IMG/VR virus record: IMGVR_UViG_3300010049_000009 | Location: 128,001 to 192,000 of that record | Direction: 5' to 3' (one strand) | From: a virus | Lineage: Duplodnaviria; Heunggongvirae; Uroviricota; Caudoviricetes | DNA: 64,000 bases | Part shown: in pieces, positions 1 to 64,000 of the stretch | Layout: every line of letters starts with the position of its first letter | Numbering within the stretch: the first letter of the stretch is position 1 | Position numbers and translations under genes: made by a program | The notes under the pieces: model-generated | The model's database searches: none | What the model saw: the letters and a program-made list of their open reading frames with translations, nothing else | Told to the model about the DNA's origin: nothing

Positions 1-966
1 AATATCTTTCTTAATAACATTATGAATTTTGGAAATTGATTGTACTGCGATATTACGTTCAACAATTTCTTTTTCTTTTATTGATAGAACTTCATTTTCC
101 TGTAATTCGTTCAAGTCGCGCATCATTGTTTCTAATTTTCTAACAGCAACTGTTCTTGATGAATCCATAATCATTTTTCTGAACATTTTATCTTCGCCTA
201 AATCAGGAAAACCCCATTTTAAAATATCACCTTCATCGGTTTTATAATCAAACCAACCATTTTCATCACCTTTTAGTTGTAATTCCTTGTATTTTATTTT
301 ACCTAAACTTATTGTTGTTGTAAATTCAATATTGTTGTATGGATTTCTTACCACTATTGGGTATTCCGTACCATATGCGGTTGCACGTAAAAACAATAGA
401 ATGGCATCTATATCACCTTGTACTAACTCCTCTACTTTTATTTCGGGGTCAGCAATCACCGATTTCAAGATAGATTCTATTAACATACCTTCCGAATATA
501 AGTTAATTGACATTATAAGGTTTTCTTCCCTAGCAGTAAGAAAATAAATGGGTATTTTTCCTTTCTTATGTGGATAACATTCGCCATTGGATGGTAATGG
601 TATTGTATCATATTTTCGATTTAACCGTGGCTCGGTTGGTGGTGTTACTATCGGGGAAGTGTTAATTTTTGGTATTATGGGTTTTGTCTCTTCTTCCGTT
701 TGTTGAACAGGTACATGTCTTCTTAATGGGTCATCGGTTTCAATAACACTTTTACTTTCTTTTTTATCAGGTAGAACTATTTCTTCTTTTACACCACCCG
801 CCTTTTCGTATTCCGCTTTAACCTCATCTATCAACACGGTAATTTCTTCCATACGTGCTACACTGCGTTCAGGGTGGCGTTCTTTAATGGTTTTCATTTC
901 ATTTGCTGTCTTTTCCAACATTATTTCACTATTCGCCATTAACTTTTTAAAATCATCTTGCTTCAT
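1..966 (-). CDS. T4 gp26-like baseplate hub assembly protein (runs off window start)
   Basis: Not in ORF track; manual translation from ATG at 966 stays open to base 1: MKQDDFKK...YDTIPLPSNGECYPH...LTAREENLI...GDIDAILLFLRATAYGTEYP, motifs typical of gp26-like hub proteins; late motif at 982-989. Confidence 0.7.
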   Translation of the reverse strand, partial: MKQDDFKKLMANSEIMLEKTANEMKTIKERHPERSVARMEEITVLIDEVKAEYEKAGGVKEEIVLPDKKESKSVIETDDPLRRHVPVQQTEEETKPIIPKINTSPIVTPPTEPRLNRKYDTIPLPSNGECYPHKKGKIPIYFLTAREENLIMSINLYSEGMLIESILKSVIADPEIKVEELVQGDIDAILLFLRATAYGTEYPIVVRNPYNNIEFTTTISLGKIKYKELQLKGDENGWFDYKTDEGDILKWGFPDLGEDKMFRKMIMDSSRTVAVRKLETMMRDLNELQENEVLSIKEKEIVERNIAVQSISKIHNVIKKDI

Positions 967-981
967 ATTATCAAATTTTAT

Positions 982-989
982 TATAAATA
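982..989 (-). promoter_or_regulatory. putative late promoter motif TATTTATA
   Basis: Same motif precedes ~15 structural-type genes in the window. Confidence 0.55.
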
Positions 990-1024
990 AAATAAAATTC
1001 AAAATCATTGAATCAAGTTTAATA

Positions 1025-1032
1025 CTATTTAT
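1025..1032 (+). promoter_or_regulatory. putative late promoter motif CTATTTAT
   Basis: About 20 nt upstream of ATG 1054; recurring motif. Confidence 0.6.
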
Positions 1033-1053
1033 ATATAATAAAATTTGTTTTTT

Positions 1054-1761
1054 ATGTCAAAAGTAACAAAAAAAGTAAATAGGAATGAGTATTTAAGACT
1101 GATGAAGGAATCTGTAACAAGAGAAATTAACTCTATGTTAAATGAATCACTTGATCAAGCACTCAATGAAAGATTGGATGATAAGTTAGGTGCATATTGG
1201 CAAAATGTTAAAACAGGTGTCGGTAATGTTGGAAGAACTATAACAGGGCAGAACACTAAAACAATGGTTGATGCTAATCATTATTCACAACAGAAGGATA
1301 AACAACGTGCTGCCAAAAGTAGTAATAAAAAACTTGTAAAAGTACAAAATACGGTAGGTAAGCGTTTTCAAGCACGAATTGCCCCCCTATTAAATCAACA
1401 CGGTATTGATTCTACTAAAATTTTACAAGCAATGAACACTGCTATTCAACAAAATATGCAGACTGTACAAAATGTTGATATGAACGCTTCAAGAAGAGAT
1501 AAAGAAACCGGTCAAGTTCCGGCGGGAAATAATGCCGGTGGAAATCAACCATCGGGTCAAGGTAATGCACAAGGTGCAAATACCCAACAAAATCAACAAG
1601 GGGGTACAAATCCCGCTGTTACACAGGGTCAACAAAATACAGGTGGAAACCCACCACAAGATGCTAATGCACAAGGTGGAGTTCAACCGGCAGCACCTGC
1701 TGCGCCGGCGACAACACCTGCGCCTGAGGGACAAAACAATCAGAAACCCCCTCAACAATAA
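1054..1761 (+). CDS. hypothetical protein, candidate internal head protein with Q/N/G/P low-complexity tail
   Basis: ORF; late motif; repeated L/I-x-E sites (MLNES, ALNER) near N terminus. Confidence 0.6.
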   Translation: MSKVTKKVNRNEYLRLMKESVTREINSMLNESLDQALNERLDDKLGAYWQNVKTGVGNVGRTITGQNTKTMVDANHYSQQKDKQRAAKSSNKKLVKVQNTVGKRFQARIAPLLNQHGIDSTKILQAMNTAIQQNMQTVQNVDMNASRRDKETGQVPAGNNAGGNQPSGQGNAQGANTQQNQQGGTNPAVTQGQQNTGGNPPQDANAQGGVQPAAPAAPATTPAPEGQNNQKPPQQ

Positions 1762-1769
1762 TTTAGGTT

Positions 1770-2490
1770 AAAAAAAGTATTACCGCTTGTACCTGGTCCA
1801 GCGTTGTACAAACCTAATTCGTGCATCCACGAAAAGTAAAAACTTGTTAAACACCTTTTTGGTAATGTGACGACATTTAGTTAGACCTACTTTGTCGGTA
1901 TAACTCTTTCTCTCACTTGAACACTTCCGAGTGTGGTTATTTCTAACGACTTATTTCTTGAAAGAGTAGTTTGGTTGCCCACTTTCTCTCTCGAATACTT
2001 TTCACACTTCTCGTACCTTGTCAGATAGTTTCCCCTATCCTTTTTCTATCCACATCGGTTATCCCATATCAACAAGGTGATCCACGTATTACCATACGTC
2101 AGTTTTCTAAACTGTTTGGAACGATTTCAAGCCCATTTCTATTTCAATTATTTCTATCACGAGTAGAAATAAGAATTAAACCTCGTGTGTGTCATAATAC
2201 GTTTATACCACCAACATATCCGAGCCAGGTAATATATTTCAAGCAATACAAACATATAACTTCACATAATTGAATTTATCTTTTACTCCATAGATACAGA
2301 ACATTGTTTTGTGTCAAAGGGTTGTTTTAGGCAACCAGCCTCTCCCGCTCAAAGTGTAAATACGTAAACTACTTCGTAAAGGGTTTTAACCCTCACTCCT
2401 GTTTTTATTGAACACACAAAATTAAATTTCTACAATTGTTCAGTCTTTAAACCTTCTTTTATTCACCATACTTGGTAACTTAAAACCCAA
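1770..2490 (-). ncRNA. candidate large structured ncRNA (GOLLD/ROOL-like class)
   Basis: ~700 nt without a credible ORF, less AT-rich than flanks, about ten short hairpins, GNRA-type loops read on the minus strand, U-tract at the 3' end; boundaries approximate. Confidence 0.55.
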
Positions 2491-2499
2491 ACATAGAAA

Positions 2500-2870
2500 A
2501 TAAAACTTTTATAGAAAAACTTTTTATATATTTTTGGAAAATAAACCCAACTTTTTCAAAGAACGTTTTGAAAAACATATTTTTCTGCTAGCTCGAATAA
2601 TATGTTTTCAAGATAAAGTTACAGATAAAATTTTATTCTACCAAATAATTTTCAAAAAAAAAATCATTTTTATCGTTTTCCTCGCGCATACGCGCACGCG
2701 TTCAAATATTAGTTCATCATGATGGACCATCTTAGTATACTTAAAAATAACTAGAAATTAAATATAAAATATAAAAAGAAATAAAGGTTAACTAGTTAGT
2801 TAGATTCAGAATAATATTCTAAAGAGAAAAAATTTTTGAAAAAAACTTTGAAAACTTTGAATTTCTATTA
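2500..2870. other. AT-rich non-coding region, possible replication origin/regulatory region
   Basis: Repeated TTTGAAAA/TTTTCAAA words, isolated CGCGCATACGCGCACGCG (2683-2700), palindrome CATCATGATG (2715-2724). Confidence 0.3.
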
Positions 2871-2877
2871 TCTTTAA

Positions 2878-5136
2878 GTGAAAACAAATAAGAGAAGAAT
2901 GAATCAGGAAAATTTCAGTGTAGAATTAAAAAATCTTATAGATTTTATGACAAATACCCTTGTAAGGGATTATCCAACGTATAGAATTGGGCAATATCAT
3001 TTATTGTACAGTTTACTTGAAAATCAAAAAACACTTTTTACCAAAATTGTTTCAGAAATTGTTACGGATTTTACATTGGAAAAATTACTGAACAACACTC
3101 AACTTCAACTTGAAAAAGTTTCATTAGCGATAATAAATCCTAAAAAGAAAATAGTTTTTGAAAAAGAGGTTGAAGAAATTTTTGACTTATCCGATAAAGA
3201 AAGAGTGTTGGTAGAAGAAAAGGAAATCACCACCTACCATTTACTTATATCAATTTTAAAATCAAATTATAATATTTCTCAATTATTGAAGAAAGCGGGT
3301 GTGAGTTGCGAAAACGTTAAATCCAAAAAAGAAATTATTGACGAAGAAGAAATTATTATCCCAACAAGGTTTCCAAAACAAGGGCAAGGTTTATCTGTTC
3401 TACCCAACGGTGTGTTAATACCAACAACAAAGGGCAATAATAACGCAAAGGGTCTTAGAACGCAAAGTATTAAACAATTTACGACCAATCTGAATTTGGA
3501 ATGTGAACACGGAGTATTTGAAAATAAAATTTTAGGTAGAGATAGCGAAGTTGAACAACTAATCAAAACCATATTGAAAAAAGAAAAAAATAATGTTATT
3601 CTGACAGGGGATAGTGGATGTGGAATAACTTCTATTGTTAATCATTTTGTTTCAAAAATAGTTCAAGGTACTGTGCCCTATCAATTAGTCAACAGAATGG
3701 TATTACAAATAAACATTCAAAGTATGCTTGTTGGAATGGTATATAAGGGAATATTTGAACAACGCACTAGTGATTTAATAAAGGAAATAAAAAGCAACAC
3801 AAATAAATACATTTTGTTCATTGACGATATTAACACGGTTATTCAATCTGATGCAAATAACGAAGTGATTAATTTTATTACCACAATTCTTCAAGACGAC
3901 AGATTAAGAGTAATAGCAACATGTTCTAATCAGTCATACAAAAGTACAGTTGGAAAATTTGCTCATTTAGACAAACGCTTTAACCGAATCAACATAGAAA
4001 AATTAAGTGTTGACGACACTTTTACCGCCTTACTCGAAAATAAAATTGTCTATGAGTGTCATCACAACGTTTATTTTACTCCTAAAATAGTTGCGCAGTG
4101 CGTCTTTCTTTGTAATAGGTATATAACTTCAAAAGTTTTACCTAGTTCCGCAATCGAAATACTTGATATTTTAGGTGCAAATACACAAATTAACAAACAA
4201 GATAAAAGATTAGAAGATTTAGTTGCTCAAAAACAACAATTATTTATCCAAATGTATGAACATCGTGTTCAAGAAAGATTTAAAGAAATGGATGCGATTG
4301 ATGCCAAGTACAACAAACTTCATCAAGAGATAAATGAAATACAAAAAGAACCGGGTGTGATTATTAACATAACCGAAGAAGATTTATTGAAAGTTATTAG
4401 TGAAGTATCCAAAGTACCAATCACAAACATTTCGGTAAATGAAATGAATACGATAAAGGAACTCCCCAACGAACTCAAAAAAGAAATTATCAATCAAGAT
4501 GATGCTGTAAATAGTATTTGTAAATCAATTCAAAAGAGAAAAATAAATATCCGAAACACCAAAAAACCAAACGTTTTTCTATTTGTTGGTCCTAGTGGCG
4601 TAGGAAAAACATTCCTGTCGGAACTTATTGCAAAACATGTTTTTGGTAGCGAAAAAAATATTATCAAACTGAACGGTAGCGAATATTCGGAAGACCACAG
4701 CGTATCAAAAATTCTTGGTGCACCCGCCGGATATATTGGATACAACAACAATGCTTCATTGTCAGAAATCAAAACCAAACCCTTCTCTATTTTACTTTTA
4801 GACGAATTTGAAAAAATGAGTGATAAGGTTATAAACGTTTTTCTTCAAATTTTTGATAAAGGCGAACTACGTGAAAGCGATGGTACTATTTTAGATTTTT
4901 CTAATTCAATCATTATTCTGACAAGTAATTTGGGTAGTCGAAACGCCGAGTCATACAACAAGGTTGGATTTAATACACAAACCAACATTGATAGAGATAA
5001 ACAAGATATTATTGATAAAGAGATAAAAAAGAAGTTATCACCCGAAATACGCAATCGAATAGACGAAATAATACATTTCAACCACCTACAAGAAACCGAC
5101 CTCAAAAATATTATCAATCTTCAATTACAAAATTGA
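2878..5136 (+). CDS. ClpC/ClpA-like Hsp100 AAA+ chaperone, main part (frameshifted near C terminus)
   Basis: Clp N-domain-like repeats (HLLYSLL, HLLISIL), GRDSEV, D2 Walker A GPSGVGKT, GAPAGYIGY, LLDEFEK, IILTSNLG, PEIRNRIDEII; start may be ATG 2899. Confidence 0.85.
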   Translation: MKTNKRRMNQENFSVELKNLIDFMTNTLVRDYPTYRIGQYHLLYSLLENQKTLFTKIVSEIVTDFTLEKLLNNTQLQLEKVSLAIINPKKKIVFEKEVEEIFDLSDKERVLVEEKEITTYHLLISILKSNYNISQLLKKAGVSCENVKSKKEIIDEEEIIIPTRFPKQGQGLSVLPNGVLIPTTKGNNNAKGLRTQSIKQFTTNLNLECEHGVFENKILGRDSEVEQLIKTILKKEKNNVILTGDSGCGITSIVNHFVSKIVQGTVPYQLVNRMVLQINIQSMLVGMVYKGIFEQRTSDLIKEIKSNTNKYILFIDDINTVIQSDANNEVINFITTILQDDRLRVIATCSNQSYKSTVGKFAHLDKRFNRINIEKLSVDDTFTALLENKIVYECHHNVYFTPKIVAQCVFLCNRYITSKVLPSSAIEILDILGANTQINKQDKRLEDLVAQKQQLFIQMYEHRVQERFKEMDAIDAKYNKLHQEINEIQKEPGVIINITEEDLLKVISEVSKVPITNISVNEMNTIKELPNELKKEIINQDDAVNSICKSIQKRKINIRNTKKPNVFLFVGPSGVGKTFLSELIAKHVFGSEKNIIKLNGSEYSEDHSVSKILGAPAGYIGYNNNASLSEIKTKPFSILLLDEFEKMSDKVINVFLQIFDKGELRESDGTILDFSNSIIILTSNLGSRNAESYNKVGFNTQTNIDRDKQDIIDKEIKKKLSPEIRNRIDEIIHFNHLQETDLKNIINLQLQN

Positions 5137-5390
5137 CCGAAGAAATGAGAATAGGAAAATATGCCTGTGAACTTAAATGGGCAAGCGGAATCACTGATTT
5201 TCTATACAACAAATTGTCGGATGAGGATAAAAAATTGGGTGCACGTTCAATAAACAGAATAGTATCTTCTAACATTGAAAATAAGATTATTGATTTTATT
5301 TTGGAAGAACAGGTAATAACGAATAATTTGATTGTTTCGGTTTTTAATGGTAATATTGAAATAATCAAAGAAGAAAGTTCAAATGAATAA
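5133..5390 (+). CDS. C-terminal D2-small domain of the ClpC-like protein (shifted frame)
   Basis: LGARSINRIVSSNIENKI matches the Clp GARPLRR motif; continues the upstream ORF in the -1 frame. Confidence 0.75.
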   Translation: MTEEMRIGKYACELKWASGITDFLYNKLSDEDKKLGARSINRIVSSNIENKIIDFILEEQVITNNLIVSVFNGNIEIIKEESSNE

Positions 5391-5751
5391 GAAAAATCCT
5401 GCAATAATAAGTTATCACAAAGTCGAAGAAATTCCGAATGAAAGACTTCGGGAATGGACTTCAAGGTATTTACAAGGTGATTTTGTTGAAGTTGAAATGG
5501 ATCACCTTTTGTTATCAAACAACAAAATGCACCAAAAAATTTTATTTGCTACGGTAGGTGGTCTGACACTTGATATTATCAATATCGGTGAAGACCCTAA
5601 TCGGAATTATTATGAAGCACAAAACCATCCAGGTGGTTGGCGACATAAAGATTTTTATATAATAAGGTGGATAAGGGATGTTAAGGATTATAATTTTAGA
5701 AATAACTTATTGTGGATTCCACTTGACGTTTTTAAGAGATTGATTAAATGA
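5383..5751 (+). CDS. hypothetical protein
   Basis: ORF overlapping neighbours in operon. Confidence 0.65.
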   Translation: MNKKNPAIISYHKVEEIPNERLREWTSRYLQGDFVEVEMDHLLLSNNKMHQKILFATVGGLTLDIINIGEDPNRNYYEAQNHPGGWRHKDFYIIRWIRDVKDYNFRNNLLWIPLDVFKRLIK

Positions 5752-6539
5752 CCAAAACAAAGAGTATTTTTCGTTATCCTGGGGGTAAATCAAAAGTAAT
5801 TAATTTAATATCAGGGTATTATAATAATTTTGATACAATCATAAGTCCATTTCTTGGGGGTGGTTCGGTGGAGTTATATCTCGCCGACTTGGGTAAAAGA
5901 GTTATAAGCAGCGATATTGATAAACAACTCATAAATTGTTGGCAAACCCTATGTAATCACAGAGAAGAAATGTACGACTATGCGTCAGAATATTATCATA
6001 CCCTTCATTCTGATATCCCAAAAGAAGAAAAAAGAGATTTGTTTTATGAAGCAAAAGAGGGTGCGGCGGAATTTTTAGACATTAAAGGTGCAGCACAATA
6101 TTGGATAACCAATAGGGTTTCGTTTAGTGGATTGGGTCTATTAGGTGGTTTTTCAGAATGGTCAATAAAAGCAGAGTTAGGACCACTTATTATGAAAAGA
6201 CTTAAAGAATGGGTTAAACCGGAAGGTTTTGAAGTACCTGTTTGTTTAACCTTTGAAGAATTGTTGGAAAAATATTCTGATTATCCTGTGTTTCTTGACC
6301 CACCATATCTTTTGAAAAAAGGTTGGTTGTATCCCAATCATAAATTTTTCGACCATGAAAAACTTGCGGAAGTTCTTAAAAAAAGAAACACACCGTTTAT
6401 GATGACTTATAACGATTGTTCCGAAATAAGAGAACTATATTCTCACCCCGATATAACAATAGAAGATAGAAGTTGGTATTATGCAATGAGCAACAAACGT
6501 AAGGGGAATGAATTGTTTATTTCTCGTGGAATACTATGA
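5748..6539 (+). CDS. D12-class (Dam-like) DNA adenine methyltransferase
   Basis: FRYPGGKS, SPFLGGGSV, NRVSFSG, FLDPPY, MMTYND. Confidence 0.9.
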   Translation: MTKTKSIFRYPGGKSKVINLISGYYNNFDTIISPFLGGGSVELYLADLGKRVISSDIDKQLINCWQTLCNHREEMYDYASEYYHTLHSDIPKEEKRDLFYEAKEGAAEFLDIKGAAQYWITNRVSFSGLGLLGGFSEWSIKAELGPLIMKRLKEWVKPEGFEVPVCLTFEELLEKYSDYPVFLDPPYLLKKGWLYPNHKFFDHEKLAEVLKKRNTPFMMTYNDCSEIRELYSHPDITIEDRSWYYAMSNKRKGNELFISRGIL

Positions 6540-6610
6540 CGAAATTTTATTTAGATTGAAAAAAAATGTAATTTTACTGTAATAACGATAAAATAATTAA
6601 TTATATAGAA

Positions 6611-7072
6611 ATGGCAAATAATAATTTTAACAAAAAGTTCACGCACGACACGTCATTAGACGTTTTTCCTACGTCGAAAGAACTTGCAATGGAAGCAACA
6701 AAATTGGGTATTTCCCCAATGGAATTTGTAAAACGGTATCAGAAAAACATGTTCTCTGCCCAAAGGTGGAACACGGCGCAATCATTCATAGCAACAGTAG
6801 TGGATGTCAGAGTACAAGAAATTGATGGTGGTCTTAAACAAGGATACTTGGAATATGTAGTAAATGCCGGAAAAGAAAATGAAAGTAAGGGTGATTTATT
6901 GGTCGGTATTTTAGATCCGGTTGATAAAACAAAACCCGTAAACGCTCTATGTCGTAAAATTAAGGAAATAAAAGGCAACCGAGCGGTGATTTATAAAGGT
7001 TATCACATAAAAGGGGATGCTGAATTTGCAATTCTTCTTGATGTTGATAGTTTAGTAGTAGAAACTAATTAA
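6611..7072 (+). CDS. hypothetical protein
   Basis: 153-aa ORF with A-rich leader. Confidence 0.7.
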   Translation: MANNNFNKKFTHDTSLDVFPTSKELAMEATKLGISPMEFVKRYQKNMFSAQRWNTAQSFIATVVDVRVQEIDGGLKQGYLEYVVNAGKENESKGDLLVGILDPVDKTKPVNALCRKIKEIKGNRAVIYKGYHIKGDAEFAILLDVDSLVVETN

Positions 7073-7082
7073 AAATTAAACA

Positions 7083-8216
7083 ATGGCTAAAGTTCCTATA
7101 AAGAAGAAAGCGGCTGAAAGTTTTCAAACTCAAACCTCGAATAGTGATTTGGAATTACTTAGAAAGTTTAAACAAGATGTTGGGTTAGACGTAGTCGCTA
7201 AAAAAGATCAAAAATGGTTGATATTACCAAAAGCATTTGAGGATGCCACACAATGTGTCGGCATACCCCTAAATACCGTTTCCTGTGTCAAAGGACACAC
7301 CAATAGCGGTAAATCTACAATAATGCTTGAAGTTATAAAAGCGTGTCAAAAACAAGGTATAACACCGGTTATTTTCGATTTGGAAAATGCTATAAAATGG
7401 GATCACGCCCATGAAGTTGGTATCAAATTGGATGAAATAGTAAATGAAGAAACAGGTGAAATAACTTATGCACCGGGTGTGGATATTATGTATTTTACTA
7501 CAAGTTATCTTTATAAAAAGTATGGTACTTACGACCACGCAAATAGCAAATATCTTCCTAAACCCGCACGTGAAACCTACGTGATTGAAGATGTCGCATT
7601 ATGTATTCGGGAATTAATACGAAAACAAAAAGACGGTATTTTACCACCCAATATGTTATTTGCCATAGACTCAATCGGTTGTAGTGAGTGCTACAAGGGT
7701 GCTCTCAGCAATAGTTCCAACAATATGTGGTTTGCGGGTGCGTTGAGTGTAGCGTTCCAATCAATATTGAACGATTTAATTCCTTCGACAATGGATGCTG
7801 ATTCCAAATTTAACAACACATTCTTCTATGTTAATAAAATTTGGACAAGTACTTCCCCAATGGGTCTTCCTGTTGCCAAAGAAAAGGGTGGTATGTCATT
7901 TACTTATGCAACTCGTTTTAGTATATTTCTTGGAAATCAGGGGTCGTCAGGTATTAAACAACAATCGTTTACATACAAAGGCGAAAACTACGCATTTGGT
8001 AATATTGTTAAAATCAAAATTGATAAAAACCATATAACCAATGTCGAAAGAAACGGTGAAATTGTAACCACGAAAGACGGATTATGTTCCGCAAACGAGT
8101 TGGAAGAATACAAAAAAGAATATCGCAAATTCTTAATTGAAGAAATAGAAGAAAAAACCGGTAAAAAGGTTTCTGAAAAAGATTTTGTTGAAACAGAGAC
8201 TCTAATTGATGATTAA
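7083..8216 (+). CDS. RecA/UvsX-like recombinase
   Basis: Walker A GHTNSGKST, IFDLEN, Walker B AIDSIG, KGG..F.Y, KIDKNH. Confidence 0.85.
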   Translation: MAKVPIKKKAAESFQTQTSNSDLELLRKFKQDVGLDVVAKKDQKWLILPKAFEDATQCVGIPLNTVSCVKGHTNSGKSTIMLEVIKACQKQGITPVIFDLENAIKWDHAHEVGIKLDEIVNEETGEITYAPGVDIMYFTTSYLYKKYGTYDHANSKYLPKPARETYVIEDVALCIRELIRKQKDGILPPNMLFAIDSIGCSECYKGALSNSSNNMWFAGALSVAFQSILNDLIPSTMDADSKFNNTFFYVNKIWTSTSPMGLPVAKEKGGMSFTYATRFSIFLGNQGSSGIKQQSFTYKGENYAFGNIVKIKIDKNHITNVERNGEIVTTKDGLCSANELEEYKKEYRKFLIEEIEEKTGKKVSEKDFVETETLIDD

Positions 8217-8241
8217 ATTAATCATTAAAATTATATTTTTT

Positions 8242-8278
8242 AATCCCATTAAGACTTGAAAACTTAATGGGATTTTTT
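8242..8278 (+). terminator. intrinsic terminator
   Basis: AATCCCATTAAG-9nt-CTTAATGGGATT followed by T run. Confidence 0.8.
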
Positions 8279-8308
8279 ATGTTATTATAATAATAAACAT
8301 AAAATATA

Positions 8309-8791
8309 ATGAAAGTAGGAGAAGCAATTAGTTTTTTGGAAAAATATCCAAAGGACAGTGAAATGGTATTAAGGAACGGATATTTTACCTTCCGCCATTT
8401 TACATTAGAAAATGAGAAACATATTGAGAACAACGGCGGTATGTTGGTAATGTCATTAATTAAAGGTGAGTTGGGTTATGAATTAACCGAAGAAATGAAA
8501 AGCGATTTAGAAAGATTTAGATTTCTACTTGATTGCAAACAAACAACAAAAACCAGACCGGAATTACTTAAAGAGTTTATAGAAACGTATAGTGAAGAAA
8601 AAGAATATGACGATGTTCTACAAAAATCGGAGTCAAAATTTGCCACTTATGAATTTATCAAAAACTATATCAACAAAGAAGACCCCGATAAAAATAGAAT
8701 CATAGAAGAAGCAATTGAACATTTTCGCAACAATGATATGGAAGAACATAAAGGTTGGGGATTTTTGATTGATTTATATAAAAACAAATAA
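8309..8791 (+). CDS. hypothetical protein
   Basis: ORF in plus-strand run. Confidence 0.7.
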   Translation: MKVGEAISFLEKYPKDSEMVLRNGYFTFRHFTLENEKHIENNGGMLVMSLIKGELGYELTEEMKSDLERFRFLLDCKQTTKTRPELLKEFIETYSEEKEYDDVLQKSESKFATYEFIKNYINKEDPDKNRIIEEAIEHFRNNDMEEHKGWGFLIDLYKNK

Positions 8792-8802
8792 ATATCAAAA
8801 CA

Positions 8803-9030
8803 ATGACAAAGAATAAAAAAGATTTAACATACCTTTCTTTGGAAGAACTCCACATATACAAACAAAATGCGTTTCAAACGCTCGCTAAATTAGAAAGGTT
8901 ATTAGGGAACGTTACACAAGCAGCAAGTAATAATACATACGAATATAAAGATTATATGTATTTCGGCGGTCTATACAGACAATTAGAAGAAGAAATGAAC
9001 GACCGAATTGTAAAACTATTTGAAGAATGA
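8803..9030 (+). CDS. hypothetical protein
   Basis: ORF with ATGA overlap to next gene. Confidence 0.65.
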   Translation: MTKNKKDLTYLSLEELHIYKQNAFQTLAKLERLLGNVTQAASNNTYEYKDYMYFGGLYRQLEEEMNDRIVKLFEE

Positions 9031-10079
9031 AAAGGTTAGGATTAATAGATAGACTTACTTTGTATGTCGGGGGTATGCTCGCCGGTGGCGATGTTATTAC
9101 AAATAACAGGAAAGATGATATTCCAATATCTTATACTATTGTCCAACAAAAAGAATTAGGGTCTAAATTAATGCAAGCCCTTAAAAAACACGAAGTTACG
9201 CAGGAAGTTGCAGAACTTCGTTGGCGAATGTATATGATAGATAGGGAAATGGAAAACTACACCCTTGTCAGAGATGGTGTAACAGGTGAGTTAAAGTCTG
9301 TAAAAAAACACCCCGAATTTACAAAACCCACTGTTTTTGAAGAGAAAAACAAAAAGGTGCTCATAGTTCAAAACACTGAACCCCTATCAAGTGGTACGAA
9401 CAACGGAATTAATGATGGTATAAAATTACACGAACTCCATAATATTAAACAGATATTTCCACTATCATTTGAAAGGGGTAGTATATCAAAATGTGAGTTT
9501 GATAAATCGTGTTATCAAATCGTGTTAAAACAGAGTGGAGAGAAGAGAATAAAATATTATTTAGACTTCTATTTCCATGTTATCCCTGATCCACATGAAA
9601 GAATAAAACGCATAACAACCCTTGAATTACAGAAGGTGTTTGATAAAAAATTGAGCATTGATTATGTTGATGAGTGGAACAATGTTTCATTCACAACAAG
9701 AAATTGTTGGGGTGTGGACAGTTGCATTAATTACAATTTAGAATTTAAGAAATACAATGGTATTCAGAAGTGGGGACAGTTTTTCATAGTTCAATATGAA
9801 GTTAAAATGATTAGTAAGGTTGATGAAATTCAACAATACTATGAAGATAATATTCAGAAAGAATATGATAATAATACTCCACGTACTGATAGATACATTA
9901 AACACAGTATAACCGGCGATGATGATTTAGGTAAAGACGAATGGTGTGAAAAATGTCACAAGCGTTTGGATTACAAAAAACTTGAAGTTTCGGATTGGCG
10001 AATAACAAAAGAAATTTTTGAAATTGGTATGTGTAAAGAATGTTTAGAAGAATATTTGAAAAATAAAGAAATGATATGA
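9027..10079 (+). CDS. hypothetical protein with C-terminal CxxC...CxxC zinc finger
   Basis: CEKC...CKEC at C terminus. Confidence 0.7.
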   Translation: MKRLGLIDRLTLYVGGMLAGGDVITNNRKDDIPISYTIVQQKELGSKLMQALKKHEVTQEVAELRWRMYMIDREMENYTLVRDGVTGELKSVKKHPEFTKPTVFEEKNKKVLIVQNTEPLSSGTNNGINDGIKLHELHNIKQIFPLSFERGSISKCEFDKSCYQIVLKQSGEKRIKYYLDFYFHVIPDPHERIKRITTLELQKVFDKKLSIDYVDEWNNVSFTTRNCWGVDSCINYNLEFKKYNGIQKWGQFFIVQYEVKMISKVDEIQQYYEDNIQKEYDNNTPRTDRYIKHSITGDDDLGKDEWCEKCHKRLDYKKLEVSDWRITKEIFEIGMCKECLEEYLKNKEMI

Positions 10080-10699
10080 AAAAGAAAATAGTCATAGGGA
10101 TTGATTTGAATGATGTGGTTCGCGACTACATAAAGCAGTATATAATTTATTTTGACAAGGCTCAAATAGATAAGAGTTTCAACCCCGATAAAAAATTAAA
10201 GTTTGCGGAAGGTGATATGTATTCACCGTTTAAATTTCCTACCAAAAAGGATAAGGAAGATTTTGAAACAGATAATTATGTGTTTGAATTATTAGCTAGT
10301 GCTAAACCATCACATAAATCTCTACCCGGTGTTTTCAACATTTGGTTGAACGACCTTAATGATGAGTATGAAAATAATGTTGAGGTGTGGTTTATTTCAC
10401 CCGGTGAATATCACTTGCAAAGACAAGCAACACTATTCTTTCTCTCGAAGATATGTTCGAGAGTGGAACACATTTGGTTTCCAAAAACTGTTAAGGAAAC
10501 GTGGAATCAATTCGATGTGTTGGTTACTGCAAACCCATTACTTTTGAAAGACACCCCCAGAGGTAAAGCGTCAATAAAAATAAACACCGACTATAATAAA
10601 AAATCGGATTCCACTTACACGTTTAGTACTTTTATGAATTTGATTTCGGAAGAAAATAAAGATTTTACTCATACATTATTAAATCGTTTAACAACATGA
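10076..10699 (+). CDS. HAD-fold 5'(3')-deoxyribonucleotidase-like protein
   Basis: N-terminal IGIDLNDVVRD (variant DxD motif), C-terminal T.YN motif. Confidence 0.6.
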   Translation: MKKKIVIGIDLNDVVRDYIKQYIIYFDKAQIDKSFNPDKKLKFAEGDMYSPFKFPTKKDKEDFETDNYVFELLASAKPSHKSLPGVFNIWLNDLNDEYENNVEVWFISPGEYHLQRQATLFFLSKICSRVEHIWFPKTVKETWNQFDVLVTANPLLLKDTPRGKASIKINTDYNKKSDSTYTFSTFMNLISEENKDFTHTLLNRLTT

Positions 10700-11046
10700 C
10701 ACCCCAAAAAAATGTAAAATATCGCTTGGATATAGAAAAAATTATTAGTTATTGTTCAAGTTCGGAAGAAAAAATAACACAATCTGATATTTCAGAATTA
10801 TTTCAACCTAAAGGAAACAATGGGTTTGATATGGTACAAAGGCAAGTAAATACAAGTACCATTAAAAACGGACAATTAAAAACTTTGGATACTTATAAGT
10901 ATGATATGGTCAAGGGATTAATACATGTGTTATTTGGTATGGGGTTCAACGCCAATGGTATGGTGGAACAACGAGATTTTACAGTTGGCGAATCAATTGT
11001 GTGGAACACACTAATTATATATGAGTTTTTAATTGAAGTAGACTAA
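10696..11046 (+). CDS. hypothetical protein
   Basis: ORF in operon. Confidence 0.65.
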   Translation: MTPQKNVKYRLDIEKIISYCSSSEEKITQSDISELFQPKGNNGFDMVQRQVNTSTIKNGQLKTLDTYKYDMVKGLIHVLFGMGFNANGMVEQRDFTVGESIVWNTLIIYEFLIEVD

Positions 11047-11053
11047 AAAAAAC

Positions 11054-12544
11054 ATGTCCGTAAGAGATAGAAAAGCAAATATATTTGGAAGGATTTCTTC
11101 GTTTAGAACATTCCTTGACTCGTATCCACAGTTGTATGAAATTAATTCGTGGAAGAGTATTAATTTGTCAGGTGGACAAATAGAATTTATGATAGATTTG
11201 TTTTCCGCTCTAGGTTCAACAGAAGAACTTCAAAATGCTATTGCACAAATATTATTAGATAAGTTAGATGTTATTGAGCAGAATGTTAAAGACGGTTTGA
11301 AAAGGTCTTTGAAATCAAACATATGTTGTAACATTAACCCATCGTTAATGAAACAACCGTTTTATTTTTCTATTTCGGAGTTTGATTTACTTAATCTTTT
11401 TCAAATTAACCCCCAATCACCGGCAGGAAAAAGTAGTTATTTTGATGTAAATACGGGGGTTAATTCCAAGGATATGAATGTTTTTCTACATTCTGTAATA
11501 ACAAATAGACCTGATCCTGCTGCTTGGTTTCAATTTACACCAACGTCAGAATATCCACAACATTTGCGGATAAAAAACAGCGCAATAGCCCGCTTTACAT
11601 TTCATGAAACATTTACAATTCCAAACGACGGAATAACACGCGACAACGTTGTTGAAGTTGAGGTTAATCCAAACTACGGCATTTCCGGTGCAGAATATTA
11701 TAGAAATCTAAACGATTGGACTGACGATTATATTGACAGTGTAAAGTTTTTTGATAAAGAAGCATTTGTAGCACAATTAATGGGAAAAATATTTGGTGCT
11801 TATGGTGGGTTGGGTTTATCAACAGAACAAATTGTCTTACAGGAACAAATAGAAACAATACTTGATAGACTTTCGGATTGTCAGGATGGTTATTCAGGTG
11901 AATCAGACGATTCATTTTTTACCTTCGACAACGCCGCATATAGTTTAATGGTTGAAACAGCGGAAAAAAAGAAGGTTGGTTTGTACGAATATGATAGGTC
12001 TACGGATACAGCGGTTCAAATAACATTAGATGATATTACAAAAGCATTTGAAGGATTAGACCAAACCGCAAGTCTTGAAGAAAGAAAAGTAGCGTTTGAT
12101 ACAGGTATGAATAGTATTATGGATCAAGCGGCAGGTGGTAACTCAAATATTAATGAAAACGATAGATTACAATTTAAACGAAATTTGTTAAAAAATCTTC
12201 TGAATGAACTTTCACTTGCATTTGGAATGTTATTGGTAAGTCCGAAGGTGTATATGGTTATATTGGTCAATATGCGCTTAATGGGTATAACAGATAATTT
12301 TGATGTTATTTCATTCCTTCGTTCCAATCTCAATCTTGTGAATGATGTTGTTGGTGCAATCAAAGATGCTGTTTTACAACAACTAATGAATGAAATCAAA
12401 ATAATGTTAAGAAGATTAGCAAAAGGTATAGCAAAAGAAATGATTAACGATAATAAAATCAAATTTCGTAAAACATTAAGGGGTTTAATGCCGTTTGGTA
12501 ATATCGGTGGTACAATAATAAGATTAGGTTCAACACGAAGATAA
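11054..12544 (+). CDS. hypothetical protein, possibly baseplate/virion associated
   Basis: 496-aa ORF directly upstream of the baseplate cluster. Confidence 0.6.
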   Translation: MSVRDRKANIFGRISSFRTFLDSYPQLYEINSWKSINLSGGQIEFMIDLFSALGSTEELQNAIAQILLDKLDVIEQNVKDGLKRSLKSNICCNINPSLMKQPFYFSISEFDLLNLFQINPQSPAGKSSYFDVNTGVNSKDMNVFLHSVITNRPDPAAWFQFTPTSEYPQHLRIKNSAIARFTFHETFTIPNDGITRDNVVEVEVNPNYGISGAEYYRNLNDWTDDYIDSVKFFDKEAFVAQLMGKIFGAYGGLGLSTEQIVLQEQIETILDRLSDCQDGYSGESDDSFFTFDNAAYSLMVETAEKKKVGLYEYDRSTDTAVQITLDDITKAFEGLDQTASLEERKVAFDTGMNSIMDQAAGGNSNINENDRLQFKRNLLKNLLNELSLAFGMLLVSPKVYMVILVNMRLMGITDNFDVISFLRSNLNLVNDVVGAIKDAVLQQLMNEIKIMLRRLAKGIAKEMINDNKIKFRKTLRGLMPFGNIGGTIIRLGSTRR

Positions 12545-12563
12545 TCATTAATATAATAAAACT

Positions 12564-12950
12564 ATGGCATGTAAATATTCAAATAGTAGGATAGCAGACG
12601 AATTAGAAAGAGAATTTAGTTTATATATTCCAAAATTTCCTCGACTACCAACTAAACTATTGGCGTTTGGTGCTGACGGTAGACCGGGATTAAATTCTAA
12701 AAAAATAACATCTGACATAATATCTCAATTCTCTAAAGTTGGTATTGAAAACGGTGATAATGTATGGGAAAAATATACCGCACTTGTAGTTGAAACTCTT
12801 ATTGATGCGATTGTATATGATGCAACAGTATCAGTGGGAATAAAACCAACAGAAATCCAAGTGATAAGTCAGGGTGGTAACGCGGGTGGACCTGTTATTA
12901 GTGTGGGACAAAATATAACTCCGGTTGGTGCTCGTGGAATAATAAGTTGA
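12564..12950 (+). CDS. hypothetical baseplate-associated protein
   Basis: Gly-rich C terminus (QGGNAGGPVISVG); adjacent to gp25-like gene. Confidence 0.55.
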   Translation: MACKYSNSRIADELEREFSLYIPKFPRLPTKLLAFGADGRPGLNSKKITSDIISQFSKVGIENGDNVWEKYTALVVETLIDAIVYDATVSVGIKPTEIQVISQGGNAGGPVISVGQNITPVGARGIIS

Positions 12951-12966
12951 AAATCGTAAATCTAAT

Positions 12967-12974
12967 TATTTATA
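12967..12974 (+). promoter_or_regulatory. putative late promoter motif TATTTATA
   Basis: Upstream of gp25-like gene. Confidence 0.55.
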
Positions 12975-12997
12975 TATAATAATAAGAATTTTTTAGC

Positions 12998-13390
12998 ATG
13001 TCTAGAAACAGAAAATTTTACGATATAAAATTTCCGATCACGCGTGAAGATGATAGTCAGGGGTTTTATCTTGATATGAATAGAAACAGATATGAGGCAA
13101 TACGTTCTTGTATCACACACTTGATTTTTACACCCACAGGTCAGAGATTAAGAAAACCAAAATTCGGTTCTAACCTTGTTAAAATGTTATTTATGCCCAA
13201 CGATAACCTAACACATTCGGATATAAAAGAAGAACTAAATTCTTCTATCAAACTACATATACCAATGGTTGATATTAAAAGCGTTGAAGGTAGAACCGAT
13301 GAAAGTGGAAGAGGATACATCGTGAATATTAAATACGGTGTGAATGAAGGAAACTTTGAAGTAAATGATAGTATAGATATAACAATTTAA
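12998..13390 (+). CDS. gp25-like baseplate wedge protein
   Basis: I..LIFTPTGQRLRKPKFGSNL..LF motif of the GPW/gp25 family. Confidence 0.85.
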   Translation: MSRNRKFYDIKFPITREDDSQGFYLDMNRNRYEAIRSCITHLIFTPTGQRLRKPKFGSNLVKMLFMPNDNLTHSDIKEELNSSIKLHIPMVDIKSVEGRTDESGRGYIVNIKYGVNEGNFEVNDSIDITI

Positions 13391-13394
13391 TGAT

Positions 13395-15386
13395 ATGGCA
13401 GATAATAGTAGAAAAAGAATAAGTGGACTTGCTAGAGGATATAAACAATATGTAGAAGAGTTTTATAGATTCGCAACACAATATTATCCCGATATATTAG
13501 AAACAGTAAATGATGCATCGGTAGGTGGTTTTCTGATAGATTTAAACGCTTCGGTTGCCGACAACCTCTCTAATTATATAGACAAAGCATACGGTGAAAC
13601 ACAATTAGATCAAGCAACTACCCGAAGGGCGTTGTTTTCAATTGCAAGAACAAAAGGATTAAAAATACCAGGCAAAAAGGCGAGTTTAGTTGAGGTTGAA
13701 ATAAGTTGTGAAGTCCCATTAAATGCTACCGGAACCGGACCCAATACAGACTACTATCCTGTTATTAAAAAGGGTGCACAAGCAACCGGCGGCGGCGCAA
13801 CATTTGAGTTATTATATGATGTTAATTTTTCTTTTCAATTCGATCATAATGGTATTTCCAATAGACTTATAAGACCAAAGGTGGATTCTAATGGAACTTT
13901 AATTGGATATACTATTACGAAAAGAGAAATAATGTCTAATTCTACAAGCAAAATTTTCAAGGTAGTTATTAGTCCGAGAATGGTTGTACCATTTATGGAA
14001 ATTGTATTGCCTGATATTAATGTTTTGAGCGTAGATTCTATTATATGTAAAGAAGGAAATTTCAACAGCACACCCACAATGGCGGAGTTTAATGTATTAG
14101 ATGAATTTGTGGATAAGAGAGAAAAAATATGGAAATATTTTGAGGTTGAAAGTTTGTTAGAAGATAAATTATTTTTACCTAAAACATATAATTCTATTTC
14201 AGACCCCGACCAATTACCACAACAGGTTATTGTAACAGAAGAAATTAAAGATATTGATAACACATACACAACATTCAATACAAGTGTTGTTAGGGGAGAA
14301 TGGAGACCAATCAAACATAAATTTGTAACAGAATATACAGACAGGGGGTTTTTCAAGGTGATTTTTGGTGCGGGTGATGTGTATCATTTACCATTAGAAG
14401 CAACACCAACCCAAAAGTTAATGGCACAAATGATCAACAATCAAAATATGGGTATACTACCAACTGTTGGTCATACTATGTGGATATTATATCGAACCGG
14501 CGGCGGTACAGTATCAAATATTGCGCCACACATAATCAATAATTTTTCAGCAAAAGAGGTTGAAATAAAAGGTGAGGTACAACCTTCGGCGGAAAACACA
14601 ATAAAAATGGATAATGTTAAGAGGTCATTATCGGTACGTAATGTTAGTCCTGCCATGGGTGGAAAAGATGAACCTTCTATCGAAGAAATACGTTATATGA
14701 TTAAATACAATAATCTTGCCCAAAACCGCTGTGTTACAATAAAAGATTATGTTGAAAGAATAAATAAAATGCCGGGATTATACGGTACACCATATAGAAC
14801 CTCTATTATCGAAAAAAACAATATCATTTTCATATATGTATTAGGTATTGACCCAAATGGTCATATTACAGATATGGTAACAACCGCTCTGTTGGATAAT
14901 ATAAGCAACTATTTATCCGAATACAAAATGATTGGGGATTATGTTATAATCAAACCCGGTCGTGTTATCAATCTTCAAGCAGAGGTTGATGTAATTATCA
15001 ATAAAGGATACGAAACCAATTCCGTTGTAAGAGCAATACAAAATAAAATTGCTGAATTTTTTGATACCGAAAATCGTAAAATGGGTGAAAACATATTCGT
15101 ATCACAACTAATAAGAGAATTAGTTTCGTTAGATGGTGTTGAAAATCTTATTGAAGTACGATTATATAATATTTACAATGGTGTATACAACACAAACAGA
15201 GTAAATCAACCTGTTATAACAGGACAAATAAACGAAGAGGGTTTTTGGGAACCGGTTATTGATAGTCTAAACAGAGTTCAAATAGATTTGAAAGCAAGTG
15301 ATAATATCATATACGGAAATTCAGACTCAATGTTCGAGATTTTCAGTAAGGACACAGATATAAAAGTCCGAGTTAAACAAATGTAA
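13395..15386 (+). CDS. baseplate wedge subunit (T4 gp6/baseplate J-like)
   Basis: ETQLDQAT..AL..IA..KG, YRTGGG..SN, AMGGKDEPSIEEIR, AQNRCVTIKDY. Confidence 0.85.
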   Translation: MADNSRKRISGLARGYKQYVEEFYRFATQYYPDILETVNDASVGGFLIDLNASVADNLSNYIDKAYGETQLDQATTRRALFSIARTKGLKIPGKKASLVEVEISCEVPLNATGTGPNTDYYPVIKKGAQATGGGATFELLYDVNFSFQFDHNGISNRLIRPKVDSNGTLIGYTITKREIMSNSTSKIFKVVISPRMVVPFMEIVLPDINVLSVDSIICKEGNFNSTPTMAEFNVLDEFVDKREKIWKYFEVESLLEDKLFLPKTYNSISDPDQLPQQVIVTEEIKDIDNTYTTFNTSVVRGEWRPIKHKFVTEYTDRGFFKVIFGAGDVYHLPLEATPTQKLMAQMINNQNMGILPTVGHTMWILYRTGGGTVSNIAPHIINNFSAKEVEIKGEVQPSAENTIKMDNVKRSLSVRNVSPAMGGKDEPSIEEIRYMIKYNNLAQNRCVTIKDYVERINKMPGLYGTPYRTSIIEKNNIIFIYVLGIDPNGHITDMVTTALLDNISNYLSEYKMIGDYVIIKPGRVINLQAEVDVIINKGYETNSVVRAIQNKIAEFFDTENRKMGENIFVSQLIRELVSLDGVENLIEVRLYNIYNGVYNTNRVNQPVITGQINEEGFWEPVIDSLNRVQIDLKASDNIIYGNSDSMFEIFSKDTDIKVRVKQM

Positions 15387-15397
15387 TTTTTTTTCCT

Positions 15398-15405
15398 CTA
15401 TTTAT
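15398..15405 (+). promoter_or_regulatory. putative late promoter motif CTATTTAT
   Basis: Upstream of amidase. Confidence 0.6.
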
Positions 15406-15421
15406 AAAAAAAGGAGGAATT

Positions 15422-15940
15422 ATGTCAAAAAAAGTTAAAAAAGAATTTTTATTCATTCATTGTTCGGCAACACCAGAAGGGCGTGATGCAAGAGGTGATG
15501 CTATTAGACGTGCACATTTATCACCCGCACCTGTTGGTAGAGGTTGGCGACAAGTTGGTTATACAGATATAATTTGGTTAGACGGTACAGTTGAACGTTT
15601 GGTTGAAAACAATGAAGACGGATACATTGATCCTTGGGAAGTTACTAATGGTATAGCGGGTTACAATATGAACTCACGTCATATATGCGTGATTGGTGGT
15701 GTAACACGTGACGGAAAATTACCAAAAGACACTCGAACACCCGCTCAACTTGAAGCACTGAAAAAATATGTGTTAGACTTCTTAAAGAGATTTCCAACCG
15801 TAAAAGTGGGTGGTCATTGGCAGTTAGCCGCAAAAGCATGTCCTTCGTTTGATACAACAGCGTGGTTACGCAGTATCGGTGTTCCTGATAAGAATATCTT
15901 CAAACCTACAATGAAATATACCGTTAGACTCGCAGCCTAA
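15422..15940 (+). CDS. N-acetylmuramoyl-L-alanine amidase (Amidase_2, T7-lysozyme-like endolysin)
   Basis: IHCSATPEG, GWRQVGY, DTRTPAQ, GHWQ..KACPSFD zinc ligands. Confidence 0.9.
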   Translation: MSKKVKKEFLFIHCSATPEGRDARGDAIRRAHLSPAPVGRGWRQVGYTDIIWLDGTVERLVENNEDGYIDPWEVTNGIAGYNMNSRHICVIGGVTRDGKLPKDTRTPAQLEALKKYVLDFLKRFPTVKVGGHWQLAAKACPSFDTTAWLRSIGVPDKNIFKPTMKYTVRLAA

Positions 15941-16278
15941 CACTTTCGCTTTCCGTAATAATAATTTTCTTTTAGAAGAAAATTAATAAGTTTTTCCTTT
16001 TCTTCGCAAAGGGATTTGAATTTCATTACAACATCATTTGGAAGATTAAACCACTCCCCATTCGTATTATATTTATGGTAGTGGCGGTGTATCATTTTTT
16101 CCAATTTGAAGGGGTGTTCCGATTTGAAAAAATCAAACATGTATAAATTGGAATTGTTTCCGGTTTGGAGTTTTTTTATTCGTTTCTGAATACAACCTCT
16201 CGTAACACCAATTTTACAGGGGATAACATCCTCTTCAATTCTATCCCATTCCACAATCAAATACAAATGACCATTCAT
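15937..16278 (-). CDS. GIY-YIG family (T5orf172-like) nuclease
   Basis: GHLYLI...KIGVT..I.KRIKKLQTGN...LEKMIH...GEWF; start trimmed to ATG 16278. Confidence 0.8.
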   Translation of the reverse strand: MNGHLYLIVEWDRIEEDVIPCKIGVTRGCIQKRIKKLQTGNNSNLYMFDFFKSEHPFKLEKMIHRHYHKYNTNGEWFNLPNDVVMKFKSLCEEKEKLINFLLKENYYYGKRKC

Positions 16279-16322
16279 ACATAAAATATGAATATTATTT
16301 TCGGTTTTTAAAGGTTTAGTAG

Positions 16323-16330
16323 TATATTTG
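16323..16330 (+). promoter_or_regulatory. Bacteroidetes-type sigmaA -7 element TATATTTG
   Basis: Matches TAnnTTTG; heads a plus-strand run, 4 nt before ATG 16335. Confidence 0.6.
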
Positions 16331-16334
16331 TTGT

Positions 16335-16532
16335 ATGGATAAAGAAAAATTAGCCGAAGTTTACAGCAAAACACATAGTTCGGAGCCGTACTATGCGTTA
16401 CATTATGCCTTTGTAGCGGGGTGGGATGCAAGAGAAAAAGAGGTTAATAACTTAAAAATGTATATTGATAAATATAGAGGGTTACTCGATAGATACAAAA
16501 ACATAATAACCGACAATTTTGATTTAGAATGA
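16335..16532 (+). CDS. hypothetical protein
   Basis: Short ORF with AFVAGW motif common in phage early proteins. Confidence 0.6.
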   Translation: MDKEKLAEVYSKTHSSEPYYALHYAFVAGWDAREKEVNNLKMYIDKYRGLLDRYKNIITDNFDLE

Positions 16533-16870
16533 AGAAGAAAATAGAAGAGTTAGCCGAAAAACATTTGTCTTCCATTTGGTGGCACGGAAAAACTTCGTTT
16601 CAGCGACATGAAATTTTGGAAACATATTTGGCGGCGTTTAAGGAAGCGCAAAAATGGACTTTGGTAAGAGACGGATTACCCTCCAAAAATGAAAACATAA
16701 TTGCTAAATATATTATAGTAAGTATGGATCCATATAATGATGTGTTTCACCAAACATGGGGAAGAGCACATATTGATTGGAGGGGGGAATGGTGGGTTGA
16801 AGATAGACATTTGGGAGACCCGGATTATATTCATGAAATAATTAGTTGGAAATATTTAGAATACGAATAA
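16529..16870 (+). CDS. hypothetical protein (DUF551-like W..V.D.LP motif)
   Basis: KWTLVRDGLP...IISWKYL. Confidence 0.6.
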   Translation: MKKKIEELAEKHLSSIWWHGKTSFQRHEILETYLAAFKEAQKWTLVRDGLPSKNENIIAKYIIVSMDPYNDVFHQTWGRAHIDWRGEWWVEDRHLGDPDYIHEIISWKYLEYE

Positions 16871-16871
16871 A

Positions 16872-17021
16872 ATGAAAACAAAAACCTTCGCCGAAATGAT
16901 GGGCGAATTAGCGGAAACAGGTCTTTATGTTGTTAGCATAATTGGAATATTATTTGGAATTATGTTAATATATAAGTTAATAACAATAGGTATAGATAAT
17001 TATAGAGATAGAAGACGATGA
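16872..17021 (+). CDS. small membrane protein (49 aa)
   Basis: Manual translation MKTKTFAEMMGELAETGLYVVSIIGILFGIMLIYKLITIGIDNYRDRRR; fills gap, ATGA overlap. Confidence 0.6.
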   Translation: MKTKTFAEMMGELAETGLYVVSIIGILFGIMLIYKLITIGIDNYRDRRR

Positions 17022-17419
17022 AAAAATTAGATGTAACAAGATACAGACGGGGTCATATAGAACAATATGCTATTCATGTATGGAATATGTATATCGGTCG
17101 CCGAATTGATAAAAGACACGGTGCACTACCAAAAGATAGTTATTACGAAATAGGTTTTAGTGGGGATTGGAAAATCTTTTTAAGGTTTAAAAACAAACCC
17201 CGATTTAGAAACTTAATAGTATTATCACTATTATTAACCATTCCTGCTTGGGTATTCGGAGTAATAAGAGGATTGATTGCAGTAATATATTACCTGTTAA
17301 GATATGCGTTTGTTGGTTGGCATATAACAAATATGCGTTTTCAAACAATAAATTTTGTTATGGGATTGTTTTGGCAAATATCAGCAATCATTTTATTTTT
17401 AATATTAATGTTTAAATAG
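17018..17419 (+). CDS. membrane protein
   Basis: Several hydrophobic segments in C-terminal half. Confidence 0.65.
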   Translation: MKKLDVTRYRRGHIEQYAIHVWNMYIGRRIDKRHGALPKDSYYEIGFSGDWKIFLRFKNKPRFRNLIVLSLLLTIPAWVFGVIRGLIAVIYYLLRYAFVGWHITNMRFQTINFVMGLFWQISAIILFLILMFK

Positions 17420-17431
17420 TACATTTGATAT

Positions 17432-17647
17432 ATGGAAGAAAAAAATAATAAATTAGTAGGTAACAACAAATTGTTTTTAAATTTGGGTGCTTTATGTTCT
17501 TCGATAAATGCTTTACCGGAAGGACAACATAAGATAAATATGAATAATATGATGAAGCGTGTTTTAGAAGCAGTTGAAGATGATTATCTTGATTTTGATT
17601 CTGCTGATGCTATTAAAGCATGTGTATTTGTTCCACCAAATGATTGA
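17432..17647 (+). CDS. hypothetical protein
   Basis: ORF. Confidence 0.6.
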   Translation: MEEKNNKLVGNNKLFLNLGALCSSINALPEGQHKINMNNMMKRVLEAVEDDYLDFDSADAIKACVFVPPND

Positions 17648-17671
17648 AATTTAATTAAATAAAAAAAAGAT

Positions 17672-19546
17672 ATGTTAAGTATTAAGCATAAGAAAGCGAT
17701 ATTAGACCTCTTTAAGATGGCAGTCGCAGAAGAAAAAAATGTAAAATGCGAAGGCGCAGAACGTTCTTTGTTGAAATGTGGATACGTGTGTGATAAAAAC
17801 GTAGACACAAAAGCGGTTTTAGAATGGGCGGAAGAAAATCATTTTAACGCTAACGCCACATTTTATCAAACATTTCTTGATGTTGTTTCCAAAACACGAT
17901 TTGAATTGTTTATGGATCAAATAGTACATTATTTTACCACGTACACTTTGGATTCGGAAACTCCATTTATTGTAAATGATACTCCGATAGATTTACAAAA
18001 AATGGATGTGAAATTTATTAAAGCAATAAGTTTTGAAGAAGTAACAAAACGTTGTCAAAATATGTTATATTCCGGCGTGGCGTTAAAACAAGAAACCATT
18101 GAGAAAATATTATTTATTATTGGTACTCAAAATATTGATATTGATAAAGTTAAAAATAGAGAAGCACAGGCAATCATATCTGTAAATATGGGTGTATACC
18201 CAACTAACGGTGAGAGTGCATTACGTTGTTTTATTTACCAAGCGACAGGAAAAACACTATTAATCAAAGACAAAAACACTATTGAAACTTTGAAAAATAG
18301 TAATATTATTATCCCTGATATTCTACTTGAAAGGTTTTCAGAAATCTTTTTTAGGTACAAACCACTGTTTCTTGCATTGAAAAAACACAATCAATACAAG
18401 GTGAATACACTTCGCAGAATGACAAGGCATACTCATACACCATTCAAAGCACCCTTTTGGAGTGAAATAATGACGAGACTTAATACCAACCCCGATTTTT
18501 ATAATGAAATAATTCACAAGGCTACTGAACGTATTGGCGACCTCACAGTTTATAAAATGATTTCATTATATAATCTGTGTAATATGCAATTAAATAGTAA
18601 TTTACCACATGTTATGTATATCATTAGAAATGGTAAATTATTTGTAAAAGATATTACAGATACACCCAAATCCAATTATGCGTGTGAAGCGGAAGAAAGA
18701 AAAATAGCAATTACTTCTTTGAAGAAATTATTATTTGAAAATATTGTAAAAAGGGTTAAAGCAAACGTTGGAAGAGATGTGGTTGAACTACCATTGAGTA
18801 TAAATCTAACTTGCCCAACTTCCGAAAAATCATTTATGGGTGAAATCCCAATGTATTCGTGGGTTGATATGGATTTTGACGATGCTATTATCGGAATATA
18901 TTGGCACGAAAAAGACGGCGCACGAGATTTAGACCTATCATATATTGATAAATCGGGTATGAAAATCGGTTGGAACGCGGGTTATTATAGTAGTGATAAA
19001 ACATTTGTTTATTCCGGCGATATGACAACTGCACCCGAAGGGGCAAGTGAATTACTTTATAGGAGTCGCAATGCGAGTTCGTTTGGTAGTGTGAGGGTTA
19101 ATCCGTATTGTTTTGTTAATGAAAATTATTCTTCGTCATGGGGAAGAGAACCCAAAGGTAAGGCGAAATATAAAGTTTTCTTTGCAAAAGAAAACATAAA
19201 ATTAGAAATGGAAGTCACAAAACGAAGAAACCCAATGCGTGATTCAAATTTCCGTAACTATATGGTAGACCCCGATAATATAATTTATCAATATGAAGAT
19301 ATTATTGAAGGTGAAAAAATACTTGGTACATTTATTGATAACAGATTTGTTTTCGGAAACGCTCAAACAGCAACAAGGCGTGTATCAAAAATAGATAACA
19401 TCAATGGTGCTATGTTAGATATATTTGCGGATTATCAAAAATATTGTTTGAAACTTGATGATGTTTTGAAACACGCACAAGTTAATCTGACGTACACCAA
19501 AGAAAAAGTCTTATCCAAAGATGATATTTTAAAATTATTTCAATAA
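17672..19546 (+). CDS. helical-repeat (ROT/TROVE-like) protein with C-terminal TerD-like domain
   Basis: IGIYW...DLDLS...IGWN...YSGDMTTAPEGASE are TerD-type motifs; N-terminal QIVHYFTTY followed by a long helical region. TROVE-like assignment comes from the known family architecture, not an alignment. Confidence 0.65.
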   Translation: MLSIKHKKAILDLFKMAVAEEKNVKCEGAERSLLKCGYVCDKNVDTKAVLEWAEENHFNANATFYQTFLDVVSKTRFELFMDQIVHYFTTYTLDSETPFIVNDTPIDLQKMDVKFIKAISFEEVTKRCQNMLYSGVALKQETIEKILFIIGTQNIDIDKVKNREAQAIISVNMGVYPTNGESALRCFIYQATGKTLLIKDKNTIETLKNSNIIIPDILLERFSEIFFRYKPLFLALKKHNQYKVNTLRRMTRHTHTPFKAPFWSEIMTRLNTNPDFYNEIIHKATERIGDLTVYKMISLYNLCNMQLNSNLPHVMYIIRNGKLFVKDITDTPKSNYACEAEERKIAITSLKKLLFENIVKRVKANVGRDVVELPLSINLTCPTSEKSFMGEIPMYSWVDMDFDDAIIGIYWHEKDGARDLDLSYIDKSGMKIGWNAGYYSSDKTFVYSGDMTTAPEGASELLYRSRNASSFGSVRVNPYCFVNENYSSSWGREPKGKAKYKVFFAKENIKLEMEVTKRRNPMRDSNFRNYMVDPDNIIYQYEDIIEGEKILGTFIDNRFVFGNAQTATRRVSKIDNINGAMLDIFADYQKYCLKLDDVLKHAQVNLTYTKEKVLSKDDILKLFQ

Positions 19547-19549
19547 TAT

Positions 19550-19579
19550 TTTGGAATAATCAAAAAAAGTGTATATTTA
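19550..19579 (+). promoter_or_regulatory. putative promoter for ncRNA cassette (TTTG...TATATTTA)
   Basis: TTTG at ~19550 and TATATTTA at 19572-19579, a one-base variant of the Bacteroidetes -33/-7 promoter. Confidence 0.5.
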
Positions 19580-19580
19580 T

Positions 19581-19643
19581 AGTATGGCAAAGTGAGTTCC
19601 TGTTTAAAAATATTGTTTGCATTTTATTACTCACCGCTATATT
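19581..19643 (+). ncRNA. Y-RNA-like stem-loop unit 1
   Basis: AGTATGGC/GCTATATT outer stem, AAA/C internal loop, GTGAGT/ACTCAC inner stem, loop opens with TCCT. Confidence 0.55.
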
Positions 19644-19655
19644 TTTCTAAAAAGA

Positions 19656-19781
19656 AAAGACTAAAAATAAGTTCCTATACATTCAATGAGGTTCGGTGGT
19701 TCTAAACCACCTCATAAAAGGAATGAGAGCAATTTTTAAAGTGGCATTTAGCACAAATACTTATCGCTACCACGAGTCTTT
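19656..19781 (+). ncRNA. Y-RNA-like (YrlA-like) unit 2 with permuted tRNA-like module
   Basis: AAAGACT/AGTCTTT and ATAAGT/ACTTAT stems, TCCT, then T-arm-like GGTGG-TTCTAAA-CCACC, closed stem TCAT/ATGA, D-arm-like AGC...TGG...AGC. Confidence 0.6.
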
Positions 19782-19797
19782 GTTGAAGTAGTTCCTC

Positions 19798-19831
19798 CCC
19801 CGACTTACGTGAATAAGTTGGGGTTTTTTTT
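19798..19831 (+). terminator. intrinsic terminator
   Basis: CCCCGACTTA-CGTGAA-TAAGTTGGGG followed by T8. Confidence 0.85.
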
Positions 19832-19891
19832 GTTAATAACAATAAAAACAGTAAATTTAGTGTAGTATAAATTTTTAAATTAAATATAAAA

Positions 19892-20359
19892 ATGGCAAAT
19901 TATTTTCCAATGTCGGAAGACATTCAAGCAATGACACATGAGGTGTTAGAAAAAGATAATCCTTATTTGGCAACAATAGGATTAGATTTCGTATTATTGG
20001 GCGTTGATAAACAACCAAGTATTATTAAGATTACGAAGTCAAGTCCTTTGATTAATTACATTGCTAATAAACAGGAAATGATATTCGTAATAATATACGA
20101 AGAAGCGTTTGATAGATTGGAAGTAGAGCAACAAAAACTAATCATTGCTAATGCTTTAAATTCTATTGAGTATAATTCGGAAACCGATAAATCAAGTATC
20201 AATAATAGTGGTTGCGACCTGAACGAAGGCGTATACTTAAAATACAGAGAGAAACTTGTTTTGTCTATTTTTGCTGGACAACATGCTATCAAACAGATAG
20301 AAGAAGAAAAAAAGGAGGAGAAAAAGGGTGCGAAAAAAAATAAGAAGGGTCAAGATTAA
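19892..20359 (+). CDS. hypothetical protein, possibly a degenerate phage metallopeptidase-like fold
   Basis: IFVIIYEEAFDRLEVEQQKLII pattern, but no HExxH. Confidence 0.45.
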   Translation: MANYFPMSEDIQAMTHEVLEKDNPYLATIGLDFVLLGVDKQPSIIKITKSSPLINYIANKQEMIFVIIYEEAFDRLEVEQQKLIIANALNSIEYNSETDKSSINNSGCDLNEGVYLKYREKLVLSIFAGQHAIKQIEEEKKEEKKGAKKNKKGQD

Positions 20360-20514
20360 CTCCTTCTTATAATGGTTCTTCTAACGGTTTGAACGGTTCT
20401 CGGATTAGCGACAGGTGTACCTGGAGTACCGTTATTCTGAACAACAGGTTTACTTACCGGTTTAGGTGTTGAAACCGTCTTACTTACAGAATTACCACGA
20501 CAATTACATCCCAT
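20356..20514 (-). CDS. small basic late protein (MGCNCRG...)
   Basis: 52 aa from ATG 20514; late motif at 20543-20550. Confidence 0.6.
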   Translation of the reverse strand: MGCNCRGNSVSKTVSTPKPVSKPVVQNNGTPGTPVANPRTVQTVRRTIIRRS

Positions 20515-20559
20515 ATCTATATGATTTATTAAGTTATTTAACATAAATAGCATAAAAAA

Positions 20560-21093
20560 ATGAAAGTTATCAAACGGATAAGAAATTATTTCAGTTATAA
20601 GTGGAATTGGATTGAGGTTGTGTTTTCCTCACCATTTGTTGGGTTAAAAACAAAATGGTATTTTGGGAAAGTTGCAGTTGGTATTCCTTATTTTTTACCT
20701 AAAAAATGGTTTCAGTTTAACTATGTAAGTTTGGGGTGGAAAACAAAATATGACGATTTCCGTCATGAATGGGACCCGCTATTTTCATTGGTGTTATTCA
20801 ATAGACAAATAGCGGTTTGGTTTGTACCAAATGCTGATTGTTGTAGTTCTATATATTGGGAAGCGTGGTTGAATTATAAGTATAAAACTAATAAAAACCA
20901 CACACAGGAAGAAAGGGTAAAAGAATTGATTTTGACACATTCAGCAACATGGTCAAGTATAACCGAAGGTAGAAAAGAATCCATAAACTATTATGGTAGA
21001 ATTTTGAAGTATAAATACGCAAGATTAATCTTTTGTCAAAGTTGTTTTGTAAATTTAACACGAAAAAAACATGAAAAAATCAGTATTGATTGA
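20560..21093 (+). CDS. hypothetical protein
   Basis: Trp-rich ORF (LGWKTKYDDFRHEWDP). Confidence 0.7.
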   Translation: MKVIKRIRNYFSYKWNWIEVVFSSPFVGLKTKWYFGKVAVGIPYFLPKKWFQFNYVSLGWKTKYDDFRHEWDPLFSLVLFNRQIAVWFVPNADCCSSIYWEAWLNYKYKTNKNHTQEERVKELILTHSATWSSITEGRKESINYYGRILKYKYARLIFCQSCFVNLTRKKHEKISID

Positions 21094-21754
21094 TTTAGAC
21101 GATACATTAAGTTTATTCCTTGATAGTTGGTTATCATTATACAATAAAAAGTATAATGATAATTTAACTGTTATGGATATTTTATCTTGGAATATACAAG
21201 ATTATATCAAACCGGAAGCACGTGAAGATATATATGAATTACTAAAAACACCCGGACTTCTTTCAGAGGTGGTGAAACCAAAACCGGGTGCTATAATGGT
21301 AACTGAAATATTATCCAAATATTATGATTTGTACATTGTAACAGCGTGTACATATCCTCAAAATATTGTTGAGAAATTTAAGTGGATTGAAAACTACTTT
21401 CCACACATAAGCACCGACAATATTATTACAGCAAAAAACAAAAGTTTGATAAAGGGTGATTATATGATTGATGATTATCAAAATAATCTGATAACCTCAA
21501 TATGTGATACCAAATTGTTATTTAATATGCCACATAACTTTAATTATACAATCGAATTTGATAGTATGACAAGAGTATCTAATTGGGAAGAAGTGTTGTG
21601 GTTTTTTGCGGAGGAAAATGTGGAATTAAGTGAAGAAGTTATTGAAATAACCACCAACGGATATGCAAGTGATGCAACAAAATCACTTGGAAAACCCGGA
21701 TATATCTACCTGCCGGTTCATAAAATGAAAAATTTTTTAAATAAATATATGTAA
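21071..21754 (+). CDS. 5'(3')-deoxyribonucleotidase (NT5C family)
   Basis: IDLDDT, YIVTA, K..W...YFP, K.LIKGDYMIDD, MPHN, RV.NWEE. Confidence 0.9.
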   Translation: MKKSVLIDLDDTLSLFLDSWLSLYNKKYNDNLTVMDILSWNIQDYIKPEAREDIYELLKTPGLLSEVVKPKPGAIMVTEILSKYYDLYIVTACTYPQNIVEKFKWIENYFPHISTDNIITAKNKSLIKGDYMIDDYQNNLITSICDTKLLFNMPHNFNYTIEFDSMTRVSNWEEVLWFFAEENVELSEEVIEITTNGYASDATKSLGKPGYIYLPVHKMKNFLNKYM

Positions 21755-22822
21755 ATGAAAAGGATTTTAGTTATAAATAATAAATACAATCGGGGGTACA
21801 TTTATAATGTAGTCAAACCACTGATTAAATTACAGGAAACCTGTAATGATATTCACATTACAATAAAAAGTGGGTGCGATGTGAAACACATAACTCATTC
21901 TGATTACGATTATGTTATCTTCAATAAAGATATTTATGAAGATTTTTATAATGTTATTGTTGATACAAATAAGACAAAATTCGTTTTCTATATAGACGAA
22001 TGGTGGCAATTACCCAAAACCCACCACATGTACAAAGTATTCAATAGTAAGGAGATTAACCAAAAGTATTCACAAACAATCCGAAAGTCTGATTTAATTC
22101 TTACGTATGGGAACGATATATTGGTTGAAGAAATTAAAAAATTCAACAAAAATGTTGTACGTATCAAACGAACAGAGGGTTATACAAATATCGGTGTAGA
22201 TACAAACATACCGGTATTCGGTGTTGTACCAACCGAACATGATTTGTTAAACATTCACCAATTATCCAAATTAAATTTTTCTAATTTGTTTTGGGAAAAC
22301 AATAAAATAGTGTTGGTTGGATTTACAAATATCGTATCAAAATATGATAATATAGAAAGGTGTCATATAGATACAGAGTTTAATGGTGGTGTTTGGTATG
22401 AATATGAAAAAATAATAACAAATAATTATAAATTGTGTTCAGAAGGATATAAGAAATTTCTTCTTAATTTTATTCCAAATTCCCATTACAAAGGTGATAT
22501 TAATGCCGAACCATACAAGCGCATTTGGAAAAATGAAATTGATGACGATACAATATATTACAATATTTTGTTAAAACCATTGATTAAAAATAAAAACAAC
22601 TTATTGTTGTATGATATAGAAACAGATTTGGCAACGAATACCATAATTGATAATAAATATGTTCAAGTATTAAATACAATTTATTATCCGAAACTGAACA
22701 TCGAAAAGAATATTAAGAAAAATATGGGTGAAATGGCAATGGAATATCGTCAGAAGTCTATGTTTCCCATAGAAAAACAGAGTGATGAAACATTAAATAT
22801 AATTTTAAATATATTCAAATAG
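21755..22822 (+). CDS. glycosyltransferase-like protein (possibly degenerate)
   Basis: [23 protein letters not shown]...NNL resemble phage GT-B-like proteins. Confidence 0.45.
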
Positions 22823-22823
22823 T

Positions 22824-23171
22824 ATGATAGATAAATTAGAAATTGTTGATGTCGCAGAAGGACACGGCACACAGAGTGTAGAAAAAGGAGACCATGTAGT
22901 CATTCACTACACAGGTAGTTTGTTAGAGAACGGTAAAGTATTTGACAGTTCTCACGGAAGAAACCAACCGTTTCAATGTTTGATAGGTGTTGGGCAGGTA
23001 ATACGCGGATGGGATGAGGGTGTTATCGGAATGAAAATCGGTGGTAAACGAACACTGAATATTCCCGCCGAAATGGGATATGGAAGTCGTGGCGCAGGTA
23101 CAGATATTCCCCCTAATGCCGACTTGAAGTTTGAAGTTGAACTTTTACACGCATTTAGACCTCTGAAATAA
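22824..23171 (+). CDS. FKBP-type peptidyl-prolyl isomerase
   Basis: [31 protein letters not shown]...IPPNA.L.FEVELL. Confidence 0.95.
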
Positions 23172-23386
23172 TGAGAACACCTGGTAGTGGTTGGGGTAAC
23201 GGAAGAACGAAGTTGTGGCAGGTTTGTCCACTTTGTGGTAAAAAGAAAATGTATTACAGGTGTTTTTATTCTGTAATTCCACCACATTTTTGGTGTACTT
23301 GGTGCAAAAATGACGTTACCCCGAAACTTGATTTTGAAACACAGGAGTACCCACCAGGATTTATTAGGCAAGAACATAAACAATGA
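23171..23386 (+). CDS. small zinc-ribbon protein
   Basis: CPLC...CTWC. Confidence 0.6.
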   Translation: MRTPGSGWGNGRTKLWQVCPLCGKKKMYYRCFYSVIPPHFWCTWCKNDVTPKLDFETQEYPPGFIRQEHKQ

Positions 23387-23811
23387 GAACGATAGATGTA
23401 ATGTTTTTTGTGTGTGAAAATTGTGGACACGAAGAGAAGTTCGCCGGATTAGAACCGGAACAATTAGAGCTCGAAATGTATTGTAGTATATGTCAAAGTA
23501 GAGAAATTTTTGTTAAAGACGATACGAAAACAGGGATTTTCAATTTTGAAACCGAAGAATTTAAAGTGAAAATGAAAAGTTTAACAATTAATGAATTAAT
23601 ATCCAAATTAATGGATATACGTAAAAACAATGATGGGAATGGCAATATACCTGTTTTTGTTGAAGTAAACGGACAACAGGAAAAATTCGGAAATTATGGA
23701 TTTGAAGTTCATCACCACTACCATGAAAAGAATATTTATAATGGTATTGAGCAGGAAGAAATCAATGAAGTAATTCTTATGCCGTTTGCTGACGGAATTG
23801 ATTATGATTAA
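23383..23811 (+). CDS. zinc-ribbon hypothetical protein
   Basis: CENC...CSIC. Confidence 0.65.
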   Translation: MRTIDVMFFVCENCGHEEKFAGLEPEQLELEMYCSICQSREIFVKDDTKTGIFNFETEEFKVKMKSLTINELISKLMDIRKNNDGNGNIPVFVEVNGQQEKFGNYGFEVHHHYHEKNIYNGIEQEEINEVILMPFADGIDYD

Positions 23812-24722
23812 CGTCTAGAACCACCCGAAGAAGTTGAAGAAGAACTTGAACTCCTTTGTGTAGGGGTTGAAGTGGTTCCACTTGACGAAGACCTTGATGA
23901 ATTTGACGGTGGCGTATAGGTCTGACTACTTCGTGTTGGTGTTGTTCCACTTGAAGTACTACTCCTTGAAGAAGATGACGATTGTGTAGTCGTTGAACTT
24001 CTTGAAGGGGTAGTTGTTTGTTGTGTGGTAGTTCTTGATGGTGTTGTTCCACTTGAAGAACGAATAGAATTTGAGGGTGGGGTATAACTACTTGAACCCC
24101 TTGTGGGGGTTGTAGTTGTTGTACTTCGTGTGGTAGTTGTTGGTGTTGAACCATAACTTGAACTTGTTCTTGTGGTTGTAGAATAGGATTCACGTGTCGG
24201 TGTACTTCTCGTATAAGACGAATATACTGAACTTGAAGAACGTCTTTGACTCGGTGTTGTAACCGGTGCAACCGTTGGTTTTGGATTCCAAACAATGTGA
24301 TGGTGGTGGTGATAATGTGGATGCCACCAATTATGTCGGTGGTGAAAACGATAATATGGATAATACCAAGGGTCCCACCAAGGACTTCGCCACATATTAA
24401 AATTATACCTCCAATAAATATCATTCGGAGTTACCGATACCGCTTGTATTCGCCAACCACCCATATAGAAAGACACCCAATAGGTGTTATATGAATAAAT
24501 CGGCGACCAATATGAAACACCCACAACAGGGTTATTAAATCTGTAAATTCGTTCAGCGTATGACCAATTTGTGTCATACACGTTAAAATTATTAACGGTT
24601 ATGTGCGTTGTTTCAGTACGTGGATTCCAATATATATCATCCACATACGAATAACTTGTCTGACTCAAAGTTTTGCAACCGAATACCGACAAAATGATTA
24701 ATATGGAAAATATTCTTTTCAT
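23808..24722 (-). CDS. putative lipoprotein with aromatic-rich domain and Ser/Thr/Arg-rich tail
   Basis: Signal peptide II MKRIFSILIILSVFG-C; YVDDIYW; W/Y/H-rich segment; disordered tail ending GGSRR. Confidence 0.75.
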   Translation of the reverse strand: MKRIFSILIILSVFGCKTLSQTSYSYVDDIYWNPRTETTHITVNNFNVYDTNWSYAERIYRFNNPVVGVSYWSPIYSYNTYWVSFYMGGWRIQAVSVTPNDIYWRYNFNMWRSPWWDPWYYPYYRFHHRHNWWHPHYHHHHHIVWNPKPTVAPVTTPSQRRSSSSVYSSYTRSTPTRESYSTTTRTSSSYGSTPTTTTRSTTTTTPTRGSSSYTPPSNSIRSSSGTTPSRTTTQQTTTPSRSSTTTQSSSSSRSSTSSGTTPTRSSQTYTPPSNSSRSSSSGTTSTPTQRSSSSSSTSSGGSRR

Positions 24723-24734
24723 GGTATTTAGATA

Positions 24735-25127
24735 TTATTTCTTAATTAAACCTTCCGTGACATTAATAATAAGTTGATTTTGAATGGGGACTATCAGGTT
24801 TCTTCCCGCAAATTCCTTATCATTATCTTTATTAAATATAATTTCAAATGTTCCAACATATTTACCTGGTCTTGAAACATCCCTTGGTTTCCATTCGTAA
24901 GCGATATGATATTGGTCTGTACAACCATCTGCTTCAATTAAAATTCCGGGTTGGTGTGCTACCTTAACAACACCTGTATCAACGTCTACCATATTGAAGA
25001 ATATATCAGCATTTTGAAGTGCGTCAAAAAACGGTTCGTGGTTTTCTGAACCAACGCGACCATACTCTATCAATTTCATTTCAAGTATTGGTAATATACT
25101 TCCTTTATTTATAAAAAAATTCTGCAT
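24735..25127 (-). CDS. BppU-N-like tail fibre/baseplate attachment protein
   Basis: FFINKGSILPILEM...YEWKPRDVSRPGKYVGTFEI...LIVP pattern; directly downstream of the fibre gene. Confidence 0.55.
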   Translation of the reverse strand: MQNFFINKGSILPILEMKLIEYGRVGSENHEPFFDALQNADIFFNMVDVDTGVVKVAHQPGILIEADGCTDQYHIAYEWKPRDVSRPGKYVGTFEIIFNKDNDKEFAGRNLIVPIQNQLIINVTEGLIKK

Positions 25128-25145
25128 AGTTTTTAATTATTTTCA

Positions 25146-28100
25146 TTATACACCTAATGTGAATGTACCAATTCCTGTGTGTCCAACCCAATATATTCTT
25201 CCATTATGTATCAACACATTATTACCCGAAAAATTACCCAAGCCAGCACTACTTGCTTCCATCGATGTGAATTTCAAATTACCTTTTAAATTCAAACTAT
25301 CTGCTGACGAATAATGATTCAAAGTGTTCACACCACTTAATGTTGTCATTTTAGCAAAATTTGGTATAACACCAACAGGGGTTGTGGTTTTCCATCCTTC
25401 ACCACCGATAAAATATAAAATATTATCATGTCCCACACCTGAAATATTTACACCCATTCCAAATATGTCTGCTGAAACACCTGATGTACCACCAATATTT
25501 GAAATTGTGTTGGTGTTTAAATCCATAACATCTAACCTAATATGTGAAAAACTACTAAATGTGGTCTGTATATATAATTTATCTTGATATATAAATAATC
25601 TCACAAATCTTGTGTTTGGTATATTATGTGCAACACTAGTGTATGGTGGTGCGGCAGTTGCAGCGGTTTCACTTGCATAAAACCCACCGGGTATATCTAT
25701 TATTTCAATATGGGTTGAACTGAAACTATATAGTTTATTATTATGAGCAACCATATTAACATTTAACACATTTTGCACCCCCATTACCCTAGAAAATAAA
25801 ACCGTACCACCGTTTATACTTGCCATTCTTATTCTATTATTACCACTTGCTGTTGTTCTTAAAAACATTCTATCATCTGATATTAATATTGCGTTTTGTG
25901 TTCCAGCACCAAATGTTGCACTTGTACTAACATTAACAATGGGGGTATTTGCGTTTGGTGTTGGATCACTCAAATCCACAGTCGCCATATTTGTACTATC
26001 ATTCATTGCTATAAAATACATTTTATCTTTGTAGAAAAAAGTATTAATTCTCCTAGCATCTCCAATAGGGCGACTAAATTGTCTAAAAATTCGTGTATAA
26101 CTGTTTGATATCGGATCATACATTCCTATCGTATGTTGTCTACTACCACCGGATGGTGGATCAACATTAGCTGTAAAAGTATATATTTTTCCATTAATTT
26201 CACCAAACGAAAGTATATTTTCTAATGGTATTCCAGCCAAACCAAATCTACCAATAGTTTCAAATGGTGGTATTTCCATTTCTTGTCCAATTTGAAAAAC
26301 AGTTAATTCTCTTACCAAACCACTTTCTGATTGAGTGTATAAAATTTTACCCTCCCTAACCGATTGTGTGGTATTTGCTGCAATATTTAACAAATTACCG
26401 GATGGTGTAATCCAATTAGGTAGTGCTGATGTGTTAACAGTAAATGGTATATTAACACCACCACTTTGTGATAACACATTAATATCTAATGATTGGGTTG
26501 TTTCGGCAACAGTTTCCACCAAAACACCGTTATTAACCACAAATGTAAATTCGTCAGGTTGTTTTCCGGGTACTAAATCACACGGATATACATAAAATTT
26601 TTTCCATGTTGTGTTTTCAAGTACACTTGTATCTGTTTCTAAATATTCGTGTGAAAAATCATCATAAGAAACCAATGTTAAATTCATAGGATTGCTCACA
26701 TAACCCTTGTTAAAACCGAATACACAATAACCATCAGGTAATTCAATATCTAACCACACCTTATTTGTATCATTATCATAATCCAAAACTTTGGGGAGGC
26801 GATTTACCTTTCCTGTTCCGTTGGGTTGTGCATTAACATAAAATGGTTTTGTGGTTTCACCTTTTATTACTCCAAACGCTTCATTTGTAAAACTACCTAA
26901 TGGGTCTTCTTGAACTACGTGAGAAAAAACAAATGTACCTGTGTTACTTCCCCCAACCCATCTATATAATGTTCGTTGTGGTAATTCATTATAATCGTCT
27001 AAATGATCTTCATCAGCAATAACATATGTGTAATCACCCTCATTTATTCTTTTATACGTTGAGAAATCAAAAACTCTAAGTGCAGCAACAGTTTCAAAGT
27101 TACTACCAATCCATTTTCCACCTATTGCCTCTAATGTTGTAATTCTACCATTGTGTTCTTCTATTGTTTCCTGTAAAGGTGTGAAATCAATGGTGTGTGT
27201 GACGGTTTTTACTTCTTCAACTCTTCCATAACCATCACCTTTTGTTTCTTCAACCATTTTTAATGTTATGGTTGGAGTCCCTTCATCGTAAGTATGTGTT
27301 TGTGTTGAAGTTGGTTGTTGTGTTGTAAATTCTTTTAATGTGGTATCAACAATAAAATTTCCGTGTTCGTCAAGTTTGGTTTTGGGTGCTAAAACATCAC
27401 CCACCAAACTAATATCCATACCTTCCAATTTTACTATTCTGTCTTTCGCATTAGTAAAGTCAATAGTATATGTGGTCGTGCGCACCTCACCAACTCTTCC
27501 TTTTCCGTCTGTTTCGGTTTTATCAACAAAAACCAATTGAAATGTTGGTGTATCATCGCTAAACGCATATTCTGATTCAATAGTCGTTTGTTCTGTATCA
27601 AAGGGTCTTAATCTATTTTCAAGCAATAAATGACCGTTTTCATCAACAGGTATTGTTTCTGACAAAACATCACCTTCCATAGTGATTTCTGTAACAGCAT
27701 TGATATTTACGTGGTGATTATCTTTACTACTTGCTTGAAAACGTGGTTCCCACTCCTCACTATCGGGGGGTAAATTCATTTCAGATGGTATTTCCATACC
27801 ATTGAGATATATGAATAAATTACCATAAGGAACTTCATCTAAATCGTGATAAAGATTGGTAAATGCAACTAACCCCAATCCTAAATCATATTCCCCTGGA
27901 TTTGGTTGATTTAATGTAAATATTATTGGAACACCACCGATAAGTATTTCAACCTTATCATCAGTAAACCCCCTACCAGGATTTGTAATTATAATTGAAT
28001 CAAGTTCACCATCTTCATTTATTGTAGAATATGCGGCAGCACTACCATCACCACCAACAATAGTAACCATTGGTTCACTTGTATAGTGTTCTCCAACACT

Positions 28101-29372
28101 ACCAACCTCAATCGTATCTAAACAAGCATCAAGAATAGCAACAGCCCTTGCACTTCTTCCACCTCCTGTTGGTGCGGCAATTGTAACCGTGGGTGGGTTA
28201 GCAAAAGAATACCCCTTATTTAATTCTATGTTTTCAACCTTAATACGACTTACTGAACCGGTGTTATTTACTATAGAGGTTGCTTCTGCTACAATACCAT
28301 CTGTTTCGGGATCTGAAATTGTAACAATTGGTGGATAAATATTATTATAACCCACCCCACCTTCTATAACATCTATTTCAACAACACTTACTTTTAACGT
28401 TCCTATTGCTGTCGCACCAAAACCACCACCTGAACCAACAAAGTGTGCATCGTGATTTTTAATTTTATTACGATATATTTTAATTGGTGTGTTATTTGCT
28501 ACACCGGGTTTATATAATAAATCGTTAAAATTACCACTATATGCTACTTTAGAAAAAAGGGGTTTATTTTTTAATTCATTGGGTGCGCCTTCATAAGCCT
28601 CCCAATCCGTTGCCTCAATTTGATAATATGTTGGTTGTGTTGTTTTGGGTGAAAATTGTTCAGTGTCTTCAAAATTTATAACTGTTTCCCCATCTTCATT
28701 TTCGGTTATAACTAATATTTTTGGTGTTAATTCTCTACCATTTTGCATTATAAATAATTGTCCTGCACCAAAATCAGGTCTATTGACAAGATAAGCAGGG
28801 CTATTTGGATCAACGTTATCCCAATCAGTTTGTACCTGTAGAAATTGATTTGGATCAGGGATATCGGGTTTGTTATTTATATCTTCCCATTCACCACTGA
28901 ACGCCACTGATGCTAAACTTATATTATTTGTTTGATCATCAATTTTATTTATTGTTATTTCAGATGCTTTTCCACCCTTATCAATAATTTTTATAACTCC
29001 ATTAGGTAATTTTAAATTAATAGTTTGTTCGTTAGATTGATTAAGACTAAAACTTGATATTAAAGGTGCATTAGGTTTAACAAAGGGTCTATTATTAGAT
29101 TCGTCATTACTAAGTTCCATTCTTATAGTAATGGTTGGATCATTTGCACCACCTACGTCATCACCAATCAATTCTCTTATTTTTTCTACTATGAAAGTAT
29201 CGTTTATCCTAATAAGCCTGTTGTTGCCATCAGGAGAAACTGATATAATAACACCACCACCCTCTACCGGGATAAGAAAACACGAATTTATTAAATCCCT
29301 ATAATCATCTTGTGAAGGTATATCACCTGCTCTAAAGTAGTTTATTAATGTAGTTTTATTTACCACAGACAT
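25146..29372 (-). CDS. tail fibre/receptor-binding protein (1408 aa)
   Basis: F..GD.P...DY.DLI.S N terminus, VAFSG.W.D...KP fibre repeats, GxGYxxxPxVxI repeats, BACON-like domain, C-terminal beta-propeller-like region; late motif 29390-29397. Confidence 0.75.
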   Translation of the reverse strand: MSVVNKTTLINYFRAGDIPSQDDYRDLINSCFLIPVEGGGVIISVSPDGNNRLIRINDTFIVEKIRELIGDDVGGANDPTITIRMELSNDESNNRPFVKPNAPLISSFSLNQSNEQTINLKLPNGVIKIIDKGGKASEITINKIDDQTNNISLASVAFSGEWEDINNKPDIPDPNQFLQVQTDWDNVDPNSPAYLVNRPDFGAGQLFIMQNGRELTPKILVITENEDGETVINFEDTEQFSPKTTQPTYYQIEATDWEAYEGAPNELKNKPLFSKVAYSGNFNDLLYKPGVANNTPIKIYRNKIKNHDAHFVGSGGGFGATAIGTLKVSVVEIDVIEGGVGYNNIYPPIVTISDPETDGIVAEATSIVNNTGSVSRIKVENIELNKGYSFANPPTVTIAAPTGGGRSARAVAILDACLDTIEVGSVGEHYTSEPMVTIVGGDGSAAAYSTINEDGELDSIIITNPGRGFTDDKVEILIGGVPIIFTLNQPNPGEYDLGLGLVAFTNLYHDLDEVPYGNLFIYLNGMEIPSEMNLPPDSEEWEPRFQASSKDNHHVNINAVTEITMEGDVLSETIPVDENGHLLLENRLRPFDTEQTTIESEYAFSDDTPTFQLVFVDKTETDGKGRVGEVRTTTYTIDFTNAKDRIVKLEGMDISLVGDVLAPKTKLDEHGNFIVDTTLKEFTTQQPTSTQTHTYDEGTPTITLKMVEETKGDGYGRVEEVKTVTHTIDFTPLQETIEEHNGRITTLEAIGGKWIGSNFETVAALRVFDFSTYKRINEGDYTYVIADEDHLDDYNELPQRTLYRWVGGSNTGTFVFSHVVQEDPLGSFTNEAFGVIKGETTKPFYVNAQPNGTGKVNRLPKVLDYDNDTNKVWLDIELPDGYCVFGFNKGYVSNPMNLTLVSYDDFSHEYLETDTSVLENTTWKKFYVYPCDLVPGKQPDEFTFVVNNGVLVETVAETTQSLDINVLSQSGGVNIPFTVNTSALPNWITPSGNLLNIAANTTQSVREGKILYTQSESGLVRELTVFQIGQEMEIPPFETIGRFGLAGIPLENILSFGEINGKIYTFTANVDPPSGGSRQHTIGMYDPISNSYTRIFRQFSRPIGDARRINTFFYKDKMYFIAMNDSTNMATVDLSDPTPNANTPIVNVSTSATFGAGTQNAILISDDRMFLRTTASGNNRIRMASINGGTVLFSRVMGVQNVLNVNMVAHNNKLYSFSSTHIEIIDIPGGFYASETAATAAPPYTSVAHNIPNTRFVRLFIYQDKLYIQTTFSSFSHIRLDVMDLNTNTISNIGGTSGVSADIFGMGVNISGVGHDNILYFIGGEGWKTTTPVGVIPNFAKMTTLSGVNTLNHYSSADSLNLKGNLKFTSMEASSAGLGNFSGNNVLIHNGRIYWVGHTGIGTFTLGV

Positions 29373-29389
29373 ATTATAATACTTTTCTT

Positions 29390-29397
29390 ATAAATAG
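29390..29397 (-). promoter_or_regulatory. putative late promoter motif CTATTTAT
   Basis: 17 nt upstream of fibre ATG. Confidence 0.6.
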
Positions 29398-29427
29398 AAA
29401 CTGTTTTAATTTAAGAGTTAAAATCAG

Positions 29428-29435
29428 TATATTTG
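29428..29435 (+). promoter_or_regulatory. Bacteroidetes-type -7 element TATATTTG
   Basis: TAnnTTTG upstream of helicase. Confidence 0.6.
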
Positions 29436-29455
29436 CAAGAAATGGTTAACCAAAT

Positions 29456-31285
29456 ATGGTATTGTCGAACAAAAAGCGCGAAGAGGCGGTCAAGTTATTA
29501 AACGAATATAACGGATGTAATTCACATATTATTTCACTCAAATCAAAAAACAATTTGAAGGATTTTGATTTAGAGTATGTTCTTATGAATCACATGAGAA
29601 CAGAACCCCTTTTAATTGATAGGGTAATTAAAATTTCAGAGGAGTTTGGAAAGAAGTTACAACACAATAATAATATTAGTTTCTTACCCTCTAAATTGAA
29701 GATTAAAACACTTTCGGGGGAAACTGATAACATTTATCATTGTTGGTGTAAATGGTCGCAAAATCAAGAAAAATGGGTTTCATTATTCATTCCGAAACAG
29801 AGTGTTCTTGACACAATGATTGAGGTTGATTGGAAGAACTATCCGGTTGATTTAGATAGGTTAAACAAAATGTTGGAACCGTGTGAAAGAAAAATTTTAG
29901 ACCACCAAGTAGATGCAATAAGGTTTCTCAATGCAAATAAGAAATGTATTTTGGCAGACGAAATGGGTTTGGGAAAGGGATTGGAAGCGGTTGCTGCAAG
30001 CATCAATGGTAATTTTAATAAAATTTTAATAATATCCCCAACCTCAATGAAATCAACGTGGAAAAAAGAAATTGGTTTTTTCGGTATTGACGACATTGAA
30101 ATTGTACAGGGTAGGGATAAAACAAAATGGGATTTATCCAAAAAATATATTATTTGCAATCCCGACATTATTGACAAATATCTTCACGAAGTTGTTTATA
30201 CCACAATTATTGACGAATTTAGTGGTAAACCCAAAAAAGTAAAATCCAAAAACAAAGGTAAAATAGCGGAAGTTGATAAAGACAACCCACTAATGCAAGC
30301 AAACTTCGATTTAGTGATAATAGATGAGTGTCATAAATTTTCCAATTCCACTGCCGGTCGTTACAAGGCGATTGTTGATTATTTAAGAAGAAGTAAAGTT
30401 GAAAATATATACTGTATGAGTGGCACACCTATCAGTAATAGTCATATCAATTTTTATAATATTCTGAATCTTATTGGTGCTGAATTAGGAAAAAATTATC
30501 AATATTATTACACACGATATTGTGGTGCTAGAGAAATGCGATTGAAAACAGGTAGAGTAATTTTAAAACCGAACAATGATACAAATGGTGCTGAATTATA
30601 TGAAAAATGCAAACATTTATATCTACGCAGATTGAAAGATGAAATACCCGGACTACCCGACAGAACTATAATGGAACGCTTCTACGATCTAACACCAACA
30701 GAGAAGAAACAATATGAAAAACTATGGTCTGAATACGAAAGAGCAAAAGAAGATGAGGGTAAGAATATTGACGAATTGAACAAAGAATTAATCAGCGGTG
30801 GATTGTATCGTCAGTATTTGGCTAAACAAATGATACCTCACACAATAGAACTAACAGAAAGTTGGTTGGAAAGCGGTAGTAAAATTATTATTGGTTGTTG
30901 TTACAACGAAGAACTACAAGTTTTACAGGAACATTTTGGTAATAAAAGTGTTGTATATCATGGTGGCATGTCAGCAAAACAAAAGGATAAAGCACAAGAA
31001 GAATTTACAACTAATCCAAATTGTAAAGTATTTATTGGTAATATATTGGCAGCGGGTGTTGGATTAACTTTGATAACCTCAAATGTGTTAATTCTAAACT
31101 CATTTGATTTTGTTCCGGGTAATTTGGTACAGTTTATTGACCGAAACTTCCGTATCGGACAGAAGCAACATGTATATACCTACATTCAAATATTCAACAA
31201 CACTTATTGTGAACACGTTTACAACAAAGTGATAAAAAAGAATTTAGTAATAAATACAATCATTAAAGACGAAAAAAATAAATAA
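29456..31285 (+). CDS. SNF2-family (SMARCAL1/HARP-like) helicase
   Basis: ILADEMGLGK, IIDECH, MSGTPI, LRRLK, AAGVGLTL, Q..DR.FRIGQ. Confidence 0.9.
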   Translation: MVLSNKKREEAVKLLNEYNGCNSHIISLKSKNNLKDFDLEYVLMNHMRTEPLLIDRVIKISEEFGKKLQHNNNISFLPSKLKIKTLSGETDNIYHCWCKWSQNQEKWVSLFIPKQSVLDTMIEVDWKNYPVDLDRLNKMLEPCERKILDHQVDAIRFLNANKKCILADEMGLGKGLEAVAASINGNFNKILIISPTSMKSTWKKEIGFFGIDDIEIVQGRDKTKWDLSKKYIICNPDIIDKYLHEVVYTTIIDEFSGKPKKVKSKNKGKIAEVDKDNPLMQANFDLVIIDECHKFSNSTAGRYKAIVDYLRRSKVENIYCMSGTPISNSHINFYNILNLIGAELGKNYQYYYTRYCGAREMRLKTGRVILKPNNDTNGAELYEKCKHLYLRRLKDEIPGLPDRTIMERFYDLTPTEKKQYEKLWSEYERAKEDEGKNIDELNKELISGGLYRQYLAKQMIPHTIELTESWLESGSKIIIGCCYNEELQVLQEHFGNKSVVYHGGMSAKQKDKAQEEFTTNPNCKVFIGNILAAGVGLTLITSNVLILNSFDFVPGNLVQFIDRNFRIGQKQHVYTYIQIFNNTYCEHVYNKVIKKNLVINTIIKDEKNK

Positions 31286-31425
31286 TGACATTAGATAGAG
31301 CATTTAAAATAGCAGCCAATAGGTTATCAAGAAAAATTGATAAAGAAATCATCAAAGAAATATTACGTGAAGAAGGTATGTATTCAAATAATTACGGACA
31401 TAAAAAAAGGAGGAAAAGAAAATGA
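31285..31425 (+). CDS. small protein with capsid-like IDKEII motif (46 aa)
   Basis: Manual translation MTLDRAFKIAANRLSRKIDKEIIKEILREEGMYSNNYGHKKRRKRK; TAATG and ATGA overlaps with neighbours. Confidence 0.55.
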   Translation: MTLDRAFKIAANRLSRKIDKEIIKEILREEGMYSNNYGHKKRRKRK

Positions 31426-31544
31426 GTAGTAGTTTTAGTGCTTCAATAGTTTTATTAATCACAATGTTATTTTGTGTTGTTGGAAGTTTATGGTATCTTT
31501 TTAACGAAACAAATAAAAATAAAAATGGAAGCGACAAAAGATAA
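31422..31544 (+). CDS. small membrane protein (40 aa)
   Basis: MSSSFSASIVLLITMLFCVVGSLWYLF..., one TM segment. Confidence 0.5.
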   Translation: MSSSFSASIVLLITMLFCVVGSLWYLFNETNKNKNGSDKR

Positions 31545-31713
31545 ATTAGAAATTTTTGAAGAAGAGTTGTGTAAACTAATCAACTCACTATCAATAGAAA
31601 ATTATAGTGACACACCGGATTTCATTCTTGCAAAGTATTTAACACATTGTTTGAGGTGTTTCAACACAGCAACAATAGAGCGAAATAATTGGTATGATAA
31701 GTTAAATTTTTAG
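31525..31713 (+). CDS. conserved phage hypothetical protein
   Basis: LINSLSIENYSDTPDFILAKYL..CL motif; start trimmed to ATG 31525. Confidence 0.65.
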   Translation: MEATKDKLEIFEEELCKLINSLSIENYSDTPDFILAKYLTHCLRCFNTATIERNNWYDKLNF

Positions 31714-31788
31714 TCCTAATACTTGGATTTAATCAACGGTTGTTTATATTATTATGTATAAAATTATATAATAATAACACTAAACACA

Positions 31789-32085
31789 ATGATGAATAGA
31801 AGAAATAACAACAGTAGTTTGTTAATTGAGCACCCTCAAACAACAATAATTGAACTGTTGAAAGAATTGATAAATCCGAGAGATATGCAATCGGATGATT
31901 TTGATATTGGTAGGTCTATTGATAAAAAACTACAAAGTTTAACAGAAAGTCAAAAAAACAAATTAAACAAAATTGTAAATTATTACAAATTCCTATGCGA
32001 ATATGAATCCGAAGAACAATTAGAAAGACCATATTACGCGGGTTATATTAATGATACCAGGCAACAGAGAAGAAGGGTTATTTAA
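31789..32085 (+). CDS. hypothetical protein
   Basis: ORF with its own upstream promoter-like motif. Confidence 0.65.
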   Translation: MMNRRNNNSSLLIEHPQTTIIELLKELINPRDMQSDDFDIGRSIDKKLQSLTESQKNKLNKIVNYYKFLCEYESEEQLERPYYAGYINDTRQQRRRVI

Positions 32086-32136
32086 GACTTGATTTGTTCA
32101 CAATATGATTTATATTATATGTAAAATCATATTAAA

Positions 32137-32907
32137 ATGGAAAATAAAGTTGAATACATTCTCGGATTAGACATTTCAACAAGTGTTATTGGAATGTCAT
32201 TATTTAAACATGAGAATAACGTTTTGGATATTGTCTTATCCGAAAGTCTTGAATTAAAAAGAAAGGATATAAACAAACTGAAAGGATTGGAAGCATTGCT
32301 TTTGAAAAGTAAAATTTTTGAAGACAAATTGATACAATACAACGCAATAATTCAAATGACATACAAGTCGGTTATCAGTAGAGTTATTATTGAAACACCG
32401 TTAGTTGCTTCCAACAATATTTTGACAGTTGGTGTACTGATGCGTTTCAGTGGTATAATTACAAGTATTGTTTATAACACATTGAACGTTGTACCGGAAG
32501 AAATTTCTTCGTATGACGCACGTTGCTTCGGATTTCCCCAATTAATGGAAGTAACAGTGTATAATAAAAAGGGGGAAAAGAGGGATATAAAAGACATCAA
32601 AAGAGATTTGAAAAATGGTAAGATAACTTTATTTGGTGGTTTCCCTTTTGGAATTGACAAAAAAAATGTTATATTTGATTTGTTGTTGGAACGTTATCCG
32701 AACATTAACGTTTTATACAATAAGTCAGGTGAACTAAAACGTGAAAATTTTGATTCTACGGATAGTATGGTGTGTGTGTTCGCACGTCTAAATGTAGAAA
32801 AATGTGGTGAAAAACCGACATTAGTATCTCACGAAATTTTTCCTGACAGAATAGAATATAAAACACAGTGGAATAATATTATTTATGACCACACAATAAC
32901 ATTTTAA
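32137..32907 (+). CDS. RuvC-like Holliday junction resolvase
   Basis: ILGLDISTS.IG, IIETP, FDSTDS acidic RNase H-fold residues. Confidence 0.75.
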   Translation: MENKVEYILGLDISTSVIGMSLFKHENNVLDIVLSESLELKRKDINKLKGLEALLLKSKIFEDKLIQYNAIIQMTYKSVISRVIIETPLVASNNILTVGVLMRFSGIITSIVYNTLNVVPEEISSYDARCFGFPQLMEVTVYNKKGEKRDIKDIKRDLKNGKITLFGGFPFGIDKKNVIFDLLLERYPNINVLYNKSGELKRENFDSTDSMVCVFARLNVEKCGEKPTLVSHEIFPDRIEYKTQWNNIIYDHTITF

Positions 32908-33978
32908 ATGGATAAAACATATTCGATAAAGTTAAGAAATAGATTTGTTGATGATTTCAATTTACCTATTAGTGTATTAGATTCACCATATTTTTATCAT
33001 CAATTAAAATTGTATAATGAATATAATGGTGCTTACACTAAATGGCGGTGGTTAGTATCGTTGATTGAAGAGCATTATGGGGGTATGGAAAATTTATTTT
33101 TGGAAGATTATTATTTTTACAGAAATAAGATTATTACTACCCTCGAAAAATCATTTGATCATATAATGTTTAATACAGCCGATATGACCAAATATTCGAT
33201 TTCCGATGGTGAATTTAATAGTATTCCAAGAACATCGGTGTATTCTAAAAATAACGATAATGCTGTGTTTTTATCGTTGGATTTAAAACACGCCAACTTC
33301 CAGGGGTTGAAATTTGTTCACCCTTCGTTAGTTAATAACACAAAGAATTACGAGGAATTTATTAAATTTCATTTGGAAGAAGAAAACCATCCATTGATTT
33401 CTTACTTTGTAGATAGTAAGTACACACGCCAAGTTATTTTCGGAAAACTTAATGCGAGTAGAAATATTGTCGTTCAGAATTATATGATAAATAGAATTTG
33501 GAATGTATTAAAAAATCTAAATGTTGTACGAACACGTGGTTTTTGGGAAAAATTAATTGACGGACAAAGAATTAAAGTTCATTCTCGACAGTCTGATGAA
33601 TTGATTTTGAAGTTTGAAGAGTATGAAGGTTATGATACTTTGGCGTTCATAGAAGATTTAGTTGAAATACGTAAAGCAATAGAAAGTGAATTAGGTTCTA
33701 TTGAAATCAACACTAATTTGTTTAAATTAAAACTTCACACATTTGAAACACCGTGTGGAAATCAGTTTGATGTTTATGAAAAGGTGAGTTTGGATAATGT
33801 ATCCCCACATAATATAAAAGAAACGTCAAAACCGGGAAAAATTAAATCGTGTCCGATAACATATTTTCCACAAGTCTTTAAATTTTTATTTAAACCCGGT
33901 ATTGGTGATATGGATTTGGTTTTTTATTATGAGAAAAATTTAGCAAAATTTTTGTCGCCGATTAAAAAAATAGTATAA
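32908..33978 (+). CDS. conserved hypothetical protein
   Basis: FLSLDLKHANFQ, SKYTRQVIFG, SDELI motifs. Confidence 0.7.
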   Translation: MDKTYSIKLRNRFVDDFNLPISVLDSPYFYHQLKLYNEYNGAYTKWRWLVSLIEEHYGGMENLFLEDYYFYRNKIITTLEKSFDHIMFNTADMTKYSISDGEFNSIPRTSVYSKNNDNAVFLSLDLKHANFQGLKFVHPSLVNNTKNYEEFIKFHLEEENHPLISYFVDSKYTRQVIFGKLNASRNIVVQNYMINRIWNVLKNLNVVRTRGFWEKLIDGQRIKVHSRQSDELILKFEEYEGYDTLAFIEDLVEIRKAIESELGSIEINTNLFKLKLHTFETPCGNQFDVYEKVSLDNVSPHNIKETSKPGKIKSCPITYFPQVFKFLFKPGIGDMDLVFYYEKNLAKFLSPIKKIV

Positions 33979-34013
33979 TTGAAATAATATTAATATAATT
34001 AAATATAGTTTTT

Positions 34014-34490
34014 ATGATAAATCGAGTAATAGTTAGTGGTCGCCTTGGGGCAGACCCACGTATAACGGACTTTGACGGCGGTGGTAAAGCAGCACAATTC
34101 AGCATCGCAGTTACAGAACGTGGATACAAAAAGGGTGATGGAACAGAGGTTCCTGATAGAACAGAGTGGATTCGTATAGAAACCGGACGTGCGGGTATCG
34201 CAGGTGTTATCGAAAAATTTCTTAAAAAGGGTTCACATGTTACCATTGACGGTAAATTAAGAAACCGTGAGTGGGAAAAAGACGGTGTGAAACAATACTC
34301 TACGGTTGTTCAGATTGAGAGTATGGAATTAGGACCTAAAAACGGTGAATCAACAGGCGGTAATGGTGCACCACCACCGGAAGTAGAACAACCACAAGGA
34401 TCAAGAGTGGCAAAGAACAGTAGTTCTACAGCCACCACTAATTCCGCACCCCCACCAAATTATCAGGAAGAAGATGATCTTCCATTTTGA
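34014..34490 (+). CDS. ssb: single-stranded DNA-binding protein
   Basis: INRVIVSGRLGADP, TEW, LKKGS.V.IDGKL..R.W, acidic tail DDLPF. Confidence 0.95.
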   Translation: MINRVIVSGRLGADPRITDFDGGGKAAQFSIAVTERGYKKGDGTEVPDRTEWIRIETGRAGIAGVIEKFLKKGSHVTIDGKLRNREWEKDGVKQYSTVVQIESMELGPKNGESTGGNGAPPPEVEQPQGSRVAKNSSSTATTNSAPPPNYQEEDDLPF

Positions 34491-34510
34491 GTGTAGTTAT
34501 TGTGATTGGG

Positions 34511-34542
34511 AAAAGGTAACATCGTTTGGTGTTGCCTTTTTT
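34511..34542 (+). terminator. intrinsic terminator after ssb
   Basis: AAAAGGTAACATC-GTTT-GGTGTTGCCTTTTTT. Confidence 0.75.
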
Positions 34543-34549
34543 AGTATAT

Positions 34550-34579
34550 AAAAAAAGAGGTCTAATAGACCTCTTTTTT
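34550..34579 (-). terminator. bidirectional terminator after major capsid gene
   Basis: AAAAAAAGAGGTCTA-A-TAGACCTCTTTTTT inverted repeat. Confidence 0.75.
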
Positions 34580-34605
34580 GTTAGTAGTTATACTTATAGT
34601 TTCGC

Positions 34606-36609
34606 TTATCGCAATTCGTTAGTATCCCAAGTAGTCAAACCGTGTACTCTTACCAATCCGTAGAATTTGTTATTAACAACTTTCTTCGCATAACGTGTCA
34701 TGATGAATTTCACCGGGGCAGCGTTAAAAGGATTATAAAGTGTAGGTGTCAGTTGCAGAGGCACATACGGGGCGTAAATGTATCCTGTGTCAAGCATGGA
34801 TTTTCCTTTATGCCCGATCAACAGTGTCCAATGACGTGAGTAAGGGTCTACATACACTTGGTAACGACCGCTCAAATTACCCACTTTTTCCATACCCAAT
34901 GAGTATTCTTCTTCACCCGGAGCTGCATTAGTAGCGTGGAAGTATTCCAAGTTATCAAACACTGCACTAATTTCAGGAGAAACAACTACGAAGTTTGCAC
35001 CACCCATCAAACAAGTCTTGTTAATTTGCGCACTGATTTGGTTGATTTTTGTAATCAATTCTTGGTTCCAATCTTTTTGCGTGTAGTTCGTACTTGTTGT
35101 AGCAGTACGTCTCCAACCGTTGAAGTCCCAAGTTAATTGCCACGGCGCGGCCGTTTTCAAATCACGAAGGATTTCTCGGTCAATTTCAACGCTAACTTGT
35201 TGAGCCAGAAGGCTTGTAAGTTCAGCCTCGGCATCGATGTTGTGAAAAGCTGCAACGTCTTGCGCTTGTTCAGGCGACCATGTGCTTCTCAATTTTCTTT
35301 CTTCAACTGCGATAGTAACACTGTCAATTTGGAATGACACTTCACCGATTTCGGTTTCAAGTTCCAAACTATCATATTGTACCCAACATACGAAGAACTC
35401 AATATCTTCAACTTTCAACTTCGGATTAACACCAACATAACCGTCAACAGTCATACCATGATCTATGGTTGGTTTTGACAATTGTGCTTCAACATACATA
35501 TTACCTTCTGCATCACAGAAATTATCTCTTTCTACGATTGCTTTACCGTATTTCTGCGGCAACAATCTGATAGGAATATTTTCGTTTTCTTCAAAAGTCG
35601 AATAACCTTCCTCATCTTGATCTTCGATTGCGTTTCTAGTGATAACTTTCAAAGAAGCTAAAAAGGTTTCCGTATCCATTTCATTTCCATCGGGACCTAT
35701 CAGCAAACCCGCGTTATAGTTGTTAAATCCTGTGATTTTCAGAATAACATTTCTGATAGAACCGTCTTCACGTGAAGGAATAAAATCATCGGTTGGTGCA
35801 AGTTCAGCAAAAGTACGGCTTGGGGTTAATCTACAAGCGGCTGCGCCATTAGAAACCTTAATCCACGCACGACCTTTTGAGTGATCATACAAGAACTCGT
35901 CATAGAACAAATCATATAATGAAGTTTGCATATAACGTGTTACAACCGGAGTGTTACGAACATCAGATGTTGGGCGACCCGTACCTGTGATACTATCAGA
36001 AGCAGCGTCATAAGCCGCATCTACGTTAGCCCAAGTTGCCATAGGTTTTCTTCCACCAGCAGCATTAGTATCAATTACTTCATCAGGAAGATAAAAACGG
36101 TTGTTTTGCAAACCCTGTACAGGATCACCAAATTCACCATCACCAACAAGTGCACGTTTTCCTGGGTTTTGGAAGTTACGATCATGTCTGTTGTAACCCA
36201 TCAAACCCACGTGTTTCGCCGAACTACCCGACTGAACATTACCTAGATTATCAAGACCTTCCCATTCTCTTTCAGAAGTTACCGGTTTAATATAGAACAA
36301 CTTACCAATGGGTAAATTCAACGCTTGAATAGAAACCAAGTCATTAGCAAGCAATTTACTAAATACTCTCCTAATCAGCGGGAAAACTACGGTTACGAAT
36401 GAACCGGAGTTCGTGGCATCTGTTGCTTCGTGGATAAGGTTTCTTGCAGTATTTTCATACAACAAAGAAATATTTTCCTTCATAACACCTTGCAAGTTTT
36501 GGGTAAAACCTAATTTATCCCAAGTTTCAGATATCCTTTGTCTTTCAGCAGCAACTTGGTTGTAGTGAATATTACCAACCAATCCGCTTTGTAAAAAATT
36601 GTTTATCAT
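34606..36609 (-). CDS. major capsid protein (T4 gp23-like)
   Basis: FPLIRRVF..L.A..LVS.Q, RKLRSTWSPEQAQDVAAFHNIDAEAEL..LL...EIDREIL, GYIYAPYVPL, MTRYA. Confidence 0.95.
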   Translation of the reverse strand: MINNFLQSGLVGNIHYNQVAAERQRISETWDKLGFTQNLQGVMKENISLLYENTARNLIHEATDATNSGSFVTVVFPLIRRVFSKLLANDLVSIQALNLPIGKLFYIKPVTSEREWEGLDNLGNVQSGSSAKHVGLMGYNRHDRNFQNPGKRALVGDGEFGDPVQGLQNNRFYLPDEVIDTNAAGGRKPMATWANVDAAYDAASDSITGTGRPTSDVRNTPVVTRYMQTSLYDLFYDEFLYDHSKGRAWIKVSNGAAACRLTPSRTFAELAPTDDFIPSREDGSIRNVILKITGFNNYNAGLLIGPDGNEMDTETFLASLKVITRNAIEDQDEEGYSTFEENENIPIRLLPQKYGKAIVERDNFCDAEGNMYVEAQLSKPTIDHGMTVDGYVGVNPKLKVEDIEFFVCWVQYDSLELETEIGEVSFQIDSVTIAVEERKLRSTWSPEQAQDVAAFHNIDAEAELTSLLAQQVSVEIDREILRDLKTAAPWQLTWDFNGWRRTATTSTNYTQKDWNQELITKINQISAQINKTCLMGGANFVVVSPEISAVFDNLEYFHATNAAPGEEEYSLGMEKVGNLSGRYQVYVDPYSRHWTLLIGHKGKSMLDTGYIYAPYVPLQLTPTLYNPFNAAPVKFIMTRYAKKVVNNKFYGLVRVHGLTTWDTNELR

Positions 36610-36645
36610 TTTCGTTATGTTTTATTTATTGTTTATTTTTGTTTT

Positions 36646-38058
36646 TTATTTTCGATTATAAAGACCTTCCATTCGATTCATTAGATCGATTGATTTTTTA
36701 ACGTCTTCATTAACAACCGTTGGTTGTTCTGTGAGTTTAATTTCGGTAATAATATTATTGAACACCGTATCAACGTTTTCAATAATCGGTTTCCTCATTC
36801 TTAACTCTTTGTTTATTGTTTCATAAAGTGCTTGGATTTCGGGTTGTGTTTTATGACCTTCAAATCTTTCAACGATATTTCTCTTTTCGTCAGTCGTTGT
36901 CGAATGTTCAGAAACTAATTGAATAATTTTTCCTAACTTTTGATTCATTAAAGCCGTTTCTTGTGTTGCAACATAGAAGTTTTGTGCACATTCTCTCAAC
37001 TGTTTTACAGTTTCTTTCAGAATCATATTTTCTTCCACGATTGCTTTCATTTTCGCAACAAGTTCTTTGGTTTCGGTTTTCAGTTGTGCACCGTCACGAA
37101 CCGCAGGTACTCTACCTTGTTGAACAGGAACTTTAACTTGATTGTCGGATTTTTTACCAATGTTTCTCAAACTACGATGAGTTCTCACCAAACCTTCTTC
37201 CATTTCGTCATTTTCAGCAACAACATCTTCTTCGCTTTCATTAACAGATTTTTTGAAAGGTTTGCTATCAGCGTTTTTCACTTTACCTTGACCACTTGTG
37301 CCAAACTCGTGTGATTTTGCGCTGCTGGTGTTATCCTCAAAGGGGTCACTATCACCGTTTTTACCCTTTTTACCACTTGTACCAAATTCATGTGATTTTG
37401 CGCCTTCAACATTACTTTCAAATGGATCACCATCACCGATATTACTACCCTGATGTCTTCCACCTGTACCAGCACCAAAACCACCTTTTCTGTTTTGGGT
37501 GATACCAACAGGTACATCTAATTTAGCCTTAAAATCACCTAGTTTTCCACCCGCATATTGTGGGTTCAATTTACTTATAGACGATTCGCCAAGCATTTCT
37601 TCTTCCTCATTTAAGTCAATAATATAATCAGCACCGGTTTCAGTATCTTCCAATTCAATTGTATCACCTTGTTTAGTGACAATTATTTGGTCAGCATCAG
37701 ACATACTTTTAAATACTTTTATAGCCGCTTCATCATTTTGACTAACGTCGTAAGTATCCTCACCTACTTCAAAATCTTCCATACCGTCAAGTTCTTCTTC
37801 TTCGCCGGGAACCTCGTCAATGACTTCTTCGCCATCAAATTCCCCTTCCGCTGTATCAACTTCGGGTGCAGCAACATCTTGGGTTTGTAAATCAACTTCT
37901 TCTTCTTCTTCGTATTCAGAATTATCTTCTTTTATAATACGTTTCATTTCTTCCTTAATTGATTGTTCCATGATGGCTTTAAGAGAAGCCTCGGTATTTT
38001 GCTTGACGCTTTCTCTTATAGACACAACATCTAATATTGGATTTTCATTTATGTTCAT
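36646..38058 (-). CDS. prohead core/scaffold protein
   Basis: Acidic, coiled-coil C terminus, directly upstream of major capsid gene; late motif 38091-38098. Confidence 0.8.
   Translation of the reverse strand: MNINENPILDVVSIRESVKQNTEASLKAIMEQSIKEEMKRIIKEDNSEYEEEEEVDLQTQDVAAPEVDTAEGEFDGEEVIDEVPGEEEELDGMEDFEVGEDTYDVSQNDEAAIKVFKSMSDADQIIVTKQGDTIELEDTETGADYIIDLNEEEEMLGESSISKLNPQYAGGKLGDFKAKLDVPVGITQNRKGGFGAGTGGRHQGSNIGDGDPFESNVEGAKSHEFGTSGKKGKNGDSDPFEDNTSSAKSHEFGTSGQGKVKNADSKPFKKSVNESEEDVVAENDEMEEGLVRTHRSLRNIGKKSDNQVKVPVQQGRVPAVRDGAQLKTETKELVAKMKAIVEENMILKETVKQLRECAQNFYVATQETALMNQKLGKIIQLVSEHSTTTDEKRNIVERFEGHKTQPEIQALYETINKELRMRKPIIENVDTVFNNIITEIKLTEQPTVVNEDVKKSIDLMNRMEGLYNRK
37260..37440 (-). 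repeat. 27-aa (81-nt) tandem repeat inside scaffold gene
   Basis: DPFE....AKSHEFGTSG twice plus a partial third copy; DNA copies at ~37291 and ~37372. Confidence 0.8.
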
Positions 38059-38113
38059 AATTGAAATATTATATTTTTCTTATTTTAATAATAAATAGTT
38101 AGTTTTTTCAAAA

Positions 38114-39862
38114 TTATTTGTATAGACGGAATTTATCCCTAATATATTTATGTGGAAGTACACAATCATGCATTTTGAAGTACGCTAATAACCCACAAAG
38201 ATTACCCGCAAAGTGTTTCTCTATTGGAAATATGTATCTATCATAATCTTCCGGTTTATCCGATAATATTGTTTCCAACAAACCTTGTGACCCCATCATT
38301 AAACTAATGTTAAATGGAACACCTTCTTGTTTTGACCAATGTTCGTTCAACTCTTTAAACATTGGTTCCATAAAATCTCGCCCAACGAATTTTAATCTTC
38401 CATTGACATACATTTTTATACTACCCTTTCTTTGGGGTATCATCGTACATTTTGGGTCAGGAATATAAACACCATAACATATTTGAACAATGATATTATT
38501 CCATTCACCAAATTTAACAACACCATCCACCGAATATTCTTCAATTAGTTTGGTTGGGTGTTCTTTTCTATCTTCATCACAGTTTATAACATTAATTCTG
38601 TAACCTATTGCCCCCTCCGGTGTTATTCGGAAAGCCATTACATTATTATATGTATCCTTATATATGTCTATTTCGTTATCATATATATCAATGTCTTCAA
38701 AACCCGGTGGTAACTTTTGGTTTGGTTTATCACCCAAATTATATAGATTAATGGAATCACACTGATATTTTTTCCAAAGTTCATAGAAACCATAACTACA
38801 ACAACCGGTAGCACTCACAGGATGTAATTGTGATATAGTCAAACCGGTATTTCTACCTAGTTCGTCAGTTGTTCTATTAAATAATGTATAATAGTTAAGG
38901 TTGGAATTTTTCTTCTGATATGAATAAATAATTTCTTCGGGTATTTCGTCATTATCACCACGACAATCTACTCTGTAACCACAAACACTTCTATTCATGT
39001 ATAAGTATTTGTTGTTAGTTATAATTTCAACAATGTTGGGTGTGTTCAACGCAATACCCTCATTGTTCACCAATTTTTCAAACACTGACTTGGATTTACG
39101 CAAATCCTCTTCGTCTAATAGATTAAGTAAATTACATTCCCCATTTTCTTCTAATATTTTTTTAATATTATTAAGATTTTCTATGTTAATTTTACTTGTG
39201 TAATACCACCACTTATTTTCAGCACGTAATCCTTTATGGAAGAAAATTCCAAAATTTTCAGGATAAAAATGTGATAAGGTATTGTCTTTTATAGTGTTTT
39301 CAGGTTTAATTAAAAATTCATACGCAACACAAAGTTTGGGTCTTGTCGGCAGCGTTTCATATTCGCCAACATGTTTTGGTAGAAACATTTTCCAAAAACC
39401 CTGTAAACCACCACCTTGTGCGTTCACAACCATTCGATTATCTATTTCTTCGTAAGTTAAAGTGTAGTCAATGGGTGGTTCACAATAATAATTTCCCTTC
39501 ACAGGGGTCATATAAAATCGTTTTTCTTCTTCCGGTATATTTAATGTGGTGTTTCGGAAAATATCTTCGAGATCATCTACCCCCCAATTTATTGAAGTAA
39601 CCCCATTATCAACCGAACACAACCCCCAATCTTTAAGGTCAAGACCTGTATTTATTGCTTCTTCCCATGGTTCAACACTATAAATATTATTATTTTCGTC
39701 TATTTCCGATAAACTTGGATCAATGGTAGCAACAACACAATCCACCGTGCGAGATGCTTTTGTTGCATCGGGGTGAAGATAAAAGTCATAATATCGGTTA
39801 TCCACAAGTAACCAACTATCTAAATGATGTCTTTCAGTTCGTCTTATATTAAGATTGCCCAT
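38114..39862 (-). CDS. putative virion structural protein (LamG-like C-terminal region)
   Basis: Late motif 39879-39886; W..I.V...MYVNG.L pattern. Confidence 0.6.
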   Translation of the reverse strand: MGNLNIRRTERHHLDSWLLVDNRYYDFYLHPDATKASRTVDCVVATIDPSLSEIDENNNIYSVEPWEEAINTGLDLKDWGLCSVDNGVTSINWGVDDLEDIFRNTTLNIPEEEKRFYMTPVKGNYYCEPPIDYTLTYEEIDNRMVVNAQGGGLQGFWKMFLPKHVGEYETLPTRPKLCVAYEFLIKPENTIKDNTLSHFYPENFGIFFHKGLRAENKWWYYTSKINIENLNNIKKILEENGECNLLNLLDEEDLRKSKSVFEKLVNNEGIALNTPNIVEIITNNKYLYMNRSVCGYRVDCRGDNDEIPEEIIYSYQKKNSNLNYYTLFNRTTDELGRNTGLTISQLHPVSATGCCSYGFYELWKKYQCDSINLYNLGDKPNQKLPPGFEDIDIYDNEIDIYKDTYNNVMAFRITPEGAIGYRINVINCDEDRKEHPTKLIEEYSVDGVVKFGEWNNIIVQICYGVYIPDPKCTMIPQRKGSIKMYVNGRLKFVGRDFMEPMFKELNEHWSKQEGVPFNISLMMGSQGLLETILSDKPEDYDRYIFPIEKHFAGNLCGLLAYFKMHDCVLPHKYIRDKFRLYK

Positions 39863-39891
39863 ATTATTTTCATTTCATATAAATAGGCTTT

Positions 39892-39922
39892 TTTGGGATT
39901 TCCTGAAAATGTTGTATTTTTG
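39892..39922 (+). promoter_or_regulatory. Bacteroidetes-type sigmaA promoter (TTTG-19nt-TATTTTTG)
   Basis: Both -33 TTTG and -7 TAnnTTTG at canonical spacing. Confidence 0.7.
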
Positions 39923-39940
39923 TAGTAAAAAGTAAGATAT

Positions 39941-40228
39941 ATGTTCAATTTATCAAACATAAAAATATCCGATATATTTTCAAAGATAGGTGATAGAAAA
40001 ATAACTGACAGAAAATATATAAACGGTTGCCTTATAATTGCAATGGTGTTATTTTGTACATTGGTATATTTGATTATCACAAATATCAAATGGATACTAT
40101 TGGGAATAATAGTTTGGGCGGCGATTTATTTCGGCAAACAAGTATATTATAACCATAAAAACAAAGGGCAATTGAAAATATTAGGATATGAAAAACATCA
40201 AAAGTTTGATGAATATACGGAGTTGTAA
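39941..40228 (+). CDS. membrane protein
   Basis: Two hydrophobic segments. Confidence 0.65.
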   Translation: MFNLSNIKISDIFSKIGDRKITDRKYINGCLIIAMVLFCTLVYLIITNIKWILLGIIVWAAIYFGKQVYYNHKNKGQLKILGYEKHQKFDEYTEL

Positions 40229-40266
40229 GTGAGTATTTTAAAACAAATTTAATAAATATATAATAT

Positions 40267-41007
40267 ATGTTAGTAGAAAACAATCGTCAACAAATACTGT
40301 TGGACTTCTTAAACCAATTAGAAGAAAATAATTGTATCATTACAGTTGGTAAACGTTGTGATTTTATACCCGCAGTTTTTAGACAGGGTACGAAATATCA
40401 AGTGTATATAGACCAATTTTCGCAATTTCACGATTACGAAGATGTAACCATACTGATTGATAAAATTATCAGGTATGTACCTGACAATGAGTTTATCGAA
40501 TATAAACTTATTTCAATCGAAGAGTTTGGGCAAAAACGTATAAATGATATTAGAAATAACATCCAAAAGAGATTAGATAATATTGATGCACCGGAAAATC
40601 AAGATTTCAAAAACATTATAAGTGATGTTGAAAGAGATATTTCTACATATGTTCTTGCAGACGGAAAAATAAAATATTTGGTGGGTGCTGTATCAACCGA
40701 TGAAGATTGGTATTATATGTATCTTATTCCTAAAAACGCATCAATCAGTGTTGAATATGGTACGTGTGTAGGATTTTACATACCACTACACAGATATTTA
40801 CCTGCGGAAGAATATGAAAGAGTACATGATTACACAATAACAAAGGCACTCAAAGAAGAAAATTTGGAAAAAACCAAACAATGGTTTTATAATAAATTTG
40901 TTGATACAACAGATATGGTTCCATTTACCAATGTGGGTATTAAACCGGGTGAGTGGTGGGAACCATTTTCATTTTTAACTGATAATAATACTTTTTCACC
41001 CGCATAA
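40267..41007 (+). CDS. hypothetical protein
   Basis: 246-aa ORF. Confidence 0.7.
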   Translation: MLVENNRQQILLDFLNQLEENNCIITVGKRCDFIPAVFRQGTKYQVYIDQFSQFHDYEDVTILIDKIIRYVPDNEFIEYKLISIEEFGQKRINDIRNNIQKRLDNIDAPENQDFKNIISDVERDISTYVLADGKIKYLVGAVSTDEDWYYMYLIPKNASISVEYGTCVGFYIPLHRYLPAEEYERVHDYTITKALKEENLEKTKQWFYNKFVDTTDMVPFTNVGIKPGEWWEPFSFLTDNNTFSPA

Positions 41008-41819
41008 TGATAACTCCGAATACTATACTTAACGGTGATAGTGAAGAAGTATTAAAAACTTTTCCTCGTGATATGGTGGATTTAACATTTTGTAGTCCAC
41101 CATACTATAATGCGAGAGAATATTCACAATATGAAGATTACGATTCATATTTACAAACAATGTGTCGAATATTTAATCAGGTGTATAGGGTTACAAAAGA
41201 GGGGAGGTTTTTAGTAATAAACGTATCACCTGTCATAGAACCAAGATTAAGTCGGGCGCACCAATCAAAGCGGTATCCCATACCGTTTGATTTGGTGTAT
41301 ATGTTGACAAGAACAAAACCATTAGGATTTTACCAACACCCTTACTCTAACATGCCGGGTTGGGATTTCATTGAGGATATCATTTGGGAAAAACCTGAAT
41401 CTTCGGTCAAAAATCGCAACGGACAATTCTTTCAACATAGAAAACCATTATCATATAAACCGAATATTGTACATGAATATTTATTGGTTTTTCGCAAACA
41501 CACTGATAGGTTAATTGATTGGAATTTGCGACAATATCGTAGCGATACAATAGAAGAAAGTAAGGTGGAAGACGGATATGAAAAAACCTCTATATGGGAA
41601 ATACACCCAAAGAGTTCTAAACACCATCCGGCGATTTTTCCCGAAGAACTTTCTGAAAGAGTAATCAAATATTATTCAATGGTCGGCGACACTGTTTTGG
41701 ACCCATTCAGTGGTATCGGAACAACTTGTAAGGTTGCAAAAAAATTAAAAAGAGGGTATATTGGTATTGAACTGAACAATGAATATTATGAGTATTCATT
41801 GAAAAATGTTGAGAATTGA
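41007..41819 (+). CDS. N4-C/N6-A DNA methyltransferase (beta class)
   Basis: CSPPY, IIWEKP, HPAIFP, VLDPFSGIGTT, IGIEL. Confidence 0.92.
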   Translation: MITPNTILNGDSEEVLKTFPRDMVDLTFCSPPYYNAREYSQYEDYDSYLQTMCRIFNQVYRVTKEGRFLVINVSPVIEPRLSRAHQSKRYPIPFDLVYMLTRTKPLGFYQHPYSNMPGWDFIEDIIWEKPESSVKNRNGQFFQHRKPLSYKPNIVHEYLLVFRKHTDRLIDWNLRQYRSDTIEESKVEDGYEKTSIWEIHPKSSKHHPAIFPEELSERVIKYYSMVGDTVLDPFSGIGTTCKVAKKLKRGYIGIELNNEYYEYSLKNVEN

Positions 41820-41859
41820 TAAAAAATGAATGTATAACTATTTATAAAAAAAATAAAAG

Positions 41860-42216
41860 ATGGATAAAATTAAGAATTTTTTAGCGGAAAATTATTTTTG
41901 GATTGTGTTGATACTGTTCTTTGGTGTGTATCTTCAAACATGTAGTCAGCAACGAAATAATAAAGCATTGGTGAGACAAAATCAACAACTGATCATACAA
42001 AACCACGAATTAATACAACAATTAGATACAATAAAACATGGGTTTGTCAACAAAGAAGAGTTGCAACTCTATATCAAAATTGGTGGTTATGAGGTATCAG
42101 AGAACATTTTAAATGATTTTAATGACTTTGCCAGGTCACGCGCCACCCCGACAGAACGGTCGAGATACTACCAAAACCGAAGGGAAGAAATGGAACTCCG
42201 ACTTAATAATAGGTGA
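41860..42216 (+). CDS. late membrane-anchored coiled-coil protein (spanin-like candidate)
   Basis: Late motif 41838-41845; single N-terminal TM followed by coiled coil. Confidence 0.5.
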   Translation: MDKIKNFLAENYFWIVLILFFGVYLQTCSQQRNNKALVRQNQQLIIQNHELIQQLDTIKHGFVNKEELQLYIKIGGYEVSENILNDFNDFARSRATPTERSRYYQNRREEMELRLNNR

Positions 42217-43193
42217 ATACAATGGGGAAGTGGTTTAGAAAAAATAGAGAAATAGTATTAAAGAGTATATACTCAATACCGATTTGCTTCGCAATAGTAA
42301 TATCGGTATTTCACTGTATAGCGTGGTTTAATATTGCCAACCCCTCACCCTTTGCGATTGCCATGTCAATCGGTTTAGAGGTGGCGGCAGCAACTACACT
42401 AATAGCCCTAATGACAGGGAAAATAACATTCTCAATAATATTAACATTTATTGTGGTCACAATATACCAAATGTTGGGGAACATATTCTTCTCATTTAAT
42501 TTTATAGATGAGAATGGGGAATTGTTTCAAACGTGGGTACAATTTATGACAATAATATTGGGTGAAACTAACACATGGACAACAGAACTACATAAATTTT
42601 GGTTATCTGTTATATCGGGTATTATTGTGCCGGGTCTATCGTTGTTATCATTACACTTAATTGCAACGTTTGAGTTCAAAGAGGATAACCCACCACCAAA
42701 ACAAAAAGTTCCGATAGAAGAAACTGAAACCGAAATTGAAGAGGTGGTTGTGGAAGAAACCCCTGTGGAGGTAATTGAAGATGATATTGTTCAACCCATT
42801 GTTGAAGTAAAGAAAGGAACCCCTGTTATTGAATATCCCATAGCAGTAGAAGAACCCAAAATTGAAGAGGTGGTTGTGGAAGAAACTCCTGTGGAGGTAA
42901 TCGAAGGAGCCCCCGTGATAATAGATGAAGAAATTATTATACCACCTGTAACACCGATTATTATACCCCCTGTTAAGAAGGTGGTAAAAGAAACAAAACC
43001 GGTAAAAGAACCGAAGGTAGTAAAAGATTCGAAGAAAGAAACCACAAAGAAAAATGTGTTAGGTGATCCTAAAATTAAGATTGAAAAGAGCACCAAACCC
43101 GCAATAATAGAACAACCTGTTACAGAAGGTAAAAGTATAAGAAAAATGGGTTTACCTGGATTTAAAGATTATGGTACTAAAAAGGTTACTTAA
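42213..43193 (+). CDS. multi-pass membrane protein with acidic Pro-rich tail (holin-like candidate)
   Basis: About four TM segments, then E/V/P-rich and Lys-rich tail. Confidence 0.55.
   Translation: MNTMGKWFRKNREIVLKSIYSIPICFAIVISVFHCIAWFNIANPSPFAIAMSIGLEVAAATTLIALMTGKITFSIILTFIVVTIYQMLGNIFFSFNFIDENGELFQTWVQFMTIILGETNTWTTELHKFWLSVISGIIVPGLSLLSLHLIATFEFKEDNPPPKQKVPIEETETEIEEVVVEETPVEVIEDDIVQPIVEVKKGTPVIEYPIAVEEPKIEEVVVEETPVEVIEGAPVIIDEEIIIPPVTPIIIPPVKKVVKETKPVKEPKVVKDSKKETTKKNVLGDPKIKIEKSTKPAIIEQPVTEGKSIRKMGLPGFKDYGTKKVT
42733..42906 (+). repeat. 48-nt direct repeat (IEEVVVEETPVEVIE)
   Basis: Copies at 42733-42780 and 42859-42906, two mismatches. Confidence 0.9.
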
Positions 43194-43635
43194 AAGTCTC
43201 CTTAACCTTATTTATAGTCCATTCATTATATAATGTTTTAGCAAATGCATGTAATGCGGTTAAAGCCGTTAAACCATCTTCGCTAACATTGAAATTTTCC
43301 ACGCTAATATGTAGGGGTTCAGTATTTGAAATATCAGTAGTTATTCCGAATTTTAAATTTGAAAGACTTGGTATCACACCGTCTAATGTTATAGTTGATT
43401 TTTCTTTATTAACAACCAAACCATCTTCTTCCATTTTTACATTAGGTATTTTTTGGAGTAATGGATCAATAATTTGATTTTTGACACCAGGATAATTTTG
43501 CTCGTTCACAACAACTTCTTGTGTTGCGTTGTAATCACCCTCATATTCTTCCATCAAACGTTTAGAATTTTTTACATTGATATCACGTATGGTATTTATC
43601 ATACCTCTGAAAACATCTTCTTCTCGGATTCTCAT
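43186..43635 (-). CDS. hypothetical late protein
   Basis: Late motif 43652-43659. Confidence 0.65.
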   Translation of the reverse strand: MRIREEDVFRGMINTIRDINVKNSKRLMEEYEGDYNATQEVVVNEQNYPGVKNQIIDPLLQKIPNVKMEEDGLVVNKEKSTITLDGVIPSLSNLKFGITTDISNTEPLHISVENFNVSEDGLTALTALHAFAKTLYNEWTINKVKETFK

Positions 43636-43659
43636 ATTTCTTGTTTTTTATATAAATAG

Positions 43660-43691
43660 TTTGAAATATAATTTCAAAAACAGTAAGTTTG
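43660..43691 (+). promoter_or_regulatory. Bacteroidetes-type sigmaA promoter (TTTG-20nt-TAAGTTTG)
   Basis: -33 and -7 elements present. Confidence 0.7.
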
Positions 43692-43727
43692 TAGTAAATA
43701 TTTATAAATTAATAAAATTATTCTAAA

Positions 43728-44018
43728 ATGAGTAAGACAGTATTAAAAATCGGGACTCGTAGTTGTCCACCTTGTCATAGATTGAAACCTATCTTTGAGA
43801 CTTTAAAGGAAGAATTTAACGGAAAAATTAATTTCTTGGAAGTAAGCGATGATGGGGATTATGATTTATTTGAAAAATTTTGTGTAAAGTTTAATATTCG
43901 TGGCGTACCTGTCGTAATAGTTATGGATGGTGCGGAAAATGAATTGGAAAGACTTACCGGCCTGAACAATGTGGATACATACAGAGATGTTATCAAAAAA
44001 CACATTATTGTTAATTAA
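43728..44018 (+). CDS. thioredoxin
   Basis: CPPC active site, FNIRGVP cis-Pro motif. Confidence 0.9.
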   Translation: MSKTVLKIGTRSCPPCHRLKPIFETLKEEFNGKINFLEVSDDGDYDLFEKFCVKFNIRGVPVVIVMDGAENELERLTGLNNVDTYRDVIKKHIIVN

Positions 44019-44019
44019 T

Positions 44020-44784
44020 ATGGAAACGGAAGTAAAAAAAAGAAATTATAGAGGGCGCAAACGCCAAAAACCAACTCCAACAGATCCGGAAACAATAGAC
44101 GTAATCAACACTGTTTTGAAGGAATTTGAGGGAGAGGGGAAACCGAAACCGAAAAGACGGAACAAGCGCAAACCGGCGGCAAGTGAACCCCCAACCCAAC
44201 CGGGTGTCATGTTCACCTCCACCATAACGGCACGAAAACCTATGCGCACCCCCTTCCAATTATTTTATGACGAGGGTATATCAAAAACAGGTTGGGCGGG
44301 ATTATTAATCCCGCTTTTTAAAGAAGTTGAAGAGTGGAATAAAGATAAACCCGAAAACGAACACTTTGTGTTTTCTCAAATTAAAGAGAAATGGGGTTCA
44401 TTAAATTTATATAATTACGGTGCAACCGAAGAACAGTGGAAAAGGGTTAAAATGTGTGAACACGCTTCTAATCATATTTGTATGCGTTGCGGTAGCCCAT
44501 TCAAAGTAGGTCGGACAGGTAATTGGATTACCACATTGTGTGAAATATGTGCTAAAAAAGAAGAAAGGTATCATTGGGAACTCCGATATGATTCAGTTAG
44601 AATCACCCCTATTATTAAAATGGCATTGAAATTACAGAAGTTTGGATTTTGGTATAAAGAAAAATCAAGAAGATTATTTTATCGCTTGGCAGTGCGTTGG
44701 GGTTATGTGAGGTTTTTTTGGACACATTACATATTAAGGAGTGATAAGTTAGATAAAACAATGTTTAATTATAAAAAGTATTGA
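44020..44784 (+). CDS. conserved phage protein with zinc finger
   Basis: GW..L...QIKEKWGSLNLY...ICMRCG...TLCEIC; start at ATG 44020. Confidence 0.7.
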   Translation: METEVKKRNYRGRKRQKPTPTDPETIDVINTVLKEFEGEGKPKPKRRNKRKPAASEPPTQPGVMFTSTITARKPMRTPFQLFYDEGISKTGWAGLLIPLFKEVEEWNKDKPENEHFVFSQIKEKWGSLNLYNYGATEEQWKRVKMCEHASNHICMRCGSPFKVGRTGNWITTLCEICAKKEERYHWELRYDSVRITPIIKMALKLQKFGFWYKEKSRRLFYRLAVRWGYVRFFWTHYILRSDKLDKTMFNYKKY

Positions 44785-44785
44785 C

Positions 44786-45553
44786 ATGAATAAGAATGTA
44801 GTATTAAGTGATTTAAGTAGAATTTGCTTCGTAGATATAGAAACTGTTGGACAAAAAATTGATATTGAAAACAACCCAATATTAAGAGAGTTTATCAAAA
44901 AGAAATATAAACTTGAAACTGAAAGCGAAGTAACTAACGAAAGTGTTTTATTACAAGGTGGTCTTTATCCTGAAACCGGTAAAATCATTTGTATTAGTGT
45001 AGGTGTTTTCAACGGTGAGAATTTTAGAGTTAAATCTTTCTATGGTGATGAAGAAGTGGATTTGTTGAAAGATTTTGTGAACATGTTGGAAACAAATAAT
45101 TTTTCATTAAAATATACTCTTTGTGGTCATAATATCGAAGGGTTCGATATTCCGTTCATTGCGAAACGCTGTATCTTGAATGGTATTAAAATACCATTTG
45201 TACTGAACATAATGACCAAGAAGGAGTGGGATTATAACTTCATTGATACAATGAAATTATGGGCGTTTGGTGACACTTACAATAATCGCATTTCTCTGAA
45301 AGTGGCGTGTGAAATATTTGGTATCCCAACAAGTAAGTCGGATATTGATGGTTCCCAAGTATCACAGGTCTATTACCAATCTTTGTTTACACAATCCATT
45401 GCTAAACCAAGTGCGAAAGATAAACAAGCGCATGAAGAAGATTTGAACCGCATTGCCAAGTACTGTGAATCCGATGTTGTAGCAACCGCTCGTCTATTCC
45501 AAAAAATAACCCAAAATGGGTATCTAAAAGACGAAAACATTTTAATACGATAA
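44786..45553 (+). CDS. PolB-like 3'-5' exonuclease (DnaQ fold)
   Basis: FVDIET, GHNIEGFDIPF, DTMKLW, YCESDV. Confidence 0.88.
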   Translation: MNKNVVLSDLSRICFVDIETVGQKIDIENNPILREFIKKKYKLETESEVTNESVLLQGGLYPETGKIICISVGVFNGENFRVKSFYGDEEVDLLKDFVNMLETNNFSLKYTLCGHNIEGFDIPFIAKRCILNGIKIPFVLNIMTKKEWDYNFIDTMKLWAFGDTYNNRISLKVACEIFGIPTSKSDIDGSQVSQVYYQSLFTQSIAKPSAKDKQAHEEDLNRIAKYCESDVVATARLFQKITQNGYLKDENILIR

Positions 45554-45559
45554 ACGGAT

Positions 45560-45781
45560 ATGGAAATTCGAGATATAATTGAAAATAATTCAATGGAAAG
45601 AACATTTAATTACCTTGAACCAAAAGGAATGACAGCAGAAGAGTTTTCGGTAGAAATGAATAGGTTATTAGGTGAGTTTTGCGACCATTTTGTTTGTAAT
45701 CTTTTTGAAATACGCAAACCATTTCAACAGTGGTTACAATTTTTCAATGAAAAATATAAAACTGACGAATATAATAGATAA
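45560..45781 (+). CDS. hypothetical protein
   Basis: ORF. Confidence 0.6.
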   Translation: MEIRDIIENNSMERTFNYLEPKGMTAEEFSVEMNRLLGEFCDHFVCNLFEIRKPFQQWLQFFNEKYKTDEYNR

Positions 45782-46173
45782 TGGAAGAATTTGTAGTATA
45801 TGTAGATTATATAGGTAAAGACGGCACAGGGTTACATATTTACGAACTGTATCTTGCCAAAGACCCTTCGTTGGTATTCGGAGATTATTGGAATGTCCTT
45901 CCAATAGGACAGTGTTCAAAGGATCAAAAGAAACCCCATGAATCTACTATTGACAATAAAATCGAAATACGATTACCCATACTATTAAAATTAGCACAGA
46001 ATAACAATTCATTATCAATGACTGACGTTACCGATAATATATTAGCACTGTGTTGGGAGGATTTATCATATTACGAAGAATATCCCGAATATCGTTTGGT
46101 ATTAAATTATGGTGAAAGCATAGAAAGTGTTAAAGATAAACTTAATAAAAAATTGGAATCTTATGGTAAATAG
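45781..46173 (+). CDS. hypothetical protein
   Basis: ORF. Confidence 0.7.
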   Translation: MEEFVVYVDYIGKDGTGLHIYELYLAKDPSLVFGDYWNVLPIGQCSKDQKKPHESTIDNKIEIRLPILLKLAQNNNSLSMTDVTDNILALCWEDLSYYEEYPEYRLVLNYGESIESVKDKLNKKLESYGK

Positions 46174-46948
46174 TGAAAATATAGTAACAGCAAAGGGTTT
46201 AGATGATTTCACAAATACCCTTATGTGGATGAGCGCAAGATATTGGTTGTCGGCTGACGAAAAAACAGAATTGGAACCCGATTACCCACATAAAATGTGT
46301 GCAAGATATTGGTCTCAAATGTCGAATTTTCAACGACACAGACTCACAATAGATGTAAACCGTGAAAGGGAATATGATTGGGGAAACATAGAACGTTGTG
46401 ATAGATTACTCGGAGAATACAAAAGTTCAAAATGCAATGTGTTTGTTCCATTTCTTAAATGTGATGATTTTGAATTTACAATGATTAGAATGGCGATTTT
46501 ATATGCCTGTGGGCGGCGAACAATAGCAAGCGGTTCATTACCCCACGAAATCATCAAATATCGTTATAAATTTCTATCAGCAGAACAAAAAGCAATTATC
46601 GTTGAAGATTTAACAGGATATTTGGATCGAGTTGAAAAATTAGGTGGAAGGGTGTTCGGCGATAGATTTATTGACGATAAAACGTGGCAAAAGTTTATGG
46701 CGGCATTAGATGTTAATCGTCATTTTGTGGTAATAGCACAAACTCCAAATAGTGATAAACCAAGTGAAAAAATCACTTGTTTTAGGTGTCTTGTAACCAA
46801 TGAACGTTGGAATGAGGGGTTGACTGAACGTATAGTAGTCAATGAAGAGGTTGTTTACCCATTAGATATGTATTTAGACATAAATACAGAATATTGTGAA
46901 ATTTTCATACCAACCGAAAATATCATAAATGAAATCAACATTTGCTAA
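46163..46948 (+). CDS. hypothetical protein with internal duplication
   Basis: LMWMSARYWL / MIRMAILYAC repeats; start trimmed to ATG 46163. Confidence 0.65.
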   Translation: MVNSENIVTAKGLDDFTNTLMWMSARYWLSADEKTELEPDYPHKMCARYWSQMSNFQRHRLTIDVNREREYDWGNIERCDRLLGEYKSSKCNVFVPFLKCDDFEFTMIRMAILYACGRRTIASGSLPHEIIKYRYKFLSAEQKAIIVEDLTGYLDRVEKLGGRVFGDRFIDDKTWQKFMAALDVNRHFVVIAQTPNSDKPSEKITCFRCLVTNERWNEGLTERIVVNEEVVYPLDMYLDINTEYCEIFIPTENIINEINIC

Positions 46949-47057
46949 AATTTGTAATTGTTGCGGAAATGTGATATGTTACGCCGAAAAACCATTTGAA
47001 ATAGGATGGAAATTTGTTTGTATAAAATGTTTAACAAAAAAAAGTAAAAAGAAATGA
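46929..47057 (+). CDS. small zinc-finger protein (42 aa)
   Basis: Manual translation MKSTFAKICNCCGNVICYAEKPFEIGWKFVCIKCLTKKSKKK; fills gap. Confidence 0.5.
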   Translation: MKSTFAKICNCCGNVICYAEKPFEIGWKFVCIKCLTKKSKKK

Positions 47058-47428
47058 GTAAAAGATTAATAGGTAGATATAATATTCCGTTGGGAGAACT
47101 TAAAGTTGGGTATACATATATCATAAGAGATACTTCCACAAACACCTTAACATTACATGAATATTGTATTGAGGATAAACGTAAGAATGTTATTTTGGTT
47201 CGTGTTAATCCCAAAACAGGTAATTGTTTACAGTGGAAAAAAAAGGATACGATAACATACCAAATCATTGATTTTTGGAAAACGGAAGTTCCACTTGTAC
47301 CAACCACTGAAACGGAATCGGAAAACGAATTAGATACATGGAGTTATTTTTCCGCCGCCGGCAAAGAAAAAATAACTGAATTTTTTGCAAACAACCCAAA
47401 CTTCCCCAATAACACTAATAACGAATAA
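47054..47428 (+). CDS. hypothetical protein
   Basis: ORF. Confidence 0.65.
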   Translation: MSKRLIGRYNIPLGELKVGYTYIIRDTSTNTLTLHEYCIEDKRKNVILVRVNPKTGNCLQWKKKDTITYQIIDFWKTEVPLVPTTETESENELDTWSYFSAAGKEKITEFFANNPNFPNNTNNE

Positions 47429-48231
47429 TGGGAAAAATATTAAATGACAAGTATTATACGCCACCCGAACTTGCTGAACGATTAACCAACAAAGCGTTGG
47501 ATATTATTGGTAGAGCAAATGTTAGTGAAATAATCGAACCGGCAGCAGGAAATGGTTCATTTCACAACTTATTTCGTGTGTATAAAGCATACGATATAGA
47601 ACCCGAATCAGATTATGTAACCAAACAAGATTACCTAACTCTCGAAGAAGAATATAAAAAGGGGCGTTTGTATCTTGGTAATCCACCATTCGGTAGTCGA
47701 AATTTATTATCATTGAAATTTCTTAAAAAGAATATGTTGTATGGCGACCATATCGCATACATTCAACCTATTCAAATGTTGGGTGGTTCATTAGTATTCT
47801 ATGAGTTTGATTTACTCCATTCCGAAGATTTGGGGGTTGTGGATTATAGCGGTGTAAAATTACATTGTTGTTTCAACGTGTGGACAAGACCTAAAAGCAC
47901 TAATCTAAATCCCAAACCTGATTTCAGATTAAAAGATGTAGTGATAAAAGAATCAAGAAGAAATTCAACACATGCCACCATTGATAAAATACCACCCGGA
48001 TTTGATTACACAATGTGTAATTGGGGGTCAGGTACATTAGGAAAAGTCCCTGAATTTGTTGGACAATACGCCCAAGAAGTGTATTTTTATCTTAATGATA
48101 AAAGTAAATTAGAATTACTAAAAGAGTTGTTGGAATTTAATAAAATCAGAGAGCAGTGTAAAAATATTTCAATGAAAAGAATGTGTGTTGCACGTATATA
48201 TAAATATTTAGGTGAAAACGGATTTAATTAA
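47428..48231 (+). CDS. DNA adenine methyltransferase (NPPF)
   Basis: DKYYTP, IIEPAAGNGSF, AYDIEP, GNPPFG. Confidence 0.85.
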   Translation: MGKILNDKYYTPPELAERLTNKALDIIGRANVSEIIEPAAGNGSFHNLFRVYKAYDIEPESDYVTKQDYLTLEEEYKKGRLYLGNPPFGSRNLLSLKFLKKNMLYGDHIAYIQPIQMLGGSLVFYEFDLLHSEDLGVVDYSGVKLHCCFNVWTRPKSTNLNPKPDFRLKDVVIKESRRNSTHATIDKIPPGFDYTMCNWGSGTLGKVPEFVGQYAQEVYFYLNDKSKLELLKELLEFNKIREQCKNISMKRMCVARIYKYLGENGFN

Positions 48232-48239
48232 AAAGTAAA

Positions 48240-48815
48240 ATGGCAAAAAATATTGGTTATTTGACCAGCGGAAGAACAGTCGAAAGTGATGAGGTATATA
48301 CACCGGAATATGTTGTGTACGCTATCGAAAAATTTATCAGGGGTAATAAATCTTTTACAAAGATATTATGCCCATTTGATAAAGACGTACATGCTTTTCC
48401 AACGGTTTTGAGAAAATTGGGATACCAAGTTATCAACACCCACTTCAACCCACAAACCGGTGAAGGTAAAAATTTCTTCGATTACACAAAAGAAGATATG
48501 GTGAGAATGGATATTAGATATATAATTTCAAACCCACCATTTTCTATCAAAGACGATGTGTTAAGACACTGTGAAGAATTGGATGTTCCATACGCACTGT
48601 TATTACCATTACCAACACTTCAATCGAATAGACGTTTTCAAGACGTATTTAGCAGAGGTAAAACACAAGTACTAATATTTGATAAGAGAATACCCTATTC
48701 AACAAGAACTAAAACGTGGCAGGAAATGTCAGGAAACCACTTTGCAAGTATCTTTATTTGTAAAAACGTGTTACCACAACCACTTGTTTTTGACGAATTA
48801 ATTGTTAGAAAATGA
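48240..48815 (+). CDS. small adenine-specific DNA methyltransferase
   Basis: DEVYTP, ILCPFD, NFF.Y, IISNPPFS. Confidence 0.8.
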   Translation: MAKNIGYLTSGRTVESDEVYTPEYVVYAIEKFIRGNKSFTKILCPFDKDVHAFPTVLRKLGYQVINTHFNPQTGEGKNFFDYTKEDMVRMDIRYIISNPPFSIKDDVLRHCEELDVPYALLLPLPTLQSNRRFQDVFSRGKTQVLIFDKRIPYSTRTKTWQEMSGNHFASIFICKNVLPQPLVFDELIVRK

Positions 48816-48881
48816 AAGCAGAAACAAATAAGGATCGGAATAATATTGTGTAATTATTTTACTAAATAAAATTAAAATAAA

Positions 48882-50015
48882 ATGAAACTTTTAGAAAAAT
48901 TAATAACAGACATTACAAATGTCAATTGGGATGAGGTTGAAAAGATACCCGAATTTCAAAAACTGAATGAAGGTGGTTATCACGCCGAATGGCATCGTGA
49001 GGGTAGTTCTATGGATCACACTAAATTAGTGGTTAAAACGTGTCAAGATTATATCGAACAACACCCTGATGAACTTTCGGTTTTTGAACGGTGGATTCTA
49101 ATTGCTGCTTCATTATTTCACGATATTGGTAAAGGAAAAGTCGCCAAGTTAAAAGAGGATGGTAATTGGTCTGCACCATATCACGCCGCCGAAGGTGAGC
49201 GTCTTACACGATATTTGCTATGGGATGAACCATTTTTCATAAGAGAAAAAATATGTGGATTGGTTAAATACCACATGAAACCAAAATACTATCGCTTTAA
49301 AAGGGATGACGAAAACGATAGAACCTTTACTGAAATCTTCAACAATTCGGATTGTCGTCTATTGTACTACCTTAATCTATTTGATTCAATGGGTGCAGAT
49401 TCTATTGACAACGAACTTGAAGTTCAACACTGTCAAACATTCAAACAATACGTTAAGGATATGGGATTTTGGGGTGAAAGACCTCTTTATTCTGAACCCC
49501 CCGCAAGAGATTTTCATATCATTATGTTGTGTGGTGTTGCCGGCGCAGGTAAGACGAGCAAATACAAAGATAGATACGAAAAAATGGGTTATGAATTAGT
49601 ATCTCGTGATATTATTCGACAAGAATTGGGAATGGTTGATAAAGACGGTAAGTTTAAAGGTAATAAAGACCAAGAACAAAAAGTAACGAATATTGAACAC
49701 AAACGTATAATAGAATTGTGTGAGCAGAAGAAAAATTTTGTATCAGACAATCTCTTCATACGAAAGAAATATCGTGACGAATTTATTAAAATGGTATCAC
49801 CATATAAACCACTTATCGAAATTATCTATGTTGAAACATTGAAACATGCCCACCTTTTTAGAAGAGAAGGGCAAATACATCCAAATACCATTCTGAATAT
49901 GATGAAGGAAATGGATTTACCATACCCAACAGAAACAGACGTGGTTATTTATACTCGAAACGGTGATGATGGTGAACCACCAACAGAAGAAAAAGAAAAT
50001 GAGCACAACAGTTAA
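48882..50015 (+). CDS. HD-domain phosphohydrolase fused to P-loop (polynucleotide) kinase
   Basis: WHREG...HT, LFHDIGK, HA..GE, YHM; MLCGVAGAGKT, SRDIIR, DNL. Confidence 0.85.
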   Translation: MKLLEKLITDITNVNWDEVEKIPEFQKLNEGGYHAEWHREGSSMDHTKLVVKTCQDYIEQHPDELSVFERWILIAASLFHDIGKGKVAKLKEDGNWSAPYHAAEGERLTRYLLWDEPFFIREKICGLVKYHMKPKYYRFKRDDENDRTFTEIFNNSDCRLLYYLNLFDSMGADSIDNELEVQHCQTFKQYVKDMGFWGERPLYSEPPARDFHIIMLCGVAGAGKTSKYKDRYEKMGYELVSRDIIRQELGMVDKDGKFKGNKDQEQKVTNIEHKRIIELCEQKKNFVSDNLFIRKKYRDEFIKMVSPYKPLIEIIYVETLKHAHLFRREGQIHPNTILNMMKEMDLPYPTETDVVIYTRNGDDGEPPTEEKENEHNS

Positions 50016-50100
50016 TGTACTTATTGCGTTAGCACCCTTTATAATAGCGACAATATTCGGTATAATAATGAGCATAAAAGCAAGTAAAAACGAAAATTAA
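49999..50100 (+). CDS. small membrane peptide (33 aa)
   Basis: MSTTVNVLIALAPFIIATIFGIIMSIKASKNEN fills gap. Confidence 0.4.
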   Translation: MSTTVNVLIALAPFIIATIFGIIMSIKASKNEN

Positions 50101-50112
50101 TAAAATAAAAAA

Positions 50113-50421
50113 ATGGTTGATAATTATGTAATAGGATTTATTTTTGGTATGATAGGCACATTTGCTTATGTTATGTTCTTACTTTTTGTTGGTGATGATT
50201 CAATAGATTGGAAAAAAAGAAAACCACGTAAGAATAATTACAATAGGGATTTTATAATAAAAATTAGTTATTACCTCCAAGACGGTACTATTGAAAAAGT
50301 AGATTATCATATTGCAAAGAGGTATGTGTGTGATCGAGGTTTTGAGGTTTCCGATGATACAGCAAAAACCTATATCTATTATGAAAGAGCAAATAATGTA
50401 GAATGGAAACTAATTAAATAG
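50113..50421 (+). CDS. membrane-anchored hypothetical protein
   Basis: N-terminal TM segment. Confidence 0.65.
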   Translation: MVDNYVIGFIFGMIGTFAYVMFLLFVGDDSIDWKKRKPRKNNYNRDFIIKISYYLQDGTIEKVDYHIAKRYVCDRGFEVSDDTAKTYIYYERANNVEWKLIK

Positions 50422-50428
50422 TTGAAAA

Positions 50429-51487
50429 ATGACAATTGATTACATTAAAAATAATAATTTACTACTATTTGAATGTATCAGTGGTAGTAACGCATACGGA
50501 TTAAACACACCCGAATCAGATACGGATATTCGGGGTGTTTTCTATTTACCCAAAGACAAGTTTTATGGGTTACATTATGTACAACAGGTAGAAGATGAAA
50601 AAAAGGATGTGGTGTATTACGAATTGGGTAGATTTGTTGAACTGTTGTTGAAAAACAACCCCAACATGTTGGAATTATTGGCAACCCCCGAAGATTGTGT
50701 ATTATATCGTGATCCTATTATGGATAATCTGACGGTTGATATGTTTTTATCGAAGTTGTGTAAAAACACATTTGCGGGTTATGCAATATCTCAAATTCAA
50801 AAGGCACGAGGATTGAATAAAAAAATTCTCAATCCTATGTCGAAAGAGAGAAAATCCATACTTGATTTCTGTTATGTTCTACATGATTATGGTGGTTCCA
50901 TACCACTTGAAAAATGGTTATCACTTCGTGGTTTTAAACAAGAAGATTGTGGTCTTGCAAATATAAATCACATAAAAGATTTCTTTGATTTGTACCATTG
51001 GAATATGGGTACTTTTAGAGGGATTATGTCTTGTCCAAACGCCAATGAAGTTGCTCTTTCTTCTATACCCAAAGGTATGACTCCTCAAAATAGGTTGTAC
51101 TTTAATCGGAACGGATATTCCACATATTGTAAAGAATATAAAGAGTATTGGGAATGGGTTGAAAAACGAAGTGAAGTTCGGTTTAATAACACATTATCAC
51201 ACGGTAAGAGGTATGACGCTAAGAACATGATGCACACAATCAGGTTATTACAACAATCAGAAGAAATATTATCTAATGGCAATCTGATTGTTCGTGTACC
51301 TAATCGTGTGGAGTTGTTGGCAATCAGACGTGGTGAAGCAGAATATGACGACCTGGTAAATCGTGCAAAGGAAATGATTGAGCGAATAGATGGTTTGTAC
51401 AATACAAGTACATTGCAAGAAACACCACATGTTGAGTTTATTGAAAATGTTTTAATTCATATGCGAGAAACTTTGTACGAATGTTAG
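50429..51487 (+). CDS. RlaP/YcgL-type Pol-beta nucleotidyltransferase
   Basis: SGSNAYGLNTPESDTDIRGVF, NPNMLELL, YDAKNMMHTIRLL, LLAIRRGE. Confidence 0.88.
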   Translation: MTIDYIKNNNLLLFECISGSNAYGLNTPESDTDIRGVFYLPKDKFYGLHYVQQVEDEKKDVVYYELGRFVELLLKNNPNMLELLATPEDCVLYRDPIMDNLTVDMFLSKLCKNTFAGYAISQIQKARGLNKKILNPMSKERKSILDFCYVLHDYGGSIPLEKWLSLRGFKQEDCGLANINHIKDFFDLYHWNMGTFRGIMSCPNANEVALSSIPKGMTPQNRLYFNRNGYSTYCKEYKEYWEWVEKRSEVRFNNTLSHGKRYDAKNMMHTIRLLQQSEEILSNGNLIVRVPNRVELLAIRRGEAEYDDLVNRAKEMIERIDGLYNTSTLQETPHVEFIENVLIHMRETLYEC

Positions 51488-51768
51488 AAATAAAGAAACA
51501 AAATAATGCGGTGCATATTTGGCACAAAGATGGCACATATATTGGTTCAGCAAACGAAATTGAACTAATGGAGTTTCGTTGTCAAATTAAAGAAGAGTGT
51601 GTGGAGGGGTATTTTTTAACAATAGAACCTTGGATAAACGATACCCCATACAATATCAATAAGTACGGAAAAATAGTAAACCCCGATGATAGATACATAG
51701 AACACATTGAGGTATATGATGAATTGTTAAATCGCTATCTTAATTTAGGTAAATACGAATTGAAATAA
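51481..51768 (+). CDS. hypothetical protein
   Basis: ORF. Confidence 0.65.
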   Translation: MLEIKKQNNAVHIWHKDGTYIGSANEIELMEFRCQIKEECVEGYFLTIEPWINDTPYNINKYGKIVNPDDRYIEHIEVYDELLNRYLNLGKYELK

Positions 51769-51974
51769 TGTTTAGATTAAACGAACAGAGTAAGGCTTCA
51801 ATAGAAAGAGCAACAGGTATTCCGTATAACGATATACTGAATATGGATATAGAAACAATAGAACGTATTGTTGAAAAAAAAATTGGTAAAAAATTGAAAT
51901 TTACTGACGATGGGTTAATGGATTTTGATATTGCAGCGTTGGATAATTATATTGATAGTCTACCTATCCATTAA
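51768..51974 (+). CDS. hypothetical protein
   Basis: ORF. Confidence 0.6.
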   Translation: MFRLNEQSKASIERATGIPYNDILNMDIETIERIVEKKIGKKLKFTDDGLMDFDIAALDNYIDSLPIH

Positions 51975-52482
51975 AAACAGATTCATCAATAGCACTACCT
52001 TTTATGTTTCTATAAAATCTTTTATATCCAAACATTGTTTCGGTGTTGCTGAAATTCGCTTTACCATCATCAAACACTTCAAAGAATATCAATGTTTTAT
52101 TATCAGCAATAACCCCAACAAGGTCGCCATACTTAATATCACATTTGTATTCTTTTAGTGTTTCTTCAAATACCGAAAACGTAATATTACCAACTTGTTT
52201 ATATCGGGCGTTTTTAGATTTTGTATATGCTTCGTTTGTGCTTTTATCAATTTTGTATCTACAAGGTAATTCAATGGGGGATTTGTATTTGATTTGTTCA
52301 GCTTGTGTTTCACCGTATAAATCGTCAGTGTTGGTTCTAATATAATCAACCTGATACAAAATAACCTTTTGGTTTATATGTGTTTCAGTATAATCCCTTG
52401 CCCATTCCGAAAACATTTGAAACATACTTTCGTCAAAGTGTAGGGAATTTCGTGTAATAGGATATTTACCCCCCGTTTGCAT
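51964..52482 (-). CDS. putative neck/head-completion protein (gp14-like)
   Basis: V.LYQVD...T..DDLYGE...IKY..PIEL...DIKYGD pattern; in a late unit. Confidence 0.55.
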   Translation of the reverse strand: MQTGGKYPITRNSLHFDESMFQMFSEWARDYTETHINQKVILYQVDYIRTNTDDLYGETQAEQIKYKSPIELPCRYKIDKSTNEAYTKSKNARYKQVGNITFSVFEETLKEYKCDIKYGDLVGVIADNKTLIFFEVFDDGKANFSNTETMFGYKRFYRNIKGSAIDESVFNG

Positions 52483-52496
52483 AATTGTAAAAAGTA

Positions 52497-53642
52497 TTAT
52501 TGGTTACAATATTCGTCAAGATATTCTTCTTTAATACTATCAAAAAGTATTACAAATGAATCTTGAATACGCTCTGGCACTTGTGATTGGCGCAACTGCA
52601 TTTCCCCATTTGTGGTTACAGTTATTTGAACACGACTTAAATTAGTATATGATGTTCCGTGCATAGAAGTCAACCAAACAGCAACCTCTCTTTTTAACCT
52701 AATTGGAAGAAAACCAATTGATGCTATATTACCAACAGGAACAACCGCGTTGAAATTACAATTAACCATTATGGTTTTATTTTCAATTTTCCAATAAATT
52801 GTGCCGGACATTCCTGTTGTATCAACTCGACCTTCCATTGAAATATTGGTTGGAAACCCCTCTATTTCTACAAGATCACCTAAAGACGTTCTGACCGTTA
52901 AAACACCCCTACACCTATCAAAATCCATATCTCTAAAACCATGAACCGCTTGGGATATATCAATAATAACTTTATCTTCGGTTTCAACGCTATACGGTAA
53001 CTCTATTATACCTTCGGGTGTTGCTTCATATTCTCCTGGTGCAACATACCTATCGGTGTTGTTATTATATTTACTAAGGTCGGCGGTAAATGTATTACCA
53101 TCACTATCAAGTATTGTTAAAAGGTCGGTTTCTTCACCGGTTTCTTCATCTATATCAAAACTAAAATCTTCAATTACTGTATTCTGTGTGAATGGTGCGG
53201 TGGATATTTCAAAAACTTCTTCTTCAAATTCTTCACCTTCACAAACTTTTGAGTTCTGTTGTTTTAACACCAACATACCTTCCATTTCACCTTCTTCGTT
53301 TTCTCTCTCAATGTGTTCAAATCCGATTATCTTGGTATCGTCAGTGTTATTTATCTTACAACCATTACCACTAAGTTCATCAACTTGCATAGAACCGGCA
53401 GATAAATGACATTCAACATGAACATTACCCTTTAATTCAGTCATTAACGGATTATCTTCACATTCTTCTTCACCTGTTAATGGTACACAAGGGTCGGGAA
53501 GAAACACCACTCTTGGGTTTCCACAATTATCCACCAACATCCCTGTTTTCATATATCTAGACGCAGTCAAATGCCCCCAATCAACCTCATTGTCCATAAG
53601 AGGAAGTCTTACGTTTATATGTTTTGAGCAGTTTCTCTTCAT
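52497..53642 (-). CDS. putative virion structural protein
   Basis: Acidic beta-rich ORF; late motif 53663-53670; fibre-like C-terminal domain. Confidence 0.55.
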   Translation of the reverse strand: MKRNCSKHINVRLPLMDNEVDWGHLTASRYMKTGMLVDNCGNPRVVFLPDPCVPLTGEEECEDNPLMTELKGNVHVECHLSAGSMQVDELSGNGCKINNTDDTKIIGFEHIERENEEGEMEGMLVLKQQNSKVCEGEEFEEEVFEISTAPFTQNTVIEDFSFDIDEETGEETDLLTILDSDGNTFTADLSKYNNNTDRYVAPGEYEATPEGIIELPYSVETEDKVIIDISQAVHGFRDMDFDRCRGVLTVRTSLGDLVEIEGFPTNISMEGRVDTTGMSGTIYWKIENKTIMVNCNFNAVVPVGNIASIGFLPIRLKREVAVWLTSMHGTSYTNLSRVQITVTTNGEMQLRQSQVPERIQDSFVILFDSIKEEYLDEYCNQ

Positions 53643-53711
53643 TATCGTTTTTTTATTTTATTATAAATAGGTTTCTAAAATATTTCTATTTATATCTAAT
53701 TGTATTATGAG

Positions 53712-53719
53712 TATATTTG
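53712..53719 (+). promoter_or_regulatory. Bacteroidetes-type -7 element TATATTTG
   Basis: TAnnTTTG. Confidence 0.55.
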
Positions 53720-53766
53720 TAATATAATTTAGTTGAGTTCACTTCTCATTCGAGTAGAGGAAATCG

Positions 53767-53799
53767 AAAAACGCATAGGCAAGATTCTATGCGTTTTTT
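53767..53799 (+). terminator. terminator-like hairpin upstream of ASCH gene
   Basis: AAAAACGCATAG-8nt-CTATGCGTTTTTT. Confidence 0.7.
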
Positions 53800-53845
53800 G
53801 TTTTCCGAATAAAGATATGTAGATTTATAGTAAAATCTAAATTTC

Positions 53846-54325
53846 ATGAAAGCATTAACGATAAAATCACCGTGGGCGTTTTTGATTGCCTGTGGAGTTA
53901 AAAATATAGAAAACCGTACTTGGAAAACCAATTTTAGAGGTAGAATTTTTATTCATCAATCTAAAAACGGTATTGAGGTAAAAGATCGTGGGTTTCCTTT
54001 TTCAAGTGAACAATTGAAAGTATTAGTTTCTTTAATAGGAAAACCACCACGTGAATATAATAACTTTAATGATATAGAATGGTTAAAATTTTTTGTAAAT
54101 GGTGGTAAAAAAAATCGCAATTCAGCAATTATTGGTTCGGTTGATATAGTTGACTGCGTTATTGGTTCACCCAAAAACGGCGTGTGGGCGGAATATACTG
54201 AATATGATGACGAAAAACCCATCTACAATTGGATTTTAGCAAACCCGAAATTATATAAAAATCCCATTATGGATATTAAGGGAAGTTTATCTTTGTGGGA
54301 ACTTAATATGGAGGAACCGGAATGA
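53846..54325 (+). CDS. ASCH domain protein
   Basis: MKALTIKSPWA.LI..GVKNIENRTW.T.FRGRIFIH; KGSLSLW. Confidence 0.9.
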   Translation: MKALTIKSPWAFLIACGVKNIENRTWKTNFRGRIFIHQSKNGIEVKDRGFPFSSEQLKVLVSLIGKPPREYNNFNDIEWLKFFVNGGKKNRNSAIIGSVDIVDCVIGSPKNGVWAEYTEYDDEKPIYNWILANPKLYKNPIMDIKGSLSLWELNMEEPE

Positions 54326-55146
54326 CATTAAATAAAAACAAATGGGGAGAGGTAAATAACCGAAAAGATGTTATTGAGTTGAGAGAATATATCACAAATT
54401 CTTTCAAGAACTTAACATTTAAGGAAGATACCCACCAATACTTTCTCAACGGCAAAGAACTAAAATCGGTGTCAAAAATAGTTGAAAAGTTTACCCCCAA
54501 GTTTGATGCAAAAGCACAAGCACAGCGTTGTTATGAAAAATATTATAACAACGAAAATTCAAAATATTATGGAAAAACTCCCAAGCAAATACTGAAAGAG
54601 TGGCAATCAATCAGCAAAAAGGCATGTGATATTGGACACGAAAAACATTCTTATAATGAAATCTTATTTGATTTTTACACAGGAAAAATCGAAGAGGTCG
54701 TATTACCGGAAATAGGTGATTATATGGGTTGGAACAGTGTTAAGTTTTGGGAAGATTTACCTGCTTGTTATATCCCAATATTGAGCGAATGTCGGGTGTA
54801 TGACGAAATGTTAAAATATTCGGGTACTTTTGACTTACTATGTGCTTGGGATAGACCACATATACCGCTTATAGAATCTTTGGTTCTAATGGATTTTAAA
54901 ACTAATAGAGATTTATTTAAGAATTTCAACGATCAAAGAATGTTACACCCATTTGAAGACATGCGAGATTCACCGGCGGAAGGTATGTACCCATTACAGT
55001 TATCATTATATCAAATACCATTAGAACGGATTGGTTGTAAAGTATTGGATAGAGTGTTAATTTATTTAAACGAGAGTGAAGATTGTTATGGTAAATATAA
55101 AATGGATAACCATACAGAAAGATTAAAAAATATACTTAAAAAATAA
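54322..55146 (+). CDS. PD-(D/E)XK exonuclease
   Basis: SVS, G...H, E..V, SGTFDLL, MDFKTN, LQLSLY. Confidence 0.8.
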   Translation: MTLNKNKWGEVNNRKDVIELREYITNSFKNLTFKEDTHQYFLNGKELKSVSKIVEKFTPKFDAKAQAQRCYEKYYNNENSKYYGKTPKQILKEWQSISKKACDIGHEKHSYNEILFDFYTGKIEEVVLPEIGDYMGWNSVKFWEDLPACYIPILSECRVYDEMLKYSGTFDLLCAWDRPHIPLIESLVLMDFKTNRDLFKNFNDQRMLHPFEDMRDSPAEGMYPLQLSLYQIPLERIGCKVLDRVLIYLNESEDCYGKYKMDNHTERLKNILKK

Positions 55147-55150
55147 AATC

Positions 55151-55972
55151 ATGTTAATAGGTGTTAGTGGGCTTATAGGTAGTGGTAAAGATGCAACCGC
55201 AAAATGTATTCAAGCGTTGGATTGTTGGTATAATCAGTATGGAAATAAAATGGTAGAATTTGAGAATTATACTGATATTCAATTCTGTAAAGACGTGTTG
55301 GAAGATAAAGTATTTAGTGGATGTGATGTTATTCACACTTCATGGTCTATCAAAAAATACGCCACCAAATTAAAACAAGTGGCATCAATATTATTAGACT
55401 GTAATGTTGAAGATTTTGAAAGAATAGAATTTAAAAATTCGTTATTACCTCGTGAATGGCAGGTCGAAGGTGAACCACCACGAACATATCGCCATTTGTT
55501 ACAAACAATAGGAACAAACTGTATTCGTAATCATTATAACGAAAAGGCGTGGATATTATCAATGTTCAACACATATAAACGAACACTAATACCATATCCC
55601 GAAGGTGAATATAATGTTGAATGTGAAATCTGTGGTGAAAGAGAGCAGGATGTTGACAAGCGTATGATATTGTGTAGAAAGTGTTATGTAGAGCGTCAAT
55701 ATCCCGATTGGGTAATATCCGATGCAAGATATTTCAATGAAATCGATGCTATAAAAGAACGTGGTGGTTATATGATTAGAGTGGATAGAGGGCAGGATGC
55801 TTACCAAAACCACAACCCCCTCAGTGCGGGTTTAACCGCAAACCATACAAGCGAATTGGAATGGCAACAATTTAATGGGTGGGATTACGTTATTGATAAC
55901 AATGGAACACTTGAAGACTTGATAATGAAAGTTAAAAATATTATGGTAGAACTTGAATTAATAAAAATATAA
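55151..55972 (+). CDS. deoxynucleoside monophosphate kinase (T4 gp1-like)
   Basis: IGVSGLIGSGKD, R..LQTIGT, ISDARYFNE...I...GG, H.SE. Confidence 0.88.
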   Translation: MLIGVSGLIGSGKDATAKCIQALDCWYNQYGNKMVEFENYTDIQFCKDVLEDKVFSGCDVIHTSWSIKKYATKLKQVASILLDCNVEDFERIEFKNSLLPREWQVEGEPPRTYRHLLQTIGTNCIRNHYNEKAWILSMFNTYKRTLIPYPEGEYNVECEICGEREQDVDKRMILCRKCYVERQYPDWVISDARYFNEIDAIKERGGYMIRVDRGQDAYQNHNPLSAGLTANHTSELEWQQFNGWDYVIDNNGTLEDLIMKVKNIMVELELIKI

Positions 55973-55977
55973 GTGAT

Positions 55978-56256
55978 ATGGAAACAAATAAGAAAAAGTT
56001 GATTAAATATGCACTCCTCAATCACATAAAAACATATTTGAGGTATTATGTGCCGAAAGAAAATATTAAAAAGGAAGAAGATAAACTTTTTGCTGCGTTA
56101 AAAGACTTGTTTGATAACGTTCCATTGGAACAAATGGGTGACACCCAAAAGTTCTGTGGAAACGGTCGATGGAATTTCTTGTTTCGTAAAACCCGAAAGA
56201 CTTGGGGTGAAACAATGCTTGATGATATACATGAAATAATAGTTAGTAGATTATGA
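55978..56256 (+). CDS. hypothetical protein
   Basis: ORF. Confidence 0.6.
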   Translation: METNKKKLIKYALLNHIKTYLRYYVPKENIKKEEDKLFAALKDLFDNVPLEQMGDTQKFCGNGRWNFLFRKTRKTWGETMLDDIHEIIVSRL

Positions 56257-56657
56257 CCCAAGCAATGAGAGAACATTTTTTAGCAATAGATTTGCTGAAT
56301 ATTAAGGACAATATAATGTCTTTATTAGATATTTGTAATGATATTGAACTAATATCTTACTATCGTTATCCTTCCTGTGTTAGAAATGTAATATTATCAA
56401 CACAAATTGAAGGCGAAGAGGAAGAAGTGTGGTTAAACATATTTGGGGAAAAAATTATAAATTTACTTCCTCAATATAGTGTAATGTTTGATAACAAGAT
56501 AGTAGTTGAATTTAAACCCAAAACCAAGCGTGGTAAAAAAGGCGAAATATTAACCTCACTGTTTTTTGCCCACAAGGATAATCATTATTATATTGGATTA
56601 ACCGCCGAAAACAAAGACGGTATTCCACCAATAAAGTTGAAGAAAATAAAAAAATAA
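56253..56657 (+). CDS. hypothetical protein
   Basis: ORF. Confidence 0.6.
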   Translation: MTQAMREHFLAIDLLNIKDNIMSLLDICNDIELISYYRYPSCVRNVILSTQIEGEEEEVWLNIFGEKIINLLPQYSVMFDNKIVVEFKPKTKRGKKGEILTSLFFAHKDNHYYIGLTAENKDGIPPIKLKKIKK

Positions 56658-56662
56658 CTGAT

Positions 56663-58831
56663 ATGATAGAATTAAAAGATATTAAGGATTTTATTAATAA
56701 TAAGAGAAAATTTGAAATAATAACCACAAGTGAACAACTAAACGAAATATCCAACAAATTAAAGTTGGAATTTATCGGTATTGATAAACAAATTGATGAG
56801 TTAATCAATGCAGTTAAACCTTGGTTATTTTTCAAAGATTCTTTAGAAAAACCATTAGTGGTTAATTTAGTTGGATTAACCGGTTGTGGAAAAACAGCAT
56901 TAGTTAATAGGTTAATATCGTTATTGGGGTTGGAATTTTATTGTCATACTGTTAATGGTTCAGATTTAAACGAAGAAAAAGCACTGAATTTTCTTCTATA
57001 TGACCACAACAGACATATTGACCACCCAATTATAATTTTAGATGAATTTCAAAATTACAAAGCAAAAGACAGTGACGGTGAAATAGATTCCTATAAATCC
57101 GGCTTGTGGTTGTTTATGGATACCGGACTATTGAAATATGACGGTAGAATTGAAACGTATGACGATAATGAAGGGGTGTCGGCAGCAGTGCGAATATTTA
57201 GATCGCTACTGTATTTAAAGAACAAAACATATAAAAACCTTTCATTTTCTTTATCCGAAGAGGAATATAAACGATTTGAAAACTACCACAATGATGTGGG
57301 TGAAGATGTTGAAAATAATAGGTCCAAATTGGTGGATATTGGTACAAACAAAATGTATGTTAGTATATCAGACGAAATAATATTGGATTTATTAGGGTGC
57401 TGCGATATTAGACCAAGTCAAACCAGCAGCAAACAAACTATATTCACTTTCAAACAAGGTTTTATTGACAATGTTGCTAAAATAATAAAGTTGTATGGAT
57501 TGGACACAATCATTAATCTAAATACATTGTACGAGGATATGTCCGAAATGTTGATTGGTGATATTACCGATTTTCTCACAACACTTCGGAATGACCTTAT
57601 CAATGGTTCAAAAAAACCACAAGTAAATTATAAACGTAGTTTGATATTCGTTCTTCTCAATTTGGATGAAGCGTATCACGGTATGCACTCGGATTTCAGT
57701 GCCGATATATCCGCTGACGAATTTAATAAAATATCCAAAAAAATATCTATCGTTGAAGTCAAAGAAGCACTAATGGATAGATATAGAGCAGAACACGTTT
57801 CAAGATTGGGTAATACATTCATAATTTATCCCTCATTAGATTCTAAATCATATAAAATTATTATTCGGAATATTCTTAATAGTTATTCGGAGTACATTCA
57901 AAAAACATATAACATAGAATTGAAGTTCGATAAATCTATTCATTCAATTGTGTATAGAGAAAACGTGTTTCCAACACTTGGGGTTAGACCATTACAGACA
58001 GGTATTAATGACTTGATTAAGTCAAATTTTGCCAATACGTTATTACACAAAAACGTTAATGAAATATATTGTGATACTATTGAATATTCGTATAAGAATA
58101 AAAAAATATTAGTTTCATTTTATGAGAATGGTAGTTTGGTTGGAAATACTGAACATAAAATTCACCTACGTTTAGAAAGTTTACGAAATAACAAGGGTAA
58201 TGATTTACAAACATTAACCGCCATACACGAAGCCGGACATGCTGTTGCTATGGTCGCCCTATTCAATAAACTTCCCATACAAGTTTTGTCTGTTACAACC
58301 GATCCTGTTAATAGTGGTTTCACGCTTGATCGTATCGAAGAAGATTCTATAACAAACAGAGATATTATTGATAAGAAAATTAGCGTTTCGCTTGCGGGTA
58401 GAGCAGCAGAAATTATTGTTTTTGGTGATGAATTAATTAGTACGGGTGCATCGAGTGATTTAGAGTATGCAACCGGTTTAGTGATTAGGTCGTATAGAAA
58501 ATGGAATTTGAAAGGTCGGTTAGGTGTTTTTACATTAGCAGAAGATGATGATAGTCTAATGAAGGAACATAGTGATTACGATACACAAAAAGACGCGGTT
58601 CTTGAATTGAGAAGAATTATGCAAAATACCGTTGCGTTGTTGGAAAAACATAAACCACTTTTATTACAAATTGGTAAATATTTGACAACACATACTTCGA
58701 TATCCCAGACCAAGTTGAGGGAACATATCAGAAAGTATTCAGATATTGATGTTAATACCTTGTTATCTATAAATGAAAAAACAAATTATGGGTATACGAA
58801 AAAATTAAATAAGGTCTTGAATGAGATTTAA
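56663..58831 (+). CDS. soluble AAA+ ATPase fused to FtsH-like M41 metallopeptidase
   Basis: GLTGCGKT, ILDEFQ, GVRPL; TAIHEAGH, SLAGRAAE..FG...STGASSDL; no TM segment. Confidence 0.85.
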   Translation: MIELKDIKDFINNKRKFEIITTSEQLNEISNKLKLEFIGIDKQIDELINAVKPWLFFKDSLEKPLVVNLVGLTGCGKTALVNRLISLLGLEFYCHTVNGSDLNEEKALNFLLYDHNRHIDHPIIILDEFQNYKAKDSDGEIDSYKSGLWLFMDTGLLKYDGRIETYDDNEGVSAAVRIFRSLLYLKNKTYKNLSFSLSEEEYKRFENYHNDVGEDVENNRSKLVDIGTNKMYVSISDEIILDLLGCCDIRPSQTSSKQTIFTFKQGFIDNVAKIIKLYGLDTIINLNTLYEDMSEMLIGDITDFLTTLRNDLINGSKKPQVNYKRSLIFVLLNLDEAYHGMHSDFSADISADEFNKISKKISIVEVKEALMDRYRAEHVSRLGNTFIIYPSLDSKSYKIIIRNILNSYSEYIQKTYNIELKFDKSIHSIVYRENVFPTLGVRPLQTGINDLIKSNFANTLLHKNVNEIYCDTIEYSYKNKKILVSFYENGSLVGNTEHKIHLRLESLRNNKGNDLQTLTAIHEAGHAVAMVALFNKLPIQVLSVTTDPVNSGFTLDRIEEDSITNRDIIDKKISVSLAGRAAEIIVFGDELISTGASSDLEYATGLVIRSYRKWNLKGRLGVFTLAEDDDSLMKEHSDYDTQKDAVLELRRIMQNTVALLEKHKPLLLQIGKYLTTHTSISQTKLREHIRKYSDIDVNTLLSINEKTNYGYTKKLNKVLNEI

Positions 58832-60060
58832 CCCTCATTAAAAGATACAACCTGACTAACAATTTCAGGGAGAGTACAGGTGACACCTAATGATACGGTG
58901 TCACTTATTATATCCGGTATTTCGCAACTAACAAATCCAATAGAGATACTATCACTTATAATATCAGGTAGAATACAATCATAAATGTTCTTGGGTATTT
59001 CACAACAAACTATTTCTGCGTTGAAACGAATTTTGGCGGGTGCGTAGTTATCCCACTTCTTGAAATGAATTTCCACCTTTTCATGTTCATACAATCTAAA
59101 ACCATTACCACAAACATTGATAGATTCGTCATTACGTTTTAAAGTAAATGAGCGAATATTGTCGGTTGAAACGGAGTGTACATACAAATTTTCATCTAAT
59201 CTGAATTTAGCGTAACTTCGAGAATTAACAGGAAAATCCACAACCAAATCCACCTTACCAGGACAACAATCATCTTCTACAATGGTGGCGCACGGTTTGT
59301 ATTTCGCTTCGGTATCCACTGACACCAAAACTCTGTTTTGCAATCGTTCTCTTTTAAAATCAGATTCTTGTAAAATATATGCTTTTACAAGTATTTCGTA
59401 GTTTTGAAGATAATATCTTCTTGTTTCTAAATCCGTTTTAGTTTCGTCACCAACCTTTTCCAATTCCATTGACACATAATAAGTGTCTTTAACACGAAGA
59501 TATGCTTGTAATGCTTTAAACCTATCAAGTATCATTGTGTTGAACTTATTTACTGTTTCCATTTTCACACTAAAAATAGATACAGTGTATTTAAGATCAA
59601 TCGCAACAGGTTGTTTCATTGAGATAACATCATACCCTTCAACACCGTTTTCAACGATTGGAATATAACAAACAGGAAATGTTGATTCACCGGGAATGTT
59701 AAATATTTTTCCGTGTATTGTTCCTTGTTGTGGTGCTAATTCTCGTGATATGGTTTTGAACGACAACAACATTTCACCTTCGCTATTTGTTATTTTCCAA
59801 TTCTTACCAAAATCACTAAGTCTTTGTATTGACAATAAAAATTGAGTTGGTACAAGTTGTTTGTTATACACTATCTGCAACTCACGCTCAACCCACTCCT
59901 TGAAACTTGCGTCAATATCTTCCACCGACATAAGTTTGGGATTATACGCTTGGTCAAGAAATGCTTCGAGTGCTAATTTTTTACGCCACGGTTCACCAAA
60001 ACTATGTGGGTAATCCCCACGTGTTGGATTTATATTATTTTTACCACCATTTATGAACAT
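58828..60060 (-). CDS. putative tail completion/terminator protein
   Basis: Late motif 60078-60085; QPVAIDLKYTVSIF...NKFN..IL..F pattern. Confidence 0.55.
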   Translation of the reverse strand: MFINGGKNNINPTRGDYPHSFGEPWRKKLALEAFLDQAYNPKLMSVEDIDASFKEWVERELQIVYNKQLVPTQFLLSIQRLSDFGKNWKITNSEGEMLLSFKTISRELAPQQGTIHGKIFNIPGESTFPVCYIPIVENGVEGYDVISMKQPVAIDLKYTVSIFSVKMETVNKFNTMILDRFKALQAYLRVKDTYYVSMELEKVGDETKTDLETRRYYLQNYEILVKAYILQESDFKRERLQNRVLVSVDTEAKYKPCATIVEDDCCPGKVDLVVDFPVNSRSYAKFRLDENLYVHSVSTDNIRSFTLKRNDESINVCGNGFRLYEHEKVEIHFKKWDNYAPAKIRFNAEIVCCEIPKNIYDCILPDIISDSISIGFVSCEIPDIISDTVSLGVTCTLPEIVSQVVSFNEG

Positions 60061-60180
60061 CTACAAATTAGTTTTCTATAAATAGAAAAAATATAGTTTA
60101 TTGTAGGATCGGATTAATAAATGTAAATTATATTGTTTTGATATAGAATTTTGTGTATATTAAATTTAAAAAATAAATAT

Positions 60181-61152
60181 ATGAAGCAGGAATATAAAGA
60201 TATGATTGAAAGATCAAATGATATGAATAGACGCTTGGATAAGTTATTGGAGGAACAAAAAGATAGAGGTAAAATGCTTGAGGAAATGGAAAGGGAAATG
60301 GATGAAATCGAAGAACTAATAGATACCTCAACAGAAAAACCAATAAAGATTATTATTCAAAACCCACAAGAACTACAAGAATTAATAGGACTTGAAAGTG
60401 TTAAATCTGAAATAAACACATTATCAAACTTTATTAAAATACAACAGATGAGAAAAGAAAGGGGTTTAAAATCTTCTAATCTTAATTATCATTGTGTTTT
60501 TACAGGTAATCCTGGAACAGGAAAAACCACTGTCGGAAGGATTGTTGGTTCGATTTTCAAAGAATTGGGAATACTAAAAAGTGGGCATCTTGTGGAAACA
60601 GACCGTTCAGGTTTGGTTGGTGAATATGTTGGACACACTGCGGTAAAAACCAATAAAATTATTGATAGCGCATTGGATGGTGTTTTGTTCATTGACGAAG
60701 CATATTCTTTGATTTCGGGTGGTCAAAATGATTTTGGAAAAGAAGCAATCGCAACGCTATTGAAACGTATGGAAGATGATAGAGATAGATTAGTGGTTAT
60801 TCTTGCAGGTTACACTGACGAAATGAAAATTTTTATCAACTCCAATCCTGGATTAGAATCACGATTCAACAGATACATTGAATTTGAAGATTATTCTGTT
60901 GAAGAATTATATCGAATTTTTGAAACAAATGTTAAAAATTTTGAATATCATTTGGATAAGAATGTTGATAATATTTTGAAGAAACATTTTCAACAAGTAA
61001 TTGAAAATAAAGACCGCAATTTTGGTAATGCTCGTTTTGTAAGAAATTTCTTTGAAAAAACATTAGAACAACAATCTAATCGTTTAGCAAAAGAAACAGA
61101 CTTTACAGTTGAAAAACTATCTAAAATTTTAACAATAGACCTCTTAATATGA
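60181..61152 (+). CDS. SpoVK/CbbX-family AAA ATPase
   Basis: LIGLESVK, FTGNPGTGKTTV, LVG.YVGHTA.KT, LFIDEAYSL, VILAGY, NPGL.SRF, FGNAR. Confidence 0.92.
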   Translation: MKQEYKDMIERSNDMNRRLDKLLEEQKDRGKMLEEMEREMDEIEELIDTSTEKPIKIIIQNPQELQELIGLESVKSEINTLSNFIKIQQMRKERGLKSSNLNYHCVFTGNPGTGKTTVGRIVGSIFKELGILKSGHLVETDRSGLVGEYVGHTAVKTNKIIDSALDGVLFIDEAYSLISGGQNDFGKEAIATLLKRMEDDRDRLVVILAGYTDEMKIFINSNPGLESRFNRYIEFEDYSVEELYRIFETNVKNFEYHLDKNVDNILKKHFQQVIENKDRNFGNARFVRNFFEKTLEQQSNRLAKETDFTVEKLSKILTIDLLI

Positions 61153-61157
61153 AAATA

Positions 61158-61198
61158 AAAAAAAAACCTATTTACCACATTGTAAATAGGTTTTTTTA
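61158..61198. terminator. bidirectional intrinsic terminator
   Basis: A-run-CCTATTTAC-CACATT-GTAAATAGG-T-run between convergent genes. Confidence 0.85.
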
Positions 61199-61212
61199 TA
61201 AACTTTCATTTT

Positions 61213-62637
61213 TTACATTGTACCCCAATCACCTACTGTATGTAGATGATCTACCATAGCATTTGCACTATCACGTTCTTGTGTTCGTGTTTTTAAGGTT
61301 TTTTTAGTTATATTAAGTCGTTGCCACAACTTATTAATAACTCTTTTATCAACAGCACCTGTTTGTTCTAATTGTTTAATTTTATTTTCAAAATCAACAG
61401 CATCATTTTGTAACCTCTCTATTACTTCGGCTTGATCAGTTTTTGTGTTATTTAATGCTTTAATTTCATTTTCCATATTAATACCGGCGGCACGTAATCC
61501 GTCAATAATTTCTTTACTCTGTTGATCCGTGGATTGTAAGTTTTCTATTTCACTGTTAAGACCCTCTATTGTCTGATTTAAAGCAGCGATTTGTTGTCCT
61601 GATAACCTTTTTATTTCATAATCCATACCGGCTTTAGATGCAAAATATTGACCTTTCAATTCGTCTCTTTGTGGTGTTCTAATATCTTTCACACCTTTAA
61701 GTCTTGGAACCCTTTTGATAGCGGCTTCAACGCTTGTCAAATATGCTGTTGGGTCAATTGGAACATTCGGATTATCACCTAAAAATTTAGCATGTTTTAA
61801 CCACGCAGATTCAAAATTTTTAAACGCAGAACCAATTTTTCTTGCTGCTACTAATACTTTATGTGGTACAGTACCACTTCCGGTAATACTACCACCTATG
61901 TTTCTCAAAGCATTTCTAATACCAAACATTCCTTCATCAACCGAATCATTATATGCTTCGGTCAAAAGTTCATTGATATTTTGTGAAACCATTCTCTGAA
62001 CACCTTCACGAAAATCTTCTTTGTCAAAAGTATCACGATACCTGTCTAATGAACCAATACCGTGTTCTTCTTCGTAATCAAATTCTTCTTCGGCGATTAC
62101 TTCATCTAATTTTCTTTTGATTTCGGCGGCGATTTGTTCTAAATCCATATACTCCGGTGACATTCTACAAGCCTGTGTAATGATTTTTTTGAACGCTTCT
62201 AAAGCTTCGTCATTTACTTTTGGTAAAGTACCCATCGCCTTTTGAACAAGTGGCGATAATGGACCTTCGTTAATAGATTCATAAATAAGATTAGTAAGGT
62301 GATTCACAATACTCTCTTTCTTCAATTCTTTTACATTTTGACCAACCAAACTTGATATACGATTATTTTTTGTGATAGATTCATATATTTGGTTAGTAAG
62401 TTGATGTACTTGACTTTCTCTTTGGAGATTTATCCAAGATGAAGTGTCTTTCGGATTTAACCCATAACTTTGTGGGTTGGAAGTGATAATGAAACTTTCA
62501 TTTAATTTGCTTCCGGGATATACATTCGATAAGTAGGTTTTAACTTCGTTCTTGATCTTGGATTTATCAGTTGTGTTAAATCCTTTTACGATAAACCCCT
62601 TATTCTCATTGATACAATATAGTTTATATTGGTTCAT
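61213..62637 (-). CDS. coiled-coil late protein, candidate internal head protein
   Basis: Late motif 62668-62675; repeat HQLTNQIYESI/NHLTNLIYESI; C-terminal coiled coil. Confidence 0.6.
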   Translation of the reverse strand: MNQYKLYCINENKGFIVKGFNTTDKSKIKNEVKTYLSNVYPGSKLNESFIITSNPQSYGLNPKDTSSWINLQRESQVHQLTNQIYESITKNNRISSLVGQNVKELKKESIVNHLTNLIYESINEGPLSPLVQKAMGTLPKVNDEALEAFKKIITQACRMSPEYMDLEQIAAEIKRKLDEVIAEEEFDYEEEHGIGSLDRYRDTFDKEDFREGVQRMVSQNINELLTEAYNDSVDEGMFGIRNALRNIGGSITGSGTVPHKVLVAARKIGSAFKNFESAWLKHAKFLGDNPNVPIDPTAYLTSVEAAIKRVPRLKGVKDIRTPQRDELKGQYFASKAGMDYEIKRLSGQQIAALNQTIEGLNSEIENLQSTDQQSKEIIDGLRAAGINMENEIKALNNTKTDQAEVIERLQNDAVDFENKIKQLEQTGAVDKRVINKLWQRLNITKKTLKTRTQERDSANAMVDHLHTVGDWGTM

Positions 62638-62687
62638 TATATTTATTTTTATATGATTATTTTAGTAATAAATAGATATTAATTTTG

Positions 62688-63101
62688 TTATTCTACCGCC
62701 TTTTCTTTCTTTTTTTGTGTGTTATGACAAATATCAAACACCTTCTTCAAGGTTTCAAATGCTTGGCTGTTGCTTTCACCATTTCGAGATAATTGGGTCA
62801 TTGCATCGAGCGATTCCGATTTAATGTTCTCAATGAATTTATTAATTTCGGGGGTTTCCGTATCAATCATACTAATTTCACTATCCAACATTTGGTCGCC
62901 ACCAAATTCTTCTGTGTTTTCACACTCAATGTATTCACGAAGTAACTTGTAATTTTTTTGAATAGCGTTAATGTTTTCTTTTATAGTGTTAGTTTTAATA
63001 GTCTTAACAGGTTGAGCAGTAGGTTTAACACCAAAATTGGATTCACTCAACACCTCTTTAACAGTTTTATCAACATATTCCTTTAAATTGAACTTTTGCA
63101 T
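62688..63101 (-). CDS. hypothetical late protein
   Basis: Late motif 63119-63126; VKEVLSES. Confidence 0.6.
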   Translation of the reverse strand: MQKFNLKEYVDKTVKEVLSESNFGVKPTAQPVKTIKTNTIKENINAIQKNYKLLREYIECENTEEFGGDQMLDSEISMIDTETPEINKFIENIKSESLDAMTQLSRNGESNSQAFETLKKVFDICHNTQKKKEKAVE

Positions 63102-63171
63102 AAAAATAAGTTTTTTTAATAAATAGCATTGAAAATTAAATTTTTCTATTTATAAGTAAATTGAATGGCAA

Positions 63172-64000
63172 ATGAAAACCATAATAATATCCGAAGAGCA
63201 GTTACATAAAATTAAGAATGATATTTTGAAAGAGGATAGGGAAGAAGTAACTTTTTATCAGTTCAGAGCAGAGTTACAGGATTTCTTAAAATCGTTATTG
63301 GAACACCCAATTACCTGTAATGTTGGTGAGTTTTGGCGATCACGTGGTTTTTCTAAAAATAAAATGGTCGAATATTTGGTCAAAACCAATGTTTTAGAGA
63401 AGGATCAAAAGGTTAATACCGACAACATAGACGGACCACAGTTGGAAGTTTCTTACAAAGTGTTGAAGGGTGGTTTTGATAGAAAAATAAGAAGAATGTT
63501 CATTAAACTTTTTGAGGGTGAAACAAAATCCTCAACAAAGTTACTCGTTGAAAACAACTTTCAAGAAGACGTAGACCCCTCACAAATAAATCTCAATTCA
63601 TTTCAACCGAAGTCGGAGTTAAACCCCAAATTTTTTCCCGATGGTGAAAAATTACCGAAGAGAACAAGACTTCGATTGCTTGAAGTTGCAGACGATTTCA
63701 TAGAAGAACTTAACCTACCCTTCGCTGAACCCAAAGATATTCACATAGTGGGAAGTATAGTGGGTTATAATTGGTCAAAATATTCTGATGTGGATTTACA
63801 TATAATATATGATTTCAATGATATTGACAAAAGAACAAATTTTGTCAGAGAATATATGGATAGCAAAAAGACTGTGTGGAATGACACCAAGAAAATAAGA
63901 ATATTTGGATATGATGTTGAATTATATGTGGAGGATATTTCAGACCCCGCTATTTCAAATGGGCGGTATTCATTGGAAAGTAACAAATGGATACAAAAAC
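63172..64000 (+). CDS. Pol-beta-fold nucleotidyltransferase with N-terminal extension (runs off window end)
   Basis: Not in ORF track; manual translation MKTIIISEEQLHKIK...IHIVGSIVGYNWSKYSDVDLHII...GYDVELYVED; late motif 63146-63153. Confidence 0.8.
   Translation, partial: MKTIIISEEQLHKIKNDILKEDREEVTFYQFRAELQDFLKSLLEHPITCNVGEFWRSRGFSKNKMVEYLVKTNVLEKDQKVNTDNIDGPQLEVSYKVLKGGFDRKIRRMFIKLFEGETKSSTKLLVENNFQEDVDPSQINLNSFQPKSELNPKFFPDGEKLPKRTRLRLLEVADDFIEELNLPFAEPKDIHIVGSIVGYNWSKYSDVDLHIIYDFNDIDKRTNFVREYMDSKKTVWNDTKKIRIFGYDVELYVEDISDPAISNGRYSLESNKWIQK

Follow-up and report, generated by a model that had tools for sequence, protein, structure and literature searches.

Comparative analysis of the window (the whole 64,000-nt stretch of viral DNA examined here) indicates that the segment 1766–2495 is a conserved non-coding element that likely encodes, on the minus strand, a stable RNA of ~720 nt. 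The reading we favor, to which we give a probability of about one half, is that this RNA is related to GOLLD, although highly diverged, and that it would form an oligomer or cage made of RNA alone. The element is conserved above the neutral level, contains compensated base pairs, follows a leader word and carries an ordered GOLLD-like skeleton. It appears to be a real, rare and large structured phage RNA without Rfam detection, most likely a rearranged GOLLD-like variant and possibly a new class.

The window corresponds to C1:128001-192000 of a complete 367,155-bp jumbo phage record with direct terminal repeats, which encodes a T4-like major head protein and baseplate genes. Nineteen tRNAs were called in this genome, the nearest of them ~60 kb from the element, and the phage's own tmRNA was identified at L286:10673-11124 on the minus strand (C1:69173-69624; 61 bits with Rfam, missed by ARAGORN). 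The element sits in a 1,116-nt gap (1762-2877) between a convergent gene and a divergent ClpB-like gene, in a locus with the following features.

1045–1761, plus strand: convergent gene whose C-terminus is of low complexity; it stops 5 nt from the 3′ end of the RNA, has a late-type promoter word at 1026 and matches no PHROG.
1766–2495, minus strand: predicted RNA body, ~720 nt, or ~690 nt if it starts at the closing stem at 2450; both ends are predicted.
1971–2273, plus strand: 100-aa shadow ORF, not a gene; TTG start, no PHROG, frame not conserved.
2554–2564, minus strand: boxA-like leader word, 11 nt, ~60 nt upstream of the RNA and behind a 10-bp hairpin.
2572–2608, minus strand: the 10-bp leader hairpin just before the boxA-like word, as read from the sequence.
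2605–2630, minus strand: conserved AT-rich block, candidate promoter; 80% identity to the relative over 2581-2630.
2660–2880, no strand: AT-rich block at the strand switch, containing a CGCG-rich word (2683-2700) and the lowest point of the cumulative GC skew of the genome (~2750); partly conserved in the relative.
2878–5136, plus strand: divergent ClpB-like AAA+ gene (phrog_4871, E 1e-138).

Several other observations were made in this genome. The block at 2660-2880 (C1:130660-130880) is the main gene-strand switch and a candidate replication origin. A two-part early-promoter-like motif forms a dense run at C1:333500-351300 (~30 copies seen) with a recurring 14-nt palindrome nearby, and a second, late-type promoter motif is 31-fold enriched upstream of ORFs. 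The minus-strand gene at 25146-29372 of the window encodes a protein of 1,408 aa that contains repeated segments and is probably an adhesin or tail fibre.

Using the ClpB-like protein as query yielded one relative (L001, 68% identical), which carries the same element beside the same gene. The RNA body aligns with L001:377-1180 at 67% identity overall, and four-fold sites are 48% identical (10,496 sites in 131 orthologue pairs with a median amino-acid identity of 65%). Identity reaches 78% in 1772-1990, 83% in 2080-2145 and 84% in 2400-2450, whereas the block 1990-2080 is 44% identical, compared with 48% at four-fold sites. Base pairs predicted from one sequence alone and then scored in the other showed more compensation than the null in all eight minus-strand tests (p 0.0003–0.017) and in two of eight plus-strand tests (p < 0.05), the null being generated by permuting substitutions within well-aligned columns (395/823); with the changed columns fixed in place, the excess fell short of significance in most tests. 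The 22 helices assembled by hand contain 112 pairs, among which 91 are unchanged, 6 changed on one side, 15 compensated and none broken, a count that applies to helices chosen to fit both sequences, some of them mutually exclusive, and that leaves out two mis-registered rows of 24 (8 pairs, 6 broken). The most telling single feature is a predicted 7-nt pair between 2094-2088 and 1866-1860, for which the relative carries a matching one-base insertion on both sides with complementarity kept; each word of the pair occurs once in its RNA. All comparative evidence on the RNA comes from two sequences, a level below R-scape-grade covariation.

The only ORF that crosses the RNA region is the 100-aa TTG ORF at 1971-2273. 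A search for a conserved protein gave, as the best BLASTP segment to the relative's overlapping ORF, 9 aa at E 0.038, and the alignment of the two phages across this ORF contains indels that are not multiples of three. The description of the region as non-coding in the first-pass annotation thus holds against the test of a conserved reading frame and protein, and its further statement that this is the longest ORF-free stretch in the window is correct if the TTG ORF is discounted (gap 1762-2877) and incorrect otherwise. Conservation above silent sites, compensatory changes, a non-conserved ORF and a stable-RNA leader word together support the proposed large structured minus-strand ncRNA, and we regard the element with high confidence as a real structured RNA gene.

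The same data weigh on a reading that we consider improbable, in which the region acts on the flanking genes, be it as a regulatory leader, an antisense RNA or a terminator, or is a relic under weak constraint. Such a role would be consistent with an RNA 3′ end that abuts the stop of the convergent gene, with ordinary local folding z-scores and with an AT-rich upstream block that is as identical overall (67%) as the RNA body. However, no gene follows on the strand of the RNA, the RNA does not overlap the convergent ORF, the long-range pairs are compensated, and a BLAST search of the genome revealed no notable complement at any other place.

The predicted structured RNA can be divided into the following parts, listed from its 5′ end.

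2486–2491, minus strand: 5′ strand of a 6-bp long-range pair with 2120-2115, the only possible upstream partner in both RNAs; 1 compensatory change.
2444–2450, minus strand: 5′ side of the stem that closes on the U-rich 3′ end (1774-1768); it has 7 bp, with compensatory changes in 2 of them and a one-sided change in 1.
2299–2441, minus strand: 5′ domain, a long interrupted stem around a variable multi-hairpin loop; 3 compensatory changes, helices 2441/2299, 2420/2308, 2411/2314 and 2394/2379 kept.
2158–2187, minus strand: hairpin whose loop could pair with the internal loop 2432-2426; 2 compensatory changes in the stem, 7-bp loop pairing invariant.
2084–2134, minus strand: start of the GOLLD-like core, with an A-rich word, a 6-nt pseudoknot strand (2120-2115), a stem strand, a 5-nt pseudoknot strand (2101-2097) and a kissing loop (2094-2088); descriptor match.
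1990–2083, minus strand: variable hairpin segment; 26 nt longer in the relative, 44% identity.
1772–1992, minus strand: conserved 3′ core with a GNRA hairpin, more hairpins, the pseudoknot partner 1872-1868, the kissing partner 1866-1860 and terminal stems; 78% identity.

Six compensatory changes fall in helices of the 3′ core at 1992, 1905, 1877, 1833 and 1813. The minus-strand hairpins reported in the first-pass annotation were recovered in place (nine of nine strings checked), and the terminal stem that it placed near 1770 lies at 1813-1785. Conservation of these hairpins is mixed: those at 2380, 2100, 2085, 1970 (GNRA loop), 1921 and 1818, together with the terminal stem, are kept in the relative. 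The 2148 hairpin is broken there and is replaced by a 2187/2158 helix with two compensatory changes, and the 2024 and 2320 hairpins fall in variable segments. Hairpin density is not beyond chance either for the whole region (minus-strand z = -2.15, plus-strand z = -2.80, each from 20 shuffles) or in 120-nt windows, of which one of the 11 inside the RNA has a minus-strand z below -3, a value reached on the better strand by 10.7% of random genome windows (n = 150). The minus strand is accordingly favored by covariation and the leader word, with no support from folding z-scores. A U-rich 3′ end is present after the terminal stem as proposed, but it more likely represents the 3′ strand of the closing stem with 2450-2444 than a terminator, because the relative has only four U there.

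The leader word at 2554-2564, which we call boxA-like, occurs four times in the phage genome (1.5 expected), and three of these copies lie ahead of a tRNA cluster, the tmRNA and this RNA. Three of four copies in the two records of the relative are likewise ahead of the homologue, the tmRNA and a tRNA cluster, and the same word precedes two GOLLD genes (L377 and L378). Across 56 further related records the word is not enriched overall (24 matches versus 24 for the reversed control); contexts were read for the 24 matches of the word itself, and eight of these are ahead of or among stable-RNA genes. Among 30 bacterial loci examined, two have the word in the 16S-23S spacer or directly before tmRNA. 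We read the word as a putative boxA-like antitermination signal; it could instead be a processing or start signal. The conserved AT-rich block 2605-2630 was compared with both phage promoter motifs and matches neither. A leader word common to tRNA, tmRNA and GOLLD genes suggests that these jumbo phages use host rRNA-type antitermination for their stable RNAs, and it offers a simple handle for finding more unannotated RNAs.

Further elements were observed in phage tRNA regions. Downstream of the leader word in L392 and L401, tRNA genes appear to be split by introns without an Rfam intron match at E ≤ 0.05, which we take to be group-I-like from inspection by eye against the consensus. Sub-threshold matches to YrlA (Y-RNA-like; L410:1589-1718, minus strand) and to an HDV-like ribozyme (L406:1376-1448, plus strand) lie inside phage tRNA clusters.

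The sequence upstream of the leader raises another alternative, namely that the element is an origin-associated RNA (primer or R-loop former) or a DNA structure for phage replication, given that the cumulative GC-skew minimum and a rare CGCG-rich word are found 200-250 nt upstream in a block that is partly conserved. The skew, however, turns where the gene strand switches, and its minimum is not near ClpB in three relatives. Moreover, the RNA would point away from the 2660-2880 block, and its G.U pairs and leader word point to a stable RNA, which makes a function in replication unlikely.

The Rfam scan proposed in the first-pass annotation was performed, and no family reaches its cut-off in the window, with only sub-threshold noise at E ≤ 10. 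At the same E-value, neither the GOLLD 3′-domain model (RF02032, cut-off 150 bits) nor the ROOL model (RF03087, cut-off 99.1 bits) matches anything in the phage record or the record of the relative; GOLLD controls score 75-307 bits and the ROOL positive control pMP118 scores 130 bits. An AT-rich segment shared with the ROOL control was judged to be chance (pairwise z ~2). GOLLD was detected in four of 76 other records, with two matches above the cut-off at ~300 bits and two diverged ones at 75-86 bits, and three of the four GOLLD-bearing records came from a capsid-protein search. By this model, the GOLLD family is present among related jumbo phages and absent from this complete genome. By the Rfam models, the RNA is not a member of GOLLD or ROOL; the kinship raised in the first-pass annotation nevertheless appears partly correct, because the 3′ half of the RNA has the ordered GOLLD-core skeleton.

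The canonical GOLLDs at L377:1100-1910 and L378:1090-1908 (both plus strand) occur in capsid-related jumbo phage contigs, 4-6 kb from a ClpB-like gene; each is located behind the boxA-like word and one abuts a tmRNA. The diverged GOLLDs at L379:1501-1922 and L380:1501-1922 (both minus strand; 75-86 bits, below the Rfam cut-off) have cores that are 91% alike, and downstream of each is a tRNA whose anticodon arm contains an insert of 54-63 nt.

Other known families were also considered. For tmRNA, ARAGORN reports none in the window, and tRNA-like ends and a tag ORF were not found. A ribozyme that stands alone, or an intron derivative without an ORF (group I, group II or RNase P-like), is the least probable of the readings weighed here. 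The size and pseudoknots of the RNA would fit, and Rfam silence on introns is not proof, since Rfam missed the group-I-like introns in the tRNAs of a related phage (L392). On the other hand, the RNA region has no Rfam match to group I introns, group II introns or RNase P RNA, no gene is interrupted, and the genome has no reverse transcriptase; inspection by eye, against consensus features, found neither the group I core elements in order, nor group II domain V, nor the P4 words of RNase P.

The GOLLD-like skeleton common to this RNA and to GOLLDs begins with an A-rich word, after which come, in order, a 6-nt strand with a distant upstream partner, a stem strand and a 5-nt strand. The complement of the 5-nt strand is found 168-263 nt downstream, with a conserved triplet and a ~100-nt tail behind it. 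In each of the six RNAs compared, an upstream partner exists for the 6-nt strand, and in five of them it is unique. Two pseudoknots flanking the closing stem were found, post hoc, in the fixed GOLLD order, the first pair being compensated and the second invariant. A descriptor of this core gave six matches in 1.72 Mb of phage DNA on both strands, namely five to GOLLD (four distinct) and one to the RNA in the window; a single base kept it from matching the relative, and among 5,000 shuffles it matched 1 and 5. When relaxed to include the relative, it produced 19 background rows in 3.0 Mb, and ~71 when looser still, corresponding to a background rate of ~0.002-0.009 per 736 nt. All these figures overstate significance, as the descriptor was hand-made after both RNAs had been seen. 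The long closing stem of GOLLD type is 5-6 bp here, invariant, and has a stability of -3.1 to -3.7 kcal/mol, compared with -6 to -11 in GOLLD. This weak stem is in competition with the 2114, 2099 and 1905 hairpins, and two of these three have a compensatory change. Among six GOLLD hallmark words (first long hairpin, GNRA loops, terminal hairpin), four are absent from both RNAs and present in L377 and L378, and the other two occur once each.

No significant profile match was obtained between this RNA and four GOLLDs, and the two GOLLD subgroups likewise fail to align with each other by sequence. The two-sequence GOLLD models R2 and R3 are silent on this RNA and also miss the other GOLLD subgroup. 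Because these methods leave even the two GOLLD subgroups unlinked, their silence neither supports nor refutes kinship.

These results leave a tentative place for an independent new class of stable structured RNA whose likeness to the GOLLD core arose by chance or convergence. The lack of Rfam and significant profile matches agrees with such an origin, as do a 5′ domain of its own, an end-closing stem and a kissing pair without GOLLD counterparts, and the conflict of some compensated hairpins with the GOLLD-type fold. What argues for kinship instead is the ordered skeleton common to four GOLLDs, set against the low background rate of the relaxed descriptor, as well as a leader and a size that are the same as in GOLLDs of related phages; the failure of GOLLD subgroups to align mutually also counts against separating this RNA by sequence. 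Such a class would consist of ornate phage RNAs of large size, separate from GOLLD, ROOL and OLE. It would have a 5′ domain of its own and an indel-compensated kissing pair, would build another kind of RNA-only cage, and would be expressed from an rRNA-type antitermination leader that jumbo phages had captured; the captured leader would then be a search handle for further hidden large RNAs.

Searches for further homologues returned only the one relative. Five DNA patterns searched in viral contigs found it alone, and one DNA pattern in metagenomes gave 12 matches, one of which was the same relative, with no further homologue. None was found by blastn in phages and plasmids or by BLAST over 53 records, and blastn matches in three named phages were dropped as chance. 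The two-sequence model R1 identified no further homologue over 74 records plus 98 and 83 sources, a result that is weak for distant kin because two-sequence GOLLD models missed the other GOLLD subgroup. In 401 bacterial genomes there were five short matches of 25-53 nt, and among 29 other ClpB loci the ORF-free gap in front never exceeds ~530 nt. Long ORF-poor stretches that may hold further RNAs were seen in related jumbo phages at G014 C1:178843-180989, which lacks any tRNA call, in other gaps, and at G012 C1:232591-234265. This RNA is not described in the literature covered, which included the text of bioRxiv 10.64898/2026.10.21.760802; variants may be present outside this scope, in subscription papers, in bioRxiv supplements or in the large alignment files of PMC12286853.

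If the GOLLD-related reading is correct, the host RNA polymerase would start near 2600 and transcribe leftwards, and the boxA-like leader would recruit Nus antitermination factors, as it may also do for the tRNA and tmRNA units of the phage. The transcript would be trimmed to ~700 nt and fold, with its ends joined, into a 5′ domain and a pseudoknotted 3′ core, the 5′ domain occupying the place where GOLLD has a variable linker. Both GOLLD and ROOL are reported to build cages of RNA alone in which kissing loops provide the contacts (PMC12286853), and the isolated GOLLD 3′ domain is reported to oligomerise or form a cage (PMC12990946). By analogy, this RNA is expected to form oligomers held by loop-loop pairs. 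One such pair might join 2094-2088 of one copy to 1866-1860 of another, so that a cage is likely. The weakest step is the last, in which the cage might store or shield tRNA or translation components in lytic growth, the role conceivably played by canonical GOLLD in related phages; it draws on hypotheses in PMC12286853 and PMC12990946.

Few large ornate RNAs are known from phages. A core of GOLLD type with both pseudoknots retained and the periphery wholly swapped would show which parts of a cage are essential, and kinship with GOLLD would extend the family well past the reach of the Rfam model. If unrelated to GOLLD, the RNA would represent a new class and an immediate cryo-EM target.

Similar to GOLLD, this RNA is phage-borne and 700-800 nt in length, has its core elements in the same order, and follows a leader word identical to that of GOLLDs in related phages. 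It differs in that its first pseudoknot partner lies 371-417 nt upstream (67-83 nt in GOLLD), the GOLLD 5′ domain is missing and a different 350-nt domain takes the position of the variable linker of GOLLD, three hairpins lack their hallmark words, and there is no model score. It is also not beside tRNAs, near which GOLLD is described in the literature as "often", not always, located. ROOL resembles it in being large and phage-associated with joined 5′ and 3′ ends, several pseudoknots and kissing loops, as described in PMC5737381 and PMC12286853; this RNA is longer than the 581-nt ROOL mean and gives no score with the ROOL model. The leader, finally, resembles the boxB-boxA layout of rrn-type leaders, in which, according to PMC10250234, a hairpin and then a short conserved word precede stable-RNA genes, and differs from it in being phage-encoded.
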